In this document: piece after piece, positions 1-64,000 of the stretch | How positions within the stretch are numbered: position 1 is the first letter of the stretch | Layout of the letters: the number at the start of each line of letters is the position of its first letter | Source of the DNA: a virus | IMG/VR virus record: IMGVR_UViG_3300044632_001278 | Reading direction: 5' to 3' (one strand) | DNA length: 64,000 nt | Position numbers and translations under genes: made by a program | The notes under the pieces: generated by a model | What the model was told of the DNA's origin: nothing | What the model saw: only the letters and a program-made list of their open reading frames with translations | Databases searched by the model: none

Positions 1-5
1 AACAC

Positions 6-878
6 TTGGATTCAAAGGAAACTGAGAGTTATTGTTTTAAATTTTTTAACAATGTTATATCTGATACATTGTTTGAAGTAGAAAAGAACGGAATCAAAGT
101 AGACGTTGATGTTTTTTCAAAATATTTCAAGAGCAAAACTTATAATAAATTTGTATATACCAACTACAACATATACAATCCAACGGGAAGACCAAGTAAT
201 TCATATGATACCATCAATTATGTAGCTCTTAAAAAAGATGATGGGTCGAGAGCTAGTTTTGTTTCACGATATGGACAAGACGGTCATTTGATGATGATTG
301 ATTTTACAGGATTCCATCCTTACATTGTAGCAAATCTTGTGGAGTACAAAGTACCCGAAGAAGAAACAATATATGAACATTTAGCTAAATATTACTTTAA
401 CATTGTCAATGTAACAGCTGATGATATTGGCAAATCAAAGAAATTAACGATGGTAAATCTATATGGTCAGATTTCCAATCAATATTGTGATATTCCTTAT
501 TTTCACAAAGTTGAACAGTTAAAGGATAAATATTGGAAAAAGTTTGAGAAGAATGGGTATATAACAACTCCGATATATAAACGAAAGATAACAAATAAAC
601 ATATAGTTGATGCCAACAAAAACAAGTTGTTTGCTTATATTATTCAAGCTGCTGAAACTGAATATGGAATTGACAGCTTAAGTAAGTGTATTAAGTTTGT
701 TAGTAACAAAAAGATCGTACCTATTCTGTATGTATATGATTCGATAGTGTTTGATATTCACAATGATGTGGATAGACAAGATATTACTGATTTGATTGAG
801 ATCTTTAAAAACAAGCGATTTAAGGTAAAGACTTACACGGGAAATAATTATAATGATTTGAAATTAGTCCAATTGTAA
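6..878 (+). CDS. Divergent family-A DNA polymerase, C-terminal polymerase domain (5' part probably outside window)
   Basis: TGRPSN; motif A variant MIDFTGFHP; motif B-like KKLTMVNLYG; YIIQAAETE; motif C variant LYVYDSIVFD. Confidence 0.75.
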   Translation: MDSKETESYCFKFFNNVISDTLFEVEKNGIKVDVDVFSKYFKSKTYNKFVYTNYNIYNPTGRPSNSYDTINYVALKKDDGSRASFVSRYGQDGHLMMIDFTGFHPYIVANLVEYKVPEEETIYEHLAKYYFNIVNVTADDIGKSKKLTMVNLYGQISNQYCDIPYFHKVEQLKDKYWKKFEKNGYITTPIYKRKITNKHIVDANKNKLFAYIIQAAETEYGIDSLSKCIKFVSNKKIVPILYVYDSIVFDIHNDVDRQDITDLIEIFKNKRFKVKTYTGNNYNDLKLVQL

Positions 879-881
879 ATA

Positions 882-901
882 TATTTATATCTATATTTAT
901 A
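882..901 (+). promoter_or_regulatory. Tandem TATTTATA candidate late-promoter motif
   Basis: Copies at 882-889 and 894-901 just before ATG 906; motif recurs before several other genes. Confidence 0.5.
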
Positions 902-905
902 ATAG

Positions 906-3227
906 ATGAACTTTAAATCATTAGTAAACGAAATTTGTTGTGACAATCGTATTAAGAACGGTGTATTGGATCTTAAGAACGAAGATCACGTTTTTATATT
1001 GCAGGAATATCTAGAGAAAGCTGGATATAATATCGATGAGATAGTAGAAAAGACCGCTAGGTTATTTGAAGCGGGTAGATTTCCAGATCGACAAGCATAT
1101 AATAAAGATGGTATACTTGTAACATTTCCTAATAAACAATACAGAGATAGAGCTGTTAATAAAGGCACTCACTTCGCTGAAAATCCCAAAAAGGCTCAAG
1201 CTAATATTTTTAAAGCTGATGGTGAACAAGGAGTCGATACACAAACAGATTCAGAACCATCTAAGAAACAACCTGCCACGTTAGATCAAACATTAGATAA
1301 AGATATCGAAGGTGATAGTGGTGTAGACAAAAGAACACCAGCTGAGAAAAAGCAAGATGCTTGGGGAGTGGAAGCTATATTAACAGGTCAAACGCCACTT
1401 GTTAATTATAGTGTAGATGAAGCTAAAAGTTATGGATTTTACAACAAAGGATTCAAATGGTTTGATACTAATGGAGATTTAATAGGTGAACAGATATACG
1501 ATGAAACTATTTCTAAAAACGTAATTGTAGCTGATGCAATTGCGCCTGCTAAATATATTGATAAATCAAAAAAAATAAAAGACATTATAAACAAAGAACT
1601 TTTGGTTAAGTTGGAGTTCTTAAAAAATGCAGATAATAATACACGGACTAAATTATTTGAAACTATACCTATTTTGTTTGCTTACGGAATTACTGATTTT
1701 AAAAATGCTAAAACCGGACAAGATTACAACGATTTTGCGATTGGATTTTTATCTGCTTGGGGCAATTTAAGAGAAAAATTAGAGAATATACCAAACGAAA
1801 CCAGTCGTATAGAAAATCTTAAATTATACGATTTAGTCGATAAAGATTTAAAACAAATTGGTGGATTTGACGGAGTTTCTTTAGCGGAATTAGGAACGCC
1901 TACTGATTTTATTCATAAATCAATAGATAGTTTTTATAAAGCAGCCGATGATTATAACAGAAAATTTTTAAAAGGTGAACAAGAAACAAAATCAAATACC
2001 GCAGACATTGTTTTGATTTATGGTGGCACAAAGGCAGATGTATTAAACGCTTTAAAAGATGGCAATATTGATGAACAAGATGTCGATTCGATGGCTAAAA
2101 TAAAAGATAAAAATATTAAATTTGCTTTAATTAGTTTAAAAGCAGGTGGTGGAAAATTGGGAAGAGTTTTAACTCAATTGGCACAATACGTTGGTCAATC
2201 TTTGGCACCTACTCCATCGGATGAACCAGTGCCACTTAGTGAAGGAATAATTGATAAAATATCAAGTAGCATAAAATATGCTATAGATAAAATTAAAAGT
2301 ATACCAGATATTGCTAAAAATTATTTTCAATCATTCATAAAAGCAATAAATCCATTTACTACAAAAATAAATAACTTTTTTTTCAAAAAATTAAATACGG
2401 ATGTAAAAATTTTACAATCTTCGGAATTAAAAAATCTAGAAAATTTAGAGCGTCAACTTGAAAGAGAAATAGGTACTATTTCAGAAAAATCTAGTAAGAA
2501 ATGTGATAATAAACATACAGAATATACGGAGACCATTAATAAAAATTTGAATTTATTTAAAAACATTTTGAAATCAAGTACAGAGGACATAACTCTTATT
2601 AACAAAATTTCCGAATTATCAAACAATAAATTTCTAATTGAATTTTTTCCAATTGAAATAAAAACGGTACAATTGCAACAAATTGAAAATTTGAAAAAAA
2701 ATCTAATATATGTAATAAATCAAATTGACGGAGATTTTAAAATTGGAGATTGTTTAGAACGATATACACTCAGACCCATTTTTAAATACAGAGCTAATGT
2801 TTTGTCACTTAAGTATATAGATTTAATCTTAAACAATGTATTAAAAGATGTAAATACATCAGATCCTAATTTAATACGTGAAGAATTTATAAAATTATCT
2901 AGTCTTCTTTCAACCGAAGCTGTATTTGGCAAAAACGTTAGTTTACCTCTAATCAAATACACTGGTAAAAAGATTGAAAGGTTGAGATATAAAGGTAATT
3001 TTAAATTAGAAATTCCAAAAGAGTTCGAAGATGTAAAATTGGGTAAGATCCGAATCAATATGGTGGTTGACGAAGGATATTTAACGGTAACTCTTTATTT
3101 ATTCGCTGGAATTGTTATGAAAGATGATATTGCTACACCAACATATTCTGTTTTTAGTTTAGATAGTAGTAGTGGTAGTTCGTTTACGTTTAGTGTAGAA
3201 GGAAAAGAAGTCGTTGATAAAATATGA
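906..3227 (+). CDS. Large hypothetical protein, possibly virion-associated, with possible PD-(D/E)XK-like core
   Basis: 773-aa ORF; NTADIVL...ALISLK resembles restriction-endonuclease-like motifs; preceded by TATTTATA. Confidence 0.45.
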   Translation: MNFKSLVNEICCDNRIKNGVLDLKNEDHVFILQEYLEKAGYNIDEIVEKTARLFEAGRFPDRQAYNKDGILVTFPNKQYRDRAVNKGTHFAENPKKAQANIFKADGEQGVDTQTDSEPSKKQPATLDQTLDKDIEGDSGVDKRTPAEKKQDAWGVEAILTGQTPLVNYSVDEAKSYGFYNKGFKWFDTNGDLIGEQIYDETISKNVIVADAIAPAKYIDKSKKIKDIINKELLVKLEFLKNADNNTRTKLFETIPILFAYGITDFKNAKTGQDYNDFAIGFLSAWGNLREKLENIPNETSRIENLKLYDLVDKDLKQIGGFDGVSLAELGTPTDFIHKSIDSFYKAADDYNRKFLKGEQETKSNTADIVLIYGGTKADVLNALKDGNIDEQDVDSMAKIKDKNIKFALISLKAGGGKLGRVLTQLAQYVGQSLAPTPSDEPVPLSEGIIDKISSSIKYAIDKIKSIPDIAKNYFQSFIKAINPFTTKINNFFFKKLNTDVKILQSSELKNLENLERQLEREIGTISEKSSKKCDNKHTEYTETINKNLNLFKNILKSSTEDITLINKISELSNNKFLIEFFPIEIKTVQLQQIENLKKNLIYVINQIDGDFKIGDCLERYTLRPIFKYRANVLSLKYIDLILNNVLKDVNTSDPNLIREEFIKLSSLLSTEAVFGKNVSLPLIKYTGKKIERLRYKGNFKLEIPKEFEDVKLGKIRINMVVDEGYLTVTLYLFAGIVMKDDIATPTYSVFSLDSSSGSSFTFSVEGKEVVDKI

Positions 3228-3619
3228 TAACCCAAAAACAACTACTTTGCACATTTGCAAATAGTATAAATTATACTGAAACGATTAAAGAGATAACTCA
3301 ACAATATACATTGATCGATAATAAGATTTTTATATTTGCAAATGAGAATAATCTTCGGGAATTGTACTTAACGTTTAATGTGGAAAAAACCGAACGTAAT
3401 AATCGTTACAAAGGCACTATAAGTATTCATCGTAAGAAACAAACAAATACACTATATACACTCAACGCAATGAATAAGTTGATTGCTGACGAAAACAATG
3501 GTGTATTTGATAAGAACTTCCAATTAAATTGGGAACTATATAAAAACAGTATTATACTAACCAACGAAATTGGTGTAAAAATAGTTCCATTAAAATTGTT
3601 TTCTATCCAAGAAATTTGA
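3224..3619 (+). CDS. Hypothetical phage protein
   Basis: 131-aa ORF with ATGA overlap to the upstream gene. Confidence 0.7.
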   Translation: MITQKQLLCTFANSINYTETIKEITQQYTLIDNKIFIFANENNLRELYLTFNVEKTERNNRYKGTISIHRKKQTNTLYTLNAMNKLIADENNGVFDKNFQLNWELYKNSIILTNEIGVKIVPLKLFSIQEI

Positions 3620-3681
3620 TATATATTTTAGACTTGATTTCAATCTATACATAGTGTAGACTGATTTTAGGTTGGTTATAT

Positions 3682-3740
3682 GACGGGTCGAGTGATCCGT
3701 TGAAGTAATTAACTAATTAACAATTAAACATTAAATAATT
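3682..3740 (+). promoter_or_regulatory. Candidate SSB translational operator (hairpin plus unstructured AU-rich repeats)
   Basis: Hairpin GACGGGTC-GAGT-GATCCGTT (3682-3701), then TAATTAAC TAATTAAC AATTAAAC ATTAAAT up to the ATG. Confidence 0.45.
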
Positions 3741-4577
3741 ATGGCATTAGATCTAAGTAAACTAAAGAGTCGTTTGAACTCCCTTTCAAACACAAATCAA
3801 AAATCCAACTTGATTTGGAAACCAAAGCCAGGTAAACAAGTAGTTCGTATCGTACCATATAAGTACGTACCTGAGAATCCGTTTATCGAACTAAAGTTTC
3901 ATTACAATATCAATAACAAGACTTATCTATCTCCTGATAGTTTTGGTCGGCCAGATCCAATCGTTGAATTTGCTAACCGTCTGAAGAAGACTGGTTCAAA
4001 GGAAGATTGGCAGATGGGTCGTAAGATGGAACCAAAGATGCGTACTTTCGTACCAGTCATTGTTCGTGGTGAAGAAGGAGAAGGTGTCAAGTTCTGGGGA
4101 TTTGGAAAGCAAGTTTATCAAGAACTTCTTTCAATCATCAGTGATCCTGATTTCGGTGATATTACCGATCTAACCAATGGTCGTGATATCGTTGTAGAAT
4201 TCAAGACAGCTGAAGGCGGAGCTAGTTTCCCAGAAACCAGCATTCGTGTTAAACCAAACGTAAGTGTCGCCGTAGATCCAAAGAATACCCAACTCTTGGA
4301 TGCTCTAAAGGCACAAGTAAACATCTTGGATTTGTTTGAAGAACTATCCTATGATGACTTGAAGGAAGTTATGGATAAGTGGTTGAATCCAGAATCAGCC
4401 GCAACCGAAGTTGCAGCTGAACCTACTCCTAGTGGAGATGATGATGAAGCTCCGTTTTCAACATCACCAGCAGTAACCGCAACTGCTACAGCTAAGGCAC
4501 CAGCTTCACCAACTGCTGCCAAAGCAAAGGGTAAAGACAGTGTAGAACAAGCATTTGATGACTTGTTTAACTCCTAA
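3741..4577 (+). CDS. T4 gp32-like single-stranded DNA-binding protein
   Basis: WKPKPGKQVVRIVP, VKFWGFGKQVY, DITDLTNGRDI; acidic C-tail AFDDLFNS; lies next to recA. Confidence 0.85.
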   Translation: MALDLSKLKSRLNSLSNTNQKSNLIWKPKPGKQVVRIVPYKYVPENPFIELKFHYNINNKTYLSPDSFGRPDPIVEFANRLKKTGSKEDWQMGRKMEPKMRTFVPVIVRGEEGEGVKFWGFGKQVYQELLSIISDPDFGDITDLTNGRDIVVEFKTAEGGASFPETSIRVKPNVSVAVDPKNTQLLDALKAQVNILDLFEELSYDDLKEVMDKWLNPESAATEVAAEPTPSGDDDEAPFSTSPAVTATATAKAPASPTAAKAKGKDSVEQAFDDLFNS

Positions 4578-4588
4578 AAAATAAAAAT

Positions 4589-4622
4589 AAGCCGGTGGAG
4601 TTTTTATACCCCACCGGCTTTC
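4589..4622 (+). terminator. Intrinsic terminator-like hairpin after SSB
   Basis: AAGCCGGTGG...CCACCGGCTT 10-bp stem followed by a short T-rich tail. Confidence 0.65.
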
Positions 4623-4636
4623 TAGTTATATACGTT

Positions 4637-5782
4637 ATGGCAAAGAAAAGTGTTACAAAAGATACATCGGGTCAACGTGACGAATTAATCGAAATGTTGG
4701 CGAATGAGCTTAACAAAGCAAATAAAGATGGTGGTAAAATTGCACATTTCCTAGATGAACAAGATAATCCTTCAGAAATTACTGATTGGATTAGTACTGG
4801 CTCTTCTATTTTGGATCTTGCAATTAGTAATCGTCCACACGGCGGTCTACCAGTTGGTAAGATGGTTGAATTCAACGGACTTGAAGGTACTGGTAAGAGT
4901 CTATTGTCGGCACACGTTGTCGCAGATACACAGAAGAAGGGTGGAGTCGCTGTAGTAATTGATACTGAAAACGCAGCTGCGCCTGAGTTCTGGAAGAGTC
5001 TTGGTGTAGATTTGTCTAAGCTACTATATGTTCAATGTGAAACCGTTGAAGATATTTTTGCTCAGATGGAGAAGATGATCGCGATTGTTCGTAAGAGCAA
5101 CAAAGATCGTATTCTTACAATCATTGTAGATTCTGTAGCAGCAGCATCTACTAAAGTTGAATTGGAAAGTGATCACGGTAAGGATGGATTTGCAACGGGT
5201 AAATCTATTATTATCAGTAAGGCAATGCGTAAGATTACTACTATGATTGGTAAACAGAAAGTATTGACTGTATTTACTAATCAACTACGTCAGAATTTAA
5301 ATGCTATGGCATTTGGTGATAAGTACGTAGTAAGTGGTGGTAAGGCTTTAGCATATCATTGTAGTGTACGTGTTCGTTTGAATAATGCCGGTAAACTCAA
5401 GAAGGGTGAAGAAGTCATCGGAAACGAGTGTAAGGCAGTTGTTATCAAGAATCGTATGGGACCACCTCAACGTCAGGCCAATTTTGATATCTATTTTGAT
5501 AGTGGAATTGCTGACTATGGCAGTTGGATTAAAGTTCTAAAAGAACAAAATCTAATTAAACAGGGTGGTGCTTATTATACTTATAAAAAGAACGATGGAA
5601 ACGAATGGAAGTTCCAATCCAAAGACTTTGTAAGTGTAATGCAGAGTGACAAACAATTGGGTGAAGAAATTTACCTGAAGATTTGTGACGCTGTAATTAT
5701 GAAATACAAAGATCCCAATAGTCAAATTATTGAGGATGCTGTTGTGGATACACACGAAGAAACTGCAGGCAACGAAGAATAA
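4637..5782 (+). CDS. recA: RecA/UvsX recombinase
   Basis: ISTGSSILD, Walker A GLEGTGKS, IDTENA, IVDSVAA, NQLR, GGKALAYH, KNRMGPP; likely start is ATG 4637. Confidence 0.93.
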   Translation: MAKKSVTKDTSGQRDELIEMLANELNKANKDGGKIAHFLDEQDNPSEITDWISTGSSILDLAISNRPHGGLPVGKMVEFNGLEGTGKSLLSAHVVADTQKKGGVAVVIDTENAAAPEFWKSLGVDLSKLLYVQCETVEDIFAQMEKMIAIVRKSNKDRILTIIVDSVAAASTKVELESDHGKDGFATGKSIIISKAMRKITTMIGKQKVLTVFTNQLRQNLNAMAFGDKYVVSGGKALAYHCSVRVRLNNAGKLKKGEEVIGNECKAVVIKNRMGPPQRQANFDIYFDSGIADYGSWIKVLKEQNLIKQGGAYYTYKKNDGNEWKFQSKDFVSVMQSDKQLGEEIYLKICDAVIMKYKDPNSQIIEDAVVDTHEETAGNEE

Positions 5783-5796
5783 TACGTTGATAGGAT

Positions 5797-5848
5797 GTTT
5801 TTCCGCATTGCCTACTATTTATTAGTATGGATAACAATGCGGAAAAAC
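5797..5848 (+). promoter_or_regulatory. 14-bp perfect inverted repeat enclosing the late-promoter-like motif and start codon of the endonuclease gene
   Basis: GTTTTTCCGCATTG (5797-5810) pairs with CAATGCGGAAAAAC (5835-5848); loop holds TATTTAT and ATG 5827. Confidence 0.75.
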
Positions 5849-6759
5849 TCTTTTTTGAAGACCGATCTGAACGATTATATCAAATCTTTATAAAAGATGA
5901 ATCAATATGTGGATTTACTTCTTTATTTAAACTGAATAAAATTGGTAGCAAAACTGGGGAAAAAATAAAAAAATATTTATATAATAAATATGGTGAAACT
6001 TATTTGAAAAAAATAAGTGCTGTTAGAACGTCTAAAGCTGCTCATCAAAAAAGAAACAAAGATAGTTATTTTATTTCTTCAGAAAGAAGACAAAAAATGT
6101 CTGTCGGTATTAAAAAATATTATAAAAATAATCAGTCCGCTAAATCTAGATGTAGGGATTTAATGATTAAACATTGTTTACCAAAGTGCCAAACAATGGA
6201 GAGTAAAATAAAACGAGTAAAGAGTAGAGACTGGTATAAACCCAGTGAAGACACTAAACAAAAAATGTCTCAATCTCAACTTGGAAAGCCATTAACAGAA
6301 GAACATAAGTTAAAATTAAGAAAACCAAAGAAAACCAAACGATCTAATTTTAGACATACTACTGAAACAAAACACAAATTATCGTTAATTACTAAAAATC
6401 AGTGGAAAAGTGGAATTCACAAACCAATTTTTAAATCTAAAGGACAGCAGGAAGTAATTAGATTGTTAAAAGAACAAGGATATTCAATTCAAGATGAATA
6501 TGTTGTTGGGGGGAAGCCATACGATGTGTTTGTAAAAGAAAAAAATTTATTAATAGAATTTAATGGTACTTATTGGCACAGAGATCCTAGATTTTTTACA
6601 TCGTCCGATGAAGTTATTAAAATATGGGAAAAAGATAAAAATAAAATGTTGATTGCTGAATCGAATGGGTATATAATAAAAGTTATATGGCAACACGATT
6701 GGGAACAATGTAAAGACAAAAATATATACATTAAAAAACTATTAAATGAGCAACTTTGA
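5827..6759 (+). mobile_element. Free-standing homing endonuclease (NUMOD3-like repeats plus Vsr/DUF559-type PD-(D/E)XK domain)
   Basis: SEDTKQKMS, LTEEHKLKL, HTTETKHKLS repeats; C-terminal YDVFVKEKNLLIEFNGTYWH...GYIIKVIWQHDW; inserted between recA and the nuclease gene. Confidence 0.8.
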
Positions 6760-6874
6760 CAACAAAGAAATGAAGAAGTTATTTTCTTTATTTCAAAATA
6801 TAGAAAGCGATTCCGTCACCGGAGGACTTAAAAAATCACTTAATAGTGATGTCCTTTTGGTTGACGGATTGTAG
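6746..6874 (+). CDS. N-terminal 42-aa segment of RNase H/5'-3' exonuclease (not in ORF track)
   Basis: MSNFDNKEMKKLFSLFQNIESDSVTGGLKKSLNSDVLLVDGL-TAG; ends in the first catalytic strand VLLVDG; stop overlaps the GTG of the next ORF. Confidence 0.75.
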   Translation: MSNFDNKEMKKLFSLFQNIESDSVTGGLKKSLNSDVLLVDGL

Positions 6875-7818
6875 TGAATACTTACATTCGTAGTTTTATG
6901 GCCATTCCTTCACTCAATGAAGATGGGTTACACACTGGGGGTATTGCTGGTTTCTTGAAGAGCATTGGATATGCAATTAAATTACTTTCTCCTACCCGAG
7001 TTATTATTGTATTTGATGGTAAAGGTGGTAGTCAGAAACGCAGAAAGATATATCCAGGTTACAAAAACGGCAGAAAGACTGATATTCGTCTCAACCGTAA
7101 TTACGAAGAATTATCTTCATCACAGATTGAATCTGTTAACTTCAAAAAAGAATTGATTCGTACTGTAAATTATTTGGACACGTTGCCTGTAACAGTTATG
7201 GCAATTGATCAAATAGAAGCGGACGACACAATTGCTTATTTAGCTAAAGAAACTTTTAAGGACAGTAATGTAACAATTATGTCTACTGATAAAGATTTTC
7301 TTCAACTAGCAAGTGACAAGATTAAAATCTGGAGTCCTGTAAAAAAGAAAATTTTTGGTTGTAAAGAAATAGTGGATGAATATGGAATTACTTGCAATAA
7401 CTTTGTTTTATACAGAGTTATGGAAGGTGACGTTAGCGACAACATACCTGGACTAGATGGTGTGGGTTTAAAACGTGTAGTAAAAGCATTTCCATTTTTA
7501 TCAGACGGTCAACAATATGGATTACAAGAAATTTATAATTACTCTGAAAACAACAGAGGTAAATATAAAATATACGATACTGTATTGGATAATAAGTTGT
7601 TACTAGAAAGAAATCACTCTCTGATGCAATTGAGTGATACGCAGGTTCAGTCATTTACACAATTACGTATAGAAGAAATAATAAAGACTCCTATTCGTAA
7701 AATAGATAAAATGACTTTTACGAAGTTGATTACAGAAGACAAAATGTGGAATAATATCCCAAATTATCACATTTGGTTGAATGAGTGTTTTGGCAAACTA
7801 AACAGTTTCATCGAATAA
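6874..7818 (+). CDS. rnh: T4 RNase H-like 5'-3' exonuclease/flap endonuclease, C-terminal segment
   Basis: NTYIRSF, VFDG, YKNGR, EADD, STDKDFLQL, GDVSDNIPGLDGVGLK all intact; first catalytic Asp lies in the upstream frame. Confidence 0.88.
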   Translation: MNTYIRSFMAIPSLNEDGLHTGGIAGFLKSIGYAIKLLSPTRVIIVFDGKGGSQKRRKIYPGYKNGRKTDIRLNRNYEELSSSQIESVNFKKELIRTVNYLDTLPVTVMAIDQIEADDTIAYLAKETFKDSNVTIMSTDKDFLQLASDKIKIWSPVKKKIFGCKEIVDEYGITCNNFVLYRVMEGDVSDNIPGLDGVGLKRVVKAFPFLSDGQQYGLQEIYNYSENNRGKYKIYDTVLDNKLLLERNHSLMQLSDTQVQSFTQLRIEEIIKTPIRKIDKMTFTKLITEDKMWNNIPNYHIWLNECFGKLNSFIE

Positions 7819-7879
7819 AAAATAAACGTTATTTAAACGTTGTGGTTGGTAAAAAACAGTGGTATAGTAGAGTTATCTT

Positions 7880-9262
7880 ATGGAAAACAAAAAAGCAATT
7901 GATTCATTAACAAAATATGGCCGTGACTTCCAAATCAAGTGTATTTCGTGCTTGATATCTGATCGTTCATTTATTGAACGAATTCACGATATTATTGAAG
8001 TAGACTTCTTTGAAAGTGATGCAAATAAGTGGGTAGTAAAAGAAAGTATTAAATATTTCAATGAGTATAAAGATCTTCCAACATTAACAGTATTCAAAAT
8101 TAAATTGGATGAGATCAATGATGAACTTCTAAAACGAAGCATAGTAGACAATCTCAAATTGGTATATCAAAAGGTTAGTGATAGTGATTTGAAATTTGTC
8201 AAAGAACAGTTTTTGGAATTCTGTAAGAATCAAAAGCTAAAGAACGCTATTATTGAAAGTGCTGATCTATTGGCACTTGGTCAATACGAAAAGATTAAAA
8301 ACGTAGTTGACCACGCAATGAAAGCTGGTATGGAACGTAATATCGGTCACGATTACTCTGAAGACGTTGAAAAACGTATGAGTGTAATGAGTCGCAATTG
8401 TGTCAAGACCAATTGGACTGAAATTGATACCATTATGGATGGTGGATTGGCGGCCGGCGAACTTGGTATTATTACAGCTTGTGCTGGTAGTGGTAAGAGT
8501 TGGGTACTATCCAAGTTGGGTGCCGAAGCAATGAAGCAGGGTAAGAATGTAGTTCATTTTACTCTAGAGTTGAATGAAAACTATGTGGGTCTTCGTTATG
8601 ATGCTTGTTTTACTGGAATTGATTTCCAAAACATTCGTAACAACGTTGATATCGTAAAACAGAAGATTGCTGATGTACCAGGCAAGTTGAAGATCAAATA
8701 CTTCCCAATCAAGACAGTTAGTGCTTATAGTTTAAAAGCACATTGTGAACGATTGGCTGTACTTGGTACAAAGGTAGATATGATTATCGTTGACTACGCT
8801 GATATTCTACGTCCTTCTCAGAGTGAACGTAATAGTAACAGTTATAGTGAAGCTGGTGGTATTTATGAAGAACTACGTGGTGTAGCTGGTGAACTACAAG
8901 TTCCTATTTGGAGTGCTTCACAGAGCAATCGTGCTGCTATGGATGAAGATATCATTCAGGCTAATAACATTGCTGATAGTTATCGTAAGATTATGACTGC
9001 TGACTTCGTTATGTCACTCAGTCGTAAAGTTAACGATAAACAGGCAAATACAGCACGATTCCACGTAATTAAGAATCGTTTCGGACCAGATGGTTTGACA
9101 TTCCCAAGTAAGATGAACGCTGGTTGTGGTCACATTGAAATTTATGGAGAAAATAGCCGTGAGGGTATGAGTATTCTAAATGAAATGATGGATGGAGAAA
9201 ATCAAGTTAAAAAAGCACTAAAGTCCAAGTGGAATGTACATAACAGCGATGACGAAGAATAA
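7880..9262 (+). CDS. dnaB: Replicative helicase, DnaB/T4 gp41 family
   Basis: Walker A ACAGSGKS, FTLEL, IIVDYAD, WSASQSNR, KNRFGPDG. Confidence 0.9.
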   Translation: MENKKAIDSLTKYGRDFQIKCISCLISDRSFIERIHDIIEVDFFESDANKWVVKESIKYFNEYKDLPTLTVFKIKLDEINDELLKRSIVDNLKLVYQKVSDSDLKFVKEQFLEFCKNQKLKNAIIESADLLALGQYEKIKNVVDHAMKAGMERNIGHDYSEDVEKRMSVMSRNCVKTNWTEIDTIMDGGLAAGELGIITACAGSGKSWVLSKLGAEAMKQGKNVVHFTLELNENYVGLRYDACFTGIDFQNIRNNVDIVKQKIADVPGKLKIKYFPIKTVSAYSLKAHCERLAVLGTKVDMIIVDYADILRPSQSERNSNSYSEAGGIYEELRGVAGELQVPIWSASQSNRAAMDEDIIQANNIADSYRKIMTADFVMSLSRKVNDKQANTARFHVIKNRFGPDGLTFPSKMNAGCGHIEIYGENSREGMSILNEMMDGENQVKKALKSKWNVHNSDDEE

Positions 9263-9363
9263 TTTATAGTATGTAACGCACAAAAAACGTATAAAAAAAT
9301 TATTAAAAAGTTATAATCTAAACACACAATAGACTATCCAAAAGATAGTTATTTTTTACCCAT

Positions 9364-11652
9364 ATGAATAAAGAAATTTTTATAAAGAAAAGAAATGGTA
9401 ACGTCGAGAAATTCAATGCAGATAAAATCAATAAGATTTTGCAATGGGCTACCGAAGACATAAAAAGTGTTAGTTTTGAAGAAGTTGCAATGAATGCGCA
9501 TCTATCGTTTTTCGATGGTATGACATCCAAAGACATTCATGCAATGTTGATTGAAGCTTCTGCAAATCTAATTTCTGAAGATAAGCCCAATTATCAATAT
9601 GTAGCTTCACGTTTATTGAATTACCAGTTACGTAAGAATGTTTGGGGTGGTAAGAATCCTCCTAAACTATATGATATCGTCAAAGCAAATATTGATGCTT
9701 TGGTATATGATGAAGAAATTTTAAATTGGTACACCAAACAAGAGTTTGATAAGCTAGATGAATTTTTACGTCATGACCGTGATTTTAATTTCACATATGC
9801 TGGTATTAAACAGTTGTGTGATAAGTATATGGTTCAAAATCGTGTAACCAAACAGATTTATGAAACCCCACAGTTTGCTTATATGCTTATCGCAATGACA
9901 TTCTTTAAAGGTTATAAAGAAAATCGTCTTGATTATATCAAGAAGGCTTACAACTACTTTAGTAAGCATAAGATTAATCTACCAACCCCTATTATGGCGG
10001 GTGTAAGAACTCCAATGAAGAGTTATGCTAGTTGTTCACTATTTACTGTAGACGATGATCTTCGTAGTATTTTCAGTAACAATAGTGCTGTGGGATTTGC
10101 TACAGCTAGTCGTTATGGTATTGGATTGAATCTATCCAGACTACGTGCTACTAACGCTCCTATTCGTAATGGTGAAGTTGTACATACAGGACCAATTCCA
10201 TTTGCTAAAGCATTTGAATCTACTGTAAAAAGTTGTCACCAAAATGGTATTCGTGGTGGTAGTGCAACTGTTAACTTTGCCTGGTTCCATTATGATATTC
10301 TAGATATTCTTGTATTGAAGAACAATCAAGGTACTGATGATAACCGAGTACGCAAGTTGGACTATTGTGTGGGATTGGATAAGTTAATCTTTGAACGTTT
10401 TTTGAAGAATCAAGACGTAACACTATTTAGTTATCACGAATGTCCTTCACTGTGGAATACTTTTGGTATGGAAGGATTCAAAGAGAAGTACGAAAAGGCT
10501 GAAGCCAACAAAAACATTAAGTTCAAGAAGAAAGTACCCGCTCGTGAATTGATGGGTCTATTGGCTAAAGAACGTCTTGAAACTGGACGTATTTATACAA
10601 TGTTCGTTGATCACGCAAATGAACACGGTAGTTGGTTGGATCAAGTAGATACAAGCAATCTATGTCTTGAAGTTAACCATCCACTAATTCCAATTTATGA
10701 TGTAAATGATCCAGATGGTGAAATTGGTGTTTGTGTCTTAGCAGCACTAAATTGGTTGGAAATCAAGGATGATAATGAAATGGAAAGTGTTTGTGATATC
10801 ATTGTCAGAATGTTGGATGCTTTGATTGATCATCAAGAATATTTTGTACCAGCAGCAAAGAATTTTGCTACTAAACGTCGTAGTCTTGGTGTAGGCGTAA
10901 GTAACTTGGCTGCTCTATTGGCTAAAGAAGAATTGAAGTACTGGGATGTTAACGCTCCTAACTTTGTTTCTAAGTGGATGGAAAAGACCAGTTACTATCT
11001 AATCAAGGCTAGTGTTGAAATGGCAAAAGAATTGGGTAAATGTGAAAAGTTTGATCGTACCAAGTTCAGTCAAGGTATTTTGCCAATCGATACTTATAAG
11101 CGAGATGTAGATGAATTTATTACAGAACCACTACATTGTGATTGGGAAACACTTCGTGAAGAAATCAAGAAGTACGGTATGAGACACAGTACACTTACAG
11201 CTTGTATGCCTGTTGAATCTAGTAGTGTAATTCAGAGCAGCACCAATGGCATTGAACCACCGCGTAGTGCTATTAGCTTCAAGGGAAGCAAGAGTAACAT
11301 TTTGCCTGTGGTAGTTCCTAATATTGATAAGTACAAAGACAATTATACTTTTGCTTTTGATATGCCAAGTAATGAAGGTTACCTAAAGGTAGCAGCTGCT
11401 ATCCAAAAGTTTACAGATATGAGTATCAGTACAAATACGTACTATATTCCATCACGTTACGAGAAGAATAAGGTGCCAGTTGAAGTTGTTATTAAAGACA
11501 TCTTGTTGGCATACAAGTATGGATTGAAGAATCTATATTATGCTAATACCGATGACGGCGACAAACAGACCGCTATGGAAACAAAATCTGTTGAGGCGAA
11601 AACAAAAGTACAAGAAGAATCTGGTTGTGCCAGTGGCGCTTGTGCTCTATAA
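9364..11652 (+). CDS. nrdA: Class Ia ribonucleotide reductase alpha subunit
   Basis: N-terminal ATP cone, PTPIMAG, ASCSL, SNLCLE, NGIEPP, LYY, C-terminal CASGAC. Confidence 0.95.
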   Translation: MNKEIFIKKRNGNVEKFNADKINKILQWATEDIKSVSFEEVAMNAHLSFFDGMTSKDIHAMLIEASANLISEDKPNYQYVASRLLNYQLRKNVWGGKNPPKLYDIVKANIDALVYDEEILNWYTKQEFDKLDEFLRHDRDFNFTYAGIKQLCDKYMVQNRVTKQIYETPQFAYMLIAMTFFKGYKENRLDYIKKAYNYFSKHKINLPTPIMAGVRTPMKSYASCSLFTVDDDLRSIFSNNSAVGFATASRYGIGLNLSRLRATNAPIRNGEVVHTGPIPFAKAFESTVKSCHQNGIRGGSATVNFAWFHYDILDILVLKNNQGTDDNRVRKLDYCVGLDKLIFERFLKNQDVTLFSYHECPSLWNTFGMEGFKEKYEKAEANKNIKFKKKVPARELMGLLAKERLETGRIYTMFVDHANEHGSWLDQVDTSNLCLEVNHPLIPIYDVNDPDGEIGVCVLAALNWLEIKDDNEMESVCDIIVRMLDALIDHQEYFVPAAKNFATKRRSLGVGVSNLAALLAKEELKYWDVNAPNFVSKWMEKTSYYLIKASVEMAKELGKCEKFDRTKFSQGILPIDTYKRDVDEFITEPLHCDWETLREEIKKYGMRHSTLTACMPVESSSVIQSSTNGIEPPRSAISFKGSKSNILPVVVPNIDKYKDNYTFAFDMPSNEGYLKVAAAIQKFTDMSISTNTYYIPSRYEKNKVPVEVVIKDILLAYKYGLKNLYYANTDDGDKQTAMETKSVEAKTKVQEESGCASGACAL

Positions 11653-11663
11653 TAGGAGGATAT

Positions 11664-12722
11664 ATGAAGACAGTATTAAATAAGAAAAACATAGATCAGT
11701 TACGTAATCCAATGTTCTTGGGAGAAGATTTATCGCTACAACGATATGATCAGATCAAGTATCCTAAGTTTTACGAGTTGTATGATCAACAACTAAACTT
11801 CTTTTGGAGACCCCAAGAAGTATCATTGGTGAAGGACATTAGTGACTACAAGAATCTTTCACCAGAAGAACGATTTGTTTTTGATAGCAATCTCAAGTTT
11901 CAAACTATGACTGATAGTATGTTGAGTCGTAGTATTCACGAATTAATGAAGCACGTTACAAATAGTGAATTGGAAATTTGTATGAATTCGTGGAGTTTCT
12001 TTGAAACTATTCACAGTAACAGTTATACATACATTCTAAACAATGTTTACCCAGATGCTACCAAGTTCTTTGATAGTGTCTTAGAAGACGAAGAAATCGT
12101 GAAACGTGCTAAGGCTATTAGTAAGAAGTATGACGAACTATTGGCACCATCAAATGATGTTAAACAACAATTGTTTGATGCGGTACTAGCAACTCAAATT
12201 ACTGAAGGGTTGATCTTCTATGTATCATTTGCTTGTAGTTTCTACTTTGGATATCGTGGAAAGATGGAGGGTAATAGTAAGATTATTAAGTTTATCAGTA
12301 GAGATGAAAATCTACACGTAGCTATTACTCAGAACATTATGAAGAACTGGATTAATAACCCAGAAGAAGGCTTCCAAGATATTGTTAAGAAGAACGAAGA
12401 CAAGATCTATGCTGCTTATGAAATGGCAGTTAATGCAGAAAAAGACTGGGCTGATTATCTATTCAGTAAAGGTAATCTAGTAGGTTTGACCAGCGAAAGT
12501 CTCAAACACTATGTTGAATGGTTGGCCAACAATCGTTTATCTAGTATGGGATACAAGAAACTATATCCTACAGCCAAGACAAATCCATTGGCTGGATGGT
12601 TGGATAGTTACTACGATAGCAAGAAGTTACAGGTAGCCCCCCAAGAAACTGAATTGAGCAGTTACGTTAAAGGTGTTGATAATACCATTAGCGAGGGTGC
12701 TTTTGATGACTTCAAACTATAA
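11664..12722 (+). CDS. nrdB: Ribonucleotide reductase beta subunit
   Basis: FFWRPQEV, ETIHSNSY, EGLIFYVSF, RDENLH, VAPQETE; SD AGGAGG before ATG 11664. Confidence 0.95.
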   Translation: MKTVLNKKNIDQLRNPMFLGEDLSLQRYDQIKYPKFYELYDQQLNFFWRPQEVSLVKDISDYKNLSPEERFVFDSNLKFQTMTDSMLSRSIHELMKHVTNSELEICMNSWSFFETIHSNSYTYILNNVYPDATKFFDSVLEDEEIVKRAKAISKKYDELLAPSNDVKQQLFDAVLATQITEGLIFYVSFACSFYFGYRGKMEGNSKIIKFISRDENLHVAITQNIMKNWINNPEEGFQDIVKKNEDKIYAAYEMAVNAEKDWADYLFSKGNLVGLTSESLKHYVEWLANNRLSSMGYKKLYPTAKTNPLAGWLDSYYDSKKLQVAPQETELSSYVKGVDNTISEGAFDDFKL

Positions 12723-12749
12723 TTACAATTGTAAATAATTAAAAAATGT

Positions 12750-12780
12750 AACGGGTACTTTAAATAGTATCCGTTTTTTA
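12750..12780 (+). terminator. Intrinsic terminator after nrdB
   Basis: AACGGGTACT/AGTATCCGTT stem followed by a T run. Confidence 0.65.
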
Positions 12781-12803
12781 TTATATTTATATTCATCTTT
12801 ATT

Positions 12804-13358
12804 ATGGAAATCATTTTCGCATATCTTGAAAAAATATTGGTAATTAGTGCAGCTGGTGGGGTGCTTTTTGGAGCATTCAAGTGGGTATTTACCTTAAATC
12901 GGAACGTAAAAGAAATATTAAAAGAAGTAAAGCCTAACTCTGGTACTTCTTTAAAAGATCAAGTTGCTAAGATAGAAAAACAAGTATGTCACGATAGTAA
13001 TTTAATTAATACTATATGTACCCGTCAAAAGTGGATACTTGATACCAGACCTGAACCCATATTTGAATGTGATACAAACGGCAACTGTACGTGGGTAAAT
13101 GAAAAGTATTGTCAGTTATTGAAACACGATGTGGAATATTTCTTGGGCAATGGATGGAAAAATGGTGTACATAGTGAAGATTTGGAAATGGTAGAAAAAG
13201 AGTGGGAAAGAACTATTAAAGATAAAAGAAGCAGTGTTAGTACGCACAGAGTGGTTGATAGAGAGGGTACAATATATGAAGTTAAAGTAATAGCTACTAG
13301 AAATGATAATTATGGGTATATAGGACATATAGAAGTATTGGACAATAAAAAAGATTAA
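12804..13358 (+). CDS. Membrane-anchored PAS-domain protein
   Basis: N-terminal hydrophobic helix; C-terminal PAS signature IFECDTNGNCTWVNEKYCQLL...GNGWKNGVHSED; TATTTATA at 12784. Confidence 0.75.
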   Translation: MEIIFAYLEKILVISAAGGVLFGAFKWVFTLNRNVKEILKEVKPNSGTSLKDQVAKIEKQVCHDSNLINTICTRQKWILDTRPEPIFECDTNGNCTWVNEKYCQLLKHDVEYFLGNGWKNGVHSEDLEMVEKEWERTIKDKRSSVSTHRVVDREGTIYEVKVIATRNDNYGYIGHIEVLDNKKD

Positions 13359-13395
13359 TAATCCGCTACCTACTACTATTTATATGTATATTAAT

Positions 13396-14031
13396 ATGAA
13401 GCCTTCTAAACAACTAGTAAACAGACTTGTAAAAGAAACCTTGGAACAAAAGTATACTTGCGCAAAAGAATCGTGGGAGTCAATGATTGAAGATTTATCC
13501 AAGGATATCAAGAAACCTATTACATTGGATGACGCGGGAAATTACAATGTATGTGAATGTGAACCATATCATATTAGCTTGAGACCAATTGTACACGATA
13601 TATTTGATGTATTAGCATACAGAGATACTAGTGATCGTACTAAAAAGCTATTTATGAAGTACGAAGATGTGAAGAAATTCGTTAAAGAATATCTAAAATC
13701 AGATACCAAAAACTACGTTGATAGCGCATTGGCAAAGGGTGTAGAAAATAGCAAAGATAAACAAGGTGGCAAAAAGGCTGATGCACAATCTGAAAAAGAA
13801 GAAAATGTAGTAGATCCTATAAAAGGATTTAAAATTGTCAAAGATATCAAGGTTGAAAAGATGAACGATCCAAAAGACGATCCTACTCAACCAATGCAAG
13901 CTGTTGGTAAATTTGCTAAACAAGGTGATCATAAACCAAAGAAAGCAGAATATGTACCACCCACATTGCCAAAAAATCTTCAAAAGTTGGTTGTAAAGTA
14001 TACTAAGGCTGGTAAAGCTAAGAAGAAATAA
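13396..14031 (+). CDS. Hypothetical (putative late) protein
   Basis: ORF of about 211 aa; TATTTATA at 13377. Confidence 0.65.
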   Translation: MKPSKQLVNRLVKETLEQKYTCAKESWESMIEDLSKDIKKPITLDDAGNYNVCECEPYHISLRPIVHDIFDVLAYRDTSDRTKKLFMKYEDVKKFVKEYLKSDTKNYVDSALAKGVENSKDKQGGKKADAQSEKEENVVDPIKGFKIVKDIKVEKMNDPKDDPTQPMQAVGKFAKQGDHKPKKAEYVPPTLPKNLQKLVVKYTKAGKAKKK

Positions 14032-14060
14032 TTGACACTTTTTGATTTTTGATGTACTAT
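14032..14060 (+). promoter_or_regulatory. Sigma70-type promoter
   Basis: TTGACA-N17-TACTAT. Confidence 0.65.
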
Positions 14061-14087
14061 AAAAGTATATCTAAAAAAAGGATACAT

Positions 14088-14408
14088 ATGAATAAATTAA
14101 TTACTATCACAGTATTGAGTGCAACTTTAGCCTCTCAAACATTTGCTGGTGATAGAGAATGGGCAACAGTTGGTAAAGTATTGACAGGTGTAGTTGCGAT
14201 TGAAGCTATTGGTAGAATTGTTAATCCCCCAACACAAGTTGTATATGTTCAACCACAACCAGTGGTTTATGCGCAACCAGTAGTAGTACATCCTCAACCA
14301 GTTGTTTATTATCAACCTGCTCCTGTTGTATATTATCAACCACAACCTGTGGTAGTATATGGTGGATGGGGTCGTCCAGTATATCATTATCATCATCACC
14401 ATCATTGA
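14088..14408 (+). CDS. Small secreted/membrane protein with QPVVY repeats and His-rich tail
   Basis: Signal-like MNKLITITVLSATLASQTFA; repeated QP(A)PVVY; ends HYHHHHH; SD AAGGA. Confidence 0.7.
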   Translation: MNKLITITVLSATLASQTFAGDREWATVGKVLTGVVAIEAIGRIVNPPTQVVYVQPQPVVYAQPVVVHPQPVVYYQPAPVVYYQPQPVVVYGGWGRPVYHYHHHHH

Positions 14409-14433
14409 TAATATTATTTTGATAAAACTCTAG

Positions 14434-14460
14434 AAACCACCGTAACAGGTGGTTTTTTTA
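14434..14460 (+). terminator. Intrinsic terminator
   Basis: AAACCACC-GTAACA-GGTGGTTT followed by a T run. Confidence 0.75.
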
Positions 14461-14469
14461 TTTTTGGTG

Positions 14470-14497
14470 TTGACTTCTTATAAATCCGTGGTAAGAT
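14470..14497 (+). promoter_or_regulatory. Early promoter, extended -10
   Basis: TTGACT-N16-TAAGAT with TGG before the -10; same pattern at 20514 and 21474. Confidence 0.6.
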
Positions 14498-14519
14498 GAT
14501 TTTACGGTAAGAAACACAT

Positions 14520-15491
14520 ATGAAAAATAAAAATTCACTAAATCTGGTTACTGGCAAGGACTTCAATATCAAGACATATTTAGATACTTGCGTTAATCTA
14601 CGTCCCAGTTCATTGATTATGGATGATCTGAAGTGGAAGTATATGGTACGTAGTGCTATTCGTGGCAAGAACATTCTGCTTCTTGGTCCAACTGGTTGTG
14701 GTAAGACTCTAGCTGCTCAGACTGTAGCTAAGGCAATTGGTCGTGAAGATAACTTCTTCTATTTTAATCTGGGTGCTACTCAAGATGCTCGTAGTGCTTT
14801 GATTGGTAATACTCATTTTGACAAAAAGACGGGTACTCTATTCAAGGAGTCATCTTTTATTAAAGCTATTCGTACTCCTAATGCCATCATTCTTCTTGAC
14901 GAAATTAGTCGTAGTCATCACGATGGTGTTAATATTCTAATGACTGTTCTAGATGATCTACAGCGTTATCTTCGTTTGGATGAAAAGGAAGACAGTGAAG
15001 TTGTAAAGGTAGCTGATGGTGTTACATTTATTGCTACCGCCAACGTTGGTAACGAGTACACCGCTACCCGTGTAATGGATCGTGCTCTATTGTCACGTTT
15101 TCCAGTTAAGATTGAGGTTACTCCACTTGATAAGGACAGTGAGTATAATCTTCTTAAGAATCGGTTCAATTTGAATACCGAAGATCATCTTGGTATCTTG
15201 AAGGCTGTTTGTGAAATTGCTGAACATACTCGTAAGCAAGTAAAGCAGGACGACAGCAAGCTAACTAATTTTATTCCAACACGTAGTACAGTTGAAATTG
15301 CTGAACTAATTGTTGACGGATTTAATTTACTTGAAATCGCAGAAACTACCATCTATCCTAACTTCAGTGACGATGGCGGTGTTGACAGTGAACGTACCTA
15401 CATTCGTCAGTTGGTACAAAAGTATGTAAAGGTTGAATCAAAGGATAAGCTATTTAATGATCCTCTAAAGAGTGATCAGCCTCCTTTCTAA
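14520..15491 (+). CDS. MoxR/CbbQ-like AAA+ ATPase
   Basis: GPTGCGKT, ILLDEISR, FIATAN, MDRALLSRF, STVE. Confidence 0.88.
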   Translation: MKNKNSLNLVTGKDFNIKTYLDTCVNLRPSSLIMDDLKWKYMVRSAIRGKNILLLGPTGCGKTLAAQTVAKAIGREDNFFYFNLGATQDARSALIGNTHFDKKTGTLFKESSFIKAIRTPNAIILLDEISRSHHDGVNILMTVLDDLQRYLRLDEKEDSEVVKVADGVTFIATANVGNEYTATRVMDRALLSRFPVKIEVTPLDKDSEYNLLKNRFNLNTEDHLGILKAVCEIAEHTRKQVKQDDSKLTNFIPTRSTVEIAELIVDGFNLLEIAETTIYPNFSDDGGVDSERTYIRQLVQKYVKVESKDKLFNDPLKSDQPPF

Positions 15492-15516
15492 GTTAAATTA
15501 TTAAAAACAAATTATT

Positions 15517-17589
15517 ATGAGTAACTACAGTGACTTCTGGTTGAAGGATAACAATTACGAGTGGGATTGGGAAGATGAACTTGATGCGGCTATTGAAGAA
15601 GAAAATGGTTTGGATGCAGATATTGCTGCTGAAGACCGTCTTTCTGAGAATACGGCCCGACTGATTCGTTTGTCATCAGCTCGTCGTGCTGTCGCTAACT
15701 ATGTTAGTATTCTGACCAATCAGAATGTACCTGTATTGTTTAATGATAATTCGGTAAATTGCACTGATGGTAAGGTTGTTTATATCAGTAGCGATATTAC
15801 TAAGAAAGATAATTTTGATGTGGCTGTCGGACTAGCCTTACACGAAGGCAGCCACATCAAATATTCTGATTTTGAATTGTTTAAGACTGTATGGATGAAT
15901 GTGCCACGGGAGATCTATGGCTACAGTGAAAAGTTAAACATTTCAAAAGATGAAGTGGGTAAGATTTGTCAGACCATTCTAAATTATGTAGAAGATCGTT
16001 ATATTGATTATACGGTACATTCTAATGCTCCTGGCTATCGTGGATATTACGATGCTTTGTACGATGAGTACTTTAATAACAAAGTAATTTCAGATGCTTT
16101 GACCAGCGATTTATATCGTACACTAAGCATTGAGTCATATATATTTCGTATTATCAATCTTACAAATCCAAATACTTCTTTGAAGGCATTGCCTGGATTG
16201 TACGATATTGCTAGGGAACTTGATCTATCAAATATCAAGCGTTTGACCACTCCAAAAGATCGGTTGACTGTTGCTTATAATATTGCTGAAATTGTGTTCA
16301 AGAATATCAATGAACATAAAAATGAAGATAAATCGTCTGAAAAAGGTGAGGGATTGTCAGCTGATTCTGATAGCGGTGCGCCATCGAACAGTTCAGATTC
16401 ATCTAAATCAAACGTTGATGTTGCAGATATTCTTGGAGGCACCGAATCAACTGTAACACCTGATAATAAAGATGTTACTGCTGATATTGGTAAAGATGAC
16501 AATCTCAGCAAGTCTAAGAAGACAAAGATTGCTAAGTCTTTTGAAAAGCAGAAGGATTTTCTTGCCGGTAAACTTAAGAAGAAGAAAGTGACCAAGCGTG
16601 AAAAAGATTTGCTTGATATTCTTGAAAAGAGTCAGATTGATCTTGTGCCTGTAGCTCAAGAAGAGCTTAAGTCAAAAGGTATTATTGGAAATGTTGAGTG
16701 TATCTTTGTTAAGAATATGACCAAAGAGTTGCTTTTGTCTGAGGAATTTCCAATGACAATTGGTAAAAACAATCAGGTTGCTTATTCTGATTATCAGAAG
16801 AATGTTGATGCTGGAATTGTATTGGGTACTAAACTAGGTCGCCGTCTACAAATTCGTAATGAAATTAATGTTGATAAGTTTACCCGTCGTAATTTGGGTA
16901 AGATTGATAAACGTTTGATGCACGAACTTGGATTTGATACTGATACCAATATCTTTTATAATACTTTTACTACGAAGTATAAGAAGGTTAACTTCCATAT
17001 TAGTGTGGATGCTAGCGCAAGTATGCGGGGTAAAAAGTGGAATCGTACAATTAAATTGTGTGTTGCTCTAGCAAAAGCTACATCTATGATTGATAACGTT
17101 GAACTTACCATTAGTTTTAGAACATCAAGTGGTCACAATCCATATATTGCAATTGCTTATGACTCACGTGTGGATAAGTTCTCTAAGATTAAGAATCTAT
17201 TTGCTTATCTAGCACCAGTACATACAACTCCTGAAGGATTGTGTTTTGAGGCACTAATGCGTTATTTGCCTAAAGCTAGTACCAACACAAATAGTTATTT
17301 TGTTAATATTAGTGACGGTGAACCAGCGTTTATTTATAGTGCTCCAGGAGGTTTTTATTTTCATTATTCCGGTGCGGAAGGTTGTAATCATACACGTAAA
17401 CAAGTAAATAAAATTCGTGAAAGTGGTTATAATGTTATTTCATACTTCGTATCTGAATATGATTGTGATACGTATCGTAATAATTTTAAAATTATGTATG
17501 GCAAAGACGCTAATTTCATTAATGTAGAAAATCTAAATCAGATTGTTAATACCATTAATTCAAAGATGATGGATGCTATTGACATATAA
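15517..17589 (+). CDS. vWA-domain partner protein with N-terminal HExxH motif
   Basis: TDGKVVYI, LHEGSH, NYVEDRYI; MIDAS-type DASASM, TPEG, ISDGEP; follows the MoxR ATPase. Confidence 0.8.
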   Translation: MSNYSDFWLKDNNYEWDWEDELDAAIEEENGLDADIAAEDRLSENTARLIRLSSARRAVANYVSILTNQNVPVLFNDNSVNCTDGKVVYISSDITKKDNFDVAVGLALHEGSHIKYSDFELFKTVWMNVPREIYGYSEKLNISKDEVGKICQTILNYVEDRYIDYTVHSNAPGYRGYYDALYDEYFNNKVISDALTSDLYRTLSIESYIFRIINLTNPNTSLKALPGLYDIARELDLSNIKRLTTPKDRLTVAYNIAEIVFKNINEHKNEDKSSEKGEGLSADSDSGAPSNSSDSSKSNVDVADILGGTESTVTPDNKDVTADIGKDDNLSKSKKTKIAKSFEKQKDFLAGKLKKKKVTKREKDLLDILEKSQIDLVPVAQEELKSKGIIGNVECIFVKNMTKELLLSEEFPMTIGKNNQVAYSDYQKNVDAGIVLGTKLGRRLQIRNEINVDKFTRRNLGKIDKRLMHELGFDTDTNIFYNTFTTKYKKVNFHISVDASASMRGKKWNRTIKLCVALAKATSMIDNVELTISFRTSSGHNPYIAIAYDSRVDKFSKIKNLFAYLAPVHTTPEGLCFEALMRYLPKASTNTNSYFVNISDGEPAFIYSAPGGFYFHYSGAEGCNHTRKQVNKIRESGYNVISYFVSEYDCDTYRNNFKIMYGKDANFINVENLNQIVNTINSKMMDAIDI

Positions 17590-17606
17590 TATAAACGTGT
17601 TATAAT
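17579..17606 (+). promoter_or_regulatory. Sigma70-type promoter
   Basis: TTGACA-N16-TATAAT with TGT extension. Confidence 0.6.
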
Positions 17607-17653
17607 ATAAGAACGTAGGAATTTATCACATAACAAACAAGAAAGGATAAAAT

Positions 17654-18019
17654 ATGAAAAAGACAGATCGAAAGAATAAGACAAACCAATCGGTAACCTA
17701 TCCAAGTTGTATTTTTACAATCAAGGAATTAAACGCAATGAATGCAGATATCGTCGCAATTAGTTTGCGTGATAAGGTAAAGAAGGCGATTAAGAGAGGT
17801 GAAGTAAGTGTAATTGGTGTATTACCAAACGGAAAGGGTCGTCCAACGTTGGTTCACGTATTTGGATCTATTACCCCATCTATTATTGAAGATGCTAAAT
17901 CTAAGGGTGTACATTTGAATCGTGAACTGCTTGTAGAGATGGTGAATATTAATTCTACCAAGGAATCAGTTGTTGTAGTTGAAGTTGATACAACAAAGAC
18001 AAATTCAGTAAACGTATAA
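17654..18019 (+). CDS. Hypothetical protein, possible winged-helix DNA-binding protein
   Basis: 121 aa; FTIKEL...GKGRPTLV resembles a wHTH wing; SD AAGGA. Confidence 0.5.
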   Translation: MKKTDRKNKTNQSVTYPSCIFTIKELNAMNADIVAISLRDKVKKAIKRGEVSVIGVLPNGKGRPTLVHVFGSITPSIIEDAKSKGVHLNRELLVEMVNINSTKESVVVVEVDTTKTNSVNV

Positions 18020-18043
18020 TAAAACTATATAATTAGTGATAAT

Positions 18044-18083
18044 ATGCCGTATATCAGTGATTAGATATACGGCATTTCTATTT
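18044..18083 (+). terminator. Intrinsic terminator-like hairpin
   Basis: Perfect 12-bp stem ATGCCGTATATC/GATATACGGCAT followed by TTCTATTT. Confidence 0.7.
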
Positions 18084-18093
18084 ATAGGTTGAT

Positions 18094-18318
18094 ATGAAAC
18101 GAGATAAAATACTAATTTATTTAGATAAAAAAGGAAAAAACTTTTTGGTATACGAAGAAAAAGATTTACTAGATAATAAAAAGCCTGTAGAATATGTTGA
18201 TAACGGCACCAATTTGTATTTGGATACGTTAAAAGAAAAGTGGGAAATAAAAGAGGTTAATTCATCTAAAAACGAATTGACTTTGAAATTTAAATTGATT
18301 GTACGGAAAACCGAATAA
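18094..18318 (+). CDS. Hypothetical protein
   Basis: 74-aa ORF after TATTTATA (18079). Confidence 0.55.
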   Translation: MKRDKILIYLDKKGKNFLVYEEKDLLDNKKPVEYVDNGTNLYLDTLKEKWEIKEVNSSKNELTLKFKLIVRKTE

Positions 18319-18319
18319 T

Positions 18320-19504
18320 ATGGATGCATTACAAGAATTTTTTGGAATAGAAGCTTTTGACTTTGAGGGAAATAAAAAGAAACTCATAGACAATCTTAAT
18401 TTCTTAAAATCTATGTCTGTGGAAGAACAGACCTTTTACAAAAAATGGTTAGAGATACAAACATGCGAAAACTTGGCGAATAAGGCTAATATTATTAAAG
18501 CTAAGATTTGGACTCCAACTGATATTAACGATGTGTCTTTGACTATTAAAGATATAGAAAATATCAATCCCACCTTAGTTTATGTTGAAACAGATCAACA
18601 AAATGAAGATTGGACTATTCTTCGTATTTTTGGTCATACTATGACATTTGATCAAACTCCAGGTAGATTTATAAAATTTCTTGTAACCGATGGAAATGTT
18701 GACAATCCAAAATATATTGGATGTATTAGTGTTTCTAGTGATGTAATTGCTATTACTGATCGTGACAATTATTTGGGGTGGACATCTGATAATAAGATCA
18801 AAGATAAAAGATTAGCTCATAGTGCTATTGGTAGTTGTATTATGAGTACCCAACCAATTGGTTATAATTTTCTAGGGGGTAAATTAGTAGCTGCTATGAT
18901 TACTACTAGTACTGTTAGAAATATTTGGCAAAAGTTATATAATCAAACACTAGTGGGTATGACAACTACCAGTTTATATGGTAGTTACAGTATGTATAAC
19001 AGTTTAAAATGGTGGCATAAATGTGGTAGTAGTGCTGGGAAAATTTCAATTAAACCAGATGATAATATTTATGAAATTTGGCACGATTGGTTAAAAGACA
19101 TTGATGTTACGGCTTATGACAAGGCACTTACTCAGAAAGAAGGAGTAAGTGGACCTGTTACTGGTGCTAAGTCTCGTATTTTGAGCATGATATTTAGCAA
19201 ATGCTGTATCAAACAAAGCAATTATCAACACGGATATGAACGTGGGGTATACTATAGTTGTTTTTATGAAAATACCAAGGACTTTCTACAAAACAAGATC
19301 AACGACGATCAATTGGTGATGAAAGATCTGTTTAAACGTGATATGCAAGGGGTAATTGATTGGTGGAGACCCAAGGCTATAGAACGATATAAAAAGCTAA
19401 ATAGTGAATCAAATTTAAAGAGTACGATACATTTTTATAACCAAATGTTGGGAATGTCTTATCAAGAGGCTAAAGATACCTATTTCAAAGAAGTTGGTAG
19501 ATAG
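18320..19504 (+). CDS. DUF4338 (Druantia DruA-like) protein
   Basis: PGRFIKFLV, RDNYLGW, QPIGYNFLGGKLVA, TTTSLYG..SMYN; start ATG 18320. Confidence 0.7.
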   Translation: MDALQEFFGIEAFDFEGNKKKLIDNLNFLKSMSVEEQTFYKKWLEIQTCENLANKANIIKAKIWTPTDINDVSLTIKDIENINPTLVYVETDQQNEDWTILRIFGHTMTFDQTPGRFIKFLVTDGNVDNPKYIGCISVSSDVIAITDRDNYLGWTSDNKIKDKRLAHSAIGSCIMSTQPIGYNFLGGKLVAAMITTSTVRNIWQKLYNQTLVGMTTTSLYGSYSMYNSLKWWHKCGSSAGKISIKPDDNIYEIWHDWLKDIDVTAYDKALTQKEGVSGPVTGAKSRILSMIFSKCCIKQSNYQHGYERGVYYSCFYENTKDFLQNKINDDQLVMKDLFKRDMQGVIDWWRPKAIERYKKLNSESNLKSTIHFYNQMLGMSYQEAKDTYFKEVGR

Positions 19505-19562
19505 AATTATTATATTATAAATTACTTTATACATATACTATTTATATTTATAAAAGTAATTT

Positions 19563-20510
19563 ATGGCGAATACCCCAATCAATGCAATGACCGCTACATT
19601 CGGGTCTGGAGATCAGACTGCGATAAAGATGAATGTAGCGGACGCTGGACCATCAGATAGTACAAGTAAACTAATAGATTTGCAACTTGGGAGTGTTACA
19701 AAATTCAAAGTAACCAAATTGGGACAAGTAATTGCTACGAATTTCACAGGTAGTTTCAGTGGTAGCAATTTTATTAAAGATCAGTCTGCTGCAAGTGGTA
19801 CTAAATATCTGGTTTTTTCAAATGGCAGTGGTCAGAAAATTCTTGGATTAGATACATCGTTGTCATATGATGCTTCTTCAAATACATTATCTACTAACGG
19901 CAGTATAAACGCAGGTGGCGATATTGATAGTACCAATGTTTCGCCTTTGTTGTTGGGTACACCTACAACAATAGATTTTGCTAGTGCTGCTACTACAATA
20001 AAAATTGGTACCGGCGCACCTGGAAGTTATACACATTTTTATTCCAAACAAGTAAGAGGTAATTTCACAGGATCTTTCACAGGCAGTTTTAGTGGCAGCA
20101 GAGCTAACTTTAACAAATTAAGCGGTTCTTCTGCTAGAATTTCTGGTAGAGTTATTGCAACTTCAATAACATCTAGTATTAGTGGCAGTAGAGCTAATTT
20201 TAATAAATTAAGTGGTAGCAATGGCAAAATAACAGGCAAATTTACGGCCAACCAATTTACTGGTAGTATTAGTGGTGGTTATGCTGGTTTTACTCAAGTA
20301 ACAGGTGGTTATGCTGGTTTTGATCAAATAACAGGAAGTAGTGGGCGAATCGATGATAAATTATTGGTAAATGGCACATTACAATTGTTTAATGCTATTA
20401 CTGGTTCAAATTCTATGTTTATTAGTGGTGCTGGAAGTCCAATTGCTGGATATGTGGGAATAATGATAGGCGGTACCAAGTATAAGTTGCCTTTGTATCC
20501 GTGGACTTAA
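19563..20510 (+). CDS. Gly/Ser/Thr-rich repetitive structural (fibre-like) protein
   Basis: FTGSFSGS and SGSRANFNKLSGS repeats; double TATTTATA upstream. Confidence 0.6.
   Translation: MANTPINAMTATFGSGDQTAIKMNVADAGPSDSTSKLIDLQLGSVTKFKVTKLGQVIATNFTGSFSGSNFIKDQSAASGTKYLVFSNGSGQKILGLDTSLSYDASSNTLSTNGSINAGGDIDSTNVSPLLLGTPTTIDFASAATTIKIGTGAPGSYTHFYSKQVRGNFTGSFTGSFSGSRANFNKLSGSSARISGRVIATSITSSISGSRANFNKLSGSNGKITGKFTANQFTGSISGGYAGFTQVTGGYAGFDQITGSSGRIDDKLLVNGTLQLFNAITGSNSMFISGAGSPIAGYVGIMIGGTKYKLPLYPWT
20089..20335 (+). repeat. Intragenic direct repeats (90-nt-period pair and 30-nt tandem)
   Basis: AGTGGCAG.AGAGCTAA.TTTAA.AAATTAAG twice, 90 nt apart; GGTGGTTATGCTGGTTTT twice, 30 nt apart. Confidence 0.7.
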
Positions 20511-20513
20511 GAC

Positions 20514-20542
20514 TTGACTTATTATAAATGTGATGGTAAGAT
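20514..20542 (+). promoter_or_regulatory. Early promoter
   Basis: TTGACT-N17-TAAGAT with TGG extension. Confidence 0.65.
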
Positions 20543-20550
20543 AACATAGA

Positions 20551-21462
20551 ATGAAAAAATCTCTATGTTGTATTTCTCTCAAACTGCAAGAACAAAGTGT
20601 TAGAGCTAACACGATGACCAAAACTAAATTTCTTGCTTTGGAACGAAAAGAAGCTTTATCTACCGTTTCAAAACGTACACTTAACAATGTGGTTGTTACA
20701 CGCAAAACTATTGAATTTTGCGGTATTAGAAATTGGAACTATCGAATTAGTAGTGACTTGTTTCCTTTAGCGACTTTACCCGAAGCAAATTTGTCATTTG
20801 ATATTCTGCCAGATTACAATCTAATTGTGCAAGAATTTAAAATTGCTGCTGATATAATTAAAAAATACAATGTTCGGTGCAGTACACATCCAGATCAGTT
20901 TGTTGTACCAGCGAGTGCTACCAAGTCTGTGGTAGAAAAATCTATTGTGGAATTAAAAAACCACGCTTCAATTATGGATTTGTTTGGTTTGCCACAGTCA
21001 TACCAATCTCCAATCAATATTCATATGAATTGTTACAAAGGCAATACCAAGGATATTGCTAAACGATTTATTGATGTATACAATGATTTTCCTGCAAATG
21101 TTAAGTCTCGTCTCGTTCTTGAATTAGAAGATAAACCCAATAGTTGGGGATTGATTAAGCTTTATGATCTGATCTATCAAAAAACAGGAATCCCTATTAC
21201 TTATGACTCACATCATTTTAGATTGAATAATCCAGAAAATATTTCTCCTGAAAAAGCCATCTTAATGTGTATGGAAACTTGGGGTAAATATAAACCATTA
21301 TTTCATTACAGTAATGGCAGATCTGATCCAACAGATCGAGCACATTCAGATTATGTATATATTTTACATAAAGAACTATTTGAAAATGACGTTGATGTAG
21401 AGTTTGAGTTCAAAGCTAAGGATTATGCTATTGAACGGTTTGAAAAAGAATTCAAAATTTGA
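20551..21462 (+). CDS. uvsE: UV-damage endonuclease (UvsE/UVDE)
   Basis: YRISSDLFP, THPDQF, INIH, RLVLELED, YDSHH, FHYS, RAHSDY, EFKAKD. Confidence 0.9.
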   Translation: MKKSLCCISLKLQEQSVRANTMTKTKFLALERKEALSTVSKRTLNNVVVTRKTIEFCGIRNWNYRISSDLFPLATLPEANLSFDILPDYNLIVQEFKIAADIIKKYNVRCSTHPDQFVVPASATKSVVEKSIVELKNHASIMDLFGLPQSYQSPINIHMNCYKGNTKDIAKRFIDVYNDFPANVKSRLVLELEDKPNSWGLIKLYDLIYQKTGIPITYDSHHFRLNNPENISPEKAILMCMETWGKYKPLFHYSNGRSDPTDRAHSDYVYILHKELFENDVDVEFEFKAKDYAIERFEKEFKI

Positions 21463-21473
21463 TTGAAAAGTTG

Positions 21474-21502
21474 TTGACAGTTTGACGGTTGGGTGGTAAG
21501 AT
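21474..21502 (+). promoter_or_regulatory. Strong early promoter
   Basis: TTGACA-N17-TAAGAT with TGG extension. Confidence 0.7.
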
Positions 21503-21568
21503 AAATTTAAGTTAGTGATGAAACTAACGAAACAAAAAACAAACAAAAAAAGAAAGTAAAGAAATAAT

Positions 21569-21772
21569 ATGTATACTCGTACAAATGCTCGTAACAAGAC
21601 TAACTTCGTAGGCCATAACACCACTGGTGTTGAGATTTATCTCTCCACTCCAGTCGCTAAGGCTAAGAAGGCCTCACGCTTGACTCTACGTGCTGGTAAT
21701 AGCCGAGTTGACCTAACCGGTCGTCAGATCAATGCTCTACGTGAAGTATTGAGCACTGCTTATAAGGCTTAA
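21569..21772 (+). CDS. Small basic early protein
   Basis: 67 aa; biased codons (CGT, AAG, CTA); long A-rich leader after a consensus promoter. Confidence 0.7.
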   Translation: MYTRTNARNKTNFVGHNTTGVEIYLSTPVAKAKKASRLTLRAGNSRVDLTGRQINALREVLSTAYKA

Positions 21773-21786
21773 TTTGAAATAAATGT

Positions 21787-21822
21787 TAACTCGTACTTGT
21801 AAATAGTTATAAGTATGAGTTA
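21787..21822 (+). promoter_or_regulatory. 16-bp hairpin sequestering start codon 21815
   Basis: TAACTCGTACTTGTAA-ATAG-TTATAAGTATGAGTTA (two G:U pairs). Confidence 0.6.
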
Positions 21823-22066
21823 TATTTTTAATAGTCAAGTATTGATATGGCTACTACTCATAATAGTAGCCATATTTTCTTTTTTCAATTTCTATCTGTT
21901 TATTAAATTATTAAGAAAATTTGATGACCACCAAATTCTCACAGTTGATGCATTGGAGTTATTAAATTTAAAAAATAATAAAATATCAAAAGACATTGAA
22001 GTTTTGGCAAAACGTAGTAGAATATTGAATAATGAAAGCAAAGAAAACATCCGAAAACAAAGTTAA
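21815..22066 (+). CDS. Small single-pass membrane protein
   Basis: Hydrophobic N-terminal helix then a coiled-coil-like charged tail. Confidence 0.6.
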   Translation: MSYIFNSQVLIWLLLIIVAIFSFFNFYLFIKLLRKFDDHQILTVDALELLNLKNNKISKDIEVLAKRSRILNNESKENIRKQS

Positions 22067-22505
22067 AGTTCGTGGTTTATTTGATCATGTAAATCATATT
22101 CGGGAGGTAAAAAACAAAAACTACTACACTTCTCTTTCTGAAGAGGAGAAGAAGTCTTTCAACAAATATATGTTGATTAGATTCTTAAGTATGGATGCTG
22201 ATATTATAGAAGAAGTATCTTTTATATCCAAACATTTTCAGAACATTCCAGAAGAACAATTTTATCAAGTATTGATTGATTTGGTACCAAAAGGTAGAAA
22301 GTTCTGTAAGTATATCAAGAATAGTACCGAGGGTATTAATAATACAATACTAGATTGCATCTGTGACAAATATAAAATTGGCAAACGTGATGCAATAGAC
22401 TATTATAGTGTTTATACTGCTTCTGACAACAACTTAAAAGAATTATGTGAGTTGATCCAAGGTTTTGGATATAGCGAGAAAGAAGTGGAGAATTTATTTA
22501 AATAA
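22032..22505 (+). CDS. T4 gp62-like clamp loader small subunit
   Basis: FNKYMLIRFLSM...QFYQVLIDLVPKGRKFCKYIK pattern. Confidence 0.6.
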   Translation: MKAKKTSENKVKVRGLFDHVNHIREVKNKNYYTSLSEEEKKSFNKYMLIRFLSMDADIIEEVSFISKHFQNIPEEQFYQVLIDLVPKGRKFCKYIKNSTEGINNTILDCICDKYKIGKRDAIDYYSVYTASDNNLKELCELIQGFGYSEKEVENLFK

Positions 22506-22506
22506 T

Positions 22507-23148
22507 ATGAAAATTATAGGTGTATCTGGATTTGCTCGTAGTGGTAAAGATTTATTTACTACTGTTGCTCAAAAACTTTTGATTGAACAAGGTCTCAAAA
22601 CCGAAAAGTATGCATTGGCATATGAGTTGAAGAACGATTTAAAAGATCTTATCAAGTCCAAGGTGGGTATTGATGTATTTACAGAGAACACCAATGAGAA
22701 GAATATTATTAGACCACTATTGGTTGCTTATGGTGATGTTATGAGAAAGGTATCTGAGGGTAGATATTGGACTGGTAAAATTGAAGAAAAGATTAAACAA
22801 TCTACTGCAGATGTGGTTTTTATAACTGATATCAGATACGATGTGTATCCACAAGATGAATGTACTTGGTTGCAACAAAAACAAAGTGGTAAGTTAGTTC
22901 ATATTACCAAATACAAACAAGAACCTGTACCTTCAGGCAGAAGGTTTAGTAAAAACAAAATAGTTAAGATTTATAATTCAGCGCCAAACGATCACGAAAT
23001 GATCAATGATCCAAAAGTAAAAGCAAAAGCAGACTGCGCTTTTGAATGGGAAGATTGTAGTGATAAATTGAATGGATCTATATTGGAGGAGTATCCCTAC
23101 ATCAGAGAAAATGTTTTAAATGCGTTGAAGGTTATTAACGCAATTTGA
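22507..23148 (+). CDS. Deoxynucleoside monophosphate kinase-like P-loop kinase
   Basis: IIGVSGFARSGKD, RPLLVAYG, FITDIRY. Confidence 0.75.
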   Translation: MKIIGVSGFARSGKDLFTTVAQKLLIEQGLKTEKYALAYELKNDLKDLIKSKVGIDVFTENTNEKNIIRPLLVAYGDVMRKVSEGRYWTGKIEEKIKQSTADVVFITDIRYDVYPQDECTWLQQKQSGKLVHITKYKQEPVPSGRRFSKNKIVKIYNSAPNDHEMINDPKVKAKADCAFEWEDCSDKLNGSILEEYPYIRENVLNALKVINAI

Positions 23149-23416
23149 GTTTGGTAATCAAATTATGACCACTGTGATAGAATATAATTTCTTCATCAGT
23201 GGTTTTTGTTTTAAAGTAATCAACCAAAGAAGGAGCTACGGCTGTAACTGTATTAATGTAAATTTTATTACATTCATCGTGCTTTAGTGTTTTTCTTTGT
23301 TTTTGACACGAACAGATTTTATCAAATGTTTGTATACAATTTGTTAAAGGCGCAAATGCGCCGATATTATCTTTGGATACCAAATTGTTTAATGCAACAA
23401 AACTTCCTATAATCAT
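23135..23416 (-). CDS. Hypothetical Cys-containing protein
   Basis: 93-aa ORF; last gene of the minus-strand operon. Confidence 0.6.
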   Translation of the reverse strand: MIIGSFVALNNLVSKDNIGAFAPLTNCIQTFDKICSCQKQRKTLKHDECNKIYINTVTAVAPSLVDYFKTKTTDEEIIFYHSGHNLITKLKLR

Positions 23417-23790
23417 AATAATTTATTTATTATTAAATATAAAAACAAACTGAAAATGTAGTTAATTGGAAACAACATAATTGCATAGTATAACGGATAG
23501 TTTAAAACTAATAGTAATATACCCACGCTAAATAAGCTCGACCAAAAACACAAACAAATCACACAACTTATTAATTTAGTAAAATAACCTGGGTATTCAG
23601 CATATAAAAAATTGGGATATGTTGACATTGGATCCACGGTTGATTTATACAATTGGTATTCATCTATTTTTAATAGACGTTTAGTGTTTGTTAATTTAGC
23701 GATTGTGTGTACTATATCGCTGTTTAACCAAATCACCAAAATGAATGATACCCAAAATATAAGCGGTATATTGTAATCAGTTAAGTTCAT
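23413..23790 (-). CDS. Membrane protein with CxxC
   Basis: Hydrophobic segments; KLISCVICLCFW. Confidence 0.6.
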   Translation of the reverse strand: MNLTDYNIPLIFWVSFILVIWLNSDIVHTIAKLTNTKRLLKIDEYQLYKSTVDPMSTYPNFLYAEYPGYFTKLISCVICLCFWSSLFSVGILLLVLNYPLYYAIMLFPINYIFSLFLYLIINKLL

Positions 23791-23957
23791 TTTTTTATAA
23801 GATCGTAAATGTAGTTACCTAATATTTGAAAAAACAAGTTGTACGCAATTAATAAACATAAGAAAAATACTATTTCCAAATGATCTAATTTACCATTTTG
23901 ATTTATATCAAAATACTTTAAGAACGTATTTTTCCAAATTTCTATCAATTTTTTCAT
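23787..23957 (-). CDS. 56-aa EF-hand plus transmembrane microprotein (not in ORF track)
   Basis: MKKLIEIWKNTFLKYF-DINQNGKLDHLE-IVFFLCLLIAYNLFFQILG...; ATGA overlaps at both ends. Confidence 0.7.
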   Translation of the reverse strand: MKKLIEIWKNTFLKYFDINQNGKLDHLEIVFFLCLLIAYNLFFQILGNYIYDLIKK

Positions 23958-25156
23958 AACAATTTTTTGTTATACCATTCGTCTTTTATTTCAATTAATT
24001 GTTTGCTATAATCTTGTAATTTATTAATGTGCAGTTTGAAGATGTCAAATTCTAAAGTGCCTATTTGACCGCTATCTTCTAACATCAGTTGAATCATATT
24101 GAAAAATTCAAAACTTTCATTTGATAACTTAGTTGCATCAAACTCTACGATGATATCATTTGTTTTTGGTACTTCATATCGTTTGAGTTTTTTATTCAAA
24201 TCAAACTTGGTATTTTTCTGTTCGATATTAATATAACGGTCATATGGTACATCGGTATAAATGGTGTCACACCAAGGTTCCAACAAAGCCAATTTGTATT
24301 CGTCACAGTTACGTACTACAAATCCAACATCATAACGTTTTGGCACAATTGGCTTCATAGTATCATTGTGTTTAACAAAGTGTCCCCATTTACGAATAAA
24401 GTTTCTGGCACTTCGATTGTTTTGTGCCAACCATTCGTCGCTTTCTTTGCCAACTGTGGTTAGAGTTGGATTATATCTACTTCCTCTACAGGTCATATGA
24501 TATACACATCCCTCCCACGTTTGTACAAACTTATATCCATTTAATAGGAAACGGTTAAAAATATCACTATCTTCTTTGCTCTGAGGAGCATAAAGATCAT
24601 CGTGACCACCAATTGATTGAAAATCCTTCTTATAAAGGGCCCATGGCGCAAAGATTCCTTCTGTGGTTTTATCTTTTCTGGTCAAACGGGTATCATTGAA
24701 CCATTTCAATAATCCAGCTTCATTAAACTCTTCTGGCTCAGTTCCAAATGCTTGAACGATCTTTTCTGGTCCGGGAGGATGTAAAGGTGGTTCAATACGA
24801 GTTAGACTTACGATTGTGCCTGGTTGAATATACTTTTCTACATATTTATCAAAGTTAGGACAGGCGTACATATCAGCGTGATAGATCATCACAACCTCAT
24901 TGGTAGCAACTTCATTTATAAGACGGTCGTATAGAATTGTGTGACCCAATCTGGTTGGTCCGTGGTTACGTATGAACTTAAAGTATGGATCTTTAGCTGC
25001 AGTTTCTTTACACCATTCCAAGGTGCCGTCGTTACTAAAATCGTCAGCTACGCAAACTTCGTGTTCTTTATGACTTAAATTTTTACGAATAGCTTCGTAA
25101 CTCCACTTAAGATATTTTAAGTTGTTTCTGCTGGGTTGGATAAAACTAATTTTCAT
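23954..25156 (-). CDS. Glycosyltransferase family 2
   Basis: ISFIQPSRN, VADDFSNDGT, YHADM, EDSD, YH. Confidence 0.85.
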   Translation of the reverse strand: MKISFIQPSRNNLKYLKWSYEAIRKNLSHKEHEVCVADDFSNDGTLEWCKETAAKDPYFKFIRNHGPTRLGHTILYDRLINEVATNEVVMIYHADMYACPNFDKYVEKYIQPGTIVSLTRIEPPLHPPGPEKIVQAFGTEPEEFNEAGLLKWFNDTRLTRKDKTTEGIFAPWALYKKDFQSIGGHDDLYAPQSKEDSDIFNRFLLNGYKFVQTWEGCVYHMTCRGSRYNPTLTTVGKESDEWLAQNNRSARNFIRKWGHFVKHNDTMKPIVPKRYDVGFVVRNCDEYKLALLEPWCDTIYTDVPYDRYINIEQKNTKFDLNKKLKRYEVPKTNDIIVEFDATKLSNESFEFFNMIQLMLEDSGQIGTLEFDIFKLHINKLQDYSKQLIEIKDEWYNKKLL

Positions 25157-25158
25157 AT

Positions 25159-26103
25159 TTAAAACTGTATTTTTATTTGATGCATCAATTCACTATAATC
25201 GTGGATTCCTGTCTTTACAACACTTTTGTCTATTACAGGAATAACGTTAGCGTTTGAAAGCTTACGGAAATAACTATTAGGCCCAAAGTAATTAGGGCGT
25301 AATTCTTTTCCCTTATGTATATAACTAATAACTGTGCCTCCAAAAAGTGAAGATAATATTGAATTTCCGCCACAAACTGTAACAAATCTGCTGCAATTTG
25401 CCATTAATTTAAGTTGGGTTTCATTGTAACTATACTTTGATTGTTTTACCAAATCGTCTATTAAAATTACATTATCAAAATATTTGCACAATTCAAAGTC
25501 TGTTATAGTTCCAATTCCTTCTACATTAGCTTTAATATCGTGGTAACCTTGTTGTAATGAATTGTATTCGTTTTGGTCTATAGTAAATTCTTTTTCTTTA
25601 TTAGTAGCTCTCTTGTATATTACAAGATATCCTTTTTCTTTAAAATAATCAAACATTTCATATAAACAAGGAATGTTAAAATATCCCAGAGGAATTTCTC
25701 CGTGTTCCATATTATATTTGTTTGTTATAAATACCACGGGTTTATCAAATTTATATTCGTCGTTTTGATAATATTCTTTAAAAGGAGGACTAGACCACTT
25801 GGTGTAATCCAACACACCATTAACTTGTTCTTGTTCTTCAGTTGTTAGATGGTGATATTCTTTGCCTGTAACTGCTAGTGAGTTATGGTGAATCCATTTA
25901 TTTGGCACTTCTGCTAACGCCAGATTATTATCGATTGTTCTGGTTAGAAATTCTTCTTTTACATTGTCACAGAAGAAATAGTATGGTCTCATTCCTTTAC
26001 TAGTAACTACACCATCCAATTGTTTGTTTTGATGTAACCAATAAGCAAAAGGTATAGCTAGTGCCAATTCAATGCCAAATTCTGGATTTACTTTGAGTAT
26101 CAT
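25159..26103 (-). CDS. Hypothetical protein, probable glycosyltransferase-like
   Basis: 314 aa in glyco operon; GT-B-like C-terminal QLKLMANCSRFVTVCGG. Confidence 0.5.
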   Translation of the reverse strand: MILKVNPEFGIELALAIPFAYWLHQNKQLDGVVTSKGMRPYYFFCDNVKEEFLTRTIDNNLALAEVPNKWIHHNSLAVTGKEYHHLTTEEQEQVNGVLDYTKWSSPPFKEYYQNDEYKFDKPVVFITNKYNMEHGEIPLGYFNIPCLYEMFDYFKEKGYLVIYKRATNKEKEFTIDQNEYNSLQQGYHDIKANVEGIGTITDFELCKYFDNVILIDDLVKQSKYSYNETQLKLMANCSRFVTVCGGNSILSSLFGGTVISYIHKGKELRPNYFGPNSYFRKLSNANVIPVIDKSVVKTGIHDYSELMHQIKIQF

Positions 26104-26104
26104 A

Positions 26105-27181
26105 TTAAGTACATTTATCGTCTACGCAAATACCTTCTTTTAGAATAGCTGCAGTTGCTAGTCTCTTTGAATGTTTTTCGATAACATATTCTGATAACGA
26201 TTCATCTGATTTTTCCAACCCCAGTGCTTTTCTATAACTAATAGAGATTGGTCGTCCGTGATCTTTTTCTGCTAATTTATTTTTAGCAGCTACTTGACAC
26301 ATTTTACACATATCCCACATTCCTGATTTTTTATTAATTTCAGCGTTACCTTTTTCATTTACGCCGGACCAATCTGTAAAATCATCAGGCAAATCTTTAC
26401 GGTTGTATCCATTTAATTTGAACAATCTCGCTATAGCAGATCCATTTGAACAAGGCCAATATCCATCAAATGAATAATTTACCCCACATCTATTTGGAAT
26501 ATTGCACTGTGGAATCATTTCTTGACCAGAATCATATGGAGCCACTAAGCTACAACGATGTATTTCTCCTTTTTCATCTAGTGGGGTGAAATTAGTAACT
26601 GGTATGCCTCTGAAAAAGTTTACTTTTGATAGTAACTCTGTCAGTGATACTTGATTTGGCATTTCAAATACTAGTTTATCCAGATTGGGAATCAATTGAT
26701 CTTTTGTGATTTGACTATCATTTAGATATTGTGCAATTGATTTGAAAATAGGACTTATGTGATCGATGTATGATAACTTAATCTTATCAACTTTATCAAA
26801 TGGGAAATACTTGATAACACGATCTGGAGTGTCTAAAGTACCCGCCTTTAACATTTTGGGGTGTAAATTTGAAATAATAACAATGTTTGGAACTGGATCT
26901 CCCCACAAATTATCACGTAGTCTATCTACTATATCAGAAATATTTGGATGCGTCAGTGGTTCGCCTCCAATGATATGTATTCTTTCAATTTTACCTTGTC
27001 TTTTACAATCGGATATCAATTTATCAACGTGATCCATTGTTACGTTGGTATTTTCATAGTAATTAAGACCAGCTGCATTATCTTTGTCAAATGGATCTGT
27101 TAATGCATTAAAATTACTATGTCTATTACAACTAGGACAACTAAAATTACATTGCAGTGTTACGTCAAATTCAATATTCAT
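26105..27181 (-). CDS. Radical SAM protein
   Basis: CNFSCPSC, IIGGEPLTHP, C-terminal Cys cluster. Confidence 0.85.
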   Translation of the reverse strand: MNIEFDVTLQCNFSCPSCNRHSNFNALTDPFDKDNAAGLNYYENTNVTMDHVDKLISDCKRQGKIERIHIIGGEPLTHPNISDIVDRLRDNLWGDPVPNIVIISNLHPKMLKAGTLDTPDRVIKYFPFDKVDKIKLSYIDHISPIFKSIAQYLNDSQITKDQLIPNLDKLVFEMPNQVSLTELLSKVNFFRGIPVTNFTPLDEKGEIHRCSLVAPYDSGQEMIPQCNIPNRCGVNYSFDGYWPCSNGSAIARLFKLNGYNRKDLPDDFTDWSGVNEKGNAEINKKSGMWDMCKMCQVAAKNKLAEKDHGRPISISYRKALGLEKSDESLSEYVIEKHSKRLATAAILKEGICVDDKCT

Positions 27182-27837
27182 AGGTGTGCGTTTATCATTT
27201 TCAGTACCTTAAAAGCCTCTGCATATTTACATTGACCTTGTATACCTCTAAATCTTGCTAGTATTTCTAGGTTAGATTTTACATTTAATCCAACTTTTTC
27301 ATATTTTGAAATCTGACTTCTATGACACATAGAAGCTTCAATTTTCTTATCAAATGCGTTATCTATATTTTCATAGTAATTTATATCCATTTGATTCTCT
27401 GTCATTCTGGAAATGGGTATTTGTTCATAACATAATACGTTGGGAACATATCGAGCAGCTGCCATCGTAGTCTTGAATGTGGAAATATGGTCTTGATTTG
27501 CATCTCCGGCCCAATGTGTATAAATTGTATTTACTTTGTGCTTTTTAATCAAGCTTTCAAGTTTACTTACCGAGTCAAAACTAAAAGGCACGTGTAAGTC
27601 TTTGAACGGTAAGAACTCCACATCGTCACATTGCAACACCTTAGACGCATTAATGGTTTCCAGTTTATTTTCTTCTGCGGTTCTTAATAATGTTCCATTA
27701 GTACCGTCCACAGATTCTGTGTTGGTCATACACACGTATACTACGTAATCGCCTTTTAATTTGTGATTGTACAGTGTACCACCACAACCAAATTCAATAT
27801 CATCAGGATGTGCTCCTATTGCCATTACACGTTTCAT
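27178..27837 (-). CDS. PIG-L/LmbE family N-acetyl-sugar deacetylase
   Basis: AHPDDIEFGCGG, QDH, HRSQ, AEAF. Confidence 0.88.
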   Translation of the reverse strand: MKRVMAIGAHPDDIEFGCGGTLYNHKLKGDYVVYVCMTNTESVDGTNGTLLRTAEENKLETINASKVLQCDDVEFLPFKDLHVPFSFDSVSKLESLIKKHKVNTIYTHWAGDANQDHISTFKTTMAAARYVPNVLCYEQIPISRMTENQMDINYYENIDNAFDKKIEASMCHRSQISKYEKVGLNVKSNLEILARFRGIQGQCKYAEAFKVLKMINAHL

Positions 27838-27838
27838 A

Positions 27839-28528
27839 TTAACTTAAAATTATACTTTTACTATTTGTACCTTCGTTGAACAATAAATCTATTATACACA
27901 TATATGGCTTAAAGTCACCATATAATTGTGTATATTTTGGATGATTATAATGTTGCCAAATCAATTCTATATTATTATCTTTGAACTCTTGTTCATTTAT
28001 ATATCTCATTGAGCCTGGACCAGTGCCAGAAATATATTTTGTAGCATTTAAATTCTTCAATAAATACATTATACGCTCGCCACCAGAAACTTCCTTGGGA
28101 CATATTTCAGAACAAAATACAACTTGTGTTTTGATTTCCATTACATTTAAGAAATATTTGATCAAAGCACTGTTTAATTCTGATAATGTTTTATAGTTGA
28201 CTCGGAGAATTGACTCTAAATCGCCATAATATACATTGAAGTATTTTGACTTTCTATAGAAATTTTTTATTAAGTTTAGATGATTATCGTTCCATCCATT
28301 ATAATTGATTTCTATTTCATCAAAGTTTTTGAGTTCACTTTTTCCATTTAATGGCACCGTTAACCACTTTGGTTCGCCATCAGTCTTGATTAAATTTCTG
28401 TGTCCAAAATGTTGTTTGCCTCTTGGAAACTGTACGTTATCAAAAATAACAAAGATATCGCTTCTAGCTATTTTATCAAAAAATCCCATCCAAGGTAAAT
28501 AATTGGGCTGATGAATGCTTACAATCAT
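27839..28528 (-). CDS. WbqC-like protein
   Basis: SIHQPNYLPWMGFF, DNVQF, WLTVP, YISGTG, IIDLLFNEG. Confidence 0.88.
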   Translation of the reverse strand: MIVSIHQPNYLPWMGFFDKIARSDIFVIFDNVQFPRGKQHFGHRNLIKTDGEPKWLTVPLNGKSELKNFDEIEINYNGWNDNHLNLIKNFYRKSKYFNVYYGDLESILRVNYKTLSELNSALIKYFLNVMEIKTQVVFCSEICPKEVSGGERIMYLLKNLNATKYISGTGPGSMRYINEQEFKDNNIELIWQHYNHPKYTQLYGDFKPYMCIIDLLFNEGTNSKSIILS

Positions 28529-29667
28529 ACAATTTTGTTAATTACATCCGCAACATAATCAACTTGATCCATCGTCATCTCTACGTACATAGGAATAGAT
28601 AGATGTCTAGACAACAAACCATCCGCTGATTCATATGTTTGATTCACGGTATATGGTTCAAATACTTTTTGTTGATGACAAGCTGGCCAATAAGCATTTG
28701 CTGTAGGTATGTTATATTCCAAAAATAGTTTTTTACAAATTTCTGATCTTTCATTTAAAGTTGTGGATTTTGGCAATTCTATAATGTAGTGCCACCAAGT
28801 ATTAACTATATTATTTGGAACATCAATAAATTTGATTTTGGGATTGGTGATCTTTTCTTTATATCTTTTTGCTATAACGTTACGTTTCTCTACAAATTCA
28901 TTTGCTCTTTTTAGTTGGCTAATACCAAGAGCTGCAACCATTTCTGTCATTTTATAGTTAGAAGAAATAAATTCACAACTCACACCGAAGTCTACTCCAT
29001 TTACTGGTGTTGGATTTCTAACAGCTCCGTGATTTCTCAAAGTTTTGCAAGTTTCTGCAAACTTTGCATCATTTGTAGTAATTATCCCACCTTCACCTGT
29101 GGTAATAATTTTCGTAGCAAATAGGGAGAAACATCCTGCGTATCCCAGATTTCCAGAATGAAGATCGTCTATAGTAGACCCTACTGCGTGAGAAGCATCT
29201 TCAAACAATAAAAGGCCGTGTTTATCACATAGTTTTTTAATGTTGTAATAATCAGGAGTAATATAGCCAGCCATATGTACTAACATCACACCCGCTACAT
29301 CTTTATCCAAATTTTTTTCAATTACATCAGCACTTAAACAGTGTGTATTTTCATCGATATCTACAATTAGAGGTATATTGTTGGAACGAACTATCGCACT
29401 AACGCTTGCTATAAATGTTTGTGTAGGTACAATTATTTTTTTACCTACTAAACCAGAGGCTCTTAGTGCTACTTCCAAACAAGTACCACCTGAACAAGTT
29501 GCAACTGCATATTTTGTACCACAATACTTTGCAAACATATTCTCAAATTCAGAAACATACTTGGACTGAACCAACGATTCTGTATTTAAAATATCCGCAA
29601 TTCTGTCTAATATTTCTTTGTGGTCTTCTTTGGGAATATATGGCTTTGTTCTTGATAATTTGTTCAT
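28525..29667 (-). CDS. DegT/DnrJ/EryC1/StrS sugar aminotransferase
   Basis: SGGTCL, EDASHA, FSLFATKIITTGEGG, NYKM, LSIPMY. Confidence 0.9.
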   Translation of the reverse strand: MNKLSRTKPYIPKEDHKEILDRIADILNTESLVQSKYVSEFENMFAKYCGTKYAVATCSGGTCLEVALRASGLVGKKIIVPTQTFIASVSAIVRSNNIPLIVDIDENTHCLSADVIEKNLDKDVAGVMLVHMAGYITPDYYNIKKLCDKHGLLLFEDASHAVGSTIDDLHSGNLGYAGCFSLFATKIITTGEGGIITTNDAKFAETCKTLRNHGAVRNPTPVNGVDFGVSCEFISSNYKMTEMVAALGISQLKRANEFVEKRNVIAKRYKEKITNPKIKFIDVPNNIVNTWWHYIIELPKSTTLNERSEICKKLFLEYNIPTANAYWPACHQQKVFEPYTVNQTYESADGLLSRHLSIPMYVEMTMDQVDYVADVINKIV

Positions 29668-30479
29668 AACGTAGATTTGATATAATCGAAAAATTCAGGT
29701 AGATTTTGTTTTGTACTACTAAACTTTCTGCCTAATTTCAAAGGAGACAACAATAGATGTTCGTCTATAAACGGTGAACTAGTACCATTTTCAATAATAT
29801 TTGCCTTTTTATTTAAAAACAAACTTATTTCTTCGATGAGTGTTCTGGCACTGTAAACATCTTCGTTTACAATGTTGTAACTATCTTTAGTGTTGTATTG
29901 ATTAGTAGTAGACATATACACCAATGTATTAACAATATCATTTGCCCATATAAAACTCAATAGTTTATTTCCTGTGCCAGCAACTTCTACAGGTCTATTG
30001 TTAAGTATATTTCTGATATAGTAACTTATTCTTGGTCTAGGACAATCGTGACCAACAATATATGGTGGTCTGATAATCATATAGTTGGTGTCTATTTGTT
30101 TGACTATATTTTCACAATCGGCTTTTTCTACACCATAATCACCAAATCCAGATCGACCACCAATGCACATTTCTTCGTTGTATGATAGACAGTTTGCGTC
30201 TTTATATGCGGCGCCGCTGCTTATAAATATGTATTTTTGGTTCGGTTTCAACCAATTTACAAGATGTTGAGCTTGAGCTGGTTTAAAAAGACAAAAGTCC
30301 AGAATAACGTTGTAATCATTTTCGATATTAAATGGTTCATTACGATCCCACTTGATTACTTTAACTTTATTTGGACCTGTGCCTGATCTATTAAGAACAG
30401 CAACGTTGGCTAATTTACTTAGTTCATATGCGACTTTTTTACCAACGAATCTATTTCCACCTATAACCAATATTTTCAT
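29664..30479 (-). CDS. NAD-dependent epimerase/dehydratase
   Basis: GGNRFVG, FISSGAAY, YGVEK. Confidence 0.8.
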   Translation of the reverse strand: MKILVIGGNRFVGKKVAYELSKLANVAVLNRSGTGPNKVKVIKWDRNEPFNIENDYNVILDFCLFKPAQAQHLVNWLKPNQKYIFISSGAAYKDANCLSYNEEMCIGGRSGFGDYGVEKADCENIVKQIDTNYMIIRPPYIVGHDCPRPRISYYIRNILNNRPVEVAGTGNKLLSFIWANDIVNTLVYMSTTNQYNTKDSYNIVNEDVYSARTLIEEISLFLNKKANIIENGTSSPFIDEHLLLSPLKLGRKFSSTKQNLPEFFDYIKSTL

Positions 30480-31342
30480 TAGATAAGATCTTTGATTTCT
30501 TCGATAGTATATTGTTCAACTTCGTTGCTATAAGGACCGTTTTCTAGAATCTTTTCGTGTTTGTTTTCGCCTGGTTGTAAACCGATAACTTTAACATTTG
30601 GTTTAGATCCAGCTGGAGCGTATTTTTGAATTAGTGCCTCCAATAGATTTCCTATACTCATACCTTTCATCGTGGGTACGTATGGTGTTGAATCGGTACA
30701 ATTTTCCAGACAATTATAGATCAAATCAATTGCTTGATCAACCGTCCAAAAGAATCTGGTAGCTTCTGGTTCTGTAACAATCAAGTCTTTACCTTCGCTA
30801 ATCAAGTCTCTCCACTTACATAGTACTGATCCCGTAGAATACAACACGTTGCCATAACGAACTATACGATAGTCTGTATTTGGATTTAGCTGTTCAAACT
30901 GCTTAAATAAACGTTCCATTAGTAATTTAGAAGCACCATATACACCAGCTACTTGAGCCGCTTTATCTGTGCTGATACCAATTACAAACTCCAACTCATA
31001 ATTAAGCGATTCTTCTAAAATGTAAAGTGATCCTAATGTATTGGACTTGATACATTCACGAACTTGCTTTTCAGCAATACCAATGTGTTTTGATGCTGCT
31101 AAGTGAAATACACCATTAACTCCTTTCATAGCTTGACGTACTTCAAATGGATCGGAGATGTCTCCCGTGAGAATTTCTATGGACGGAAACGATTGTTTAA
31201 GATCAATCAATTTACCTTCGTCTCTTGATAGAACACGAACTTTTGCACCGTCGTTCAAAAGTCTTTTAACGAGTGGTTTGCCTAGAAATCCACTACCACC
31301 TGTAACTAAGAATAATTTGTTTGTGAAGTTATATTTTTTCAT
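30479..31342 (-). CDS. PseB/CapD-like UDP-GlcNAc 4,6-dehydratase
   Basis: TGGSGFLG, SRDEGK, STDKA, YGASK, RYGNV, TRF, GENKHE. Confidence 0.85.
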   Translation of the reverse strand: MKKYNFTNKLFLVTGGSGFLGKPLVKRLLNDGAKVRVLSRDEGKLIDLKQSFPSIEILTGDISDPFEVRQAMKGVNGVFHLAASKHIGIAEKQVRECIKSNTLGSLYILEESLNYELEFVIGISTDKAAQVAGVYGASKLLMERLFKQFEQLNPNTDYRIVRYGNVLYSTGSVLCKWRDLISEGKDLIVTEPEATRFFWTVDQAIDLIYNCLENCTDSTPYVPTMKGMSIGNLLEALIQKYAPAGSKPNVKVIGLQPGENKHEKILENGPYSNEVEQYTIEEIKDLI

Positions 31343-31383
31343 ACTCTATTATAGATACTATTTGAATTGACTTGAAATTTTTT

Positions 31384-31941
31384 TTAATTAAGTGATTTTA
31401 TTACTCCTGTTTTTTCGTCATTGTCCAAAACAAAAGCAGGTCTGCCAACCTTTTCAGATACTTTTTTGATTAGCTCCATCTCGGCTTGTCTATTTAGATC
31501 GTGAAATACCATATGAGCGTTTGTGTCAAACAAATCTAGATGTGTATAAAAACCACCTCTACCGTAGTTTCCGTTTGGTCCATCTATTATAATTAGATCA
31601 TATTTTGGTACCAATTTTAATACTTCAGATAGTTTATTTGGATCGTACCAAGCAACTTGTTTTTCATAAAACGGAAGGCATGATATATTGTTGGGTGCTT
31701 TAAAATCGGTATTATTGTATTCTTTTAATGGAACGTGATATGCATTTGGGTGATTTAACCACTGCATATTATGTTCAATTGAATATACATTATACCAAGT
31801 CAATAACAACTTAGTAGTAACACCACAACCAAATTCCAAAATAGAAGATCCTTCTGGTAATAAAAATCTTATTAAATCTACTGCTTGTTCTCCGATTGAA
31901 CCTTTAATGAGAGTAGGATATTTTTCACTTATTTGAATCAT
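31384..31941 (-). CDS. SAM-dependent methyltransferase-like protein
   Basis: ILEFGCG, SIEH, IIIDGP, FHD. Confidence 0.7.
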   Translation of the reverse strand: MIQISEKYPTLIKGSIGEQAVDLIRFLLPEGSSILEFGCGVTTKLLLTWYNVYSIEHNMQWLNHPNAYHVPLKEYNNTDFKAPNNISCLPFYEKQVAWYDPNKLSEVLKLVPKYDLIIIDGPNGNYGRGGFYTHLDLFDTNAHMVFHDLNRQAEMELIKKVSEKVGRPAFVLDNDEKTGVIKSLN

Positions 31942-32720
31942 AATACATCGTCTTTGTAAAAATATTGACTATAATTTAGTTTTATAAAATCTGGCAAATC
32001 ATTTACTATTTCACAATTTTCTAAAATATGCTTGTAATTTATAAATTTTTTAATAGTTTTTGGATCATTCAATTCTTGATGTGAAAAACTTTTAATTTTA
32101 TTTTCTATATTAACGCACCAGCTGAAATGGTACCCAGCATTATTAATTACATTTATATCTTGTATAAAATCATTAAAATGTCTTATATTCCAAACGTTAA
32201 ATATATATTTTTTATATATCAATGGATTAAACGCAACGGATCTTTGCCATCCTGTTTTTTTGTGTTTGAGACATTTACTATTAAAGTAATATTTTCTGTG
32301 ATCCAAATTGAAATAATTAACTTTATCTTTTATAATTTTATCTTTGCACTTTTCTAGAAATATTATTTCATCTACATCTACATTTATTACGATATCGTCA
32401 ATATTAAAATCTATTTGTTCAAATAAATAATTTCTTTGTCGTTGTTCACGGGACCAAATATCTAAATCTAGTTTTCCTATATTATACGGATAATTTTTTA
32501 TTAATTCATAATAATCCAAATTCACATCCAAGTAAATAATTTTCTCATTATATTTAGAGAAAGCGTCTCTATTTTTATAAAAGTGACATTCTTTTTTATT
32601 GCCTGAATATGTTTGTCCTGATTCTGTAATTACAAATTTATCAACATAATCATAATTAACATCTAATTGCAATTTTACAAAATCCAATTCATCATTTAAT
32701 ATGATAGAGTAATAAATCAT
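31938..32720 (-). CDS. GT17-like glycosyltransferase
   Basis: VDKFVITES..TYSG, REQRQRN, DVDEI, GYHFSW, KIKSFSHQE. Confidence 0.8.
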   Translation of the reverse strand: MIYYSIILNDELDFVKLQLDVNYDYVDKFVITESGQTYSGNKKECHFYKNRDAFSKYNEKIIYLDVNLDYYELIKNYPYNIGKLDLDIWSREQRQRNYLFEQIDFNIDDIVINVDVDEIIFLEKCKDKIIKDKVNYFNLDHRKYYFNSKCLKHKKTGWQRSVAFNPLIYKKYIFNVWNIRHFNDFIQDINVINNAGYHFSWCVNIENKIKSFSHQELNDPKTIKKFINYKHILENCEIVNDLPDFIKLNYSQYFYKDDVL

Positions 32721-33421
32721 TTTACTTTAAAATTTAACTGAGAAGAAAAAATAATTGGTTTAGATTTTATTTTTATACCAAAATTATTTGGTTCGCTTTT
32801 AATAAATTTATTATGTGGTATTTTAAATACATCTAATATCTTTTTAAAAATCAAATCATTTTTATATTCTGAATTTCTAATCAAGACAGTGTTTGATCTG
32901 TCTAATTGTAACACTGTATATCCAAACGATTTTAATGAATTTTCATATTCATAAATGCTTTCTTTAGAATGTATGTGCTCAAAAATTATATAATTTATAT
33001 GATATTTATTAAAATCAATTTTTTTTATTATATTAATATCGGACCCCTCGGTGTCTATAAATAGACAATCTAAATTTTTAATTTTATATCTATTAAATAG
33101 ACTTTCTATTTTGATACCTTTTATTATTCTACGTTGAATATTTTCTTCTTTATGATTGCATTTTAACAAATGATTTTTATCCAGAGAAGAATGAGTGGTG
33201 ACATCAGGATTTACATTAAAAATACAACTTCCATCTTCATTTGAAATTACAACGTTTTCGAGATAAACATTTTTAATAGTGTCATAATTTTTATATATTT
33301 CATCATTTAGTTCTTCTAAAGGTTCAACCAATAACACGAATTCTAAATATTTATTAAAATATTTAGCAAATTTATTTACGTGATCCTTTCCGTTATTGGT
33401 ACCTATTTGAACGATTTTCAT
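32717..33421 (-). CDS. FkbM family methyltransferase
   Basis: QIGTNNG, LVEP, FIDTEGSD, IFEH. Confidence 0.8.
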   Translation of the reverse strand: MKIVQIGTNNGKDHVNKFAKYFNKYLEFVLLVEPLEELNDEIYKNYDTIKNVYLENVVISNEDGSCIFNVNPDVTTHSSLDKNHLLKCNHKEENIQRRIIKGIKIESLFNRYKIKNLDCLFIDTEGSDINIIKKIDFNKYHINYIIFEHIHSKESIYEYENSLKSFGYTVLQLDRSNTVLIRNSEYKNDLIFKKILDVFKIPHNKFIKSEPNNFGIKIKSKPIIFSSQLNFKVK

Positions 33422-34164
33422 TTATATAGTTTGTTAAATGTTTTTTCCATCCAATACATCGTCTTAGAATTATCTCCGTTATTGGGAATAGCGTTGAAGT
33501 GAAATATGTATCCCATATTTAAATAAGGCATATTTTCATTCAATGCTTCTCTACGATGTAAATCTTGCATATTGAATTCGTATGGCAAGAACTTCATATC
33601 GATGTTTTCAATCTGACACATAAAATTTAATACAGGTTGATCTGTGCCTGTAAAAAACGTTTCTTGCATTTTAACCAAATTTTCTTTATTCGCAAAGTAG
33701 AAATCTTTGACTTTATTGAAGAACTCTTTGTGGGTTTTATTTAATATTAGCACTCCTGAATTGAAGTATTTGGTTACATCAAAATTGTAATTGTTGAAGA
33801 TGTATTTTTTGTAATTTTCTATACTTCTAAACAACCAATCATAAGATCCTATATTATTAACCACACAAAACTTGTCTTCAGCTACATCAAAGAAATTTGG
33901 TGCATCTGGATGTACAATAGTATCAGCATCAACAATTAAAATTTTATCTACGTCAATATTTGATTGTTCCAATAAATCAAAAATAAACACTTTGTGCCAA
34001 TTGGGTCGTAAGTCATCATATGGAAGAATAGGTTCTTCCAACACAACCAATTTAGCATTATGTTTATTACAGTAATGTTTCCAAGATTCAATTCCAAATT
34101 TATATGGTACTGTTCTACCTGGCTTTCTATCAGTCGCAATATTAATTATATAAACTACATTCAT
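33418..34164 (-). CDS. GT8-like glycosyltransferase
   Basis: VDADT, YFNSGV, TDQPVLN, HF. Confidence 0.8.
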   Translation of the reverse strand: MNVVYIINIATDRKPGRTVPYKFGIESWKHYCNKHNAKLVVLEEPILPYDDLRPNWHKVFIFDLLEQSNIDVDKILIVDADTIVHPDAPNFFDVAEDKFCVVNNIGSYDWLFRSIENYKKYIFNNYNFDVTKYFNSGVLILNKTHKEFFNKVKDFYFANKENLVKMQETFFTGTDQPVLNFMCQIENIDMKFLPYEFNMQDLHRREALNENMPYLNMGYIFHFNAIPNNGDNSKTMYWMEKTFNKLYK

Positions 34165-34919
34165 TTGTAAAATTGTTTTGTTTGATTCCAGATTTGATTA
34201 ATTAAACCGTTTCTTTCATCGATGCTACATCCTGTAAAATGCCATATATGAGAATATTTAATAAAAAACGGAGTGTTATCTTCATTTAGTTGCCAATTAT
34301 ACTGCAACCAATCGTTTTTAATTAACCGCATTGTATTGAACCTAAAGTCTAAATATTTTTTTTGTACATTCAACTTATTAATCATCAAGTTTAAAACTGT
34401 TTGGTCTCGACCTGTATTTGGCACATTCCAGTTGTCCAATGATTGTTTGTTATTTTTATAGAACTTTAATACTTCCTCAAATACGCACTTATGATCTTTT
34501 GTAAAAAATAAAACGCCACTGTTAATGTATTGACACAAATATATTGGAACATCTAACTCTTTAAAAGATTTTCTATAAGCATTAATACTGCTGTCCAACC
34601 AATTAATAGATTCATTATCTATGACTCCACAAAATTCGTTGTCATATTGATCGAAAAAATTTGGAGCAGACCAATTAGGCATTGTATCAAAATCCATCAT
34701 ACCAATTTTTTCATATCCTTCTACATAGTCAAAAACGCAGTGTTTATTCCATTTTGGATGTGGGATATTATCTGTTAATTTGTCAACAAATATAAAATCA
34801 ATGTTGTGTTTACGACAGTATGATTCCCAAGCTTGTTTGGTTATATTGTAATATCCACTATGATTAAATTTGGATTTACCATCGTCAATGGCAAATATAA
34901 TGATGCAATTTTTATTCAT
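34161..34919 (-). CDS. GT8-like glycosyltransferase (tandem paralogue)
   Basis: MDFDT, YINSGV, RDQTVLN, WHFTG. Confidence 0.8.
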   Translation of the reverse strand: MNKNCIIIFAIDDGKSKFNHSGYYNITKQAWESYCRKHNIDFIFVDKLTDNIPHPKWNKHCVFDYVEGYEKIGMMDFDTMPNWSAPNFFDQYDNEFCGVIDNESINWLDSSINAYRKSFKELDVPIYLCQYINSGVLFFTKDHKCVFEEVLKFYKNNKQSLDNWNVPNTGRDQTVLNLMINKLNVQKKYLDFRFNTMRLIKNDWLQYNWQLNEDNTPFFIKYSHIWHFTGCSIDERNGLINQIWNQTKQFYK

Positions 34920-35715
34920 TTAATTTCAACATTTTATCATTACTTACAATCGCAGCTTTTAATATAGATAAGTCCATTCCAACTTTATCTCCTAGTTTAG
35001 CAAGTGCTTTTGTGTCTTTAGGAAAACACTTACCTCCAAATCCACGTTCTCCAGTAAATACTGCTGTATGTGACTTGGTTGTACGTGGATCTAACAGCCA
35101 TAAATCTCTAACTTCATAGTAATTCGTACCGAGTTTGTTACACAAATCGTACATTTCATTACAATAAGCAACCTTTAGAGCCAAATGTGTATTTACCATA
35201 TATTTTGCCAATTCAGCATTTATAGGATCGGTGACTCTGTAGGTTTTACTTGGACCAGTAATTGGTGTATAAATTTCAATAATTTTATAACAAAGTTCTT
35301 TTTTACCACCAAAAATAAAGAAAGGTGTTTGTTTAACATCATTAGTGAAAGCTTCTGGAGTCCAGTGTTTAGATTCACCTGCAAATTCTGGGCTAAATAC
35401 AATATCTTTTTTGAATTTTTCAATCAATCTATCAGTTGTACCAACTTCAACGGTTGATTTTAAAAGAATCAAACGCGTTTGAATCCATCTTATACTCTCT
35501 TCAACGATAGTGGTATTGCAACTACCATCCTCATTTTCTGGGGTAGGAACGCAAACTACTGCTAAATCACACTTATTGATGTCCTCCTTGGTATTTGATA
35601 AAATATATGCTGGGTCATATATAAAAACCTCGTAGTGATTTTTGAAAAAATCGTAGAATGCTTTACCTACATACCCATTGCCAACGATTCCAATCTTAGT
35701 TTTTAATTTGCTCAT
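34912..35715 (-). CDS. UDP-glucose/GDP-mannose dehydrogenase family (short, lacks C-terminal domain)
   Basis: GNGYVG, VCVPTP, KSTV, SPEF, AELAKY, GFGGKCFPKD. Confidence 0.85.
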   Translation of the reverse strand: MSKLKTKIGIVGNGYVGKAFYDFFKNHYEVFIYDPAYILSNTKEDINKCDLAVVCVPTPENEDGSCNTTIVEESIRWIQTRLILLKSTVEVGTTDRLIEKFKKDIVFSPEFAGESKHWTPEAFTNDVKQTPFFIFGGKKELCYKIIEIYTPITGPSKTYRVTDPINAELAKYMVNTHLALKVAYCNEMYDLCNKLGTNYYEVRDLWLLDPRTTKSHTAVFTGERGFGGKCFPKDTKALAKLGDKVGMDLSILKAAIVSNDKMLKLNE

Positions 35716-36643
35716 AAATTCTATTCCAATTACTCAACCATTTTTCTTCTGTATAATATATTTGATATAAATCCCTAGATGATGTTGAACAGTGATTATA
35801 AAAAGATTTATCGTCCCGTAATTTAATTGATAATTCATTTGCCTTATCAATATCACCTACGTTCACTGTCAATTCAGTATGCAAAGTTTCTTGTGTATCT
35901 AATCCTTTATATCCAATGCAAGGTATACCTAGATAAGCACAATTGAGGGCGAATGTACCTGCGGCGTGAGTACGCATTAAGTGTATACCCACATTAAAAT
36001 TGGCAAGGGCTTGTATCCACTCATTCCACATCATATATGGTAGATGATGTAAGCTAGGAAATTGATCTTCATTTTCTATCTTACGCCCCATACTAGGGAT
36101 GAAGATGGGTTTATTAAAGTTTTGTGCTACAAAGTAACTGTCTATACCGCCATACCAACTACAGAAATTACCACCTATAATAGGCATTTGGTTGTTTTGA
36201 CGGGGTACATCTTTGACAATATCTTCAATCATAAGAGACTGAAGATTAAATGTGGGTTTCTTGAATATACCTTTGAAGTATGGAATATCACTCTTATTGT
36301 GAACCAACAAGAAATTCATTTCACTTAAGAAGTTTATATAGTTAACTTGATCTGCGTATTTGTAATCTTGATAATACCAAGCCGGACCTTCTTGCATTAC
36401 CGATAATTTTTTGCCAATAGATTTACAAATGTCTAAAATCTGATTTGTGTTAATTATCTCCAATTTCTTTGGTAAAATTATGATGGCTAAATCATATGTC
36501 GGTACTTTGTTTTGACAAATATAATCAAAAGATAGATGATCCGCATTTAACGCAATTTGCCAAGAAAATTCTGTACGGCAGTTTGAAAAGTTACGAGGAA
36601 TCTTACCAACGTGACCGTTTTGACTAATAAAACAAATATTCAT
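35696..36643 (-). CDS. Glycosyltransferase-like protein (GT-B)
   Basis: AAGTFALNCAYLGIPCIG resembles a GT-B C-terminal motif. Confidence 0.55.
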   Translation of the reverse strand: MNICFISQNGHVGKIPRNFSNCRTEFSWQIALNADHLSFDYICQNKVPTYDLAIIILPKKLEIINTNQILDICKSIGKKLSVMQEGPAWYYQDYKYADQVNYINFLSEMNFLLVHNKSDIPYFKGIFKKPTFNLQSLMIEDIVKDVPRQNNQMPIIGGNFCSWYGGIDSYFVAQNFNKPIFIPSMGRKIENEDQFPSLHHLPYMMWNEWIQALANFNVGIHLMRTHAAGTFALNCAYLGIPCIGYKGLDTQETLHTELTVNVGDIDKANELSIKLRDDKSFYNHCSTSSRDLYQIYYTEEKWLSNWNRIYEQIKN

Positions 36644-37626
36644 AGGTTTTTCTTAAAATCTTCGTAAGTATAAAACTTGCCTGTATTATGGAATAGAGTA
36701 TTTAAATTGTGTTGAGACATTTGCTTGAATACTTGCCACCAGTCTCCTTTTTCTTTTCCACAGAATCCTCTTGGGTTATTTTCATTGTCAATATACATAC
36801 GTTTATTAGGATGTCTACGTGCGTGAACTTTCAATACGTTTTTAAAAACTATTTGTAAATAATTAGTTCCTAGTATTTTTTGTGCCATCATTGACAAACT
36901 TTCATCGTCATTATGAATAAAACAAGGTGGTATATTCACCCCACATTTTATTAAGTCGGATGTTAACACCAAACAAGAACCATCAATTTTTGGATAATTA
37001 AGAGTTTGTATATCAATTTGTTCTATTTCAGAATTAATTGCATTCATCTGTTCTATTGACATACAAGACTTGGCTTGATTGATATTGTCAACATCTTTAT
37101 CATTATAAACGTGATTTATAAATTTAGGATGAACTGTTGCATCCCAACTATTATCCCATAACTTTCTATCTGCAAAACAAGCTATAAATCTGTATAGTCC
37201 TTGTTTTCTAACTACAGGTGTTAGTTGTTCCAGTGAAATTATAGCTTCTTTTGGAAACAAACTATCAGTTTCGCCCCAAATTACATAATCAGCCTTTTCA
37301 CAGTATTTTGTATTAAACTCTCTTCTATAATTGGTTTGGGTATAAAATTCATTGTCATTATTAATTATTTTATAATGAACATTAGGCAATTCTTTTAGTC
37401 TAGACAGTTCGTTCTCAAATCTATCGGTTAAATCATCATTGGACGTTTTTGATGTATCTATTTTTTCAAAAAATTGTGATGTGTTAAATGCAAAATCCAA
37501 ATATACGTTTTCTTTATTATCTACTGTAGACAATAGGTTTAATACCCCATCAATATAGGATTTAAACATTTCAATTTCATAAAACATTACATGTACACCA
37601 ATTGCATATTTGTTCTGGATTATCAT
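36640..37626 (-). CDS. Glycosyltransferase-like protein (GT-A)
   Basis: WGETDS (DxD-like), HNDD; operon context. Confidence 0.5.
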   Translation of the reverse strand: MIIQNKYAIGVHVMFYEIEMFKSYIDGVLNLLSTVDNKENVYLDFAFNTSQFFEKIDTSKTSNDDLTDRFENELSRLKELPNVHYKIINNDNEFYTQTNYRREFNTKYCEKADYVIWGETDSLFPKEAIISLEQLTPVVRKQGLYRFIACFADRKLWDNSWDATVHPKFINHVYNDKDVDNINQAKSCMSIEQMNAINSEIEQIDIQTLNYPKIDGSCLVLTSDLIKCGVNIPPCFIHNDDESLSMMAQKILGTNYLQIVFKNVLKVHARRHPNKRMYIDNENNPRGFCGKEKGDWWQVFKQMSQHNLNTLFHNTGKFYTYEDFKKNL

Positions 37627-37627
37627 A

Positions 37628-38245
37628 TTACTTCTTTTTTAGAACTACCAAGGATCCTGGCCACCCATCATCAATACATTCTTCTACGACATTGTAATAG
37701 TCTAGTACAGTTTTATATCTAACTCTATCTTTGAAGTCGTGTACATATACTATACCATTGTCTTTTATATAGTCAAGTGCTTTGTAGGCACAAAAAACTC
37801 TTGCTCTACCATCTACCAGAACTTTATCAAATTTTTTATTATATGAAGATATACTGTTTATATATCTTACATAACAATGCCAGTCATCTCCTCCTCTGGT
37901 TTTAGAGTAATATATTCCGTCTTTTATTTCAACATTGTTTGTTAGTTTTAACAAATTTGAAGCTTCTTTATCTAAAGATTCATCCAGAATGATTTCGTGG
38001 TTTGATATATGTTTATAGTTTACGTTTTTAATATTCTTTCTGGTTAAAATATTATTAACTTCGTTATACCACTTATAATCGTGTTCTACTGAATAATATT
38101 CATTTACATAATTACAAAAATTATAAGTGCTGCCACCAGATCCCCACTCAAATACATCATCTGATTTGTTTAAATATTTAATAAAGCACGATACTTGTGT
38201 CGAGCTCATCATTATTTCTGGATGTTGATCTTTAAATAAACTCAT
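37628..38245 (-). CDS. SAM-dependent methyltransferase-like protein
   Basis: VFEWGSGGST, SVEHD, VLVDGRAR, VHD. Confidence 0.75.
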   Translation of the reverse strand: MSLFKDQHPEIMMSSTQVSCFIKYLNKSDDVFEWGSGGSTYNFCNYVNEYYSVEHDYKWYNEVNNILTRKNIKNVNYKHISNHEIILDESLDKEASNLLKLTNNVEIKDGIYYSKTRGGDDWHCYVRYINSISSYNKKFDKVLVDGRARVFCAYKALDYIKDNGIVYVHDFKDRVRYKTVLDYYNVVEECIDDGWPGSLVVLKKK

Positions 38246-38246
38246 A

Positions 38247-39257
38247 TTAATTTATTATGTTTTTAACTACGTGTTGTGCAATATACTCTGGGGATCCCAT
38301 TTCGTCAAATGTTTTTCGTTGGTTAGATATCATAAGTTCAGATATACTATTATAGTCATCTAATGCACCTTCAATTATTTGATTGATATCTGAAAAATCA
38401 CTGTTGCAATTAAAACACGATGAATCTTTATTATAGATATATGGACCAGTTTTAACATTTGGTATAGATGGCTTTATTATAACGGTACCTGTTAACAAAC
38501 ATTCAATTTCTCTGATGTTAACTTCACCATATCCAAATGGAGATATACAAAATTTACTATCCTCTAATACTTTGAAATATTCTTCTTTGTTTAACTTACC
38601 TGTTTTTTCAGTAGTAACCACTTTGCATTTAAGCTTATTTACCTCTTCAAAAAGTTTCAATCTTGATTGATTATAATATCCATCAGTACGTATTCCGTGT
38701 TCATAATTTTCTTTTGAAAGGCCTATTAATACAGCCACATCATATTTTTTATTTGGTTTAATTTGATTCCATTTAAAGCCAAATCCGTAGGTATTTAACC
38801 AATTGGTGCCACTGCTTACTAATTTGTCATTGAGTAAAGATAGATCTGATTTATCAAGTTTATAACCATTCACATCTTCTCCCCAAAACCATCTACCATT
38901 TGGATGGGGATTTAAATAACTTTCTTTGTTTTTGTGAATTACGTTCTTTGCTAATTTTATCCCAGGCAATTGTTTGAAAACGTCCCATACTCCCATTAAC
39001 GTAGAAGAATCTTGACCATCGAATAAGATATAAGGTTTATCAAGTTCACTAAGAAATTTGACACCATTTTCAACTGATTGATTCAATGGTAATTTTTTAT
39101 CTATTATTGAAGCTTGTCCTACAAAATAAATGTCAGCTTTACTATTGTCTTCTACAAACTCAACGCCATACTCACGAAATGCATTTGATGAATATATGTA
39201 CGGTCTAAATGTTGTTTCGTTACGGTGTTTATCTAATTCTAAGATTTTAATTTTCAT
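38247..39257 (-). CDS. Glycosyltransferase-like protein (exostosin/GT-B-type C-terminus)
   Basis: YFKVLEDSKFCISPFGYGE..IREIEC..GTVIIKP. Confidence 0.65.
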   Translation of the reverse strand: MKIKILELDKHRNETTFRPYIYSSNAFREYGVEFVEDNSKADIYFVGQASIIDKKLPLNQSVENGVKFLSELDKPYILFDGQDSSTLMGVWDVFKQLPGIKLAKNVIHKNKESYLNPHPNGRWFWGEDVNGYKLDKSDLSLLNDKLVSSGTNWLNTYGFGFKWNQIKPNKKYDVAVLIGLSKENYEHGIRTDGYYNQSRLKLFEEVNKLKCKVVTTEKTGKLNKEEYFKVLEDSKFCISPFGYGEVNIREIECLLTGTVIIKPSIPNVKTGPYIYNKDSSCFNCNSDFSDINQIIEGALDDYNSISELMISNQRKTFDEMGSPEYIAQHVVKNIIN

Positions 39258-39928
39258 TTCTTTTCAATTAATACTTGCCATCCCTTACTTAATAGATTTA
39301 TCTTGCTTTCATAACATTTTAAAAATGATTCTATGCCAAATCTACAATTGCCCCATCCATAGTCATCAAATAGTATTCTGCCTCCTGGTTTTAATAGATC
39401 AAAACACATTGCGGATTCGTACATTACATAGTCTGGATCGTGACAACCATCTAGGTATATGAAATCAAATATATTTTCAAATTGGTCATTTGTTACAAAT
39501 TTTGAATTTAATCTGTTACCCAACATCTTTTTAAAGAGGAGTTTTGAATCTATTTCATAAAATTCACATTTGTTGCCTTGAATATAGGGTTCTAGATTTT
39601 GATCTACATATAACGTTAATTCATCGCCAAAGTCAAATGGAAGATCTCCACGTTTGTAAGATCTTGTGTTCAAAATATCTATGGTTATGATTTTTGAAGT
39701 TTGGTGAGTTAAAATATTTTCCAACAACCAAACAGCAGATCTACCGTGACCTGTTCCAACCTCTAAAAACAAAAGATCAGATACATTTTCGTATTTACTC
39801 AAATAGGTAGACCAGTTTTGAATATTTAAAGTAAAATCATCTTTGGGTGAAAAGAAATGATCTGGGTATGTATAAATTTCGGATTTTGTAAAATCACCAT
39901 ACTTTTTTCTTAGTTCTCTGTTATTCAT
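39254..39928 (-). CDS. Class I SAM methyltransferase (Methyltransf_24-like)
   Basis: LEVGTGHGRS, FDFIYLDGCH, LKPGGRILFDDY; start at ATGA overlap 39928. Confidence 0.8.
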   Translation of the reverse strand: MNNRELRKKYGDFTKSEIYTYPDHFFSPKDDFTLNIQNWSTYLSKYENVSDLLFLEVGTGHGRSAVWLLENILTHQTSKIITIDILNTRSYKRGDLPFDFGDELTLYVDQNLEPYIQGNKCEFYEIDSKLLFKKMLGNRLNSKFVTNDQFENIFDFIYLDGCHDPDYVMYESAMCFDLLKPGGRILFDDYGWGNCRFGIESFLKCYESKINLLSKGWQVLIEKK

Positions 39929-40491
39929 TTTTGGATGCATATATAACCTTCGTAATCGTATAACGGTCTTGTGAATTTTTCTGTTGGACCATATCCAATA
40001 GGTTTAACTATTTCTATATAATCGTTGTTTATAAGATCGTCCATTGCTTTTCTTAACTCGGGAAATACACCTATATCATCATATATGAAATACTTCTTTA
40101 AATTATTAGTAGATCTGAATTTCAGGGATCTTACGGTATCATCTATAACAGCGAAATATGTATGTTGTGCATCTATAAAAAATACATCTCCATAATCTAG
40201 AGGCAAAGTGGTGTTATAAACATCTTGTGCATAATATCTGACATTTGGCCTATTTTTATTAAACTCTCTCGCCATATCAACATTATCATAGTTAAAACCC
40301 ACTACTTCTTTAAACAGATAACTTAATATTCTAGTTGAGTGACCTCTATTACTTCCTATTTCTAAACAAACACTTTCTTTGAATTCTGGTTTATCAAAAA
40401 ATTCAAATACATCACGTTTAAATTTATGACTAGTGGTAGTACTATGTTCAAATTTATCTGGTATGTCTTTTAATAATTCATCTATTGTCAT
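39925..40491 (-). CDS. Class I SAM methyltransferase
   Basis: LEIGSNRGHST, FFIDAQH, IYDD. Confidence 0.75.
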   Translation of the reverse strand: MTIDELLKDIPDKFEHSTTTSHKFKRDVFEFFDKPEFKESVCLEIGSNRGHSTRILSYLFKEVVGFNYDNVDMAREFNKNRPNVRYYAQDVYNTTLPLDYGDVFFIDAQHTYFAVIDDTVRSLKFRSTNNLKKYFIYDDIGVFPELRKAMDDLINNDYIEIVKPIGYGPTEKFTRPLYDYEGYICIQK

Positions 40492-40492
40492 A

Positions 40493-41140
40493 TTATTTTA
40501 CAGCGTATCCTTTGTTTTCACTAAGGCTGAAATTTTTGTTGTATTTCATATTTGTTTCACGTTGTTTCTCAATCGTTTTATTGTGAATTAACGCAATATC
40601 TTTTTGAGGAGGAATAAAAGCATAAGACTTATAACCTTCAACCTTTTCGTGTAATCTTCGTTCGTATCTAATATGAGGAAGATTTTTATAAAGACGGGAT
40701 TGGTAATCTGGAAAGTTAATCATACCATCGTGATAATTCCAACCCCACATTTCAATGTCTTGTTGTGTTACCCCAACAAAATAATTAAGTCGGGGTAACC
40801 ACAATGTTTCGTTATTTGAATTTGATTGTAATAATTCGTCTATGTTTTCAAGTAGAACATCAGTTGGCAATTCATCCGCATCAATTTGAAATATCCAATC
40901 ACCTTTACACAGACTAATGCCATAATTTTTATGAGCACCATAATCATTTTCCAATTTCTTTTGTTGAAAATTAACAAATGATTTGTGTTTCTCAATTATA
41001 GAAATTGTATTGGGATTGTCCGAGTAATCATCTAACAATACAATTTCGTGGTTGTTCTTTTTATAACTGATCAATTTAGATAACAATGTATCCAAACAAT
41101 CAGTTTCATTATGTGCGGTGACTAGATATGATAAAAACAT
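40493..41140 (-). CDS. Glycosyltransferase family 2
   Basis: LLDDYS, WIFQIDADE, PDYQSR, LHE. Confidence 0.85.
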   Translation of the reverse strand: MFLSYLVTAHNETDCLDTLLSKLISYKKNNHEIVLLDDYSDNPNTISIIEKHKSFVNFQQKKLENDYGAHKNYGISLCKGDWIFQIDADELPTDVLLENIDELLQSNSNNETLWLPRLNYFVGVTQQDIEMWGWNYHDGMINFPDYQSRLYKNLPHIRYERRLHEKVEGYKSYAFIPPQKDIALIHNKTIEKQRETNMKYNKNFSLSENKGYAVK

Positions 41141-41141
41141 A

Positions 41142-42482
41142 TTACAACATTTTTAGTTTTGGTAGAACAATCTTTGGTTCTTCTTTGTTTTCTGTATTAA
41201 TTGCTTTTAACTTGGGTAATACAAATGTATTTTCTGTTGCAAATTGTGGAACATACTTATCAAGAATTGCCCACAACTTTTGATCCATTGCTTGTACACT
41301 AAACTTTTGTTCATTTTCCACACGCAATAATTCAGCTGGTTTAGTAAACTTATCACTCTTACGAGCAAAATACAATTGTTTAAATTTGTCTTCTGCCAAT
41401 GAATAAGAAACTTTGAACCACTTGCTTTCTTTTAGAATCCATTGATTAACGGACTTTGGATCTACATCTACCAATGTTCCTGGCAACAAATTGGCATATC
41501 TTTCATTTAAATAGTCTAACTGACCACTCCAATTTGGAGCCAATAAAGGTTTTCCACTGAGTGTAGCTAGTAACATTGGATGTCCGAATCCTTCGCCGTG
41601 TGTAAATGATACGTGTGCCAAGATCTTTTCGTGATTCAACAACGCATTCATTTCAACATCATTCAATTCACCGTGTAGCAGATATACATTAGGACAAGCA
41701 TCACCAAATGAGTTTTTAACTCTTTTGATCTTATCCAACATATCAAATCGATCAACTGTACTATACCCACTGCCGCTTGTTTTTACAATTAAACAAGGTC
41801 TATCGTTTGGATTGTTGTTTTTAAATGCGGTGCAAAATGTTTTGATCAAATTGCCAATATCTTTTCGATCATTGTATAATCCACCGTGAGTCCATTGACC
41901 TACGAATAAAAATGCACTCTTTTCTGGAATTTTACTCAAGGATTCGTCTACTGTCTCAACAGATTGATCTGTCTTTTTATAGACATTCGTATCTGCACCC
42001 CAGAAACAAACTTCGATTGGTTTATTTACTTGAATTGGTTCTTTCTGACCATTTTCGTGTTGTTTAACCATTTTGGTATCAAGAAACACTTTCTTAACGT
42101 GTTCAGAAAGACCAATTGTAAGATTCATTTTATTGATACCTTCGATCCAACTGCCAGGTGAGATAGTTGTTTCGATGCCTGCTGTCATACCAATATTGTA
42201 CTTTCCAACTGGGTGAAACTCTTCTGGGATAGTTAATTGGATAAATAGTTCTGGTTGCTTATTTAAGTTTCCTTGCAAAATGCAACCAGCTACTAATCTA
42301 TCTTCTGGATCGGTTAAGTCTTCCAAGAATCTTTTACTTGGACAAGCTCCCCATCTTGTGGGTGCAATTTTGACATCATATTTATTCTGACGGATTAAGC
42401 TCTTGGCTACGGCCGTAGCCCAATCGCCATATCCACTTCGATTAAATACTGGACCTGAAATTAAACATAATGGTTTACTCAT
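41142..42482 (-). CDS. Glycosyltransferase family 4-like
   Basis: RSGYG, TAGIET, FLFVGQW, RKDI, HGEGFGHPMLLA; likely start 42482. Confidence 0.8.
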   Translation of the reverse strand: MSKPLCLISGPVFNRSGYGDWATAVAKSLIRQNKYDVKIAPTRWGACPSKRFLEDLTDPEDRLVAGCILQGNLNKQPELFIQLTIPEEFHPVGKYNIGMTAGIETTISPGSWIEGINKMNLTIGLSEHVKKVFLDTKMVKQHENGQKEPIQVNKPIEVCFWGADTNVYKKTDQSVETVDESLSKIPEKSAFLFVGQWTHGGLYNDRKDIGNLIKTFCTAFKNNNPNDRPCLIVKTSGSGYSTVDRFDMLDKIKRVKNSFGDACPNVYLLHGELNDVEMNALLNHEKILAHVSFTHGEGFGHPMLLATLSGKPLLAPNWSGQLDYLNERYANLLPGTLVDVDPKSVNQWILKESKWFKVSYSLAEDKFKQLYFARKSDKFTKPAELLRVENEQKFSVQAMDQKLWAILDKYVPQFATENTFVLPKLKAINTENKEEPKIVLPKLKML

Positions 42483-42483
42483 A

Positions 42484-43176
42484 TTATTTTTGATTAAATT
42501 GATTGTTGTCTCTTTCTGCAATTAACTGACTATATTTTTTGGGTGTTTCTGATTTGTTTGAGTTAGCGTATAACTCTTCGATTGTGGTTGATTTTTTAGA
42601 TTCGGTCATCACGTTATCTTTTTTTTTAACATCGGTACTACCGAATCCGCCGTCACCTCTATTGGTAGAATCCAATTCATCTACTAAAACAAACTCAACA
42701 TTTTCTACCTTGGTTACTTTTAGTTGACAAACTTTATCACCCTTATTATAAAGTTTAGTAAAGTTAACATATCCTTCCAATAGGTTATCAGTTCTAATCT
42801 TATAGTCTTCTGGTTGCCAGATATACTTGAAACGAAGTAATACTTCACCACGATAATCTGCGTCAATCAATCCAATACAGTTGGCTAATACCAGATTGTA
42901 CTTACTGACACTACTGCGAGGAAATGCTAGAATGTCATAGTCCAAATCGTTATAACCAAAGTTACTGAACTGACGATCTTTTTGAACTGCCAACTTAAGA
43001 TTGGTTTTGTATTGAATGTAGTCAATTCGTTTGTATGCACCATTCTCATACTGATCACCAACGATTTCTGGATCGCTCGTAACAACTACATCAAAACCAG
43101 TAGCTCTATCAGTGCCTTTCTTGGGTAGATTGTCAGTAGACTGATATGTCTCGTTCTTTAATACTTGAATCGTCAT
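42484..43176 (-). CDS. dut: Trimeric dUTPase
   Basis: ATGFD, PRSSVSK, GLIDADYRGE, GDKVCQL, RGDGGFGST. Confidence 0.92.
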   Translation of the reverse strand: MTIQVLKNETYQSTDNLPKKGTDRATGFDVVVTSDPEIVGDQYENGAYKRIDYIQYKTNLKLAVQKDRQFSNFGYNDLDYDILAFPRSSVSKYNLVLANCIGLIDADYRGEVLLRFKYIWQPEDYKIRTDNLLEGYVNFTKLYNKGDKVCQLKVTKVENVEFVLVDELDSTNRGDGGFGSTDVKKKDNVMTESKKSTTIEELYANSNKSETPKKYSQLIAERDNNQFNQK

Positions 43177-44144
43177 AGGGATGAAACTTCTTTTTTGATC
43201 TTATCAACATCGATCTTGTGTAAATCGATACCCATTTTTCCGTTGGGTTGACTCTTAATATCATACCCATACTCGGTGAAAATATCAAACTTTTTAATTG
43301 GTTTAAAGTTCTCTAATGTAAAGTCCATAGCTTTAATGAACTGATCACACATATTCTTACTATTAATACCACCTTCATTCATTGCCCATAGTCTTCCTTC
43401 AAGACCACATTCTTCACGCTTTTCTGGACCAGCTAGATACCAATACATAATTGCATCCGCAATATCTGAATAATTTGTTAAATCATCCAAGATATATGGG
43501 GTAGGAGGACTACCTTGCATATTTTGTACCTTTGGCCAAACTGGTTTAGCCCACTTACCGTGCTTTGTATATTTACCAGAAGCATTGGTACCAAATTCCA
43601 AATTGAATTCAATTGAATTGCCATTATCATCTACAATTCCCAATTGGTCTTGTAGACCTCCTGTTACTGTTGCAATAACCGGAGTACCACACATAATAGC
43701 TTCAGCCACACTTAGACCAAATCCTTCGTTTGAACTTACATTGGCTAGTACATCTGCTAGATTATAAAATCCAGTCATTTCTTCAGGCGACCAACGTGAT
43801 TCATTGAGAACAACTTTATACTCTGGACAAATAGATGTAATTGTAGCTACTAGATCTGTGCCAGCTTCACATACTTTATCAGTATGCATTACCAATGCAC
43901 ATTTACTGGCTTCTTCTTTTGTTAGAGAGTCGCAAAACGTTCTGAATGCCAGAATAAGATTTGCTGGATGTTTACGATGAGCATTTCTACTATTAAATGC
44001 TACGATGAAATTGTATTCGCCATCACCCAATAGTTCTTTTTTAATCTTTTGAACCAAAGGATTGTTCTTTTCCAATACTCTAAATTCATTGCTGTTGATG
44101 CCGTGTGGTACCAAGTGCAATAGATGTTTTCCGTTTACTGGCAT
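43173..44144 (-). CDS. GT4 glycosyltransferase, C-terminal part
   Basis: VPHGIN, SRNAHRK, SNEGFGLSVAEAIMCGTP, TGGLQDQ; own SD AAGGAG. Confidence 0.8.
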   Translation of the reverse strand: MPVNGKHLLHLVPHGINSNEFRVLEKNNPLVQKIKKELLGDGEYNFIVAFNSRNAHRKHPANLILAFRTFCDSLTKEEASKCALVMHTDKVCEAGTDLVATITSICPEYKVVLNESRWSPEEMTGFYNLADVLANVSSNEGFGLSVAEAIMCGTPVIATVTGGLQDQLGIVDDNGNSIEFNLEFGTNASGKYTKHGKWAKPVWPKVQNMQGSPPTPYILDDLTNYSDIADAIMYWYLAGPEKREECGLEGRLWAMNEGGINSKNMCDQFIKAMDFTLENFKPIKKFDIFTEYGYDIKSQPNGKMGIDLHKIDVDKIKKEVSSL

Positions 44145-44145
44145 A

Positions 44146-44700
44146 TTATAGGTTCTCCTTCTTTACAATGTTTCCGTTGCTGTCAAAATCACCAAAGATA
44201 CTGGTACAATTTTCTGGTCCAAGTACCCATTTATTGATATTATCTGTTTGTTTGCTGATTGCAAATAATGCATCACAACACTTATAGAATGGCTTGTTCC
44301 ACATTGGATATGGTAGATCATCCCAAATGTCGAGATATGTTAGAGGAATTCTGGCACGAATTTGATTTTCAATATTATATAACCATCCCCAAAAACGTGG
44401 ATCTGTGAAATGCATAATAGCATCTGGTTTTTCCAGCGACATAATCTGGAATAAAATTTCCTCGTCTCCATAACCATCAACCGGATACAGTCTAAGATAG
44501 TTATCGTTACGACCATTTAACTTATCCACCGCTTCCTTCATATCTACAATTTTACCTTGTTCTGGATGTTTTATAGCCCCAGCGATTTGTACCCAATCAT
44601 AATGATGTACAGTACCCAAAACCAGTTCTCTTGACATTGTTGCGATTCCACTATGCATTCTTAGATCGTCGCTTAATAATAATATCTTTTTCTTTTTCAT
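44146..44700 (-). CDS. GT4 glycosyltransferase, N-terminal part
   Basis: ILLLSDDLRMHSGIA, EKPDAI, IWDD, CDALFAISKQT. Confidence 0.75.
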   Translation of the reverse strand: MKKKKILLLSDDLRMHSGIATMSRELVLGTVHHYDWVQIAGAIKHPEQGKIVDMKEAVDKLNGRNDNYLRLYPVDGYGDEEILFQIMSLEKPDAIMHFTDPRFWGWLYNIENQIRARIPLTYLDIWDDLPYPMWNKPFYKCCDALFAISKQTDNINKWVLGPENCTSIFGDFDSNGNIVKKENL

Positions 44701-44915
44701 TTAGATTCCTTTGTAGATAATTGAAATGGTTGGTTGTAACTAAGTTTTTGACAAACACTCTCACTTATTTCGGTTTGAAAAGCATCATCTGTCAAGTATC
44801 TTTCCAGACATTTGTTTACAAAATCTTGGAATGATATTTTTCCACGAATATTAAGTTCTTTAAACTGAGTGTATAACTCTTGATTAAGTTTTACTGTAGT
44901 AACAATTTGTTCCAT
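44697..44915 (-). CDS. Ribbon-helix-helix-like DNA-binding protein
   Basis: Strand VTTVKL, helix QELYTQFKEL, helix SFQDFVNKCLERYL. Confidence 0.6.
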   Translation of the reverse strand: MEQIVTTVKLNQELYTQFKELNIRGKISFQDFVNKCLERYLTDDAFQTEISESVCQKLSYNQPFQLSTKESK

Positions 44916-44916
44916 A

Positions 44917-44948
44917 ACATATGTGTATATGTATATATGTACATATGT
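44917..44948. promoter_or_regulatory. Four tandem 8-bp boxes, candidate operator
   Basis: ACATATGT GTATATGT ATATATGT ACATATGT directly upstream of the RHH-like gene. Confidence 0.6.
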
Positions 44949-44958
44949 TTACTATTAA

Positions 44959-45849
44959 TTATAATTTACTTGCTTTTCCATCACAGTTTGTTTTGTGATG
45001 AATGCAATATTTGCAATTTTTCTTGGCTTTGCCTGGGACTTTTATATATTCGTTTACTTCGTTATAATTTCCCTCTTGGGTAAATCCATAATCAAGAAAC
45101 TCAACAAATGATTTAATCGACTCTTTGATGATAGTTGGACCCGCAGATGGTTTAAATACCTGAATTCTGCTTTGTGGAAAACTAGCATTTTCATATAGTT
45201 TTCTTTTAACAATGAAAAATTCTACTTCAATGTTATTTAGAGGAACATTAAACTTTTTGCTATAAACACTTTTGTACAGATGTAATTGCGCAAGTTTGCT
45301 TACATCTTCTTTCATATAACTGTTCCATCCATTGCTGGATGTCTTGAAATCAATAATACGATAGTACTCTTTGTCTCTTTCTTTTAGAACAATATCAATA
45401 AACCCAACGAATTCTACGTTATTCTTAATTGGAATTTCCAAGGGAATTTCAATACCTACCAGTTCATAGTCTTTGGTTGGAAAATACTTTAATCTATTAG
45501 CGGATTTACAGAAAGTATCAATGATATCATTGCCGTCGAAAATAAAGTCGGTAAATTCTTCTTCTTTTACATCTTTTACTTTTTTAATCTCTTCATTGAA
45601 CTTATCAAGAAACAACTTCTTTACATCTAAAGAATCAGCAATACCCACTCCTTCTTTATAGAGAGAAGTAAGATATGTTTGAAACGCATGATGAATTGCT
45701 GTTCCGAATGTGGTATTAATGTTATCATCTTTAACTCTTAGATTTTTAACATAATCCAAATACCATTTATGTGGACATTTCAAAAATGTAGAATATTGGC
45801 TAAAGCTGACTCGTTTCTTTTTTATTTCTTTAAGTTCCTCAGTTGACAT
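44959..45849 (-). CDS. Cas4/RecB-like PD-(D/E)XK nuclease with probable Fe-S Cys set
   Basis: SFSQY...CPHKW, FGTAIH, GFIDIV, IIDFKTS, QLHLY, CKYC......C. Confidence 0.85.
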   Translation of the reverse strand: MSTEELKEIKKKRVSFSQYSTFLKCPHKWYLDYVKNLRVKDDNINTTFGTAIHHAFQTYLTSLYKEGVGIADSLDVKKLFLDKFNEEIKKVKDVKEEEFTDFIFDGNDIIDTFCKSANRLKYFPTKDYELVGIEIPLEIPIKNNVEFVGFIDIVLKERDKEYYRIIDFKTSSNGWNSYMKEDVSKLAQLHLYKSVYSKKFNVPLNNIEVEFFIVKRKLYENASFPQSRIQVFKPSAGPTIIKESIKSFVEFLDYGFTQEGNYNEVNEYIKVPGKAKKNCKYCIHHKTNCDGKASKL

Positions 45850-45855
45850 TCTATC

Positions 45856-45883
45856 ATCTTAATGTATAATTAATTAAAGTCAA
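45856..45883 (-). promoter_or_regulatory. Early promoter for the minus-strand block
   Basis: TTGACT-N16-TAAGAT on the minus strand. Confidence 0.55.
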
Positions 45884-45906
45884 CTTATAAAAACTATATA
45901 TTGTAT

Positions 45907-46641
45907 ATGAACAAAATATTATTAACCCTATTAATGTCGGTCAATCTTGTCGCAAATGATCTATATCTTTACGATACACACGAACAAATTGAAATAACCG
46001 AGGTTATTAACAATAAACTTAGTGTATTAAACGTCCAAATTGGTAATACCTTTACACTTACAAACAGTTTGAATGTAAACACCCAAACCAATAGCACTGC
46101 TACATATGTGTTGCCATATAGAATTGCTATACATCAACGAGAAAACACCAGTACCTATTTTAATCAAACATCAACTGAATACAACAATGACTTTAAGTTA
46201 CCATCTGTTATTGCAATAAAAGACTCTTTGTTTAACTTCACTAGTAACGGAGAGTTATACTGTGTAAGTGAAAGTGGTCCTACCAACACAATTTTAACTT
46301 CATTGTGTTCAATTGTATTTAATAAAACAAGTTTCTTCTTAAAATCAAGCGATAAGTATACTCAGTTGTATGTTGTTGGTGGTAACATTACAGTATTGGA
46401 TAACAAATCCAAGAAAAAGAAAGATTTAAAAGAAGGAGATTATTTGGTAGTAACCCCACAAGTTATACTAAATCCAAGAGAAGCTACTGTTACCAAATTG
46501 GGAAATAGCTTTAGTATAAAAGAAGTGGAAGATGAAGAAAAAGAAGCTCATACCAAATCTATTCAATCTTTGAAATCCAAGTTGGATAACACACTATTTG
46601 CAAATTACGGTCAAAATATTTTTGGTTTTAAATTAAAATGA
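45907..46641 (+). CDS. Secreted FecR-like beta protein
   Basis: Signal peptide MNKILLTLLMSVNLVA; GELYCV...TSFFL...TQLYVVGGNITV resembles FecR. Confidence 0.5.
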   Translation: MNKILLTLLMSVNLVANDLYLYDTHEQIEITEVINNKLSVLNVQIGNTFTLTNSLNVNTQTNSTATYVLPYRIAIHQRENTSTYFNQTSTEYNNDFKLPSVIAIKDSLFNFTSNGELYCVSESGPTNTILTSLCSIVFNKTSFFLKSSDKYTQLYVVGGNITVLDNKSKKKKDLKEGDYLVVTPQVILNPREATVTKLGNSFSIKEVEDEEKEAHTKSIQSLKSKLDNTLFANYGQNIFGFKLK

Positions 46642-46865
46642 AATTAGATCACTTAGATTCTTTAACAGAAGACGAATTGGCAATGCTATGGTTTTGCGTT
46701 AATAAAGTAAACCCATCAGTATTATCAGGTATAGAATTGGAACCATCGTTGTTTGTTGCTATTAAACACAAAAAATTGATGGACCGATTACTACAATGTG
46801 CACAGTATGTAAAAGAAGAACATCATTCGGTTTTTACTGGACTTGTGAATAAGTTGAAGGTATAG
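46638..46865 (+). CDS. Hypothetical protein
   Basis: 75-aa ORF with ATGA overlap. Confidence 0.6.
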   Translation: MKLDHLDSLTEDELAMLWFCVNKVNPSVLSGIELEPSLFVAIKHKKLMDRLLQCAQYVKEEHHSVFTGLVNKLKV

Positions 46866-46872
46866 TAGTGGT

Positions 46873-49524
46873 ATGTATCAAAATATTTTTGTTTCAAAGA
46901 AAGACAATATTGTTCATTTGTGGGATGATAAAAAGGGATATGTAACTGTTCCTTATCGTCCATACGCTTATCGCAAACGTGAAGGTGGAATGTATCGTAG
47001 TATTTATGGCGATGAATTGGAAAAAGTTTATAAATTCAATCCAAAAGATCCATCTTTATTTGAAAGCGACGTTCCAGCGGAAACTCGTATTTTAATTGAT
47101 GCTTACGAAGATAGTGACGAACCATCTGAAGGACATCGTGTTGTTTATCTGGATATTGAGGTTAGCACTGAAGGTGGATTTCCAAACGTAGACGAAGCAG
47201 ATAAAGAAATCACAGCTATTGCTATCTATGATAGTGTAACATCAAAGTATACCGCTTTCATTCTTGATAAAGAATATAAGTTAAAAGATTTCTCCAAAGA
47301 CAATGTAGAAGTGTTGAGTTTCACAGAAGAAAGTAGTTTGTTGATGCATTTTCTAACCAAGTGGGAAGAAATTCAACCAACTATTAGTACTGGATGGAAT
47401 AGTGATAACTTTGACATGCCTTACTTGTTCCGACGTATGAAAAATATTGTTGGTCCAAATAATGCAAAACGTTTGAGTCCAATTCAAGTTGCTTATGTTA
47501 ATGATTGGAATAAAAAAGTCATTGTGGCTGGCGTGACTCATTTGGATTATATGACTCTTTACAAGAAGCTCAATATCAAACAAGAAGCAAGTTATGCTCT
47601 TGGAGCTATTGGTAAAAAGATTGTGGGTATGGAAAAGATTACCTATAAGGGTAGTTTGGATGATTTATACAAAGCTGATATTCAGAAGTATATCGAATAT
47701 AATTTGAACGACGTACAAATCATTGTTGCATTGGAGAAGAAGTTACAGTTTATTGAATTGGCTAGGGCTATTTGTCATAAGGGACACGTTCCATACGAGT
47801 GGTATGAAATGAGTTCCCGATTCATTGAGGGTGCTATTCTTATGTATCTTCGTCGTAAAGGACAAGTTGCGAAAAACAAATCATTGGAAGGTCGTGATGA
47901 ATATGAGACTCAGATGGAAGACAATGAGCAAGGCTTTGAAGGTGCTTATGTTAAAGCTCCTACTCCCGGTCGTTATGATTGGGTGTTTGACTTGGACCTT
48001 ACATCAATGTATCCGAATATCATCATCAGTCTTAACTTATCACCTGAAACTAAAGTAGCGGTTATTAATAAGATCGAATATGATGATTGTTATATTGATG
48101 ATCGAACCAAGGAAATTCGTGAAGACTATGAAAACCTAAGTGATGGTGCTCAGAAGAAAACTCCATTTAATCAATATCTTGAACAACGATTATACGCATT
48201 TAATGCTCGTTTGTTTGCTCAAGACAAGATTAGCAAATATCACGTGGGATCAACTGTTTATACCAATGAAGAATTTAAACAATTGGTTACTCAAAGCAAT
48301 TTAAGTATTGCTAGTAATGGTGTATTGTGTAAAAAAGACAAGACTGGTGTTATTCCAGAAATTCTAGTAAAGTGGTTCGATGAACGTAAAGATCTTCGTA
48401 AACTAGCTAAGAAGCATGCAGATGTAAAAGAATGGGAAAAATATGAATTTTATGATGGTCGTCAAAAAGTGCAAAAAGTATTACTTAATTCAATCTATGG
48501 TGTATTGGGTCTACCGATCTTTAGATTTTATGACAAGGATAACGCGAGTGCTGTTACCATAACTGGTCAAGATATTATCAAATCTACTGGTAAAGCTATC
48601 AATGAGTGTTTCAAACGTTCATTGAATGAGAAAGATGGAGATTGGGTTATCTATACAGATACAGATAGTTGTTTTGCTAGTGCATTACCTATCATCAAAA
48701 AGAATATGCCTGACATTGATCTAAATGATGAAAAGGCAATGACTGAGGCTATTCTAAAAGTAACTGGTGATGTACAATCGTTTGTTAATAAGTTCTATGA
48801 TGTAATGGCAAAACGATACTTCAATATTGAGAAACATCGTTTTGATGCAAAACAAGAAGTTATTGCAAAGACCAGTTTCTGGTTGGCTAAGAAGAGATAT
48901 GCTCAGTTTATCATTAACAAAGCTGGTATTGAGTGTGATGAAATGGAAGTAAAGGGTATTGACGTAGTTCGTACTTCATTCCCGATTCGTTTTCGTAAGT
49001 TTATGCAAAAATTCTTGGATGATATGTTGCGTAAACTTCCAAAAGATCAGATTGATGCTAGTATTCTTGAATTCAAAGATAATATGACAAGTTATCCAGT
49101 TATTGAAATTGCTAAGAATACCAGTGTAAAGTTTAAGAGTCAAAATGGTGATAATGATTACAATCCAAAGACAAGACATCCATTTCAGTTTATGGATGGC
49201 ACTCCAGCACAAGCTAAGGCTGCTTTGGCCTACAATGATTTGTTGAAGACTTGGAAGTTGGATAAAGAGGTACCAGAGATCTTCCACGGTCAAAAGATCA
49301 AGTGGGTATATCTAAAACAAAACCAATATGGTATTGACGGTATTGCTATGAAAGCAGATGGTACTGATCCAGATCGTATTATGGAGTTTATTGAACAGTA
49401 TGTAGATAGAAATGCTATGTATGAACAAGAACTCAAAGGTAAATTATTGGACTTCTACAATGTATTAAATTGGGATTATCCTAATGAGACAGATGTTAAA
49501 TTGGGAGAATTCTTTAGTTTTTAA
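46873..49524 (+). CDS. polB: Family B DNA polymerase (T4 gp43-like)
   Basis: Exo motifs DIE, GWNSDNFD, YNLND; DLTSMYP, KVLLNSIYG, YTDTDS, KKRY, VKG. Confidence 0.95.
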   Translation: MYQNIFVSKKDNIVHLWDDKKGYVTVPYRPYAYRKREGGMYRSIYGDELEKVYKFNPKDPSLFESDVPAETRILIDAYEDSDEPSEGHRVVYLDIEVSTEGGFPNVDEADKEITAIAIYDSVTSKYTAFILDKEYKLKDFSKDNVEVLSFTEESSLLMHFLTKWEEIQPTISTGWNSDNFDMPYLFRRMKNIVGPNNAKRLSPIQVAYVNDWNKKVIVAGVTHLDYMTLYKKLNIKQEASYALGAIGKKIVGMEKITYKGSLDDLYKADIQKYIEYNLNDVQIIVALEKKLQFIELARAICHKGHVPYEWYEMSSRFIEGAILMYLRRKGQVAKNKSLEGRDEYETQMEDNEQGFEGAYVKAPTPGRYDWVFDLDLTSMYPNIIISLNLSPETKVAVINKIEYDDCYIDDRTKEIREDYENLSDGAQKKTPFNQYLEQRLYAFNARLFAQDKISKYHVGSTVYTNEEFKQLVTQSNLSIASNGVLCKKDKTGVIPEILVKWFDERKDLRKLAKKHADVKEWEKYEFYDGRQKVQKVLLNSIYGVLGLPIFRFYDKDNASAVTITGQDIIKSTGKAINECFKRSLNEKDGDWVIYTDTDSCFASALPIIKKNMPDIDLNDEKAMTEAILKVTGDVQSFVNKFYDVMAKRYFNIEKHRFDAKQEVIAKTSFWLAKKRYAQFIINKAGIECDEMEVKGIDVVRTSFPIRFRKFMQKFLDDMLRKLPKDQIDASILEFKDNMTSYPVIEIAKNTSVKFKSQNGDNDYNPKTRHPFQFMDGTPAQAKAALAYNDLLKTWKLDKEVPEIFHGQKIKWVYLKQNQYGIDGIAMKADGTDPDRIMEFIEQYVDRNAMYEQELKGKLLDFYNVLNWDYPNETDVKLGEFFSF

Positions 49525-49529
49525 AAGTT

Positions 49530-49937
49530 ATGAAAAAATATAGTGAGTTATTGACTATACCTGAAGAAGGATGTAGTTTGGAGTTTAAAACAAGTCTTAA
49601 TACTGTAATTGCAAATAAGTATGAACGTGTTGTTATTGGACAACGTGGTCCATATATTGAATTTACAACCAATCAAATACTATGCGATAAATTGTTTATT
49701 CCTAAAAATCAGTTATATAGATTAAGCGATCCAAAAGTATATTATATTGAGTTTAGAACAAACGATGATAGTAACGTAAAAGTATATTACCAAATGCGTA
49801 CAGTCGCATATGCAGATTATAAAATAGGATCATTTTATATTTCACCATCTGAATTATTCGTAAATAATATAAGATGTCTGTCTGAAAGAAATCAGTCCAA
49901 TGAAAACGTAGGGTTATTTTTCGAATTCAACAATTGA
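49530..49937 (+). CDS. Hypothetical protein
   Basis: 135-aa ORF between polB and the clamp. Confidence 0.6.
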   Translation: MKKYSELLTIPEEGCSLEFKTSLNTVIANKYERVVIGQRGPYIEFTTNQILCDKLFIPKNQLYRLSDPKVYYIEFRTNDDSNVKVYYQMRTVAYADYKIGSFYISPSELFVNNIRCLSERNQSNENVGLFFEFNN

Positions 49938-49962
49938 CAAACAAGCTGGTATCGGTTAACAT
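49934..49962 (+). promoter_or_regulatory. Sigma70-type promoter
   Basis: TTGACA-N17-TAACAT. Confidence 0.55.
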
Positions 49963-49970
49963 TATAGAGT

Positions 49971-50708
49971 ATGAAGAAACAAGTATTAAATACATTTATT
50001 GACAAATATTCACTCAACGGAACCATTGAAAGCGTAAAGTGGGTCGTTGACAACAAAAACAAGCAGATCAAAACATCATCTATCAGTGATGACAAAAACG
50101 TGGTAAGTTATGTGTCTATCAAAGACGATGCTGGTTTGTCTGAAGCTGAGATTGGTATCAATGATACTGCAAAACTCAAGAAGTTGCTTGGTGTACTTAC
50201 AGACGACGTAAACATTGCGTTTAACAAACGTGAAGAAAAGATTGTATCACTTTCTCTAACCAGTGAAAGTACCGATGTACAGTATGTTACTGCGGATCTT
50301 AGTGTTATTCCAAAGGTACCTGATCTTAAGAAGTTGCCTCCATTTAACTTGGAAATTCCACTTACAAAAGAGTTTGTAACAACATTTGTAAAAGCAAAGA
50401 GTGCTTTGAGCGATGTTGATACTATGACTTTTACAAAAGACAAGAAGGATAAAATCAAGCTAACTATTGGATACAGCAGTGTTAATAGTAATCGTATTAA
50501 TATTGATGTTAAACCAGTTGACGGAAAAGATAGTCTTGGTAAGACTATTCACTTTAGTGCTAAGTATTTAAAAGAAATTCTCACTAGTAACAGTGATTGT
50601 GAAAATGCTGTACTGAAGATTAGTGATGCTGGTATTGCACACGTTGAGTTTAACAACGAGTTGTTTAACAGTTCTTATTATCTAATTGACATCAAGAGCG
50701 TAGATTAA
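49971..50708 (+). CDS. Sliding clamp (gp45/PCNA-like)
   Basis: 245 aa; IGINDTAKLKKLL, YVTADLSVI, LKISDAGI; between polB and the clamp loader. Confidence 0.7.
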   Translation: MKKQVLNTFIDKYSLNGTIESVKWVVDNKNKQIKTSSISDDKNVVSYVSIKDDAGLSEAEIGINDTAKLKKLLGVLTDDVNIAFNKREEKIVSLSLTSESTDVQYVTADLSVIPKVPDLKKLPPFNLEIPLTKEFVTTFVKAKSALSDVDTMTFTKDKKDKIKLTIGYSSVNSNRINIDVKPVDGKDSLGKTIHFSAKYLKEILTSNSDCENAVLKISDAGIAHVEFNNELFNSSYYLIDIKSVD

Positions 50709-50716
50709 TATCTATT

Positions 50717-51673
50717 ATGAGTTTCTTTGAAGAAGAGAAGTCTGTTAATACAGAAAAACATAGTCTTTGGGCTGAAAAGTATCGTCCCAATGTACTAGAC
50801 AATTATATTTGCAATGAACAACTTAAAAGTATTCTTAAAGATTTTATTTCCAAGAAGGATATTCCACATTTGTTGTTTTATGGTAATGCCGGTACTGGCA
50901 AGACTACGGTTGCAAAGATTTTAACAAATAACATTCCTTGTGATGTGATGTATGTTAATGCATCTGATAACACTGGTGTAGATTTCGTTCGTGACAAGAT
51001 TAGACCATTTGCATCTGCTATGGGTTTCAATGATCTAAAGATTGTTATTTTGGATGAATCAGATTATATGTCTACCAATTCACAAGCGTCACTTCGTAAT
51101 TTGATGGAGACATATAGTAAGACAACTCGGTTTATTTTAACTTGTAATTATGTAGAAAAGATCATTTCTCCATTGATTAGCCGTTGTCAAGTGTTTCAGA
51201 TCGAACCTCCTGCTAAAAAGGATGTAGCTTTGTATACCAAGAACATTTTGGATAAAGAATCTATTAAGTATGAACTTGCTGATTTGAAGACTTCTGTTGA
51301 TAGTTTTTATCCAGACATTCGTAAGATTGTGAATTTTATTCAACAGAGTTCTACAAATGGAACTTTGAAGTTGATCAAAAATCAAAGTGCAAACTTTGAA
51401 CTTAAGACCAAGTTGATTGAATTACTAAAAAATAGTAAGACAAACACTAAATCTTTTAACGAAATCCGACAGTTAATTGCGGACGCTGGTACAAAATCTT
51501 TTGATGAACTTTACACAGAACTATATTCCAAAGTCAATGAATATGCAGTTGGTAAAGAAACATTAATTATTATAGAAATCGCAGAATATGTATATCAAAG
51601 TAGTATGGTTGTAGACAAAGAAATTACGTTTATGGCTTGTATTGCTAAAATTATAAAATCTTTAAATAAATAG
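50717..51673 (+). CDS. Clamp loader large subunit (gp44/RFC)
   Basis: WAEKYRP, GNAGTGKT, NASD, ILDESD, FILTCNY, SRC, PDIRK. Confidence 0.92.
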   Translation: MSFFEEEKSVNTEKHSLWAEKYRPNVLDNYICNEQLKSILKDFISKKDIPHLLFYGNAGTGKTTVAKILTNNIPCDVMYVNASDNTGVDFVRDKIRPFASAMGFNDLKIVILDESDYMSTNSQASLRNLMETYSKTTRFILTCNYVEKIISPLISRCQVFQIEPPAKKDVALYTKNILDKESIKYELADLKTSVDSFYPDIRKIVNFIQQSSTNGTLKLIKNQSANFELKTKLIELLKNSKTNTKSFNEIRQLIADAGTKSFDELYTELYSKVNEYAVGKETLIIIEIAEYVYQSSMVVDKEITFMACIAKIIKSLNK

Positions 51674-51678
51674 TTAAT

Positions 51679-54396
51679 ATGTTTAATTTCAACAACTGGG
51701 ATAACCTAAATAATGTCACTTTAGATAAATTGGCGGGATTGATTATAACAGATAAATCAGTCAATAATGTATCACCAGATGAGTTTATATATAATTATAT
51801 ATCTAATGATCAACATCTAATACTAGATTTTGGATGTGGTATTGGAAGAAACATCTTTGCAATTGCTAATAAATACCCAAACGTTAATATAATTGGTTAT
51901 GATAATAGTTCAATGATATCACGTGCGGAAGAATACTCTGTATTGCGATATAATAAAAAAGTAAAGGACTACAATAATCTAAAATTGATTTCGGATTGGA
52001 ATCAATTAAAGTCTTTAAAATTTGATTTTATATTTGCTACGTTGGTTTTTCAACATATCAACGAATTAGATTTATCATTGTATCTTAAAGATATAAAAGG
52101 TATGACCGAGAAATTGATCGTATCCGGTCGCAGATTTAATGACGAGGCAGAGAACGGCATACACAAAAACACGTGGGAAATTTTGCAAAAAAATGGTTAT
52201 ACTCCATTAAACAATAAAAGAATAGACGGTGTAAATTTTGATGTATTTGGTGATGACAATGAACATTTTTCTTGTTTGTTTTCGTTAAATGACAATATTG
52301 TTGAAACAAATGAAGAATATAATATTCTTTTAGGTAGAGGATGGCATAATATAGAAGGAGCAGATAATAATGCGTGGAGATGGTCATCAGATACATCGTT
52401 TGTAAAAATAAAAAATTCAGAATATAATTTTCTATCATTTGAATCGTGCAATTCACCATGCGATGTTACATTAAAATGTTATACCAAAAACAATCCAGAT
52501 AGTGATTTTAAACTTTATGCTACTTTAACAGCTAAAAAAGACACAAAATTATCTACTAAAATTAGTTTGGATAATGTATCCGAAATAAAGTTTGAATCTT
52601 CTGTTTTTATCCCAAGTGAAATAGATAAGAAAAGTGTTGGTCAAATAAATGAAGATAATAGAAAATTGGGTGTTAGATTGACAGGATTTACTTTGTGGAA
52701 AAATAATGATTCTAGATTTATTAAAATATCAGATGTGGCTTATTATAAAGACGATCTTTCTTATAAAAAATTATGTTATGTCGAGACTAATACAGATAAA
52801 TTTTTTTCATTTCCCCGTACAAAAAGTTCATCTAATTTAGATAACTATACAGTGTTATTAACGTGTCACGGAGACAGACTTTTGTTTGGTAAAAGATCAT
52901 ATCAATCGATTGTTGATGCTGGAATAAATAATATTGTTATTGTTATATCAGGATCCAATAAAGAATATATAAATTGGGCTAAACAACTTTCTCAAAAGCA
53001 TAAAGTTGTTGTTATTGAAAATGAAAAAAATAACAATTTGTGTTGGATAGAAGGTTTAAAGAACGTTGTTACCAATTGGGTTACTATTTTACACGACGAC
53101 GATATAGTATTACCTGAGATAAAAAATGCAGTAAATCTGTTGAATGAAAATTGTGATTTTGGAGTTTGGACTGGATCAGTGGAAAATTTTATTACAAATA
53201 AAGTGGAGTTAGAAACAACATTAGATGTACTGTTAAAAACAGGTCTATATAAAGTAGACGTTATAAAAGATTTTATTCTTCGTCAGGGATATTCTCTTTC
53301 TCCTATTCACGGGGTATTTCCTAAAGATAAATTGCTTTTGTGTTTGAATGAATGGGAACGTTTGCATGGAAATGACAGAGAGTTTTATGAAAGACCTACA
53401 TTCGTTGTTGGTAACGATTTATATATTTGGTCTACGTTTACAAATAATTCCAATGGTTTATTTTTATTCTATAAAGAAAAATGTGTAAAATGCATAAGTC
53501 ATAATACTAGTGCCACTCAAATTGATATTGTAAGAAAAAAATCTACGGAAAATTCCAGTGATTTTTTAAAAATGTATAATAAGGTAAAGACTCTTCATAT
53601 AAATAATAACCTAAAAGTGGGTATTATTTTTTATGTACACAGTATAACCGATGGAATAAAAAAATGTATAGATAACATCAATAGTTATAAATTATCTAAA
53701 CACGATATACCATTTGTTGTGTATTCGGATGAACAGTTAAATGGACTTAACTATGTTAAATTTAATAAAATGGAAGAAATGTATGCGGGTTTGTATCGAA
53801 AATGTGATAAATATGCATTTTGGGCATTTGTGGAAGGTATAAAGATTGCAAAGGAAAAAAATTGGGATTATTTTTTTTGTTACGAATGGGACTGTTTGAT
53901 ATCCAAAGACTATTGGTTTGATACATTGTGGCAAGAACATTTATCGTGGCCATACGAGCCAATTATTACAGGCACTCCTGCAATTAGAATGCCTAAGTTA
54001 GCAATTGGAAACTTTTTTCAATCGTCTCAAGATTACATATATAATTATTCCAAAGAATGTAATGTGTCAATTAATATTGATCACGCTGCTCCTATATCCA
54101 TTTACACAAACGGCGCTTTAACATTTTACAATACTCAAAAAATGTGTGAGTTCTTTAATAAAGAATTATATGGTACAATTTTAAATAAAAGTGAACACGT
54201 TGATGATGTTGGACCTTGGGACTTTGGTCTTGGTATAAGAATATATGATAAATTAAAAGATGACTCTTTTAAAAAAGTAGGATGGTTGCCTTCTTCTTAT
54301 TCAGGATGTGGAGATTTTTGTTATAATGAAAAACAAAGATTGAATATGTTAGAAACCAACTTAAAAGTTATTATGCATCAATACAAGTATGTATAA
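51679..54396 (+). CDS. Multidomain methyltransferase/glycosyltransferase fusion
   Basis: LDFGCGIGR MTase; GWHNIE..WRWS..RKLGV beta domain; ILHDDD GT-A; YEWDC second GT-A-like. Confidence 0.7.
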   Translation: MFNFNNWDNLNNVTLDKLAGLIITDKSVNNVSPDEFIYNYISNDQHLILDFGCGIGRNIFAIANKYPNVNIIGYDNSSMISRAEEYSVLRYNKKVKDYNNLKLISDWNQLKSLKFDFIFATLVFQHINELDLSLYLKDIKGMTEKLIVSGRRFNDEAENGIHKNTWEILQKNGYTPLNNKRIDGVNFDVFGDDNEHFSCLFSLNDNIVETNEEYNILLGRGWHNIEGADNNAWRWSSDTSFVKIKNSEYNFLSFESCNSPCDVTLKCYTKNNPDSDFKLYATLTAKKDTKLSTKISLDNVSEIKFESSVFIPSEIDKKSVGQINEDNRKLGVRLTGFTLWKNNDSRFIKISDVAYYKDDLSYKKLCYVETNTDKFFSFPRTKSSSNLDNYTVLLTCHGDRLLFGKRSYQSIVDAGINNIVIVISGSNKEYINWAKQLSQKHKVVVIENEKNNNLCWIEGLKNVVTNWVTILHDDDIVLPEIKNAVNLLNENCDFGVWTGSVENFITNKVELETTLDVLLKTGLYKVDVIKDFILRQGYSLSPIHGVFPKDKLLLCLNEWERLHGNDREFYERPTFVVGNDLYIWSTFTNNSNGLFLFYKEKCVKCISHNTSATQIDIVRKKSTENSSDFLKMYNKVKTLHINNNLKVGIIFYVHSITDGIKKCIDNINSYKLSKHDIPFVVYSDEQLNGLNYVKFNKMEEMYAGLYRKCDKYAFWAFVEGIKIAKEKNWDYFFCYEWDCLISKDYWFDTLWQEHLSWPYEPIITGTPAIRMPKLAIGNFFQSSQDYIYNYSKECNVSINIDHAAPISIYTNGALTFYNTQKMCEFFNKELYGTILNKSEHVDDVGPWDFGLGIRIYDKLKDDSFKKVGWLPSSYSGCGDFCYNEKQRLNMLETNLKVIMHQYKYV

Positions 54397-54399
54397 TTT

Positions 54400-55008
54400 T
54401 TATATATATAATTCCTTAAAAGGTTCGTTTTTGTTATGAGGTATATTTGAATATTTAATTGCATCAATTAAATTTTCTTCATTAATCGATTTATCTGTCA
54501 TATGTTGTAGTATAGAATGTACTTCGTCATAGGTATTATTTTTTAGATGTTCGTATATGACAATTTTACAATTTGGTATATAATTAAAAACCCATTTGTT
54601 TAAAAAATGGTTATAAAAATATTTTTTTTCTTCTATCCAATTTATATATTTTCCATAATCACTAAAGTTTTTATATGGTGATTTGACTGTATTGTTTTCA
54701 TTTGTATAGTTTTTATCTACAGACAATACTTCTAAATTGAAGAAAGAATTTAAACAATCTTCTCTATTTCTTATTTGTACCAAATACTTTCTGTCAGCTT
54801 TTATTTGCGTATTTAAATTAAAATCGTGATTTTTTTGTAAATTTGTATTTTCATTCACATCGATCATTAACTCGGGGTTATTGTACATTTCACAATAATT
54901 GAGATCTTTTTTAAAATAATACTTTAATATTCGGCTTAACCAAGTGTGACCACATCTAGGAAACGTAATGCATTCTGTAACGTATATTTCATTTACCATT
55001 CTGATCAT
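54400..55008 (-). CDS. Sulfotransferase-like P-loop protein
   Basis: TFPRCGHTWL (5'-PSB-like), KNHD, IRNREDCLNS (3'-PB-like), YEHL. Confidence 0.65.
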   Translation of the reverse strand: MIRMVNEIYVTECITFPRCGHTWLSRILKYYFKKDLNYCEMYNNPELMIDVNENTNLQKNHDFNLNTQIKADRKYLVQIRNREDCLNSFFNLEVLSVDKNYTNENNTVKSPYKNFSDYGKYINWIEEKKYFYNHFLNKWVFNYIPNCKIVIYEHLKNNTYDEVHSILQHMTDKSINEENLIDAIKYSNIPHNKNEPFKELYI

Positions 55009-55065
55009 AACACTTATATATATAATTTATAACTATAAAAGTTAGTTGATTATATTTATAAGTAT

Positions 55066-55590
55066 ATGTCTAAATTACGAGAATTAGGAGATACCGGCGA
55101 CAGAATGATGCAAGGTCTTCCATATAACCAAGGAGGATCAGTATCAGGTGCTTCTGATTTATCCGCTTTTACAAGTCCTGATGTATCTCAAGATCCCAAC
55201 CACTTTGGCACTTTAATAGACAAAAGCAAAATTACAGCTGGATCAAAAGATTCAATGGAAAAAATAGCTCCATTTGGACCTTATACTGGTCAACCACCAG
55301 AAGATTTTGTTAAAGATGTCAATCAAATCAAATATAAAGTCACCCCAGATGAAATTATCACTGGTATTGATTATGAAATGAAAAAACTGGTGTTAAAAGA
55401 TAAACAGGTAGCTAAACAAAACGTTGTTGCAAACCTTAAAAAAGACCCAAAATATTACAGTAAATTGCATATGTTGGATATAACCGATGAACCTGAACAA
55501 CCAGATTATCGCACTCCACAAGAAAAAGCTATATCTGAAATAATGAAGGATTTACACGAAAAGAAAAAACAACGTAGGAACTGGAGTTGA
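55066..55590 (+). CDS. Putative virion protein with DUF5661-like module
   Basis: GIDYEM...AKQNVVANLKKDPKYYSKL; TATTTATA at 55053. Confidence 0.6.
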   Translation: MSKLRELGDTGDRMMQGLPYNQGGSVSGASDLSAFTSPDVSQDPNHFGTLIDKSKITAGSKDSMEKIAPFGPYTGQPPEDFVKDVNQIKYKVTPDEIITGIDYEMKKLVLKDKQVAKQNVVANLKKDPKYYSKLHMLDITDEPEQPDYRTPQEKAISEIMKDLHEKKKQRRNWS

Positions 55591-55592
55591 TT

Positions 55593-55793
55593 ATGGCTAA
55601 TTTTGCTAAAGATAAACCACTGTATCGTAAGCCTGAACCTTTGCATAAAGGATGGCATTATATTGGCGATGGTAAATTCCACGATCCAAGTTTGGGAAGC
55701 GATGTAATGAGAGGTCGCAGATGGATGATAGATCCAGGTGCAGGAAGTGGTAAAAGTTTTCAAAAATTTCAACAAGGAATGAAAAATGATTAA
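55593..55793 (+). CDS. Small hypothetical protein
   Basis: 66-aa ORF packed between neighbours. Confidence 0.5.
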   Translation: MANFAKDKPLYRKPEPLHKGWHYIGDGKFHDPSLGSDVMRGRRWMIDPGAGSGKSFQKFQQGMKND

Positions 55794-57018
55794 TAATTTA
55801 TCAAAGTTACCAGGCGGAGTTGGAGATAATACTCAAACCAGCCAAGTTGATGCAAATCAACTAAGCTTAGGCGTTCAAATAGAAATGGAACACACCAATG
55901 ATCCTGATATTGCTAAGGAAATAGCAATGGATCATCTTAAAGAAGATCCAAAATATTATACTAAGTTGGTGTCAGCTGGTCTTGCAAGTGAATTTCAAGC
56001 ATCACACAATACTGGATTTGGCGACCCAAATCAAAGTTTTAATGACTCAGCAAGAATTGGAAATGGCGGTTTAAAACAAGGAAATATGCACGGAAAAGCT
56101 GGTGGTACTCCAATTGGTCAAGTAGATGGTAGAAATAGTGATCCAATTGTAAATAAAACAATTGACATTGAATTAGAAGAACAAGTGTTTAGTAGTTTGG
56201 AAGAAGCTATATTGGATGAAAAGAAAAGAAGAAAAAAAGGCGGTAAAAAGAGAAAGCCAAAACCAACAAATCCCGCCTTGTGGGCTAGAGCTAAGGCCGC
56301 TGCAAGATCCAAGTTTGATGTTTATCCAAGTGCTTATGCTAATGGATGGGCAGCTAGATGGTATAAATCCAAAGGTGGTGGTTGGAGAATGAGTGAAGCT
56401 TATCCAGCTAGAGCTATGGATGGTCCATTTCCATCACAAGTTTCTTCAGATGGTCAAGGTACATTTGGAAGTGGATATGATTTTGTAGGATATGCAGAAA
56501 ATAAACAAACAACTATGAATAAACAAGAATTAAAAGAAGCTATAAAACGAATGATTCGTGAGATTGAACAAGACGATGTAAGTGTAGATGCAGAAAAAGA
56601 AAATGTAACTATAACTCTTGATCGTGAACTTGCTCAAAAACTACACGATTTGTTGATGACTCAACTACAACCTGAACAACCAGAAGGAGACGAAGCTCAA
56701 GATCAAGCTCCAACTATGGATCAAGATCAATTGCCTCCTGAAGGATCTGCTGGTGGTGAAGCTGAAGCCGGTGAAGAACAAGATACTGTGGGTGAAATTA
56801 CATTCGAACAATCCAAAGAAATTGACGAAACCAAGAAAAAGTGGATTCAAAAAGCAATTCACCCAGGCAAAAAAGGTGCTTTGAAGAAAGCTCTTAACGT
56901 ACCAGCAGGCGAAAAGATTCCAGTCGGTAAATTAGCAGCAGCTGCTAAGAAGGGTGGAAAAATGGGTCAACGTGCTAGATTGGCAATGACACTTCGTAAG
57001 TTAAAAGAAAGTTTATAA
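55786..57018 (+). CDS. Modular putative virion protein (DUF5661-like plus small basic modules)
   Basis: GVQIEMEHTNDPDIAKEIAMDHLKEDPKYYTKL; KPTNPALW...YPSAYAN; KWIQKAI...ARLAMTL. Confidence 0.65.
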   Translation: MINNLSKLPGGVGDNTQTSQVDANQLSLGVQIEMEHTNDPDIAKEIAMDHLKEDPKYYTKLVSAGLASEFQASHNTGFGDPNQSFNDSARIGNGGLKQGNMHGKAGGTPIGQVDGRNSDPIVNKTIDIELEEQVFSSLEEAILDEKKRRKKGGKKRKPKPTNPALWARAKAAARSKFDVYPSAYANGWAARWYKSKGGGWRMSEAYPARAMDGPFPSQVSSDGQGTFGSGYDFVGYAENKQTTMNKQELKEAIKRMIREIEQDDVSVDAEKENVTITLDRELAQKLHDLLMTQLQPEQPEGDEAQDQAPTMDQDQLPPEGSAGGEAEAGEEQDTVGEITFEQSKEIDETKKKWIQKAIHPGKKGALKKALNVPAGEKIPVGKLAAAAKKGGKMGQRARLAMTLRKLKESL

Positions 57019-57025
57019 TAATTGT

Positions 57026-59650
57026 TTGAAATCATATCCTATACAAATAAATAAAGTGGAGTATATGGTGGGGGGTCCAGGTGATATAATGGACACCCCA
57101 CCTTCTGCTAGAGGTTTTGCGTTAAGTGTTCTTGAACGTGGTACCGGACAATACGCGTCTATATTTAAAGGAACAGAAGAAAATGGATATGGCTTCATAA
57201 TCTATGATGACGGTGATAAAAAATTAATATTAAAAGGACGTATTGGATCTGACCACAAAGAAACAATTTATGCTGGTAGTAAAGAATTACAAAATATACG
57301 TAAAGATAAATATCGAGGGCAAGATGATATGGAGTTTTTACGAAGAACTTGTTTGAGTGGTAGATCTTGGTTGGTTACTTTACAAAACAAGAATTATTAC
57401 TTTGTAGCTATTTGGAACACTTCTATAACACAAAATCAATATAACACTTTAAAAGAGTATTTGGTTAAGTTTCCGGTAAATTCTACATACATTCAAATGG
57501 GAATGGCTGGATCAGATCCATCAAGTAAATTTCAATTAGTAAGTAGTTTTGTTCCAAAAATTGCTTCTGAAAAACCCAAACTAACTAAAAAAGAAAAAGA
57601 CTTCGTACAAACCGCACATATGAAAACAGCTGAGTTACCAGCTAGTTATGCAAAAGCATTAAAAAAATTACAATCTATGACCGAATCAAACGATACAGCA
57701 ATGTCTAATTATAACGCTTATCAATCTTATAAGAACTACGCTTTGAAATTGATTGGTAAATTAGAAAAAATAAAACAACTTGGCAAATCAAATGTTTCTG
57801 CGAGCGACATCGTAACCAAGAGTGCTTTGGACTCGGTATTAATTGGTTTAGGCAAACAATTTCCAGAACTGACAACAAAATTAAATGGTTTAAGTAAATA
57901 CACATTTAATAGTTCAGATTTGATTAAATTACATCAAAAAGGAAAAATAGATGTAAAGAATTGGACGGATGCATCATTGAAAGAATTGACTAAAAAACAG
58001 TGGATGAATTCTATGTCAACAGGAGTTGGAGATCCAGATCACCCTATTAATAACGATGTTAAACATCACGTTGGTAAATTAAAAGCAGAAAATGCCGAAA
58101 TGGCACAAAGTGATATAACAAAGATAATTGATTATAGTGAAAAACTACAGTCAATGTTTAGTGTAGATGATAATTTGGAAGACTGGGTAAAGGCTAAGTT
58201 GAATCACGCGTGTGATTATGTAGCTACAGTAAGAGATTACTTGAAGTTTTATCGTGATGAAAAAGAAGCTGGTACGCCAGAAGATCAAATAGATGAAAAG
58301 TGGAGTAATACATACAAGAAGAGCATTAATTGTAGTAACCCAAAAGGATTTAGTCAAAAAGCTCATTGTAAAGCTAGAAGACTAAGACAAGCTGGTAAAC
58401 ATACCAAAAGTAAACCCGTAAGAGAAATCTATGAAGCTGTTGTTCGTCGTATGATCAAAGAATTCAATAGTAGTATGGCTATGGGAGCTTTGAAACAACT
58501 CAACAGTGATGCAAAGGAGTTGGAAACAATGTTGCAGCCAAATACTCAATTGGAAGATTGGGTAAAAGCTAAGTTGAATTTGGCAGGTGAATATTTGGAC
58601 GATGTATATCATCATCTAGACCATTTTGGTGCAGAAGGTAGAACTTTGGATGAAAACAGTTACTACAAAAAATATTGGTTCACTCCAAATGGTAAAGTAG
58701 TAGATGTAGGTAATAGTCATGAAGATTGGATCAAAAACAATGATAAGTCTTTAGTAGGTGCGACTTTAGTAGATACATACGAAAACGCTGTAGCTAAAGG
58801 TTATGTACGTGGTGTATTTGATATTCAGAGTGAATTTTTAACACTCTCAAATCTTCCAAATTATGACTTTTTATCTTCGAAGTTGAGACGAGAAACAAAA
58901 GCTGCGATAGAAGATTTTATCATAGACAAGAATATAAAAATTGTTGCTACTGGAAAAGGTAAATTACTCAAAGACTTTATATTCAATACAGAACCACAAT
59001 TAGCAGAACATCTTCTTGAGTCTATCAAGTTGCAAGAAGATTGGAAAAATTGGCTCAGAGCTGGAGCAGCTGGTGCTTTGGGATTGGCAGCAACTACTGG
59101 TAACGTAGATGCTGCTAAAATAAAACCAGCTAATAAACCTGCTATAACTCAAACCGCACAAAGTACTGTTCAAAGCAAACTATATACAGCTGAAGATGTT
59201 ATTGCTGCTACAATAATAGATGAAGCTGGCGGTGAAAAGAACGCAACCGAGGCTATGCAAGCTGTTTTGAATGTGATTATGAATCGCGTTAATGGTGATA
59301 CTAGAAAAGGTGCTATGGAATGTTTGAAACCCTACCAATTTAGCGGATGGAATAAAATCAATAAAAAGGATGTAAACGATATTAAAAAATTTATTGATTC
59401 AAAGAAAAGTCACGTAAGATTCAATATAGCACTTGATCTAGTTAATAAAGCAAAGAGTGGATCTTTGAAAGATATCACTAAAGGCGCAAATCATTTTTTG
59501 AATGTAACAACACAACAAGCTCGTGGCGGAAAATTACCTAGTTGGTATAACAAAAATAAAGTCGTAGCCGATATAGGTAGACATCAGTTTCTTAAATTGG
59601 AATCGTTAATGTCTCTCGGAGAATATTTTGGTTTTAACTATTATTTCTAA
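57026..59650 (+). CDS. Modular putative virion protein with C-terminal SleB/CwlJ (Hydrolase_2) cell-wall hydrolase
   Basis: Two LEDWVKAKLN repeats; IAATIIDEAGGE, AVLNVIMNR, YQFSGWN, DITKGANHF, IGRHQF; start uncertain (TTG 57026 or ATG 57065). Confidence 0.75.
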   Translation: MKSYPIQINKVEYMVGGPGDIMDTPPSARGFALSVLERGTGQYASIFKGTEENGYGFIIYDDGDKKLILKGRIGSDHKETIYAGSKELQNIRKDKYRGQDDMEFLRRTCLSGRSWLVTLQNKNYYFVAIWNTSITQNQYNTLKEYLVKFPVNSTYIQMGMAGSDPSSKFQLVSSFVPKIASEKPKLTKKEKDFVQTAHMKTAELPASYAKALKKLQSMTESNDTAMSNYNAYQSYKNYALKLIGKLEKIKQLGKSNVSASDIVTKSALDSVLIGLGKQFPELTTKLNGLSKYTFNSSDLIKLHQKGKIDVKNWTDASLKELTKKQWMNSMSTGVGDPDHPINNDVKHHVGKLKAENAEMAQSDITKIIDYSEKLQSMFSVDDNLEDWVKAKLNHACDYVATVRDYLKFYRDEKEAGTPEDQIDEKWSNTYKKSINCSNPKGFSQKAHCKARRLRQAGKHTKSKPVREIYEAVVRRMIKEFNSSMAMGALKQLNSDAKELETMLQPNTQLEDWVKAKLNLAGEYLDDVYHHLDHFGAEGRTLDENSYYKKYWFTPNGKVVDVGNSHEDWIKNNDKSLVGATLVDTYENAVAKGYVRGVFDIQSEFLTLSNLPNYDFLSSKLRRETKAAIEDFIIDKNIKIVATGKGKLLKDFIFNTEPQLAEHLLESIKLQEDWKNWLRAGAAGALGLAATTGNVDAAKIKPANKPAITQTAQSTVQSKLYTAEDVIAATIIDEAGGEKNATEAMQAVLNVIMNRVNGDTRKGAMECLKPYQFSGWNKINKKDVNDIKKFIDSKKSHVRFNIALDLVNKAKSGSLKDITKGANHFLNVTTQQARGGKLPSWYNKNKVVADIGRHQFLKLESLMSLGEYFGFNYYF

Positions 59651-59653
59651 TTT

Positions 59654-59992
59654 ATGAGTGAGTGGCCAACAATAGGTATGGGTAACTTACAAGCTATGAT
59701 GGTAATGCGTCAACAGAGTGCGCCTGTATCATCTATTAATGGTTTTGATCCATACCAAGCTATGTTGAGACGTAGACAGTCAAATGCAGATACTGATACA
59801 GGTTATAATAATGATGTAGTTCAACAATATGACCCAAAAGATATTCAAGAGTTAGAAGAGTTTTGTCAAAGATACGGAATAATGGGATTTAACTTTGGTA
59901 AAATGAATCCAAAAGCTGCTTTGAGAATGCTTAAGGGAAAGATGGGTATAATTGATGAAAAAGTAAGTAATAAAAAAATGTTGCTTGATTAG
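59654..59992 (+). CDS. Hypothetical protein
   Basis: 112-aa ORF. Confidence 0.6.
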   Translation: MSEWPTIGMGNLQAMMVMRQQSAPVSSINGFDPYQAMLRRRQSNADTDTGYNNDVVQQYDPKDIQELEEFCQRYGIMGFNFGKMNPKAALRMLKGKMGIIDEKVSNKKMLLD

Positions 59993-60013
59993 TTTAATAT
60001 AGTTATTTTTGTT

Positions 60014-61402
60014 ATGGTCAAACTGATAAATGCTAGAAAATCTCCTCTTAATATAGAAGTTTTAATAGGTACTGATGTTAATGATGTCAATGCTTTATTT
60101 TTGTGGGAAGATAATACGACCAAAATACCATTACACTCCGAGGTTATAAACCTATACGCTAATACTGGATATTATTCGGGTTTAAACAAAAACATAGATT
60201 TTTTTAAGAACGATGTAATTTTTAAAATAATTAGATTGGACACCTATGAAATAATGTTTACCCATATATTTAAGAATTTTAATTTTATAAACGGTAAAAG
60301 CATACTTTATATTTCCCAGAACAATTACAGTGGATATAGTTATTCTGCTAGAAATTATATATTTCAATTATTGCAAAATGGATATACAGTTCACTGGATT
60401 AATAATGTTTTTGACAAATCCACATATAAACCTTGTAACGAAGAAGAACGTTTGGTTTTTAATTGTGAGAACAAATATGATCCGAACATTGTTTATGACT
60501 CAATGATTATACACCACGTTCCAATTGGTTGGAATGAAGTTAAAGAATATTGTAAAAATTCAAAAAAAGTATACGGTCTCACAACGTGGGAAACTACTCA
60601 TCTACATTCACAGTGGGTAGATTATATAAATTTAAGTGTGGTAGATGAAGTTATAGTTCCTTCATTTTTTAATAAAAAATCTTTTATTGATAGTGGCGTA
60701 GTTAAAAATATAAATGTTTGGTATCACGATATTTTTAGCTTTGTACACAATGACAACTTAAGTGTAAACAATATATTAGATAAGTTTTTTATTTACAAAG
60801 ACGGTGTTTATACACAATCATCAAATCTTGTTAAAACTATTATAGATAACAATACTGTATATTATAACATTAGTCAATATAACGAACGTAAAAACATAAA
60901 TCAAGTTATATCTACATTTTGCAGTAAATTCACAGGTGATGATAATGTTTGTTTGTTTATCAAAACATATTTCAAAGAGTTTACAGTGGCACAAACCGAA
61001 ATGTTGAAATATAAGTTCGCAGAACTTCTTAATAATTATAATAATATCCCACCTATTATATTTTGTTTTGATAGTTTAAGTGATGATGAAGTAAATCTAA
61101 TTCACGAATTTGGAGATGTATATTTTACATTAAATAGAGGCGAAGGATTTGGTCTATGTACATATACTGCTAAAAAAATTGGTAACAAAGTTATATGTGG
61201 TAAGTTTGGGGCTGAAAAAGAATTTTTGTCTATCACAGATTCACTTGTCAGCTACACACTAGAATCTCCATTTAATATGGAAGTTTATCACAATTGGTAT
61301 AATGATGATAGGCAGAAATGGGCAGTTTTTGATGATAAAGACGTACTAGACTGTTTACATTTTTATCCAAAGACGATCAAGACAAAATACAACTACAAAT
61401 AA
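60014..61402 (+). CDS. Glycosyltransferase family 4-like
   Basis: SGYSYSAR, TTWET, VIVPSFFN, NERKN, RGEGFGL. Confidence 0.8.
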   Translation: MVKLINARKSPLNIEVLIGTDVNDVNALFLWEDNTTKIPLHSEVINLYANTGYYSGLNKNIDFFKNDVIFKIIRLDTYEIMFTHIFKNFNFINGKSILYISQNNYSGYSYSARNYIFQLLQNGYTVHWINNVFDKSTYKPCNEEERLVFNCENKYDPNIVYDSMIIHHVPIGWNEVKEYCKNSKKVYGLTTWETTHLHSQWVDYINLSVVDEVIVPSFFNKKSFIDSGVVKNINVWYHDIFSFVHNDNLSVNNILDKFFIYKDGVYTQSSNLVKTIIDNNTVYYNISQYNERKNINQVISTFCSKFTGDDNVCLFIKTYFKEFTVAQTEMLKYKFAELLNNYNNIPPIIFCFDSLSDDEVNLIHEFGDVYFTLNRGEGFGLCTYTAKKIGNKVICGKFGAEKEFLSITDSLVSYTLESPFNMEVYHNWYNDDRQKWAVFDDKDVLDCLHFYPKTIKTKYNYK

Positions 61403-61423
61403 AAAACCCCTTGTTAAGGGGTT
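61400..61423 (-). terminator. Terminator between convergent genes
   Basis: AACCCCTT-GTT-AAGGGGTT stem with a T run on the minus strand. Confidence 0.65.
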
Positions 61424-61428
61424 GCGTT

Positions 61429-61692
61429 TTACAAACTAAATTTTTGTTTTCTAAGTTCAGACGGAAGCAAATCGTCCAACGGTTCCAAACAGTTCACACA
61501 ATATGGAATATTAATTGGCACCAATGCATCTTTATCTGTTCCAGCTAGTATTTTGCTGACTTTTCTGAACATAACTCCGTTTTGAAAAACCGCACCTTGA
61601 CATTCGGTGCATTGTACGGATTGTGTATCTTTTAGTCCAAAATTAACATTTGGTTGTGGCATATTCATACCATCTATTTTATTGTTAAACAT
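61429..61692 (-). CDS. Small zinc-ribbon-like protein
   Basis: CTEC...CVNC. Confidence 0.65.
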   Translation of the reverse strand: MFNNKIDGMNMPQPNVNFGLKDTQSVQCTECQGAVFQNGVMFRKVSKILAGTDKDALVPINIPYCVNCLEPLDDLLPSELRKQKFSL

Positions 61693-61695
61693 AAT

Positions 61696-62094
61696 TTATA
61701 TTCCTTTTCTTTTTTTGTAATCTTCTAATGCTGCACTCAGTGCTTCGTGTGCCAAAACCGAACAGTGAATTTTTACTGGTGGAAGGCCGCCTAGTGCATC
61801 TACTATATTATCATTAGTAAAATTCTTTTCAAGTTCTTCTATAGTTCTGCCTTTAATCAATTCTGTAGCCATAGATGAAGCGGCTATCGCACTACCACAT
61901 CCAAAAGTTTTGAATCTTGCATCGGTAACTGTTCGTGTAGATTCGTCTATCTTGAGACTGATCTTCATAATATCGCCGCAAGCGGCTGCGCCAACTTCAC
62001 CTATGGCATCTGCTTCTTTTATATCACCCATATTTCTTGGGTTCATAAAATGATCCATTACGGTGTTGTTATATAATGTATATGTGTCGGTCAT
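61696..62094 (-). CDS. iscU: Fe-S cluster scaffold IscU/NifU-N
   Basis: DHFMNPRNMG, ACGD, FKTFGCGSAIA, LPPVKIHCS. Confidence 0.93.
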   Translation of the reverse strand: MTDTYTLYNNTVMDHFMNPRNMGDIKEADAIGEVGAAACGDIMKISLKIDESTRTVTDARFKTFGCGSAIAASSMATELIKGRTIEELEKNFTNDNIVDALGGLPPVKIHCSVLAHEALSAALEDYKKRKGI

Positions 62095-63206
62095 AGTCCT
62101 ATTTGTTTTAAATCATTGACCACCATCTTGTCTACAAGTTGTTCAAATGATGTTTTTGGTTCCCATTTCAATTCATTTCTAGCTTTGGTACTATCACCCA
62201 ATAACAAATCTACTTCCGCCGGTCTATAGAATTTGGGATTGATTTTGACTAAAACAGATGTTACTGGTTCATATTTAATTGCATCTTTTGTGGTGATACT
62301 AAATTCAGATCTTTCTGCTTCTCCGTGCCAAGCACCTTCAATACCAGCAGATTTAAAAGCAAACCATACAAATTCCGCAATGGTATGTGTTTCGTTACTA
62401 GAAAGAACATATTCATTAGGATGTGTTTGATTTAACATTTTCCAGATACCATCAACAAAATCCTCAGCGTCACTCCAATCTCTTCTGGCTTTTACATTTC
62501 CCAATTCAATCGGTTCAAATGATTTGCCTTCAGATATAGCTTTCTTGATTCTAGCTACGCCTTTTGTAATCTTACGTGTGACAAATTCTTCACCTCTTCT
62601 AACACCTTCGTGATTAAACAATAAACCTTGTACCGCATACAAATTGTAGGATTCTCTGTACACTTTAACCAATTGTCTTGCAGCTGATTTACTTGCTCCG
62701 TATGGACTACGTGGTTTTGCTGGATGATTTTCGTCTTGTGGTGTGTATGCTACGTTGCCATATTCTTCACTACTACCAGCGTTGTAAAATCTACAAGAAG
62801 GTTTGTGTTGTCTAATTGCTTCTAATATGTGAATCACACCAGTTGTATTACATTCCCAAGTTTGGGCTGGAAAGTCCCAACTAGAACCTACAAACGTTTG
62901 TGCAGCTAAATTGATAAAATAATCTGGTTTTAACTTCTCTACTATTTTGCTAATACTATGGGCATCACTTAGATCAAAGTTTACCAATTTAAATCTGGGA
63001 TTATTTTCCAAATGTCTAATATTTTCGTGGTTTTTGATACTCAATCTTCTAGCACCCCCCACTACAAAGTAGTCTGTATTTTTAAGTAGATAATCTACCA
63101 TAAGACTACCATCTTGACCAGTAACACCCGTTACAAATGCAACTTTTTTGTTTTCTGTGAAAGAAACCACATCATTTATATTATATATTTCCATAAGATA
63201 TTTCAT
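62091..63206 (-). CDS. gmd: GDP-mannose 4,6-dehydratase
   Basis: TGVTGQDG, NLAAQ, SSEEYG, PRSPYGASK, FNHE, FVTRKIT, RDWS, RPAEVDLLLGD. Confidence 0.93.
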   Translation of the reverse strand: MKYLMEIYNINDVVSFTENKKVAFVTGVTGQDGSLMVDYLLKNTDYFVVGGARRLSIKNHENIRHLENNPRFKLVNFDLSDAHSISKIVEKLKPDYFINLAAQTFVGSSWDFPAQTWECNTTGVIHILEAIRQHKPSCRFYNAGSSEEYGNVAYTPQDENHPAKPRSPYGASKSAARQLVKVYRESYNLYAVQGLLFNHEGVRRGEEFVTRKITKGVARIKKAISEGKSFEPIELGNVKARRDWSDAEDFVDGIWKMLNQTHPNEYVLSSNETHTIAEFVWFAFKSAGIEGAWHGEAERSEFSITTKDAIKYEPVTSVLVKINPKFYRPAEVDLLLGDSTKARNELKWEPKTSFEQLVDKMVVNDLKQIGL

Positions 63207-63677
63207 TTAAAAACCAGGTTCATCATCTTCGTCCTCTTCATCTAAATAGTCATCGTCAGCATCATTATTAATATTATATTTTTCTTTAAATTTTACAACA
63301 TCGTCATTTGTTATTCCACACAGAAAAAACACAGCCTGTATATATAATATTATTTCTTCTTTTGTTAATTTGTTTTTCTTGAAGTAACTGCTTGCTGAGT
63401 TTGACATTGAAACTATTTTTTTCTGAACATCTGTTTTTATTTTGATTTTGGGTGTCACACCTTCTAATATTATACCTGGTATATCTTCTATGTCTGAATT
63501 ATCTACGTGTTTGTTTGCAATATGTTTGTAAAGTTCATCCTCTAGTTTATCTTTTGCAACACCTTTATCTAACAGTTTCTTTTTTATGCTTTTTATTTTT
63601 GTAGGACTAATTTTTTTACATATATTGAATGATGCCAATATGCCATTTTGCGACAATAGATGTTTTATATTATTCAT
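63207..63677 (-). CDS. Hypothetical protein with acidic tail
   Basis: 156-aa ORF ending DDDYLDEEDEDDEPGF. Confidence 0.6.
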   Translation of the reverse strand: MNNIKHLLSQNGILASFNICKKISPTKIKSIKKKLLDKGVAKDKLEDELYKHIANKHVDNSDIEDIPGIILEGVTPKIKIKTDVQKKIVSMSNSASSYFKKNKLTKEEIILYIQAVFFLCGITNDDVVKFKEKYNINNDADDDYLDEEDEDDEPGF

Positions 63678-63697
63678 TATAATATTATATATATGGG

Positions 63698-64000
63698 TTA
63701 AAATCTTTGTCTTAAAATCTTTTTACTGTCTTGCAATATATCAGGATCAAATATTTTTGGACCTTTGCTAATATAACCTTTTCCGCTGGTAAACGTACAA
63801 TTATAACATAATAGTCTCATATTATCTAATTTGTGATTTTTGTTATTGCCATCGTCAAAGTTTAGTAACAGAGGTAACTTACCATCAACAATTCTTCTTT
63901 CTTTGAAACCACATTGCTCACATTCTGGTTTTTTAATATTGGCTCTAATCAATTTATCTTTTAATCTATGAACTGGAAACTCTGGGTGTTTTCCATCTAA
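63698..64000 (-). CDS. HNH-like zinc protein, partial (continues beyond window), degenerate catalytic His
   Basis: CEQC...LLLNFDDGNNKNHKLDNMRLLCYNC; frame is open to the window edge. Confidence 0.6.
   Translation of the reverse strand, partial: LDGKHPEFPVHRLKDKLIRANIKKPECEQCGFKERRIVDGKLPLLLNFDDGNNKNHKLDNMRLLCYNCTFTSGKGYISKGPKIFDPDILQDSKKILRQRF

Follow-up and report, generated by a model that had tools for sequence, protein, structure and literature searches.

Our comparison of an interrupted 5'-3' exonuclease gene from an uncultured lake phage with its wild relatives suggests that a mobile homing-endonuclease cassette has left a gap of 5 nt in the coding sequence, and that the full-length nuclease is probably still made by a short translational hop over that gap. 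On the same sequence evidence it seems quite possible that freshwater T4-like phages have homing endonucleases equipped with a compact module that ribosomes hop and that doubles as an immunity mark, consisting of an upstream hairpin ending at the take-off codon, a stop, and a near-cognate landing triplet 5-11 nt further on. The original prediction, which saw here a homing endonuclease and a target-site insertion forming a candidate mobile cassette, holds in outline; it was silent on expression, and it is the expression of the broken gene that we consider the most interesting part.

Layout of the locus

The window, by which we mean the whole stretch of 64,000 nt that was analysed, contains the following features around the interruption.

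4595..5782, + strand: uvsX/recA-like recombinase gene (Pfam RecA, 182 bits); left homology flank, outside the cassette
5781..6876, + strand: mobile cassette of about 1.1 kb, made up of leader, endonuclease gene, 42-codon nuclease start and 5-nt insert
5781..5815, + strand: leader resembling a decayed copy of the sequence 3' of the insert (33-nt alignments)
5792..5852, + strand: predicted hairpin around the endonuclease ATG at 5827, with TATTTAT in the loop (folding)
5827..6759, + strand: free-standing homing-endonuclease-like gene, 310 aa (ORF, weak profile matches, fold match)
6746..6871, + strand: cassette-borne first 42 codons of the 5'-3' exonuclease (MSNF...DVLLVDGL; ORF), including beta-1 and the first catalytic Asp
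6807..6872, + strand: predicted RNA hairpin (folding) with the V-D-G-L codons as its 3' arm and its end at the take-off codon
6869..6871, + strand: UUG (Leu42), final sense codon ahead of the stop and proposed take-off codon
6872..6876, + strand: 5-nt insert TAGTG, that is UAG (6872-6874) plus UG, without counterpart in 72 naive haplotypes
6874..6876, + strand: proposed landing triplet GUG, matching UUG at positions 2 and 3; alternatively a GTG restart codon
6877..7818, + strand: rest of the 5'-3' exonuclease, 313 codons plus stop (Pfam); decoding would resume at AAU (Asn)

The geometry described in the original prediction was confirmed throughout: the endonuclease ORF (5827-6759) ends 14 nt past the ATG at 6746 and so overlaps the nuclease start, TAGTG begins 113 nt beyond the endonuclease stop, and the insert lies in the most conserved codons of the neighbour, where D40, G41, L42, N43, T44 and R47 are invariant in 13 intact homologues. 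The 42-codon ORF that begins at ATG 6746 has ...SDVLLVDGL ahead of its stop TAG (6872-6874), (V)NTYIRSF... is encoded by a second ORF (6874-7818) in a different frame, and deleting TAGTG (6872-6876) in silico joins VDGL directly to NTYIR. The downstream ORF (6874-7815) matches Pfam 5_3_exonuc_N (PF02739) with 95.6 bits but only from profile position 10, whereas in the uninterrupted homologue L001 the match begins at profile position 2 and is continuous across the junction, so the break lies inside the catalytic domain. The protein belongs to the 5'-3' exonuclease/flap endonuclease family, having an N-terminal resolvase-like domain with acidic catalytic motifs; FDG, EADD, SxDKD and GDxSDN are all present, and the first Asp is supplied by 6746-6871. 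That the interruption is a sequencing or assembly artefact is scarcely credible, because 19 distinct junction haplotypes, on independent contigs from many metagenome assemblies, share exactly this TAGTG allele, and 12 further insert types sit at the same boundary.

The endonuclease

The enzyme had been described as NUMOD3/Vsr-type, and this is borne out by the predicted fold of its C-terminal part, which matches the I-Bth0305I catalytic domain and Vsr, but not by Pfam, where both matches fall below the gathering score (MTES_1575, 31.7 bits against a cut-off of 38.2; NUMOD3, 16 bits against 20.4). It matches PHROG 559 (E = 2e-16) and PHROG 3339 (E = 4e-11), and a PDB search with its sequence gave no match. 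A helical N-terminal region with weak NUMOD3-like repeats precedes a Vsr/I-Bth0305I-like nuclease domain at about residues 205-300. In the AlphaFold model (pLDDT 81.8) the catalytic domain is predicted to have the Vsr-like PD-(D/E)xK fold: the top Foldseek match is the I-Bth0305I catalytic domain (PDB ID 3r3p, E = 1.6e-4, TM 0.71 by target), and the next are the Vsr structures 1cw0 and 1vsr. Residues E224, D233, E244-H251, D253, D270 and K273 are invariant in 14 homologues, and homologues down to 33% identity always lie between uvsX and the 5'-3' exonuclease gene. The start codon itself is predicted to lie in a hairpin (5792..5852, -27.3 kcal/mol, z = -6.9); a similar start-codon hairpin (z <= -3.6) with the loop motif is found in L050, L093, L094 and L096, a strong hairpin ending just 5' of the ATG in L103, and a weak one at the endonuclease start in L092, L095 and L099.

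Movement and borders of the cassette

The cassette moves between phage genomes as one block whose right border is the insert. A case in point is the phage L089: on the left as far as the uvsX stop, and on the right beginning with the Asn codon immediately 3' of the insert, it is the same as naive L079 (98.6-99.5% identity), and the 1.1 kb between these flanks is window-like (endonuclease 92%, gene start 98% protein identity). Both borders, the uvsX stop on the left and the insert on the right, are sharp, and presence or absence at this one site in otherwise near-identical genomes is seen again in L036 and L037. Naive phages have a resident 126-nt gene start in the cassette's place, and naive and invaded relatives (L055 and L008) were recovered from one sample, 3300007735. 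The segment of about 5781-6876 is nearly unchanged across backgrounds whose downstream proteins range from 78 to 100% identity. At the protein level its gene start shares only 60-64% identity with the one resident in naive close relatives, against 93-100%, mostly 98-100%, among window-type cassettes (90% for L071/L072). The unit had been thought to comprise the endonuclease and the 5 nt; this was too narrow, as the foreign 42-codon nuclease start and an RNA hairpin travel with them.

That endonuclease and insert belong to one mobile unit is upheld by L089 and L079 and by the association of endonuclease with insert across haplotypes, but strict linkage between the two, which had also been expected, does not hold. 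We counted 111 junction haplotypes, 20 with the endonuclease and 91 without, and found the insert in 17 of the former and 19 of the latter (Fisher odds ratio 21, p = 1e-7, shared ancestry being ignored); 19 of the 36 insert haplotypes thus lack the endonuclease, and three endonuclease-bearing loci (L095, L099 and L104) lack the insert, which is therefore not the sole route to coexistence with the enzyme. Window-type endonuclease-bearing loci all have the insert. The insert haplotypes without endonuclease are mostly deletion derivatives, the endonuclease having been deleted at least 3 times with differing end points while the insert was retained, and in L015 the insert has been lost through a crossover within the gene start. 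Every stage has been observed: naive, invaded, endonuclease deleted with the insert kept, and insert lost. The insert is inherited and ancient.

The leader (5781..5815) could be a scar of the original insertion, a possibility that comes from its resemblance to the NTYIRSFMAIP codons 3' of the insert and that for the window itself is suggestive only: the 33-nt alignments are collinear, with p against shuffles of 0.16 in the window, 0.03 in L089, 0.02 in L096 and 0.04 in L097. In L092 the sequence 5' of the endonuclease still shows NTFLRCF as a clear copy, together with the decayed remains of a resident gene start.

Insert types and proposed landing triplets

New here are 13 short insert types, all at one codon boundary in wild relatives and governed by a stop-first rule and a landing-triplet rule. 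The inserts are 5, 6, 7 or 11 nt long and every type begins with an in-frame stop (TAG, TAA or TGA); in the window UAG 6872-6874 stands directly 3' of the proposed take-off codon. In 12 of the 13 types the final triplet matches the preceding codon at two of three positions (p = 2e-9 by chance, 5e-7 with related types merged, shared ancestry being ignored in both), as in UUG-UAG-UUA, CUC-UAA-CUU, CUU-UGA-CUC, CUC-UAGC-GUC, ACU-UA-GCU and CUU-UGAAGAAG-CUG. The mismatch is at the wobble base only in seven types and at the first base in five, including UUG to GUG in the window, and the two triplets are never identical; in L097 the landing triplet matches at only one of three positions. Landing triplets are mostly non-start codons, with no conserved ATG 3' of them.

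A hop fits all insert lengths, which no single frameshift or read-through does. One could instead suppose recoding specific to each length, in which inserts of 5 and 11 nt call for a frameshift of -1 or +2, those of 7 nt for +1 and those of 6 nt for read-through of the stop, leaving one or two extra residues between Leu and Asn. We think this very unlikely. Although frameshifting of the prfB type is likewise stimulated by an A-site stop and by RNA structure close by, there is no slippery heptamer at the site, a pairing check on the sequence shows that a +2 or -1 slip re-pairs worse than the +5 triplet, four mechanisms would be needed at one codon boundary, and the extra residues would land in an invariant motif.

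Two other candidates were rejected: an alternative genetic code by the three different stop codons and the mostly frame-shifting inserts, and a micro-intron by its size, 5 nt being too small for any known splicing structure. No tRNA gene was found in the window, and hence no sign of a suppressor tRNA, and an Rfam search of relatives with interrupted uvsX found no group I intron.

The hairpin upstream of the insert

Folding predicts a hairpin at 6807..6872 in the window (-30.6 kcal/mol, z = -4.5), and one ending at the take-off codon in all 20 distinct insert-bearing upstream sequences that were folded (mean z -6.1), with a pairing probability for the D-G codons of at least 0.95 in each. Insert-less sequences have weak (-9 to -14.5 kcal/mol) or differently placed structures, none equally strong at the hairpin position; close insert-less relatives do have a strong hairpin in the gene start, with its end 12 nt farther upstream, so the structure signal is in part a trait of the family. 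A core of 6 bp forms in 19 of 19 sequences and shows compensatory GC/AU changes, none of the 500 shuffles reaches the covariation score (shared ancestry being ignored), and the many G.U pairs indicate RNA of the sense strand. Between L103 and L097 the 5' arm is retained though the reading frame differs, and the insert-less relatives of L103 are without the hairpin.

The interrupted nuclease shows no decay

In each of the 25 distinct interrupted versions the downstream protein has its full length and intact catalytic motifs. The 42-codon gene start is, judged by its substitutions, under purifying selection, dN/dS being 0.1-0.3 and the synonymous distance about 1 in comparisons of insert-bearing lineages with endonucleases of just 60% identity.

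These data bear on the idea that the insert is a knock-out allele of a dispensable nuclease, persisting by hitch-hiking with the endonuclease or by immunity to it, with the appearance of purifying selection produced by frequent recombination with intact alleles. The idea draws on the dispensability of T4 rnh, which is non-essential, and on the resemblance of insert-bearing downstream parts to local insert-less backgrounds, whose conservation they may have borrowed. Against this, none of the 25 distinct interrupted genes has a second lesion, the constraint extends to the 42 codons that are specific to the cassette, the insert survives loss of the endonuclease in many lineages, and a stop-first rule, a landing-triplet rule and a covarying hairpin would be pointless in a dead gene; we judge a knock-out to be quite unlikely.

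Purifying selection on the first 42 codons would be equally expected of a split enzyme, in which ribosomes would terminate at UAG and begin anew at GTG (6874), which overlaps it, the 42-aa peptide, holding beta-1 and the catalytic Asp, and the 314-aa remainder assembling non-covalently, and the hairpin acting as a coupling device opened by terminating ribosomes. In the window-type allele a restart is possible, since in TAGTG stop and start overlap and a weak GGA lies 5 nt upstream, and functional enzymes split by endonucleases exist in T4 gp39/gp60 and Aeh1 NrdA (10.1101/2022.08.31.505936). However, the triplet before Asn is no usual start codon in 10 of the 12 other types (UUA, CUU, GUC, GCU, AAA, CUC, CUA, ACA), the exceptions with a possible start triplet being CTG/TAGTG and the 11-nt CUG type, with no conserved ATG following, and the two-of-three match to the preceding codon is left unexplained. 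Moreover, in the model of an intact homologue, where residues 13-32 are poorly ordered, the break separates the central strand, beta-1 (residues 35-40), from helix alpha-1 (41-51), with no docking tails seen. We regard a split enzyme as unlikely, and take the hop as the preferred reading in what follows.

The 42-aa peptide is conserved among insert-bearing lineages.

Proposed mechanism

In the mechanism that we propose, the cassette exchanges the first 42 codons of a T4-like phage's flap endonuclease/RNase H gene for its own copy and leaves a 5-nt coding gap (UAG UG) between Leu42 and Asn43. The endonuclease would cut naive alleles near the VDGL/NTYIR codons, and the insert, by parting two half-sites, would protect carriers from cleavage. 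During translation UAG in the A site would cause the peptidyl-tRNA-Leu to leave UUG, the upstream hairpin may refold behind the ribosome and pull the mRNA forward by 5 nt, and the tRNA would then re-pair with GUG so that decoding restarts at AAU and gives the wild-type VDGLNTYIR; the hop product would read ...DVLLVDGLNTYIR across the junction. Some ribosomes would terminate at UAG and free the 42-aa peptide. It counts against the hop that synthetic stop-hops have a low efficiency (about 1%) and that, T4 rnh being dispensable, the phage could tolerate an allele that is weak or null.

If true, the module lets an endonuclease invade invariant catalytic codons without intron or intein, a third route for a selfish endonuclease into an enzyme's most conserved codons. 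It would also constitute the first natural family of short stop-hops and a natural test bed for forward bypassing driven by mRNA refolding behind the ribosome. To our knowledge bypassing as a used mechanism is essentially confined to T4 gene 60 and its homologues among bacterial viruses and to one yeast mitochondrion. The natural series of 5-, 6-, 7- and 11-nt gaps varies in stop codon, landing triplet and hairpin, and the rules of short hops are therefore directly testable in a simple reporter. For annotation the matter is a practical one, such genes being at present called two ORFs or pseudogenes.

Comparison with known systems

The closest parallel is T4 gene 60, whose bypass, as Bonocora and colleagues are said to have described in 2011, is borne by the MobA homing-endonuclease element. 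It is a precedent for an endonuclease-linked coding gap (Manning & Atkins, 10.1101/2022.08.31.505936). In both systems a replication gene hosts a single mobile unit of endonuclease and gap, and the gap interrupts catalytic codons that are invariant, DG of Toprim in T4 and DG-L of the nuclease in the present case. In both, a stop follows the take-off codon and the take-off and landing triplets are related, the element carries its own copy of the adjoining coding sequence, and loss of the endonuclease with retention of the gap is frequent, the gap being thought to guard against self-cleavage. They differ in gap length, 50 nt in T4 and 5-11 nt here, and a 5-nt gap is too short to hold a take-off stem-loop or an internal Shine-Dalgarno; here a long conserved hairpin lies upstream instead, with its 3' arm ending at the take-off codon, and the take-off codon always differs from the landing triplet. 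Another gene is targeted, the enzyme is Vsr/I-Bth0305I-like rather than HNH, the endonuclease lies upstream of the whole gene rather than splitting it, and the two cassettes have no sequence homology.

In the synthetic stop-hops of Weiss et al. 1987 in E. coli, a stop is enclosed by matched codons and 9 nt yield one amino acid (PMC5009743); some of our relatives have this exact form (UUG UAG UUA, CUU UGA CUC), and +5 and +6 events have been described as well (PMC5009743). Those sites were engineered, whereas the present ones are natural, conserved and accompanied by a hairpin, and the 2016 review states that natural in-frame stop hopping is not known (PMC5009743). The byps of Magnusiomyces capitatus mitochondria, 27-55 nt long (Lang 2014 and Nosek 2015, cited in PMC5009743), are likewise many short mobile coding-sequence inserts skipped by ribosomes, as would be the case here, with tolerant matching of take-off and landing sites, but they reside in a mitochondrial genome and have no linked endonuclease gene.

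As for the enzyme, its C-terminal domain is structurally closest, at 24-25% identity, to I-Bth0305I, which is encoded in the recA intron of a Bacillus phage and is likewise a phage endonuclease with a long N-terminal DNA-binding region (predicted in our case); ours is free-standing. Intron-less homing by free-standing endonucleases is the mode of SegF, SegG and MobE of T4. Here too a free-standing gene between conserved genes would cut its naive neighbour and be copied together with flanking markers, but the T4 carriers are protected by scattered substitutions and not by a frame-breaking insert.

Distribution of the element

A DNA search of GenBank phages gave no match, and no laboratory strain carrying the element was found; in the cultured relatives Microcystis phage Mel-JY01 and Flavobacterium Immutovirus (36-42% protein identity) the nuclease is intact and the endonuclease absent. 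In the literature we found no paper describing this class of short stop-gap with an endonuclease cassette, and L102 used as a query yielded no additional relatives. A marine metagenome sample contained two inserts among 79 usable loci, and the element is therefore largely confined to freshwater clades.

A nuclease gene broken at an invariant motif

The window represents the replication module of a T4-like, uncultured phage, with the genes ordered as follows:

3741-4577, gp32-like SSB
4595-5782, uvsX/recA
5827-6759, 310-aa ORF (endonuclease)
6746-6874 and 6874-7818, 5'-3' exonuclease, in two frames
3' of the exonuclease, DnaB-type helicase, then nrdA

Our DNA search found no DNA shared between the window and GenBank phages. 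The closest cultured relatives of the nuclease (36-42% protein identity) belong to Microcystis phage Mel-JY01 and the Flavobacterium Immutovirus phages, which have the same gene order with the nuclease intact and the extra ORF absent. As in the original prediction, the endonuclease overlaps the nuclease start by 14 nt (6746-6759), and we confirm that a stop at 6872-6874 follows ...VLLVDGL with NTYIRSF... in a different frame, the motif being restored once TAGTG (6872-6876) is deleted. For the downstream ORF, the match to the Pfam exonuclease domain begins only at profile position 10; in L001, an intact homologue, it begins at position 2 and spans the junction. An AlphaFold model for L004 (pLDDT 83.6), likewise intact, places the break after the central strand beta-1 (residues 35-40) and before helix alpha-1 (41-51), and the flanking residues are invariant in 13 intact homologues.

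Stop codons and matching triplets suggest a ribosome hop

Further searches with divergent queries brought the number of insert types at one codon boundary to 13, with lengths of 5, 6, 7 and 11 nt, each opened by an in-frame stop (TAG, TAA and TGA are all used). In 12 of the 13 types the triplet directly 5' of the Asn codon matches the pre-stop codon at two of three positions (chance p = 2e-9, or 5e-7 with related types merged), the sole exception being L097 (CUA/AAA). In seven types the mismatch is confined to the third (wobble) base, among them UUG/UUA, CUC/CUU, CUU/CUC, CUU/CUA, CUU/CUG and ACC/ACA, and therefore both triplets code for the same residue; in five more the landing triplet differs only by a first-base G (UUG or CUG/GUG, CUC/GUC, ACU/GCU). 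The base after the stop is C in 8/13 types and G in none, which may indicate a weak termination context and is confounded with the landing triplet.

Three other readings must be weighed. A split enzyme, its second part made by GTG restart, would suit the window, where the second frame opens with GTG at 6874; across insert types the landing triplets are mostly non-start codons, and no conserved ATG was found 3' of the junction. A stop within the gene would also fit a knock-out allele, to be set beside 25 of 25 distinct interrupted downstream proteins that are complete (309-326 aa) and keep the motifs seen in intact genes, a dN/dS of 0.1-0.3 in the cassette-borne 42 codons (synonymous distances near 1), and a dN of 0.06-0.2 in the downstream part, where dS is saturated. 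Frameshifting could rejoin the two frames if it were specific to each gap length; from these sequences we infer that a hop alone, leading from the take-off codon over the stop-containing gap to the landing triplet, would give wild-type protein from every gap length.

The segment 6807-6872 is predicted to fold as a hairpin (-30.6 kcal/mol, z = -4.5), its 3' arm formed by the V-D-G-L codons. A comparable hairpin, ending at most 3 nt from the take-off codon, occurs in 20/20 distinct insert-bearing sequences (mean z -6.1), all with the D-G codons paired at a probability of at least 0.95. Among 60 folded insert-less sequences none combined this position with comparable strength, the window's close insert-less relatives having a different strong hairpin that ends 12 nt further upstream. 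A 6-bp core is paired throughout a 19-sequence alignment. In three lineages the Asp codon has switched synonymously from GAC to GAU and the 5' arm compensates, with AUC in place of GUC; no shuffle and no slid control reached the covariation score of the alignment. The presence of several G.U pairs speaks for a structure of the sense-strand RNA. The 5' arm is read in different frames in the insert-bearing L103 and L097, and the hairpin is absent from L276 and L277, insert-less relatives of L103. The different strong hairpin of close insert-less relatives, present in naive genomes that lack endonuclease and insert (L001, L004 and L023 included), starts 57 nt and ends 12 nt before the Leu42 codon (z -4 to -7); its 5' arm, which contains AAGGAGG, pairs with the S-D-I-L-L codons.

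In the hop as we envisage it, the stop codon in the A site would provide time, refolding of the hairpin at the mRNA exit would pull the ribosome forward, and mismatch-tolerant P-site re-pairing would complete the landing. A refolding-driven pull has been proposed earlier for gene 60; mismatch tolerance of P-site re-pairing comes from the bypass literature, in which gene 60/MobA and homologues are already described (10.1101/2022.08.31.505936). Natural stop-hops have been stated as not known (PMC5009743), and our literature search found no paper on this nuclease.

The insert borders a mobile cassette

Among 80 close relatives we observe three states: naive, with an intact nuclease directly after uvsX; invaded, with endonuclease and insert; and insert without endonuclease. 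The 42 codons 5' of the insert share 93-100% protein identity among window-type cassettes (mostly 98-100%; 90% for L071/L072) and only ~60% with the resident codons of naive phages, while sequence 3' of the insert tracks the local background. The clearest pair, L089 and L079, is 98.6% identical to the uvsX stop and 99.5% from the Asn codon on; between these flanks L089 has 1,097 window-like nt and L079 its own 126-nt gene start. The unit therefore corresponds to window ~5781-6876, with the insert as its right border.

Endonuclease-less insert alleles retain 20-40 nt at either end of the endonuclease region, and because their deletion end points differ, the endonuclease was lost several times. 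In L015 a chimeric gene start without the insert marks insert loss by crossover. L092 still has a decayed resident gene start 5' of its endonuclease, with 12 unrelated bases in place of the ILLVDGL codons and then an NTFLRCF copy, and the resume region has a fainter, collinear copy 5' of the endonuclease in the window, L089, L096 and L097; these remnants suggest that the founding insertion of the element lay ~30 nt 3' of the junction and was accompanied by a duplicated gene start, and that both target copies had to be broken. Of 111 junction haplotypes, 72 are naive; the insert stands alone in 19, insert and endonuclease occur together in 17, and the endonuclease stands alone in 3 (odds ratio 21, uncorrected for ancestry). 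VDAL replaces the otherwise invariant VDGL in one insert-less clade (L173, L176, L177, L179, L180, L183, L185), and L099, with endonuclease and without insert, has IDGY at the junction; both may be substitution-based escapes from cleavage.

The endonuclease and its neighbors

The C-terminal domain of the 310-aa protein, predicted with good confidence, most resembles the catalytic domain of the homing endonuclease I-Bth0305I (3r3p), and also Vsr. It scores below threshold for Pfam MTES_1575 and NUMOD3; PHROGs assign it to endonuclease families, and fourteen homologues have in common an invariant E...D...EFNGTYWH.D...D..K pattern. Down to 33% identity, every homologue occupies the interval between uvsX and this nuclease; the nucleases of the phages concerned share only 34-60% identity with that of the window. 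The association with the site is therefore old. The insert is likewise old, since L093 and L094 share one insert despite endonucleases only 61% identical. The start codon of the endonuclease sits within a strong hairpin (5792-5852, z = -6.9) that has TATTTAT in its loop; several distant homologues show a comparable hairpin and loop motif, and by analogy with T4 I-TevI the structure could limit translation to transcripts starting within the loop.

Other interruptions were seen nearby. No group I intron was found by Rfam in the interruptions of relatives' uvsX, which is broken near residue 232 by ~1-2 kb in L017 (1797-3740), L097 (685-2205) and L100 (1357-2450), the inserted sequence encoding a second, distantly related Vsr-like endonuclease. 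L219, L225, L227, L240 and L241 have 1-2 kb of other sequence between uvsX and an insert-less nuclease. The helicase gene 3' of the nuclease is seemingly interrupted in L057 (4942-6993), L011 and L074, and the gap in L057 holds an endonuclease-like ORF (28% identity).

Follow-up and report, generated by a model that had tools for sequence, protein, structure and literature searches.

The 5' nuclease gene (rnh) of this virus is interrupted by a coding gap of five nucleotides, TAGTG, which is the right-hand end of a mobile cassette that also carries a homing endonuclease gene and a recoded copy of the beginning of rnh. The anatomy of the cassette, its spread through the population, the signals of selection and the matched codons on either side of the gap are observed in the 64,000-nucleotide stretch of DNA analysed here (the window) and among its relatives. 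The best reading of these observations, to which we give a probability of about 0.6, is that the gap protects the target site of the endonuclease and would be decoded by a short ribosomal hop. The features concerned are the following.

4595–5782, plus strand: uvsX, encoding a RecA-like recombinase (Pfam RecA, 1.5e-53), the left flank of the cassette, with its TAA stop at 5780–5782
5783–6876, plus strand: the mobile cassette of 1094 nt, made up of the endonuclease gene, the recoded 5' end of rnh and the coding gap
5797–5848, plus strand: a 14-bp inverted repeat enclosing the start codon of the endonuclease (5827)
5827–6759, plus strand: a free-standing homing endonuclease of 310 amino acids with a putative NUMOD3 motif and, at the C terminus, a probable nuclease domain of Vsr/PD-(D/E)XK-like type
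6746–6874, plus strand: ORF1, a recoded version of codons 1–42 of rnh carried by the cassette, with the first catalytic Asp (GAC, 6863–6865) and a TAG at its end
6807–6872, plus strand: an RNA stem-loop, the 3' arm of which consists of the codons for Val-Leu-Leu-Val-Asp-Gly-Leu and ends at the take-off codon
6869–6871, plus strand: TTG (Leu42), proposed as the take-off codon; in all TAGTG alleles the final sense codon lies here, and in L199 it is CTG
6872–6876, plus strand: the 5-nt coding gap TAGTG, comprising the stop TAG (6872–6874) and the proposed landing triplet GTG (6874–6876)
6877–7818, plus strand: the rest of rnh (FEN/5'-3' exonuclease; Pfam 5_3_exonuc_N, 3.4e-27), where decoding would resume at AAT (Asn)

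ORF1 begins at ATG 6746 and has the C-terminal sequence SDVLLVDGL. The GTG that shares one base with its stop codon opens ORF2, a frame of 314 codons that starts MNTYIRSF, extends to 7818 and lies in the −1/+2 frame relative to ORF1. Because the ORF2 frame is closed upstream by TGA 6862–6864, the change of frame is confined to positions 6865–6876. The preliminary description had reported an ORF ending LLVDGL-TAG with NTYIR following in another frame, as well as an overlap of TAG and GTG; both are confirmed from the sequence, and its further claim that removal of the gap restores the family motif agrees with uninterrupted relatives such as L001, which read LLVDGLNTYIRSF unbroken. The landing triplet GTG is the same as the take-off codon TTG at positions 2 and 3, that is, at two of three positions. 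The identical TTG-TAG-TG junction is found at 24 of 80 IMG/VR loci from many different metagenome assemblies, and it is also present in ENA, Logan and JGI contigs. No slippery run of a programmed +1 or −1 frameshift site was found within 6865–6876, and a −1 or +2 frameshift was rejected because it would add residues, whereas a hop would leave exactly one residue between Gly and Asn, as is the case in all 78 distinct uninterrupted sequences collected. Among the junction types described below, only that of L240 (UAC-UGA-C) resembles a prfB-like shift site.

The cassette stands in place of 131 nt of cassette-free, otherwise near-identical relatives. At the left breakpoint, identity to cassette-free L001 stops right at the uvsX stop codon; at the right breakpoint, identity to cassette-free relatives returns at the Asn codon, and the gap is thus the right end of the cassette. 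The flanking uvsX, ORF2 and gp41 are 99–100% identical to those of cassette-free L001–L005, and the tail of ORF1 has a p-distance of 0.008 across backgrounds in which the synonymous divergence of ORF2 is ~0.5. Judged from these sequence comparisons, the cassette moves horizontally between phage backgrounds. The co-occurrence of TAGTG with the endonuclease that the preliminary description led us to expect does exist but is looser than expected, the endonuclease being present at 11 of the 24 TAGTG loci and lost at the other 13. The host of the cassette is a large freshwater T4-like phage. A megablast comparison with phage records gave no match, and the 5' nuclease match was absent from the nearest record, G001, which is a fragment only.

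The two parts of rnh are complementary. ORF2 covers positions 10–164 of the 164-position 5_3_exonuc_N profile (PF02739), and therefore only the first strand is missing from it. ORF1 supplies this strand together with its Asp, and the N-terminal resolvase-like domain with the full set of acidic metal ligands of the FEN/T4 RNase H type is present. In the 5' nuclease of Taq polymerase, the counterpart of the ORF1 Asp lies in the VLLVDG strand (an alignment made through the uninterrupted twin L001, from the Asp onward), and the downstream acidic motifs are present in the ORF2 part. The ORF2 protein is 100% identical in uninterrupted relatives such as L001; the amino-acid identity of ORF1 to the N terminus of cassette-free genes in the same background is only 60%. 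A search for longer proteins sharing the ORF1 sequence gave nothing useful. The dN/dS of ORF1 is 0.22 overall, 0.25–0.29 within the TAGTG-only and TAG-TTA-only sets, and 0.11 in the last 13 codons, where the changes are almost solely synonymous. By these ratios ORF1 is under purifying selection, and the low dN/dS of its 5' half may be due to import by recombination from intact genes. The same comparison had been proposed for both halves, but movement of the cassette between backgrounds makes it uninformative, in the case of ORF2, on constraint since the interruption. Nevertheless, ORF2 contains no internal stop in any of the 34 distinct interrupted alleles and the design is kept across cassettes whose endonucleases are only ~30% identical, and together with the selection on ORF1 this supports the earlier view of a functional, not a decaying, gene.

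Fourteen junction types were found among the window and its relatives. The gaps range from +4 to +11 nt, include UAG, UAA and UGA, and represent all three frames; a stop is present in all 14. In 13 of the types the take-off codon shares at least two positions with the triplet that precedes the Asn codon, or is its wobble partner, as compared with a mean of 4.6 on permutation (P<1e-5), and L336 is the sole type that matches at one position only. The bases that follow the stop vary together with the take-off codon: UG accompanies UUG or CUG, CU accompanies ACU, and CA, following UGA, accompanies ACC. The sister type ACU-UAG-CU (L335) follows the same matching rule with different bases. Five types are in frame, with the forms UUG-UAG-UUA, CUC-UAA-CUU and CUU-UGA-CUA or CUC. 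UAG closes only two of the 56 long ORFs of the window but eight of the 14 junction types. A GTG start at the junction is present only in the TAGTG types (window and L199); in 11 other types there is no canonical start at or near the junction, CUG in L341 being a rare start only, and the sister types carry GCU, ACA, GUC, AUC, UUA, CUU, CUA or AAA at the position of the would-be start. The similarity of take-off and landing triplets could come in part from local codon duplication and not from selection for re-pairing. Because the DNA pattern used to search metagenomes demanded Asp-Val, the Ser-Asp-Val marker is a biased one in L199 and L213, a bias from which the later sample of junctions, drawn through the endonuclease, is free. 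A broad DNA pattern search returned mostly unrelated DNA, and a recurrent match, Val-Asp-Gly-stop-Tyr-Ala-Asn, was discarded as spurious since it lies on the non-coding strand.

When the region 6806–6880 was folded, the stem-loop immediately 5' of the gap had a folding energy of −29 kcal/mol (z −5.0), and none of 200 shuffled sequences was as stable. A fold of 6830–6930, in which the 5' arm is cut off, gave no signal. In an alignment of 15 alleles, 98% of the cells are paired and five pairs are changed on both sides, with compensatory changes such as GAT/ATC versus GAC/GTC, and the covariation score was reached by none of 500 shuffles. Pairing includes the Asp-Gly codons in 29 of 29 interrupted alleles as compared with 5 of 78 uninterrupted ones, and in all 29 of the former the take-off codon marks the end of the covarying hairpin. 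A strong hairpin, shifted ~9 nt further upstream, is also present in cassette-free genes of the window's own clade, so that the presence of a hairpin does not by itself distinguish interrupted alleles.

In the reading that we prefer, the endonuclease would cut cassette-free rnh at or near the conserved Asp-Gly-Leu-Asn site, and recoding together with the 5-nt insertion would render the carrier immune to its own endonuclease. Repair of the cut would copy the whole cassette, or its right part alone, into new phages, and full-length RNase H would still be made across the gap. A ribosome with peptidyl-tRNA-Leu on UUG and the poorly read UAG in its A site is proposed to slide 5 nt, so that the tRNA could re-pair with GUG through the last two bases and decoding would resume at AAU. 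The predicted product has the sequence LLVDGLNTYIR with no extra residue, and the tryptic peptide expected from the junction is SLNSDVLLVDGLNTYIR. Refolding of the upstream hairpin, with its 3' arm ending at the take-off codon, probably helps to drive the forward slide.

Several other explanations of the interruption were considered. If rnh is dispensable, the stop and the gap may simply kill it, the resulting null allele being kept by the drive of the endonuclease and by immunity to cutting. T4 rnh mutants are viable, the cassette spreads horizontally, and loss of the endonuclease at more than half of the TAGTG loci (13 of 24) is as expected of a decaying selfish element; also, the intactness of ORF2, with its uninformative dN/dS, could stem from recent conversion. 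We consider this unlikely because, in lineages that all bear the stop, ORF1 has lost neither its start nor its length and still shows a low dN/dS, because a second lesion in ORF2 is found in none of the 34 distinct alleles, even though these include cassettes with 30–60%-identical endonucleases, and because a null allele predicts neither matched take-off and landing triplets nor a conserved register of the hairpin. About as unlikely is a split enzyme, in which termination at TAG and reinitiation at GTG would produce a 42-residue peptide, with the first strand and the catalytic Asp, and a 314-residue remainder that form the active site non-covalently. TAGTG is an overlapping stop-start in the window and in L199, and since the landing triplet of the window's own type is a GTG start, termination-reinitiation is possible there. 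Purifying selection on ORF1 is predicted by this arrangement too, and split phage enzymes made by homing endonucleases do exist (T4 gp39/gp60 and Aeh1 NrdA; 10.1101/2022.08.31.505936). However, a downstream start is not conserved, since no canonical start is within reach in sister types from this cassette family and L193 lacks the downstream Met as well; the copying of the take-off codon after the stop is left unexplained, and the fragments have no added tails, unlike those of the MobA and MobE splits (10.1101/2022.08.31.505936). The preliminary description had left the choice between coupled chains and a 5-nt hop from TTG to GTG. The 13 matched types and the covariation of the post-stop bases with the take-off codon favour the hop, and the restriction of GTG to the TAGTG types argues against coupling as a general mechanism.

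Readthrough of the stop, by means of a phage suppressor tRNA or a reassigned stop codon, is very improbable. Large tRNA arrays are present in relatives (22 and 42 genes on two contigs) and the five in-frame junction types could be read in this way, but the 5-nt gap of the window would leave ORF2 out of frame, and the junction types between them use all three stop codons. A suppressor tRNA was rejected because CUA, UUA and UCA anticodons are absent from the arrays examined, and reassignment was rejected because the genes of the window are unbroken under the standard code. A sequencing or assembly error in the window, for which there is nothing beyond the general possibility, is scarcely credible: independent assemblies of more than 20 metagenomes, made with several pipelines, contain the identical junction (24 of the 80 IMG/VR relatives have it), while the related junction types have conserved forms of their own.

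The proposed hop can be compared with several known systems. T4 MobA and gene 60, reportedly described as a cassette by Bonocora and colleagues in 2011, resemble the present element in that the ORF following a free-standing endonuclease gene overlaps it out of frame and a recoded copy of the target coding sequence is carried. The T4 cassette has an endonuclease-linked translational bypass of 50 nt (Manning & Atkins, bioRxiv 10.1101/2022.08.31.505936). As in cassettes of that type, the endonuclease gene of the window lies directly upstream of the gap-bearing ORF, its last 14 nt overlapping ORF1 (5–8 nt in L199 and L196), the recoded copy lies ahead of the gap, and the end of the element coincides with the landing codon or follows it closely. 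The target is rnh instead of topoisomerase, the endonuclease is probably NUMOD3/Vsr-like whereas MobA of T4 is an HNH enzyme, and the gap is 4–11 nt (5 nt in the window) as compared with 50 nt in gene 60. Homology to gene 60, a stem-loop on the 3' side of the take-off codon and a recognisable nascent-peptide signal are all absent; the 5' hairpin ending at the take-off codon is conserved here, whereas a 5' stem-loop is not conserved in the relatives of gene 60. Furthermore, the present element lies upstream of rnh and replaces its start, whereas a gene 60-type element splits its gene. On these comparisons the cassette is an analogue and not a member of the MobA/gene 60 family.

In Aeh1 NrdA/MobE and T4 gp39/gp60, an endonuclease-linked interruption likewise adjoins a metal-binding motif of a replication enzyme, but there the two halves are separated by the endonuclease gene, each begin with a start of their own and have acquired tails, whereas the present endonuclease gene precedes the interrupted gene and a start codon is missing from most junction types. 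Zeng and colleagues are said to have described in 2009 a collaborative homing of cyanophage psbA, in which a free-standing endonuclease acts with an intron that interrupts its target. The likeness is that a free-standing endonuclease adjoins the target gene and that an insertion in the target site protects the carrier, as is proposed here; the psbA insert is a self-splicing intron removed from the RNA, in contrast to 4–11 nt with no known removal at the RNA level. Spontaneous stop-hops in E. coli constructs were reportedly found by Weiss and colleagues in 1987 to be inefficient. In those synthetic stop-hops (Weiss et al. 1987, per Atkins et al. 2016, PMC5009743), matched codons flank the stop and 9 nt specify one residue, and the in-frame junction types have exactly that form. 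The synthetic cases are artificial and of low efficiency, whereas those reported here are natural, conserved and accompanied by a hairpin. According to the same review, stop-hops are known from synthetic constructs only and no natural ones are known. The byps of Magnusiomyces mitochondria (Nosek et al. 2015, via PMC5009743) are GC-cluster-like inserts of 27–55 nt that occur in many genes and have no endonuclease partner. They are also short mobile coding inserts tolerated through matched, sometimes imperfect, take-off and landing codons; the element described here is phage-borne, confined to one site and much shorter.

Programmed bypass in bacteria and phages has so far rested on one family, that of T4 gene 60. 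The odds seem to us evenly balanced that programmed bypass linked to an endonuclease has arisen here in a second, evolutionarily independent family, whose stop-hops would be the first natural ones, with a target-site gap of 4–11 nt crossed by re-pairing of the peptidyl-tRNA and driven by refolding of the conserved hairpin. The locus would extend the notion of homing endonucleases as elements accompanied by a device that disrupts the endonuclease's own target site but leaves the target gene functional, and it offers a natural series of 14 minimal-length junction types with a simple hairpin and built-in compensatory variants. If the proposal is true, micro-gaps may be a general means, readily missed, by which selfish nucleases make essential coding sequence immune, and many small "frameshifts" or in-frame stops beside phage homing endonucleases may be functional. 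Such lesions next to endonuclease genes should not be annotated as pseudogenes or errors by default.

The endonuclease matches PHROG families annotated as homing or HNH endonuclease. Its match to PF18741 (1.6e-7, 31.7 bits) is below the family cut-off of 38.2, and NUMOD3 passes its cut-off in two homologues, L331 and L339, but falls below it in the window copy; a PDB sequence search with the protein gave no real match. All of the full-length homologues found, with identities of 29–100%, sit between uvsX and rnh, and the association of the endonuclease with this site is, on sequence grounds, an old one. In most of them the endonuclease gene is followed by a stop right after the residue behind Asp-Gly and then by a gap. 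The gap is not obligatory for the endonuclease, because rnh is uninterrupted in the endonuclease-bearing lineages L334, L338 and L343. The inverted repeat around the endonuclease start codon, which was read from the sequence and has the same arrangement in L196, probably gates translation of the endonuclease.

The preliminary description of a split rnh gene, encoding an RNase H/FEN-type 5' nuclease, proved exact at the base level when the ORFs and sequence of the window were re-read. The features of the locus, all on the given strand, are as follows.

5783–6876, given strand: cassette (endonuclease gene, ORF1, and gap)
5827–6759, given strand: 310-residue endonuclease-like ORF, overlapping ORF1 by 14 nt
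6746–6874, given strand: ORF1, recoded first 42 rnh codons
6872–6876, given strand: 5-nt gap, TAGTG
6874–7818, given strand: ORF2, remainder of rnh

ORF1 ends in ...SDVLLVDGL followed by the stop TAG (6872–6874), and ORF2 is opened by the overlapping GTG (6874–6876) to give the N terminus MNTYIRSF. Because TGA at 6862–6864 closes the ORF2 frame upstream, any frame change is confined to 6865–6876. The match of ORF2 to the 5'-3' exonuclease N-terminal domain begins at profile position 10, and the uninterrupted twin from the relative L001 aligns to the 5' nuclease of Taq polymerase from the VLLVDG strand onward; we take the Asp of this strand, from the Taq structure, to be a metal ligand. Genes for gp32, UvsX, and the endonuclease-like protein precede rnh, and those for a DnaB-like helicase and NrdA follow it. 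The window has a G+C content of 32% and translates cleanly with the standard code; among its 56 long ORFs there are 35 TAA, 19 TGA, and 2 TAG terminators. Judging from related contigs, the phage may be roughly 280–340 kb in size and have large tRNA arrays. A 14-bp inverted repeat (5797–5848) surrounds the endonuclease start codon, with the same layout in the related locus L196, and may limit translation of the endonuclease; in TAGTG loci without the endonuclease, another hairpin spacer takes its place (e.g. L059:2790–2830).

In five near-identical relatives (L001–L005), UvsX, ORF2, and the helicase are 99–100% identical to those of the window, and the endonuclease and gap are absent. Identity to the cassette-free relatives is lost at the uvsX stop and regained at the Asn codon, so that in the window a 1094-nt element (5783–6876) substitutes for 131 nt. 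The 42 rnh codons that the element carries have only 60% protein identity with the native ones. A protein-guided scan of IMG/VR gave 80 loci with relatives of ORF2 (78–100% identity). In 52 of these rnh is uninterrupted (LLVDGLNTY), with the gene start about 5 nt past the uvsX stop; the exact window junction TTG-TAG-TG recurs in 24, which come from numerous different metagenomes; and an in-frame stop occupies the junction position in the remaining 4. These sequence comparisons indicate that the junction is not an error. The p-distance of the ORF1 tail is 0.008 across backgrounds with an ORF2 synonymous divergence of ~0.5, and the element therefore moves horizontally. The expected co-occurrence of TAGTG with the upstream endonuclease was found in 11 of these 24 loci. 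No intact copy is present in the remaining 13, most of which have a spacer of 95–130 nt and two of which (L071 and L072) have a short endonuclease remnant. It is well supported (probability about 0.9) that these 5 nt form one end of a mobile cassette carrying the endonuclease and that selection maintains them.

Start and length are kept in all 22 distinct interrupted ORF1 sequences. The dN/dS ratio is 0.22 in those of 42 codons (20 of the 22) as compared with 0.13 in the same region of intact genes, and it is 0.11 for their last 13 codons; within the TAGTG-only and TAG-TTA-only ORF1 sets, the nonsynonymous/synonymous ratio is 0.25–0.29. No second lesion in ORF2 was found across 34 distinct interrupted alleles, and the endonuclease is intact across lineages sharing 50–70% identity.

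In two other loci, L300 (1064–1500) and L310, the endonuclease is reduced to its C-terminal nuclease domain, directly past the uvsX stop, but the short ORF1, the hairpin, and a CUU-UGA-CUA junction are retained; thus the gap outlives the endonuclease. A chimeric allele (L015:2738–3001) combines a cassette-like spacer and 5' half of ORF1 with a junction that is uninterrupted, and it lacks the hairpin (z = -0.2); its gap was probably lost through recombination.

In an endonuclease-based search, all full-length homologues, down to 29% identity, lie between uvsX and rnh. Fourteen junction types, read from these and other retrieved loci, span all three frames and all three stop codons. UAG, the rarest terminator in the window, is the commonest junction stop (8 of the 14 types). 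The rnh junctions of three endonuclease-bearing lineages (L334, L338, and L343) contain no gap.

Junction types: take-off codon (last sense codon), stop, spacer, and triplet before Asn; offset in nt; source locus where specified
UUG UAG UG; +5; the window
CUG UAG UG; +5; L199
ACU UAG CU; +5; L335
ACC UGA CA; +5; L339
UAC UGA C; +4; L240
UUG UAG UUA; +6
CUC UAA CUU; +6
CUU UGA CUA; +6; two lineages
CUU UGA CUC; +6
CUC UAG C GUC; +7
CUA UAG A AAA; +7; L336
CUC UAG UA AUC; +8
CUC UAA CAAA AUC; +10
CUU UGA AGAAG CUG; +11

Either two coupled chains or a ribosomal hop had been proposed initially, and the junction sequences favor, with moderate confidence, a short hop as the best-supported mechanism for crossing the gap. 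In such a hop, peptidyl-tRNA would leave the last sense codon and land on the triplet preceding Asn; this restores the one-residue Gly-Asn spacing in every junction form and predicts that the take-off and landing triplets match. In 13 of the 14 types they do, either as wobble partners or by identity in at least two positions (permuted mean 4.6, P < 1e-5), and this identity-or-wobble rule also holds in relatives of gene 60. The +5 forms are the most telling: the two post-stop bases repeat positions 2–3 of the take-off codon (UG with UUG or CUG, CU with ACU), and in the ACC-UGA form the final A of UGA completes ACA. Coupled reinitiation at GTG is possible for the window's own allele, and both TAGTG forms supply the start codon for it; however, the others have GCU, ACA, GUC, AUC, UUA, CUN, or AAA at that place, and a downstream Met is absent as well from the related locus L193. 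Readthrough would leave the out-of-frame junction forms unrepaired, and the tRNA arrays examined contained no suppressor anticodon. Extra residues would result from a simple +1 or -1 shift, whereas exactly one residue separates Gly and Asn in 78 of 78 distinct uninterrupted sequences.

The sole type outside the matching rule (L336:3420–3450; CUA, UAG, A AAA) includes a six-A run and may be defective or use another mode of decoding. A single endonuclease-free contig (L240:1440–1520) reads Val-Asp-Gly-Tyr, UGA, and one extra C ahead of Asn. Its UAC-UGA-C is similar both to the +1 shift site of prfB and to a +4 hop, and the contig has the same hairpin (-29 kcal/mol). The tRNA arrays of related phages comprise 22 and 42 genes on two contigs. 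ARAGORN assigned four-base (ctct, gata) or two-base anticodons at L229:1326–1401, L228:2377–2450, and L220:1421–1492; these genes could represent artefacts of prediction or tRNAs with expanded anticodons.

The segment 6806–6880 folds into a hairpin that ends at the take-off codon, with an energy of -29 kcal/mol (z = -5.0). The hairpin is common to 15 diverse interrupted alleles, with 98% of cells paired and five pairs changed on both sides, a covariation score reached by no shuffle of these alleles. For example, the base preceding CCGUC and the third position of the Gly codon change together, and deeply diverged cassettes have GAU/AUC in place of GAC/GUC. Minimum-energy folding pairs the Asp-Gly codons fully with an upstream partner in all 29 interrupted alleles, as against 5 of the 78 uninterrupted sequences; the mean energies are -29 and -18.5 kcal/mol, respectively. 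Several junction forms have a helix that is closed by the take-off codon. If a ribosome pauses at the stop, this helix could refold behind it and favor forward sliding, similar to the role that has been proposed for mRNA pairing at the ribosome exit in gene 60 (bioRxiv 10.1101/2024.12.09.627546). Within the window's clade, rnh genes that are intact likewise form a strong hairpin with covariation, its register displaced by about 9 nt in the 5' direction relative to that of the cassette (L001:2934–2992, also L010, L014, L020, L068, L074, and L079; codons ~19–39; z = -4 to -7); it is absent from distant intact rnh genes.

The rnh cassette shares the logic of the MobA/gene 60 element, in which a downstream ORF overlaps the endonuclease gene in another frame, the homologous region is recoded, and the gap opens with a stop, lies in invariant codons, is reported to block self-cleavage, and persists after endonuclease loss (Manning and Atkins, bioRxiv 10.1101/2022.08.31.505936). 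By analogy, the rnh endonuclease would cut at the junction site and the gap would give immunity to it. The two elements are not homologous. They differ in target gene and endonuclease family (NUMOD3 with a Vsr-like domain in the rnh element), and the gap is 4–11 nt as compared with 50 nt in gene 60. In rnh a conserved structure precedes the take-off codon on its 5' side, but gene 60 shows no conservation of its 5' stem-loop, and the rnh element replaces the gene start, whereas the MobA/gene 60 element splits the gene. The in-frame rnh junction forms have the exact arrangement of the "stop-hop," described from synthetic constructs only, with natural occurrences not known (Atkins et al. 2016, PMC5009743). 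A literature search found no description of an rnh endonuclease/gap element.

In one relative (L057:4007–6766) the DnaB-like helicase is broken at the Walker A motif, whereas that of the window (7880–9262) is intact. At the break, the termini of the two pieces resemble those of split-intein halves, and a separate 241-residue Vsr-like endonuclease lies between the pieces, a layout similar to the "fractured gene" arrangement (Dassa et al. 2009).
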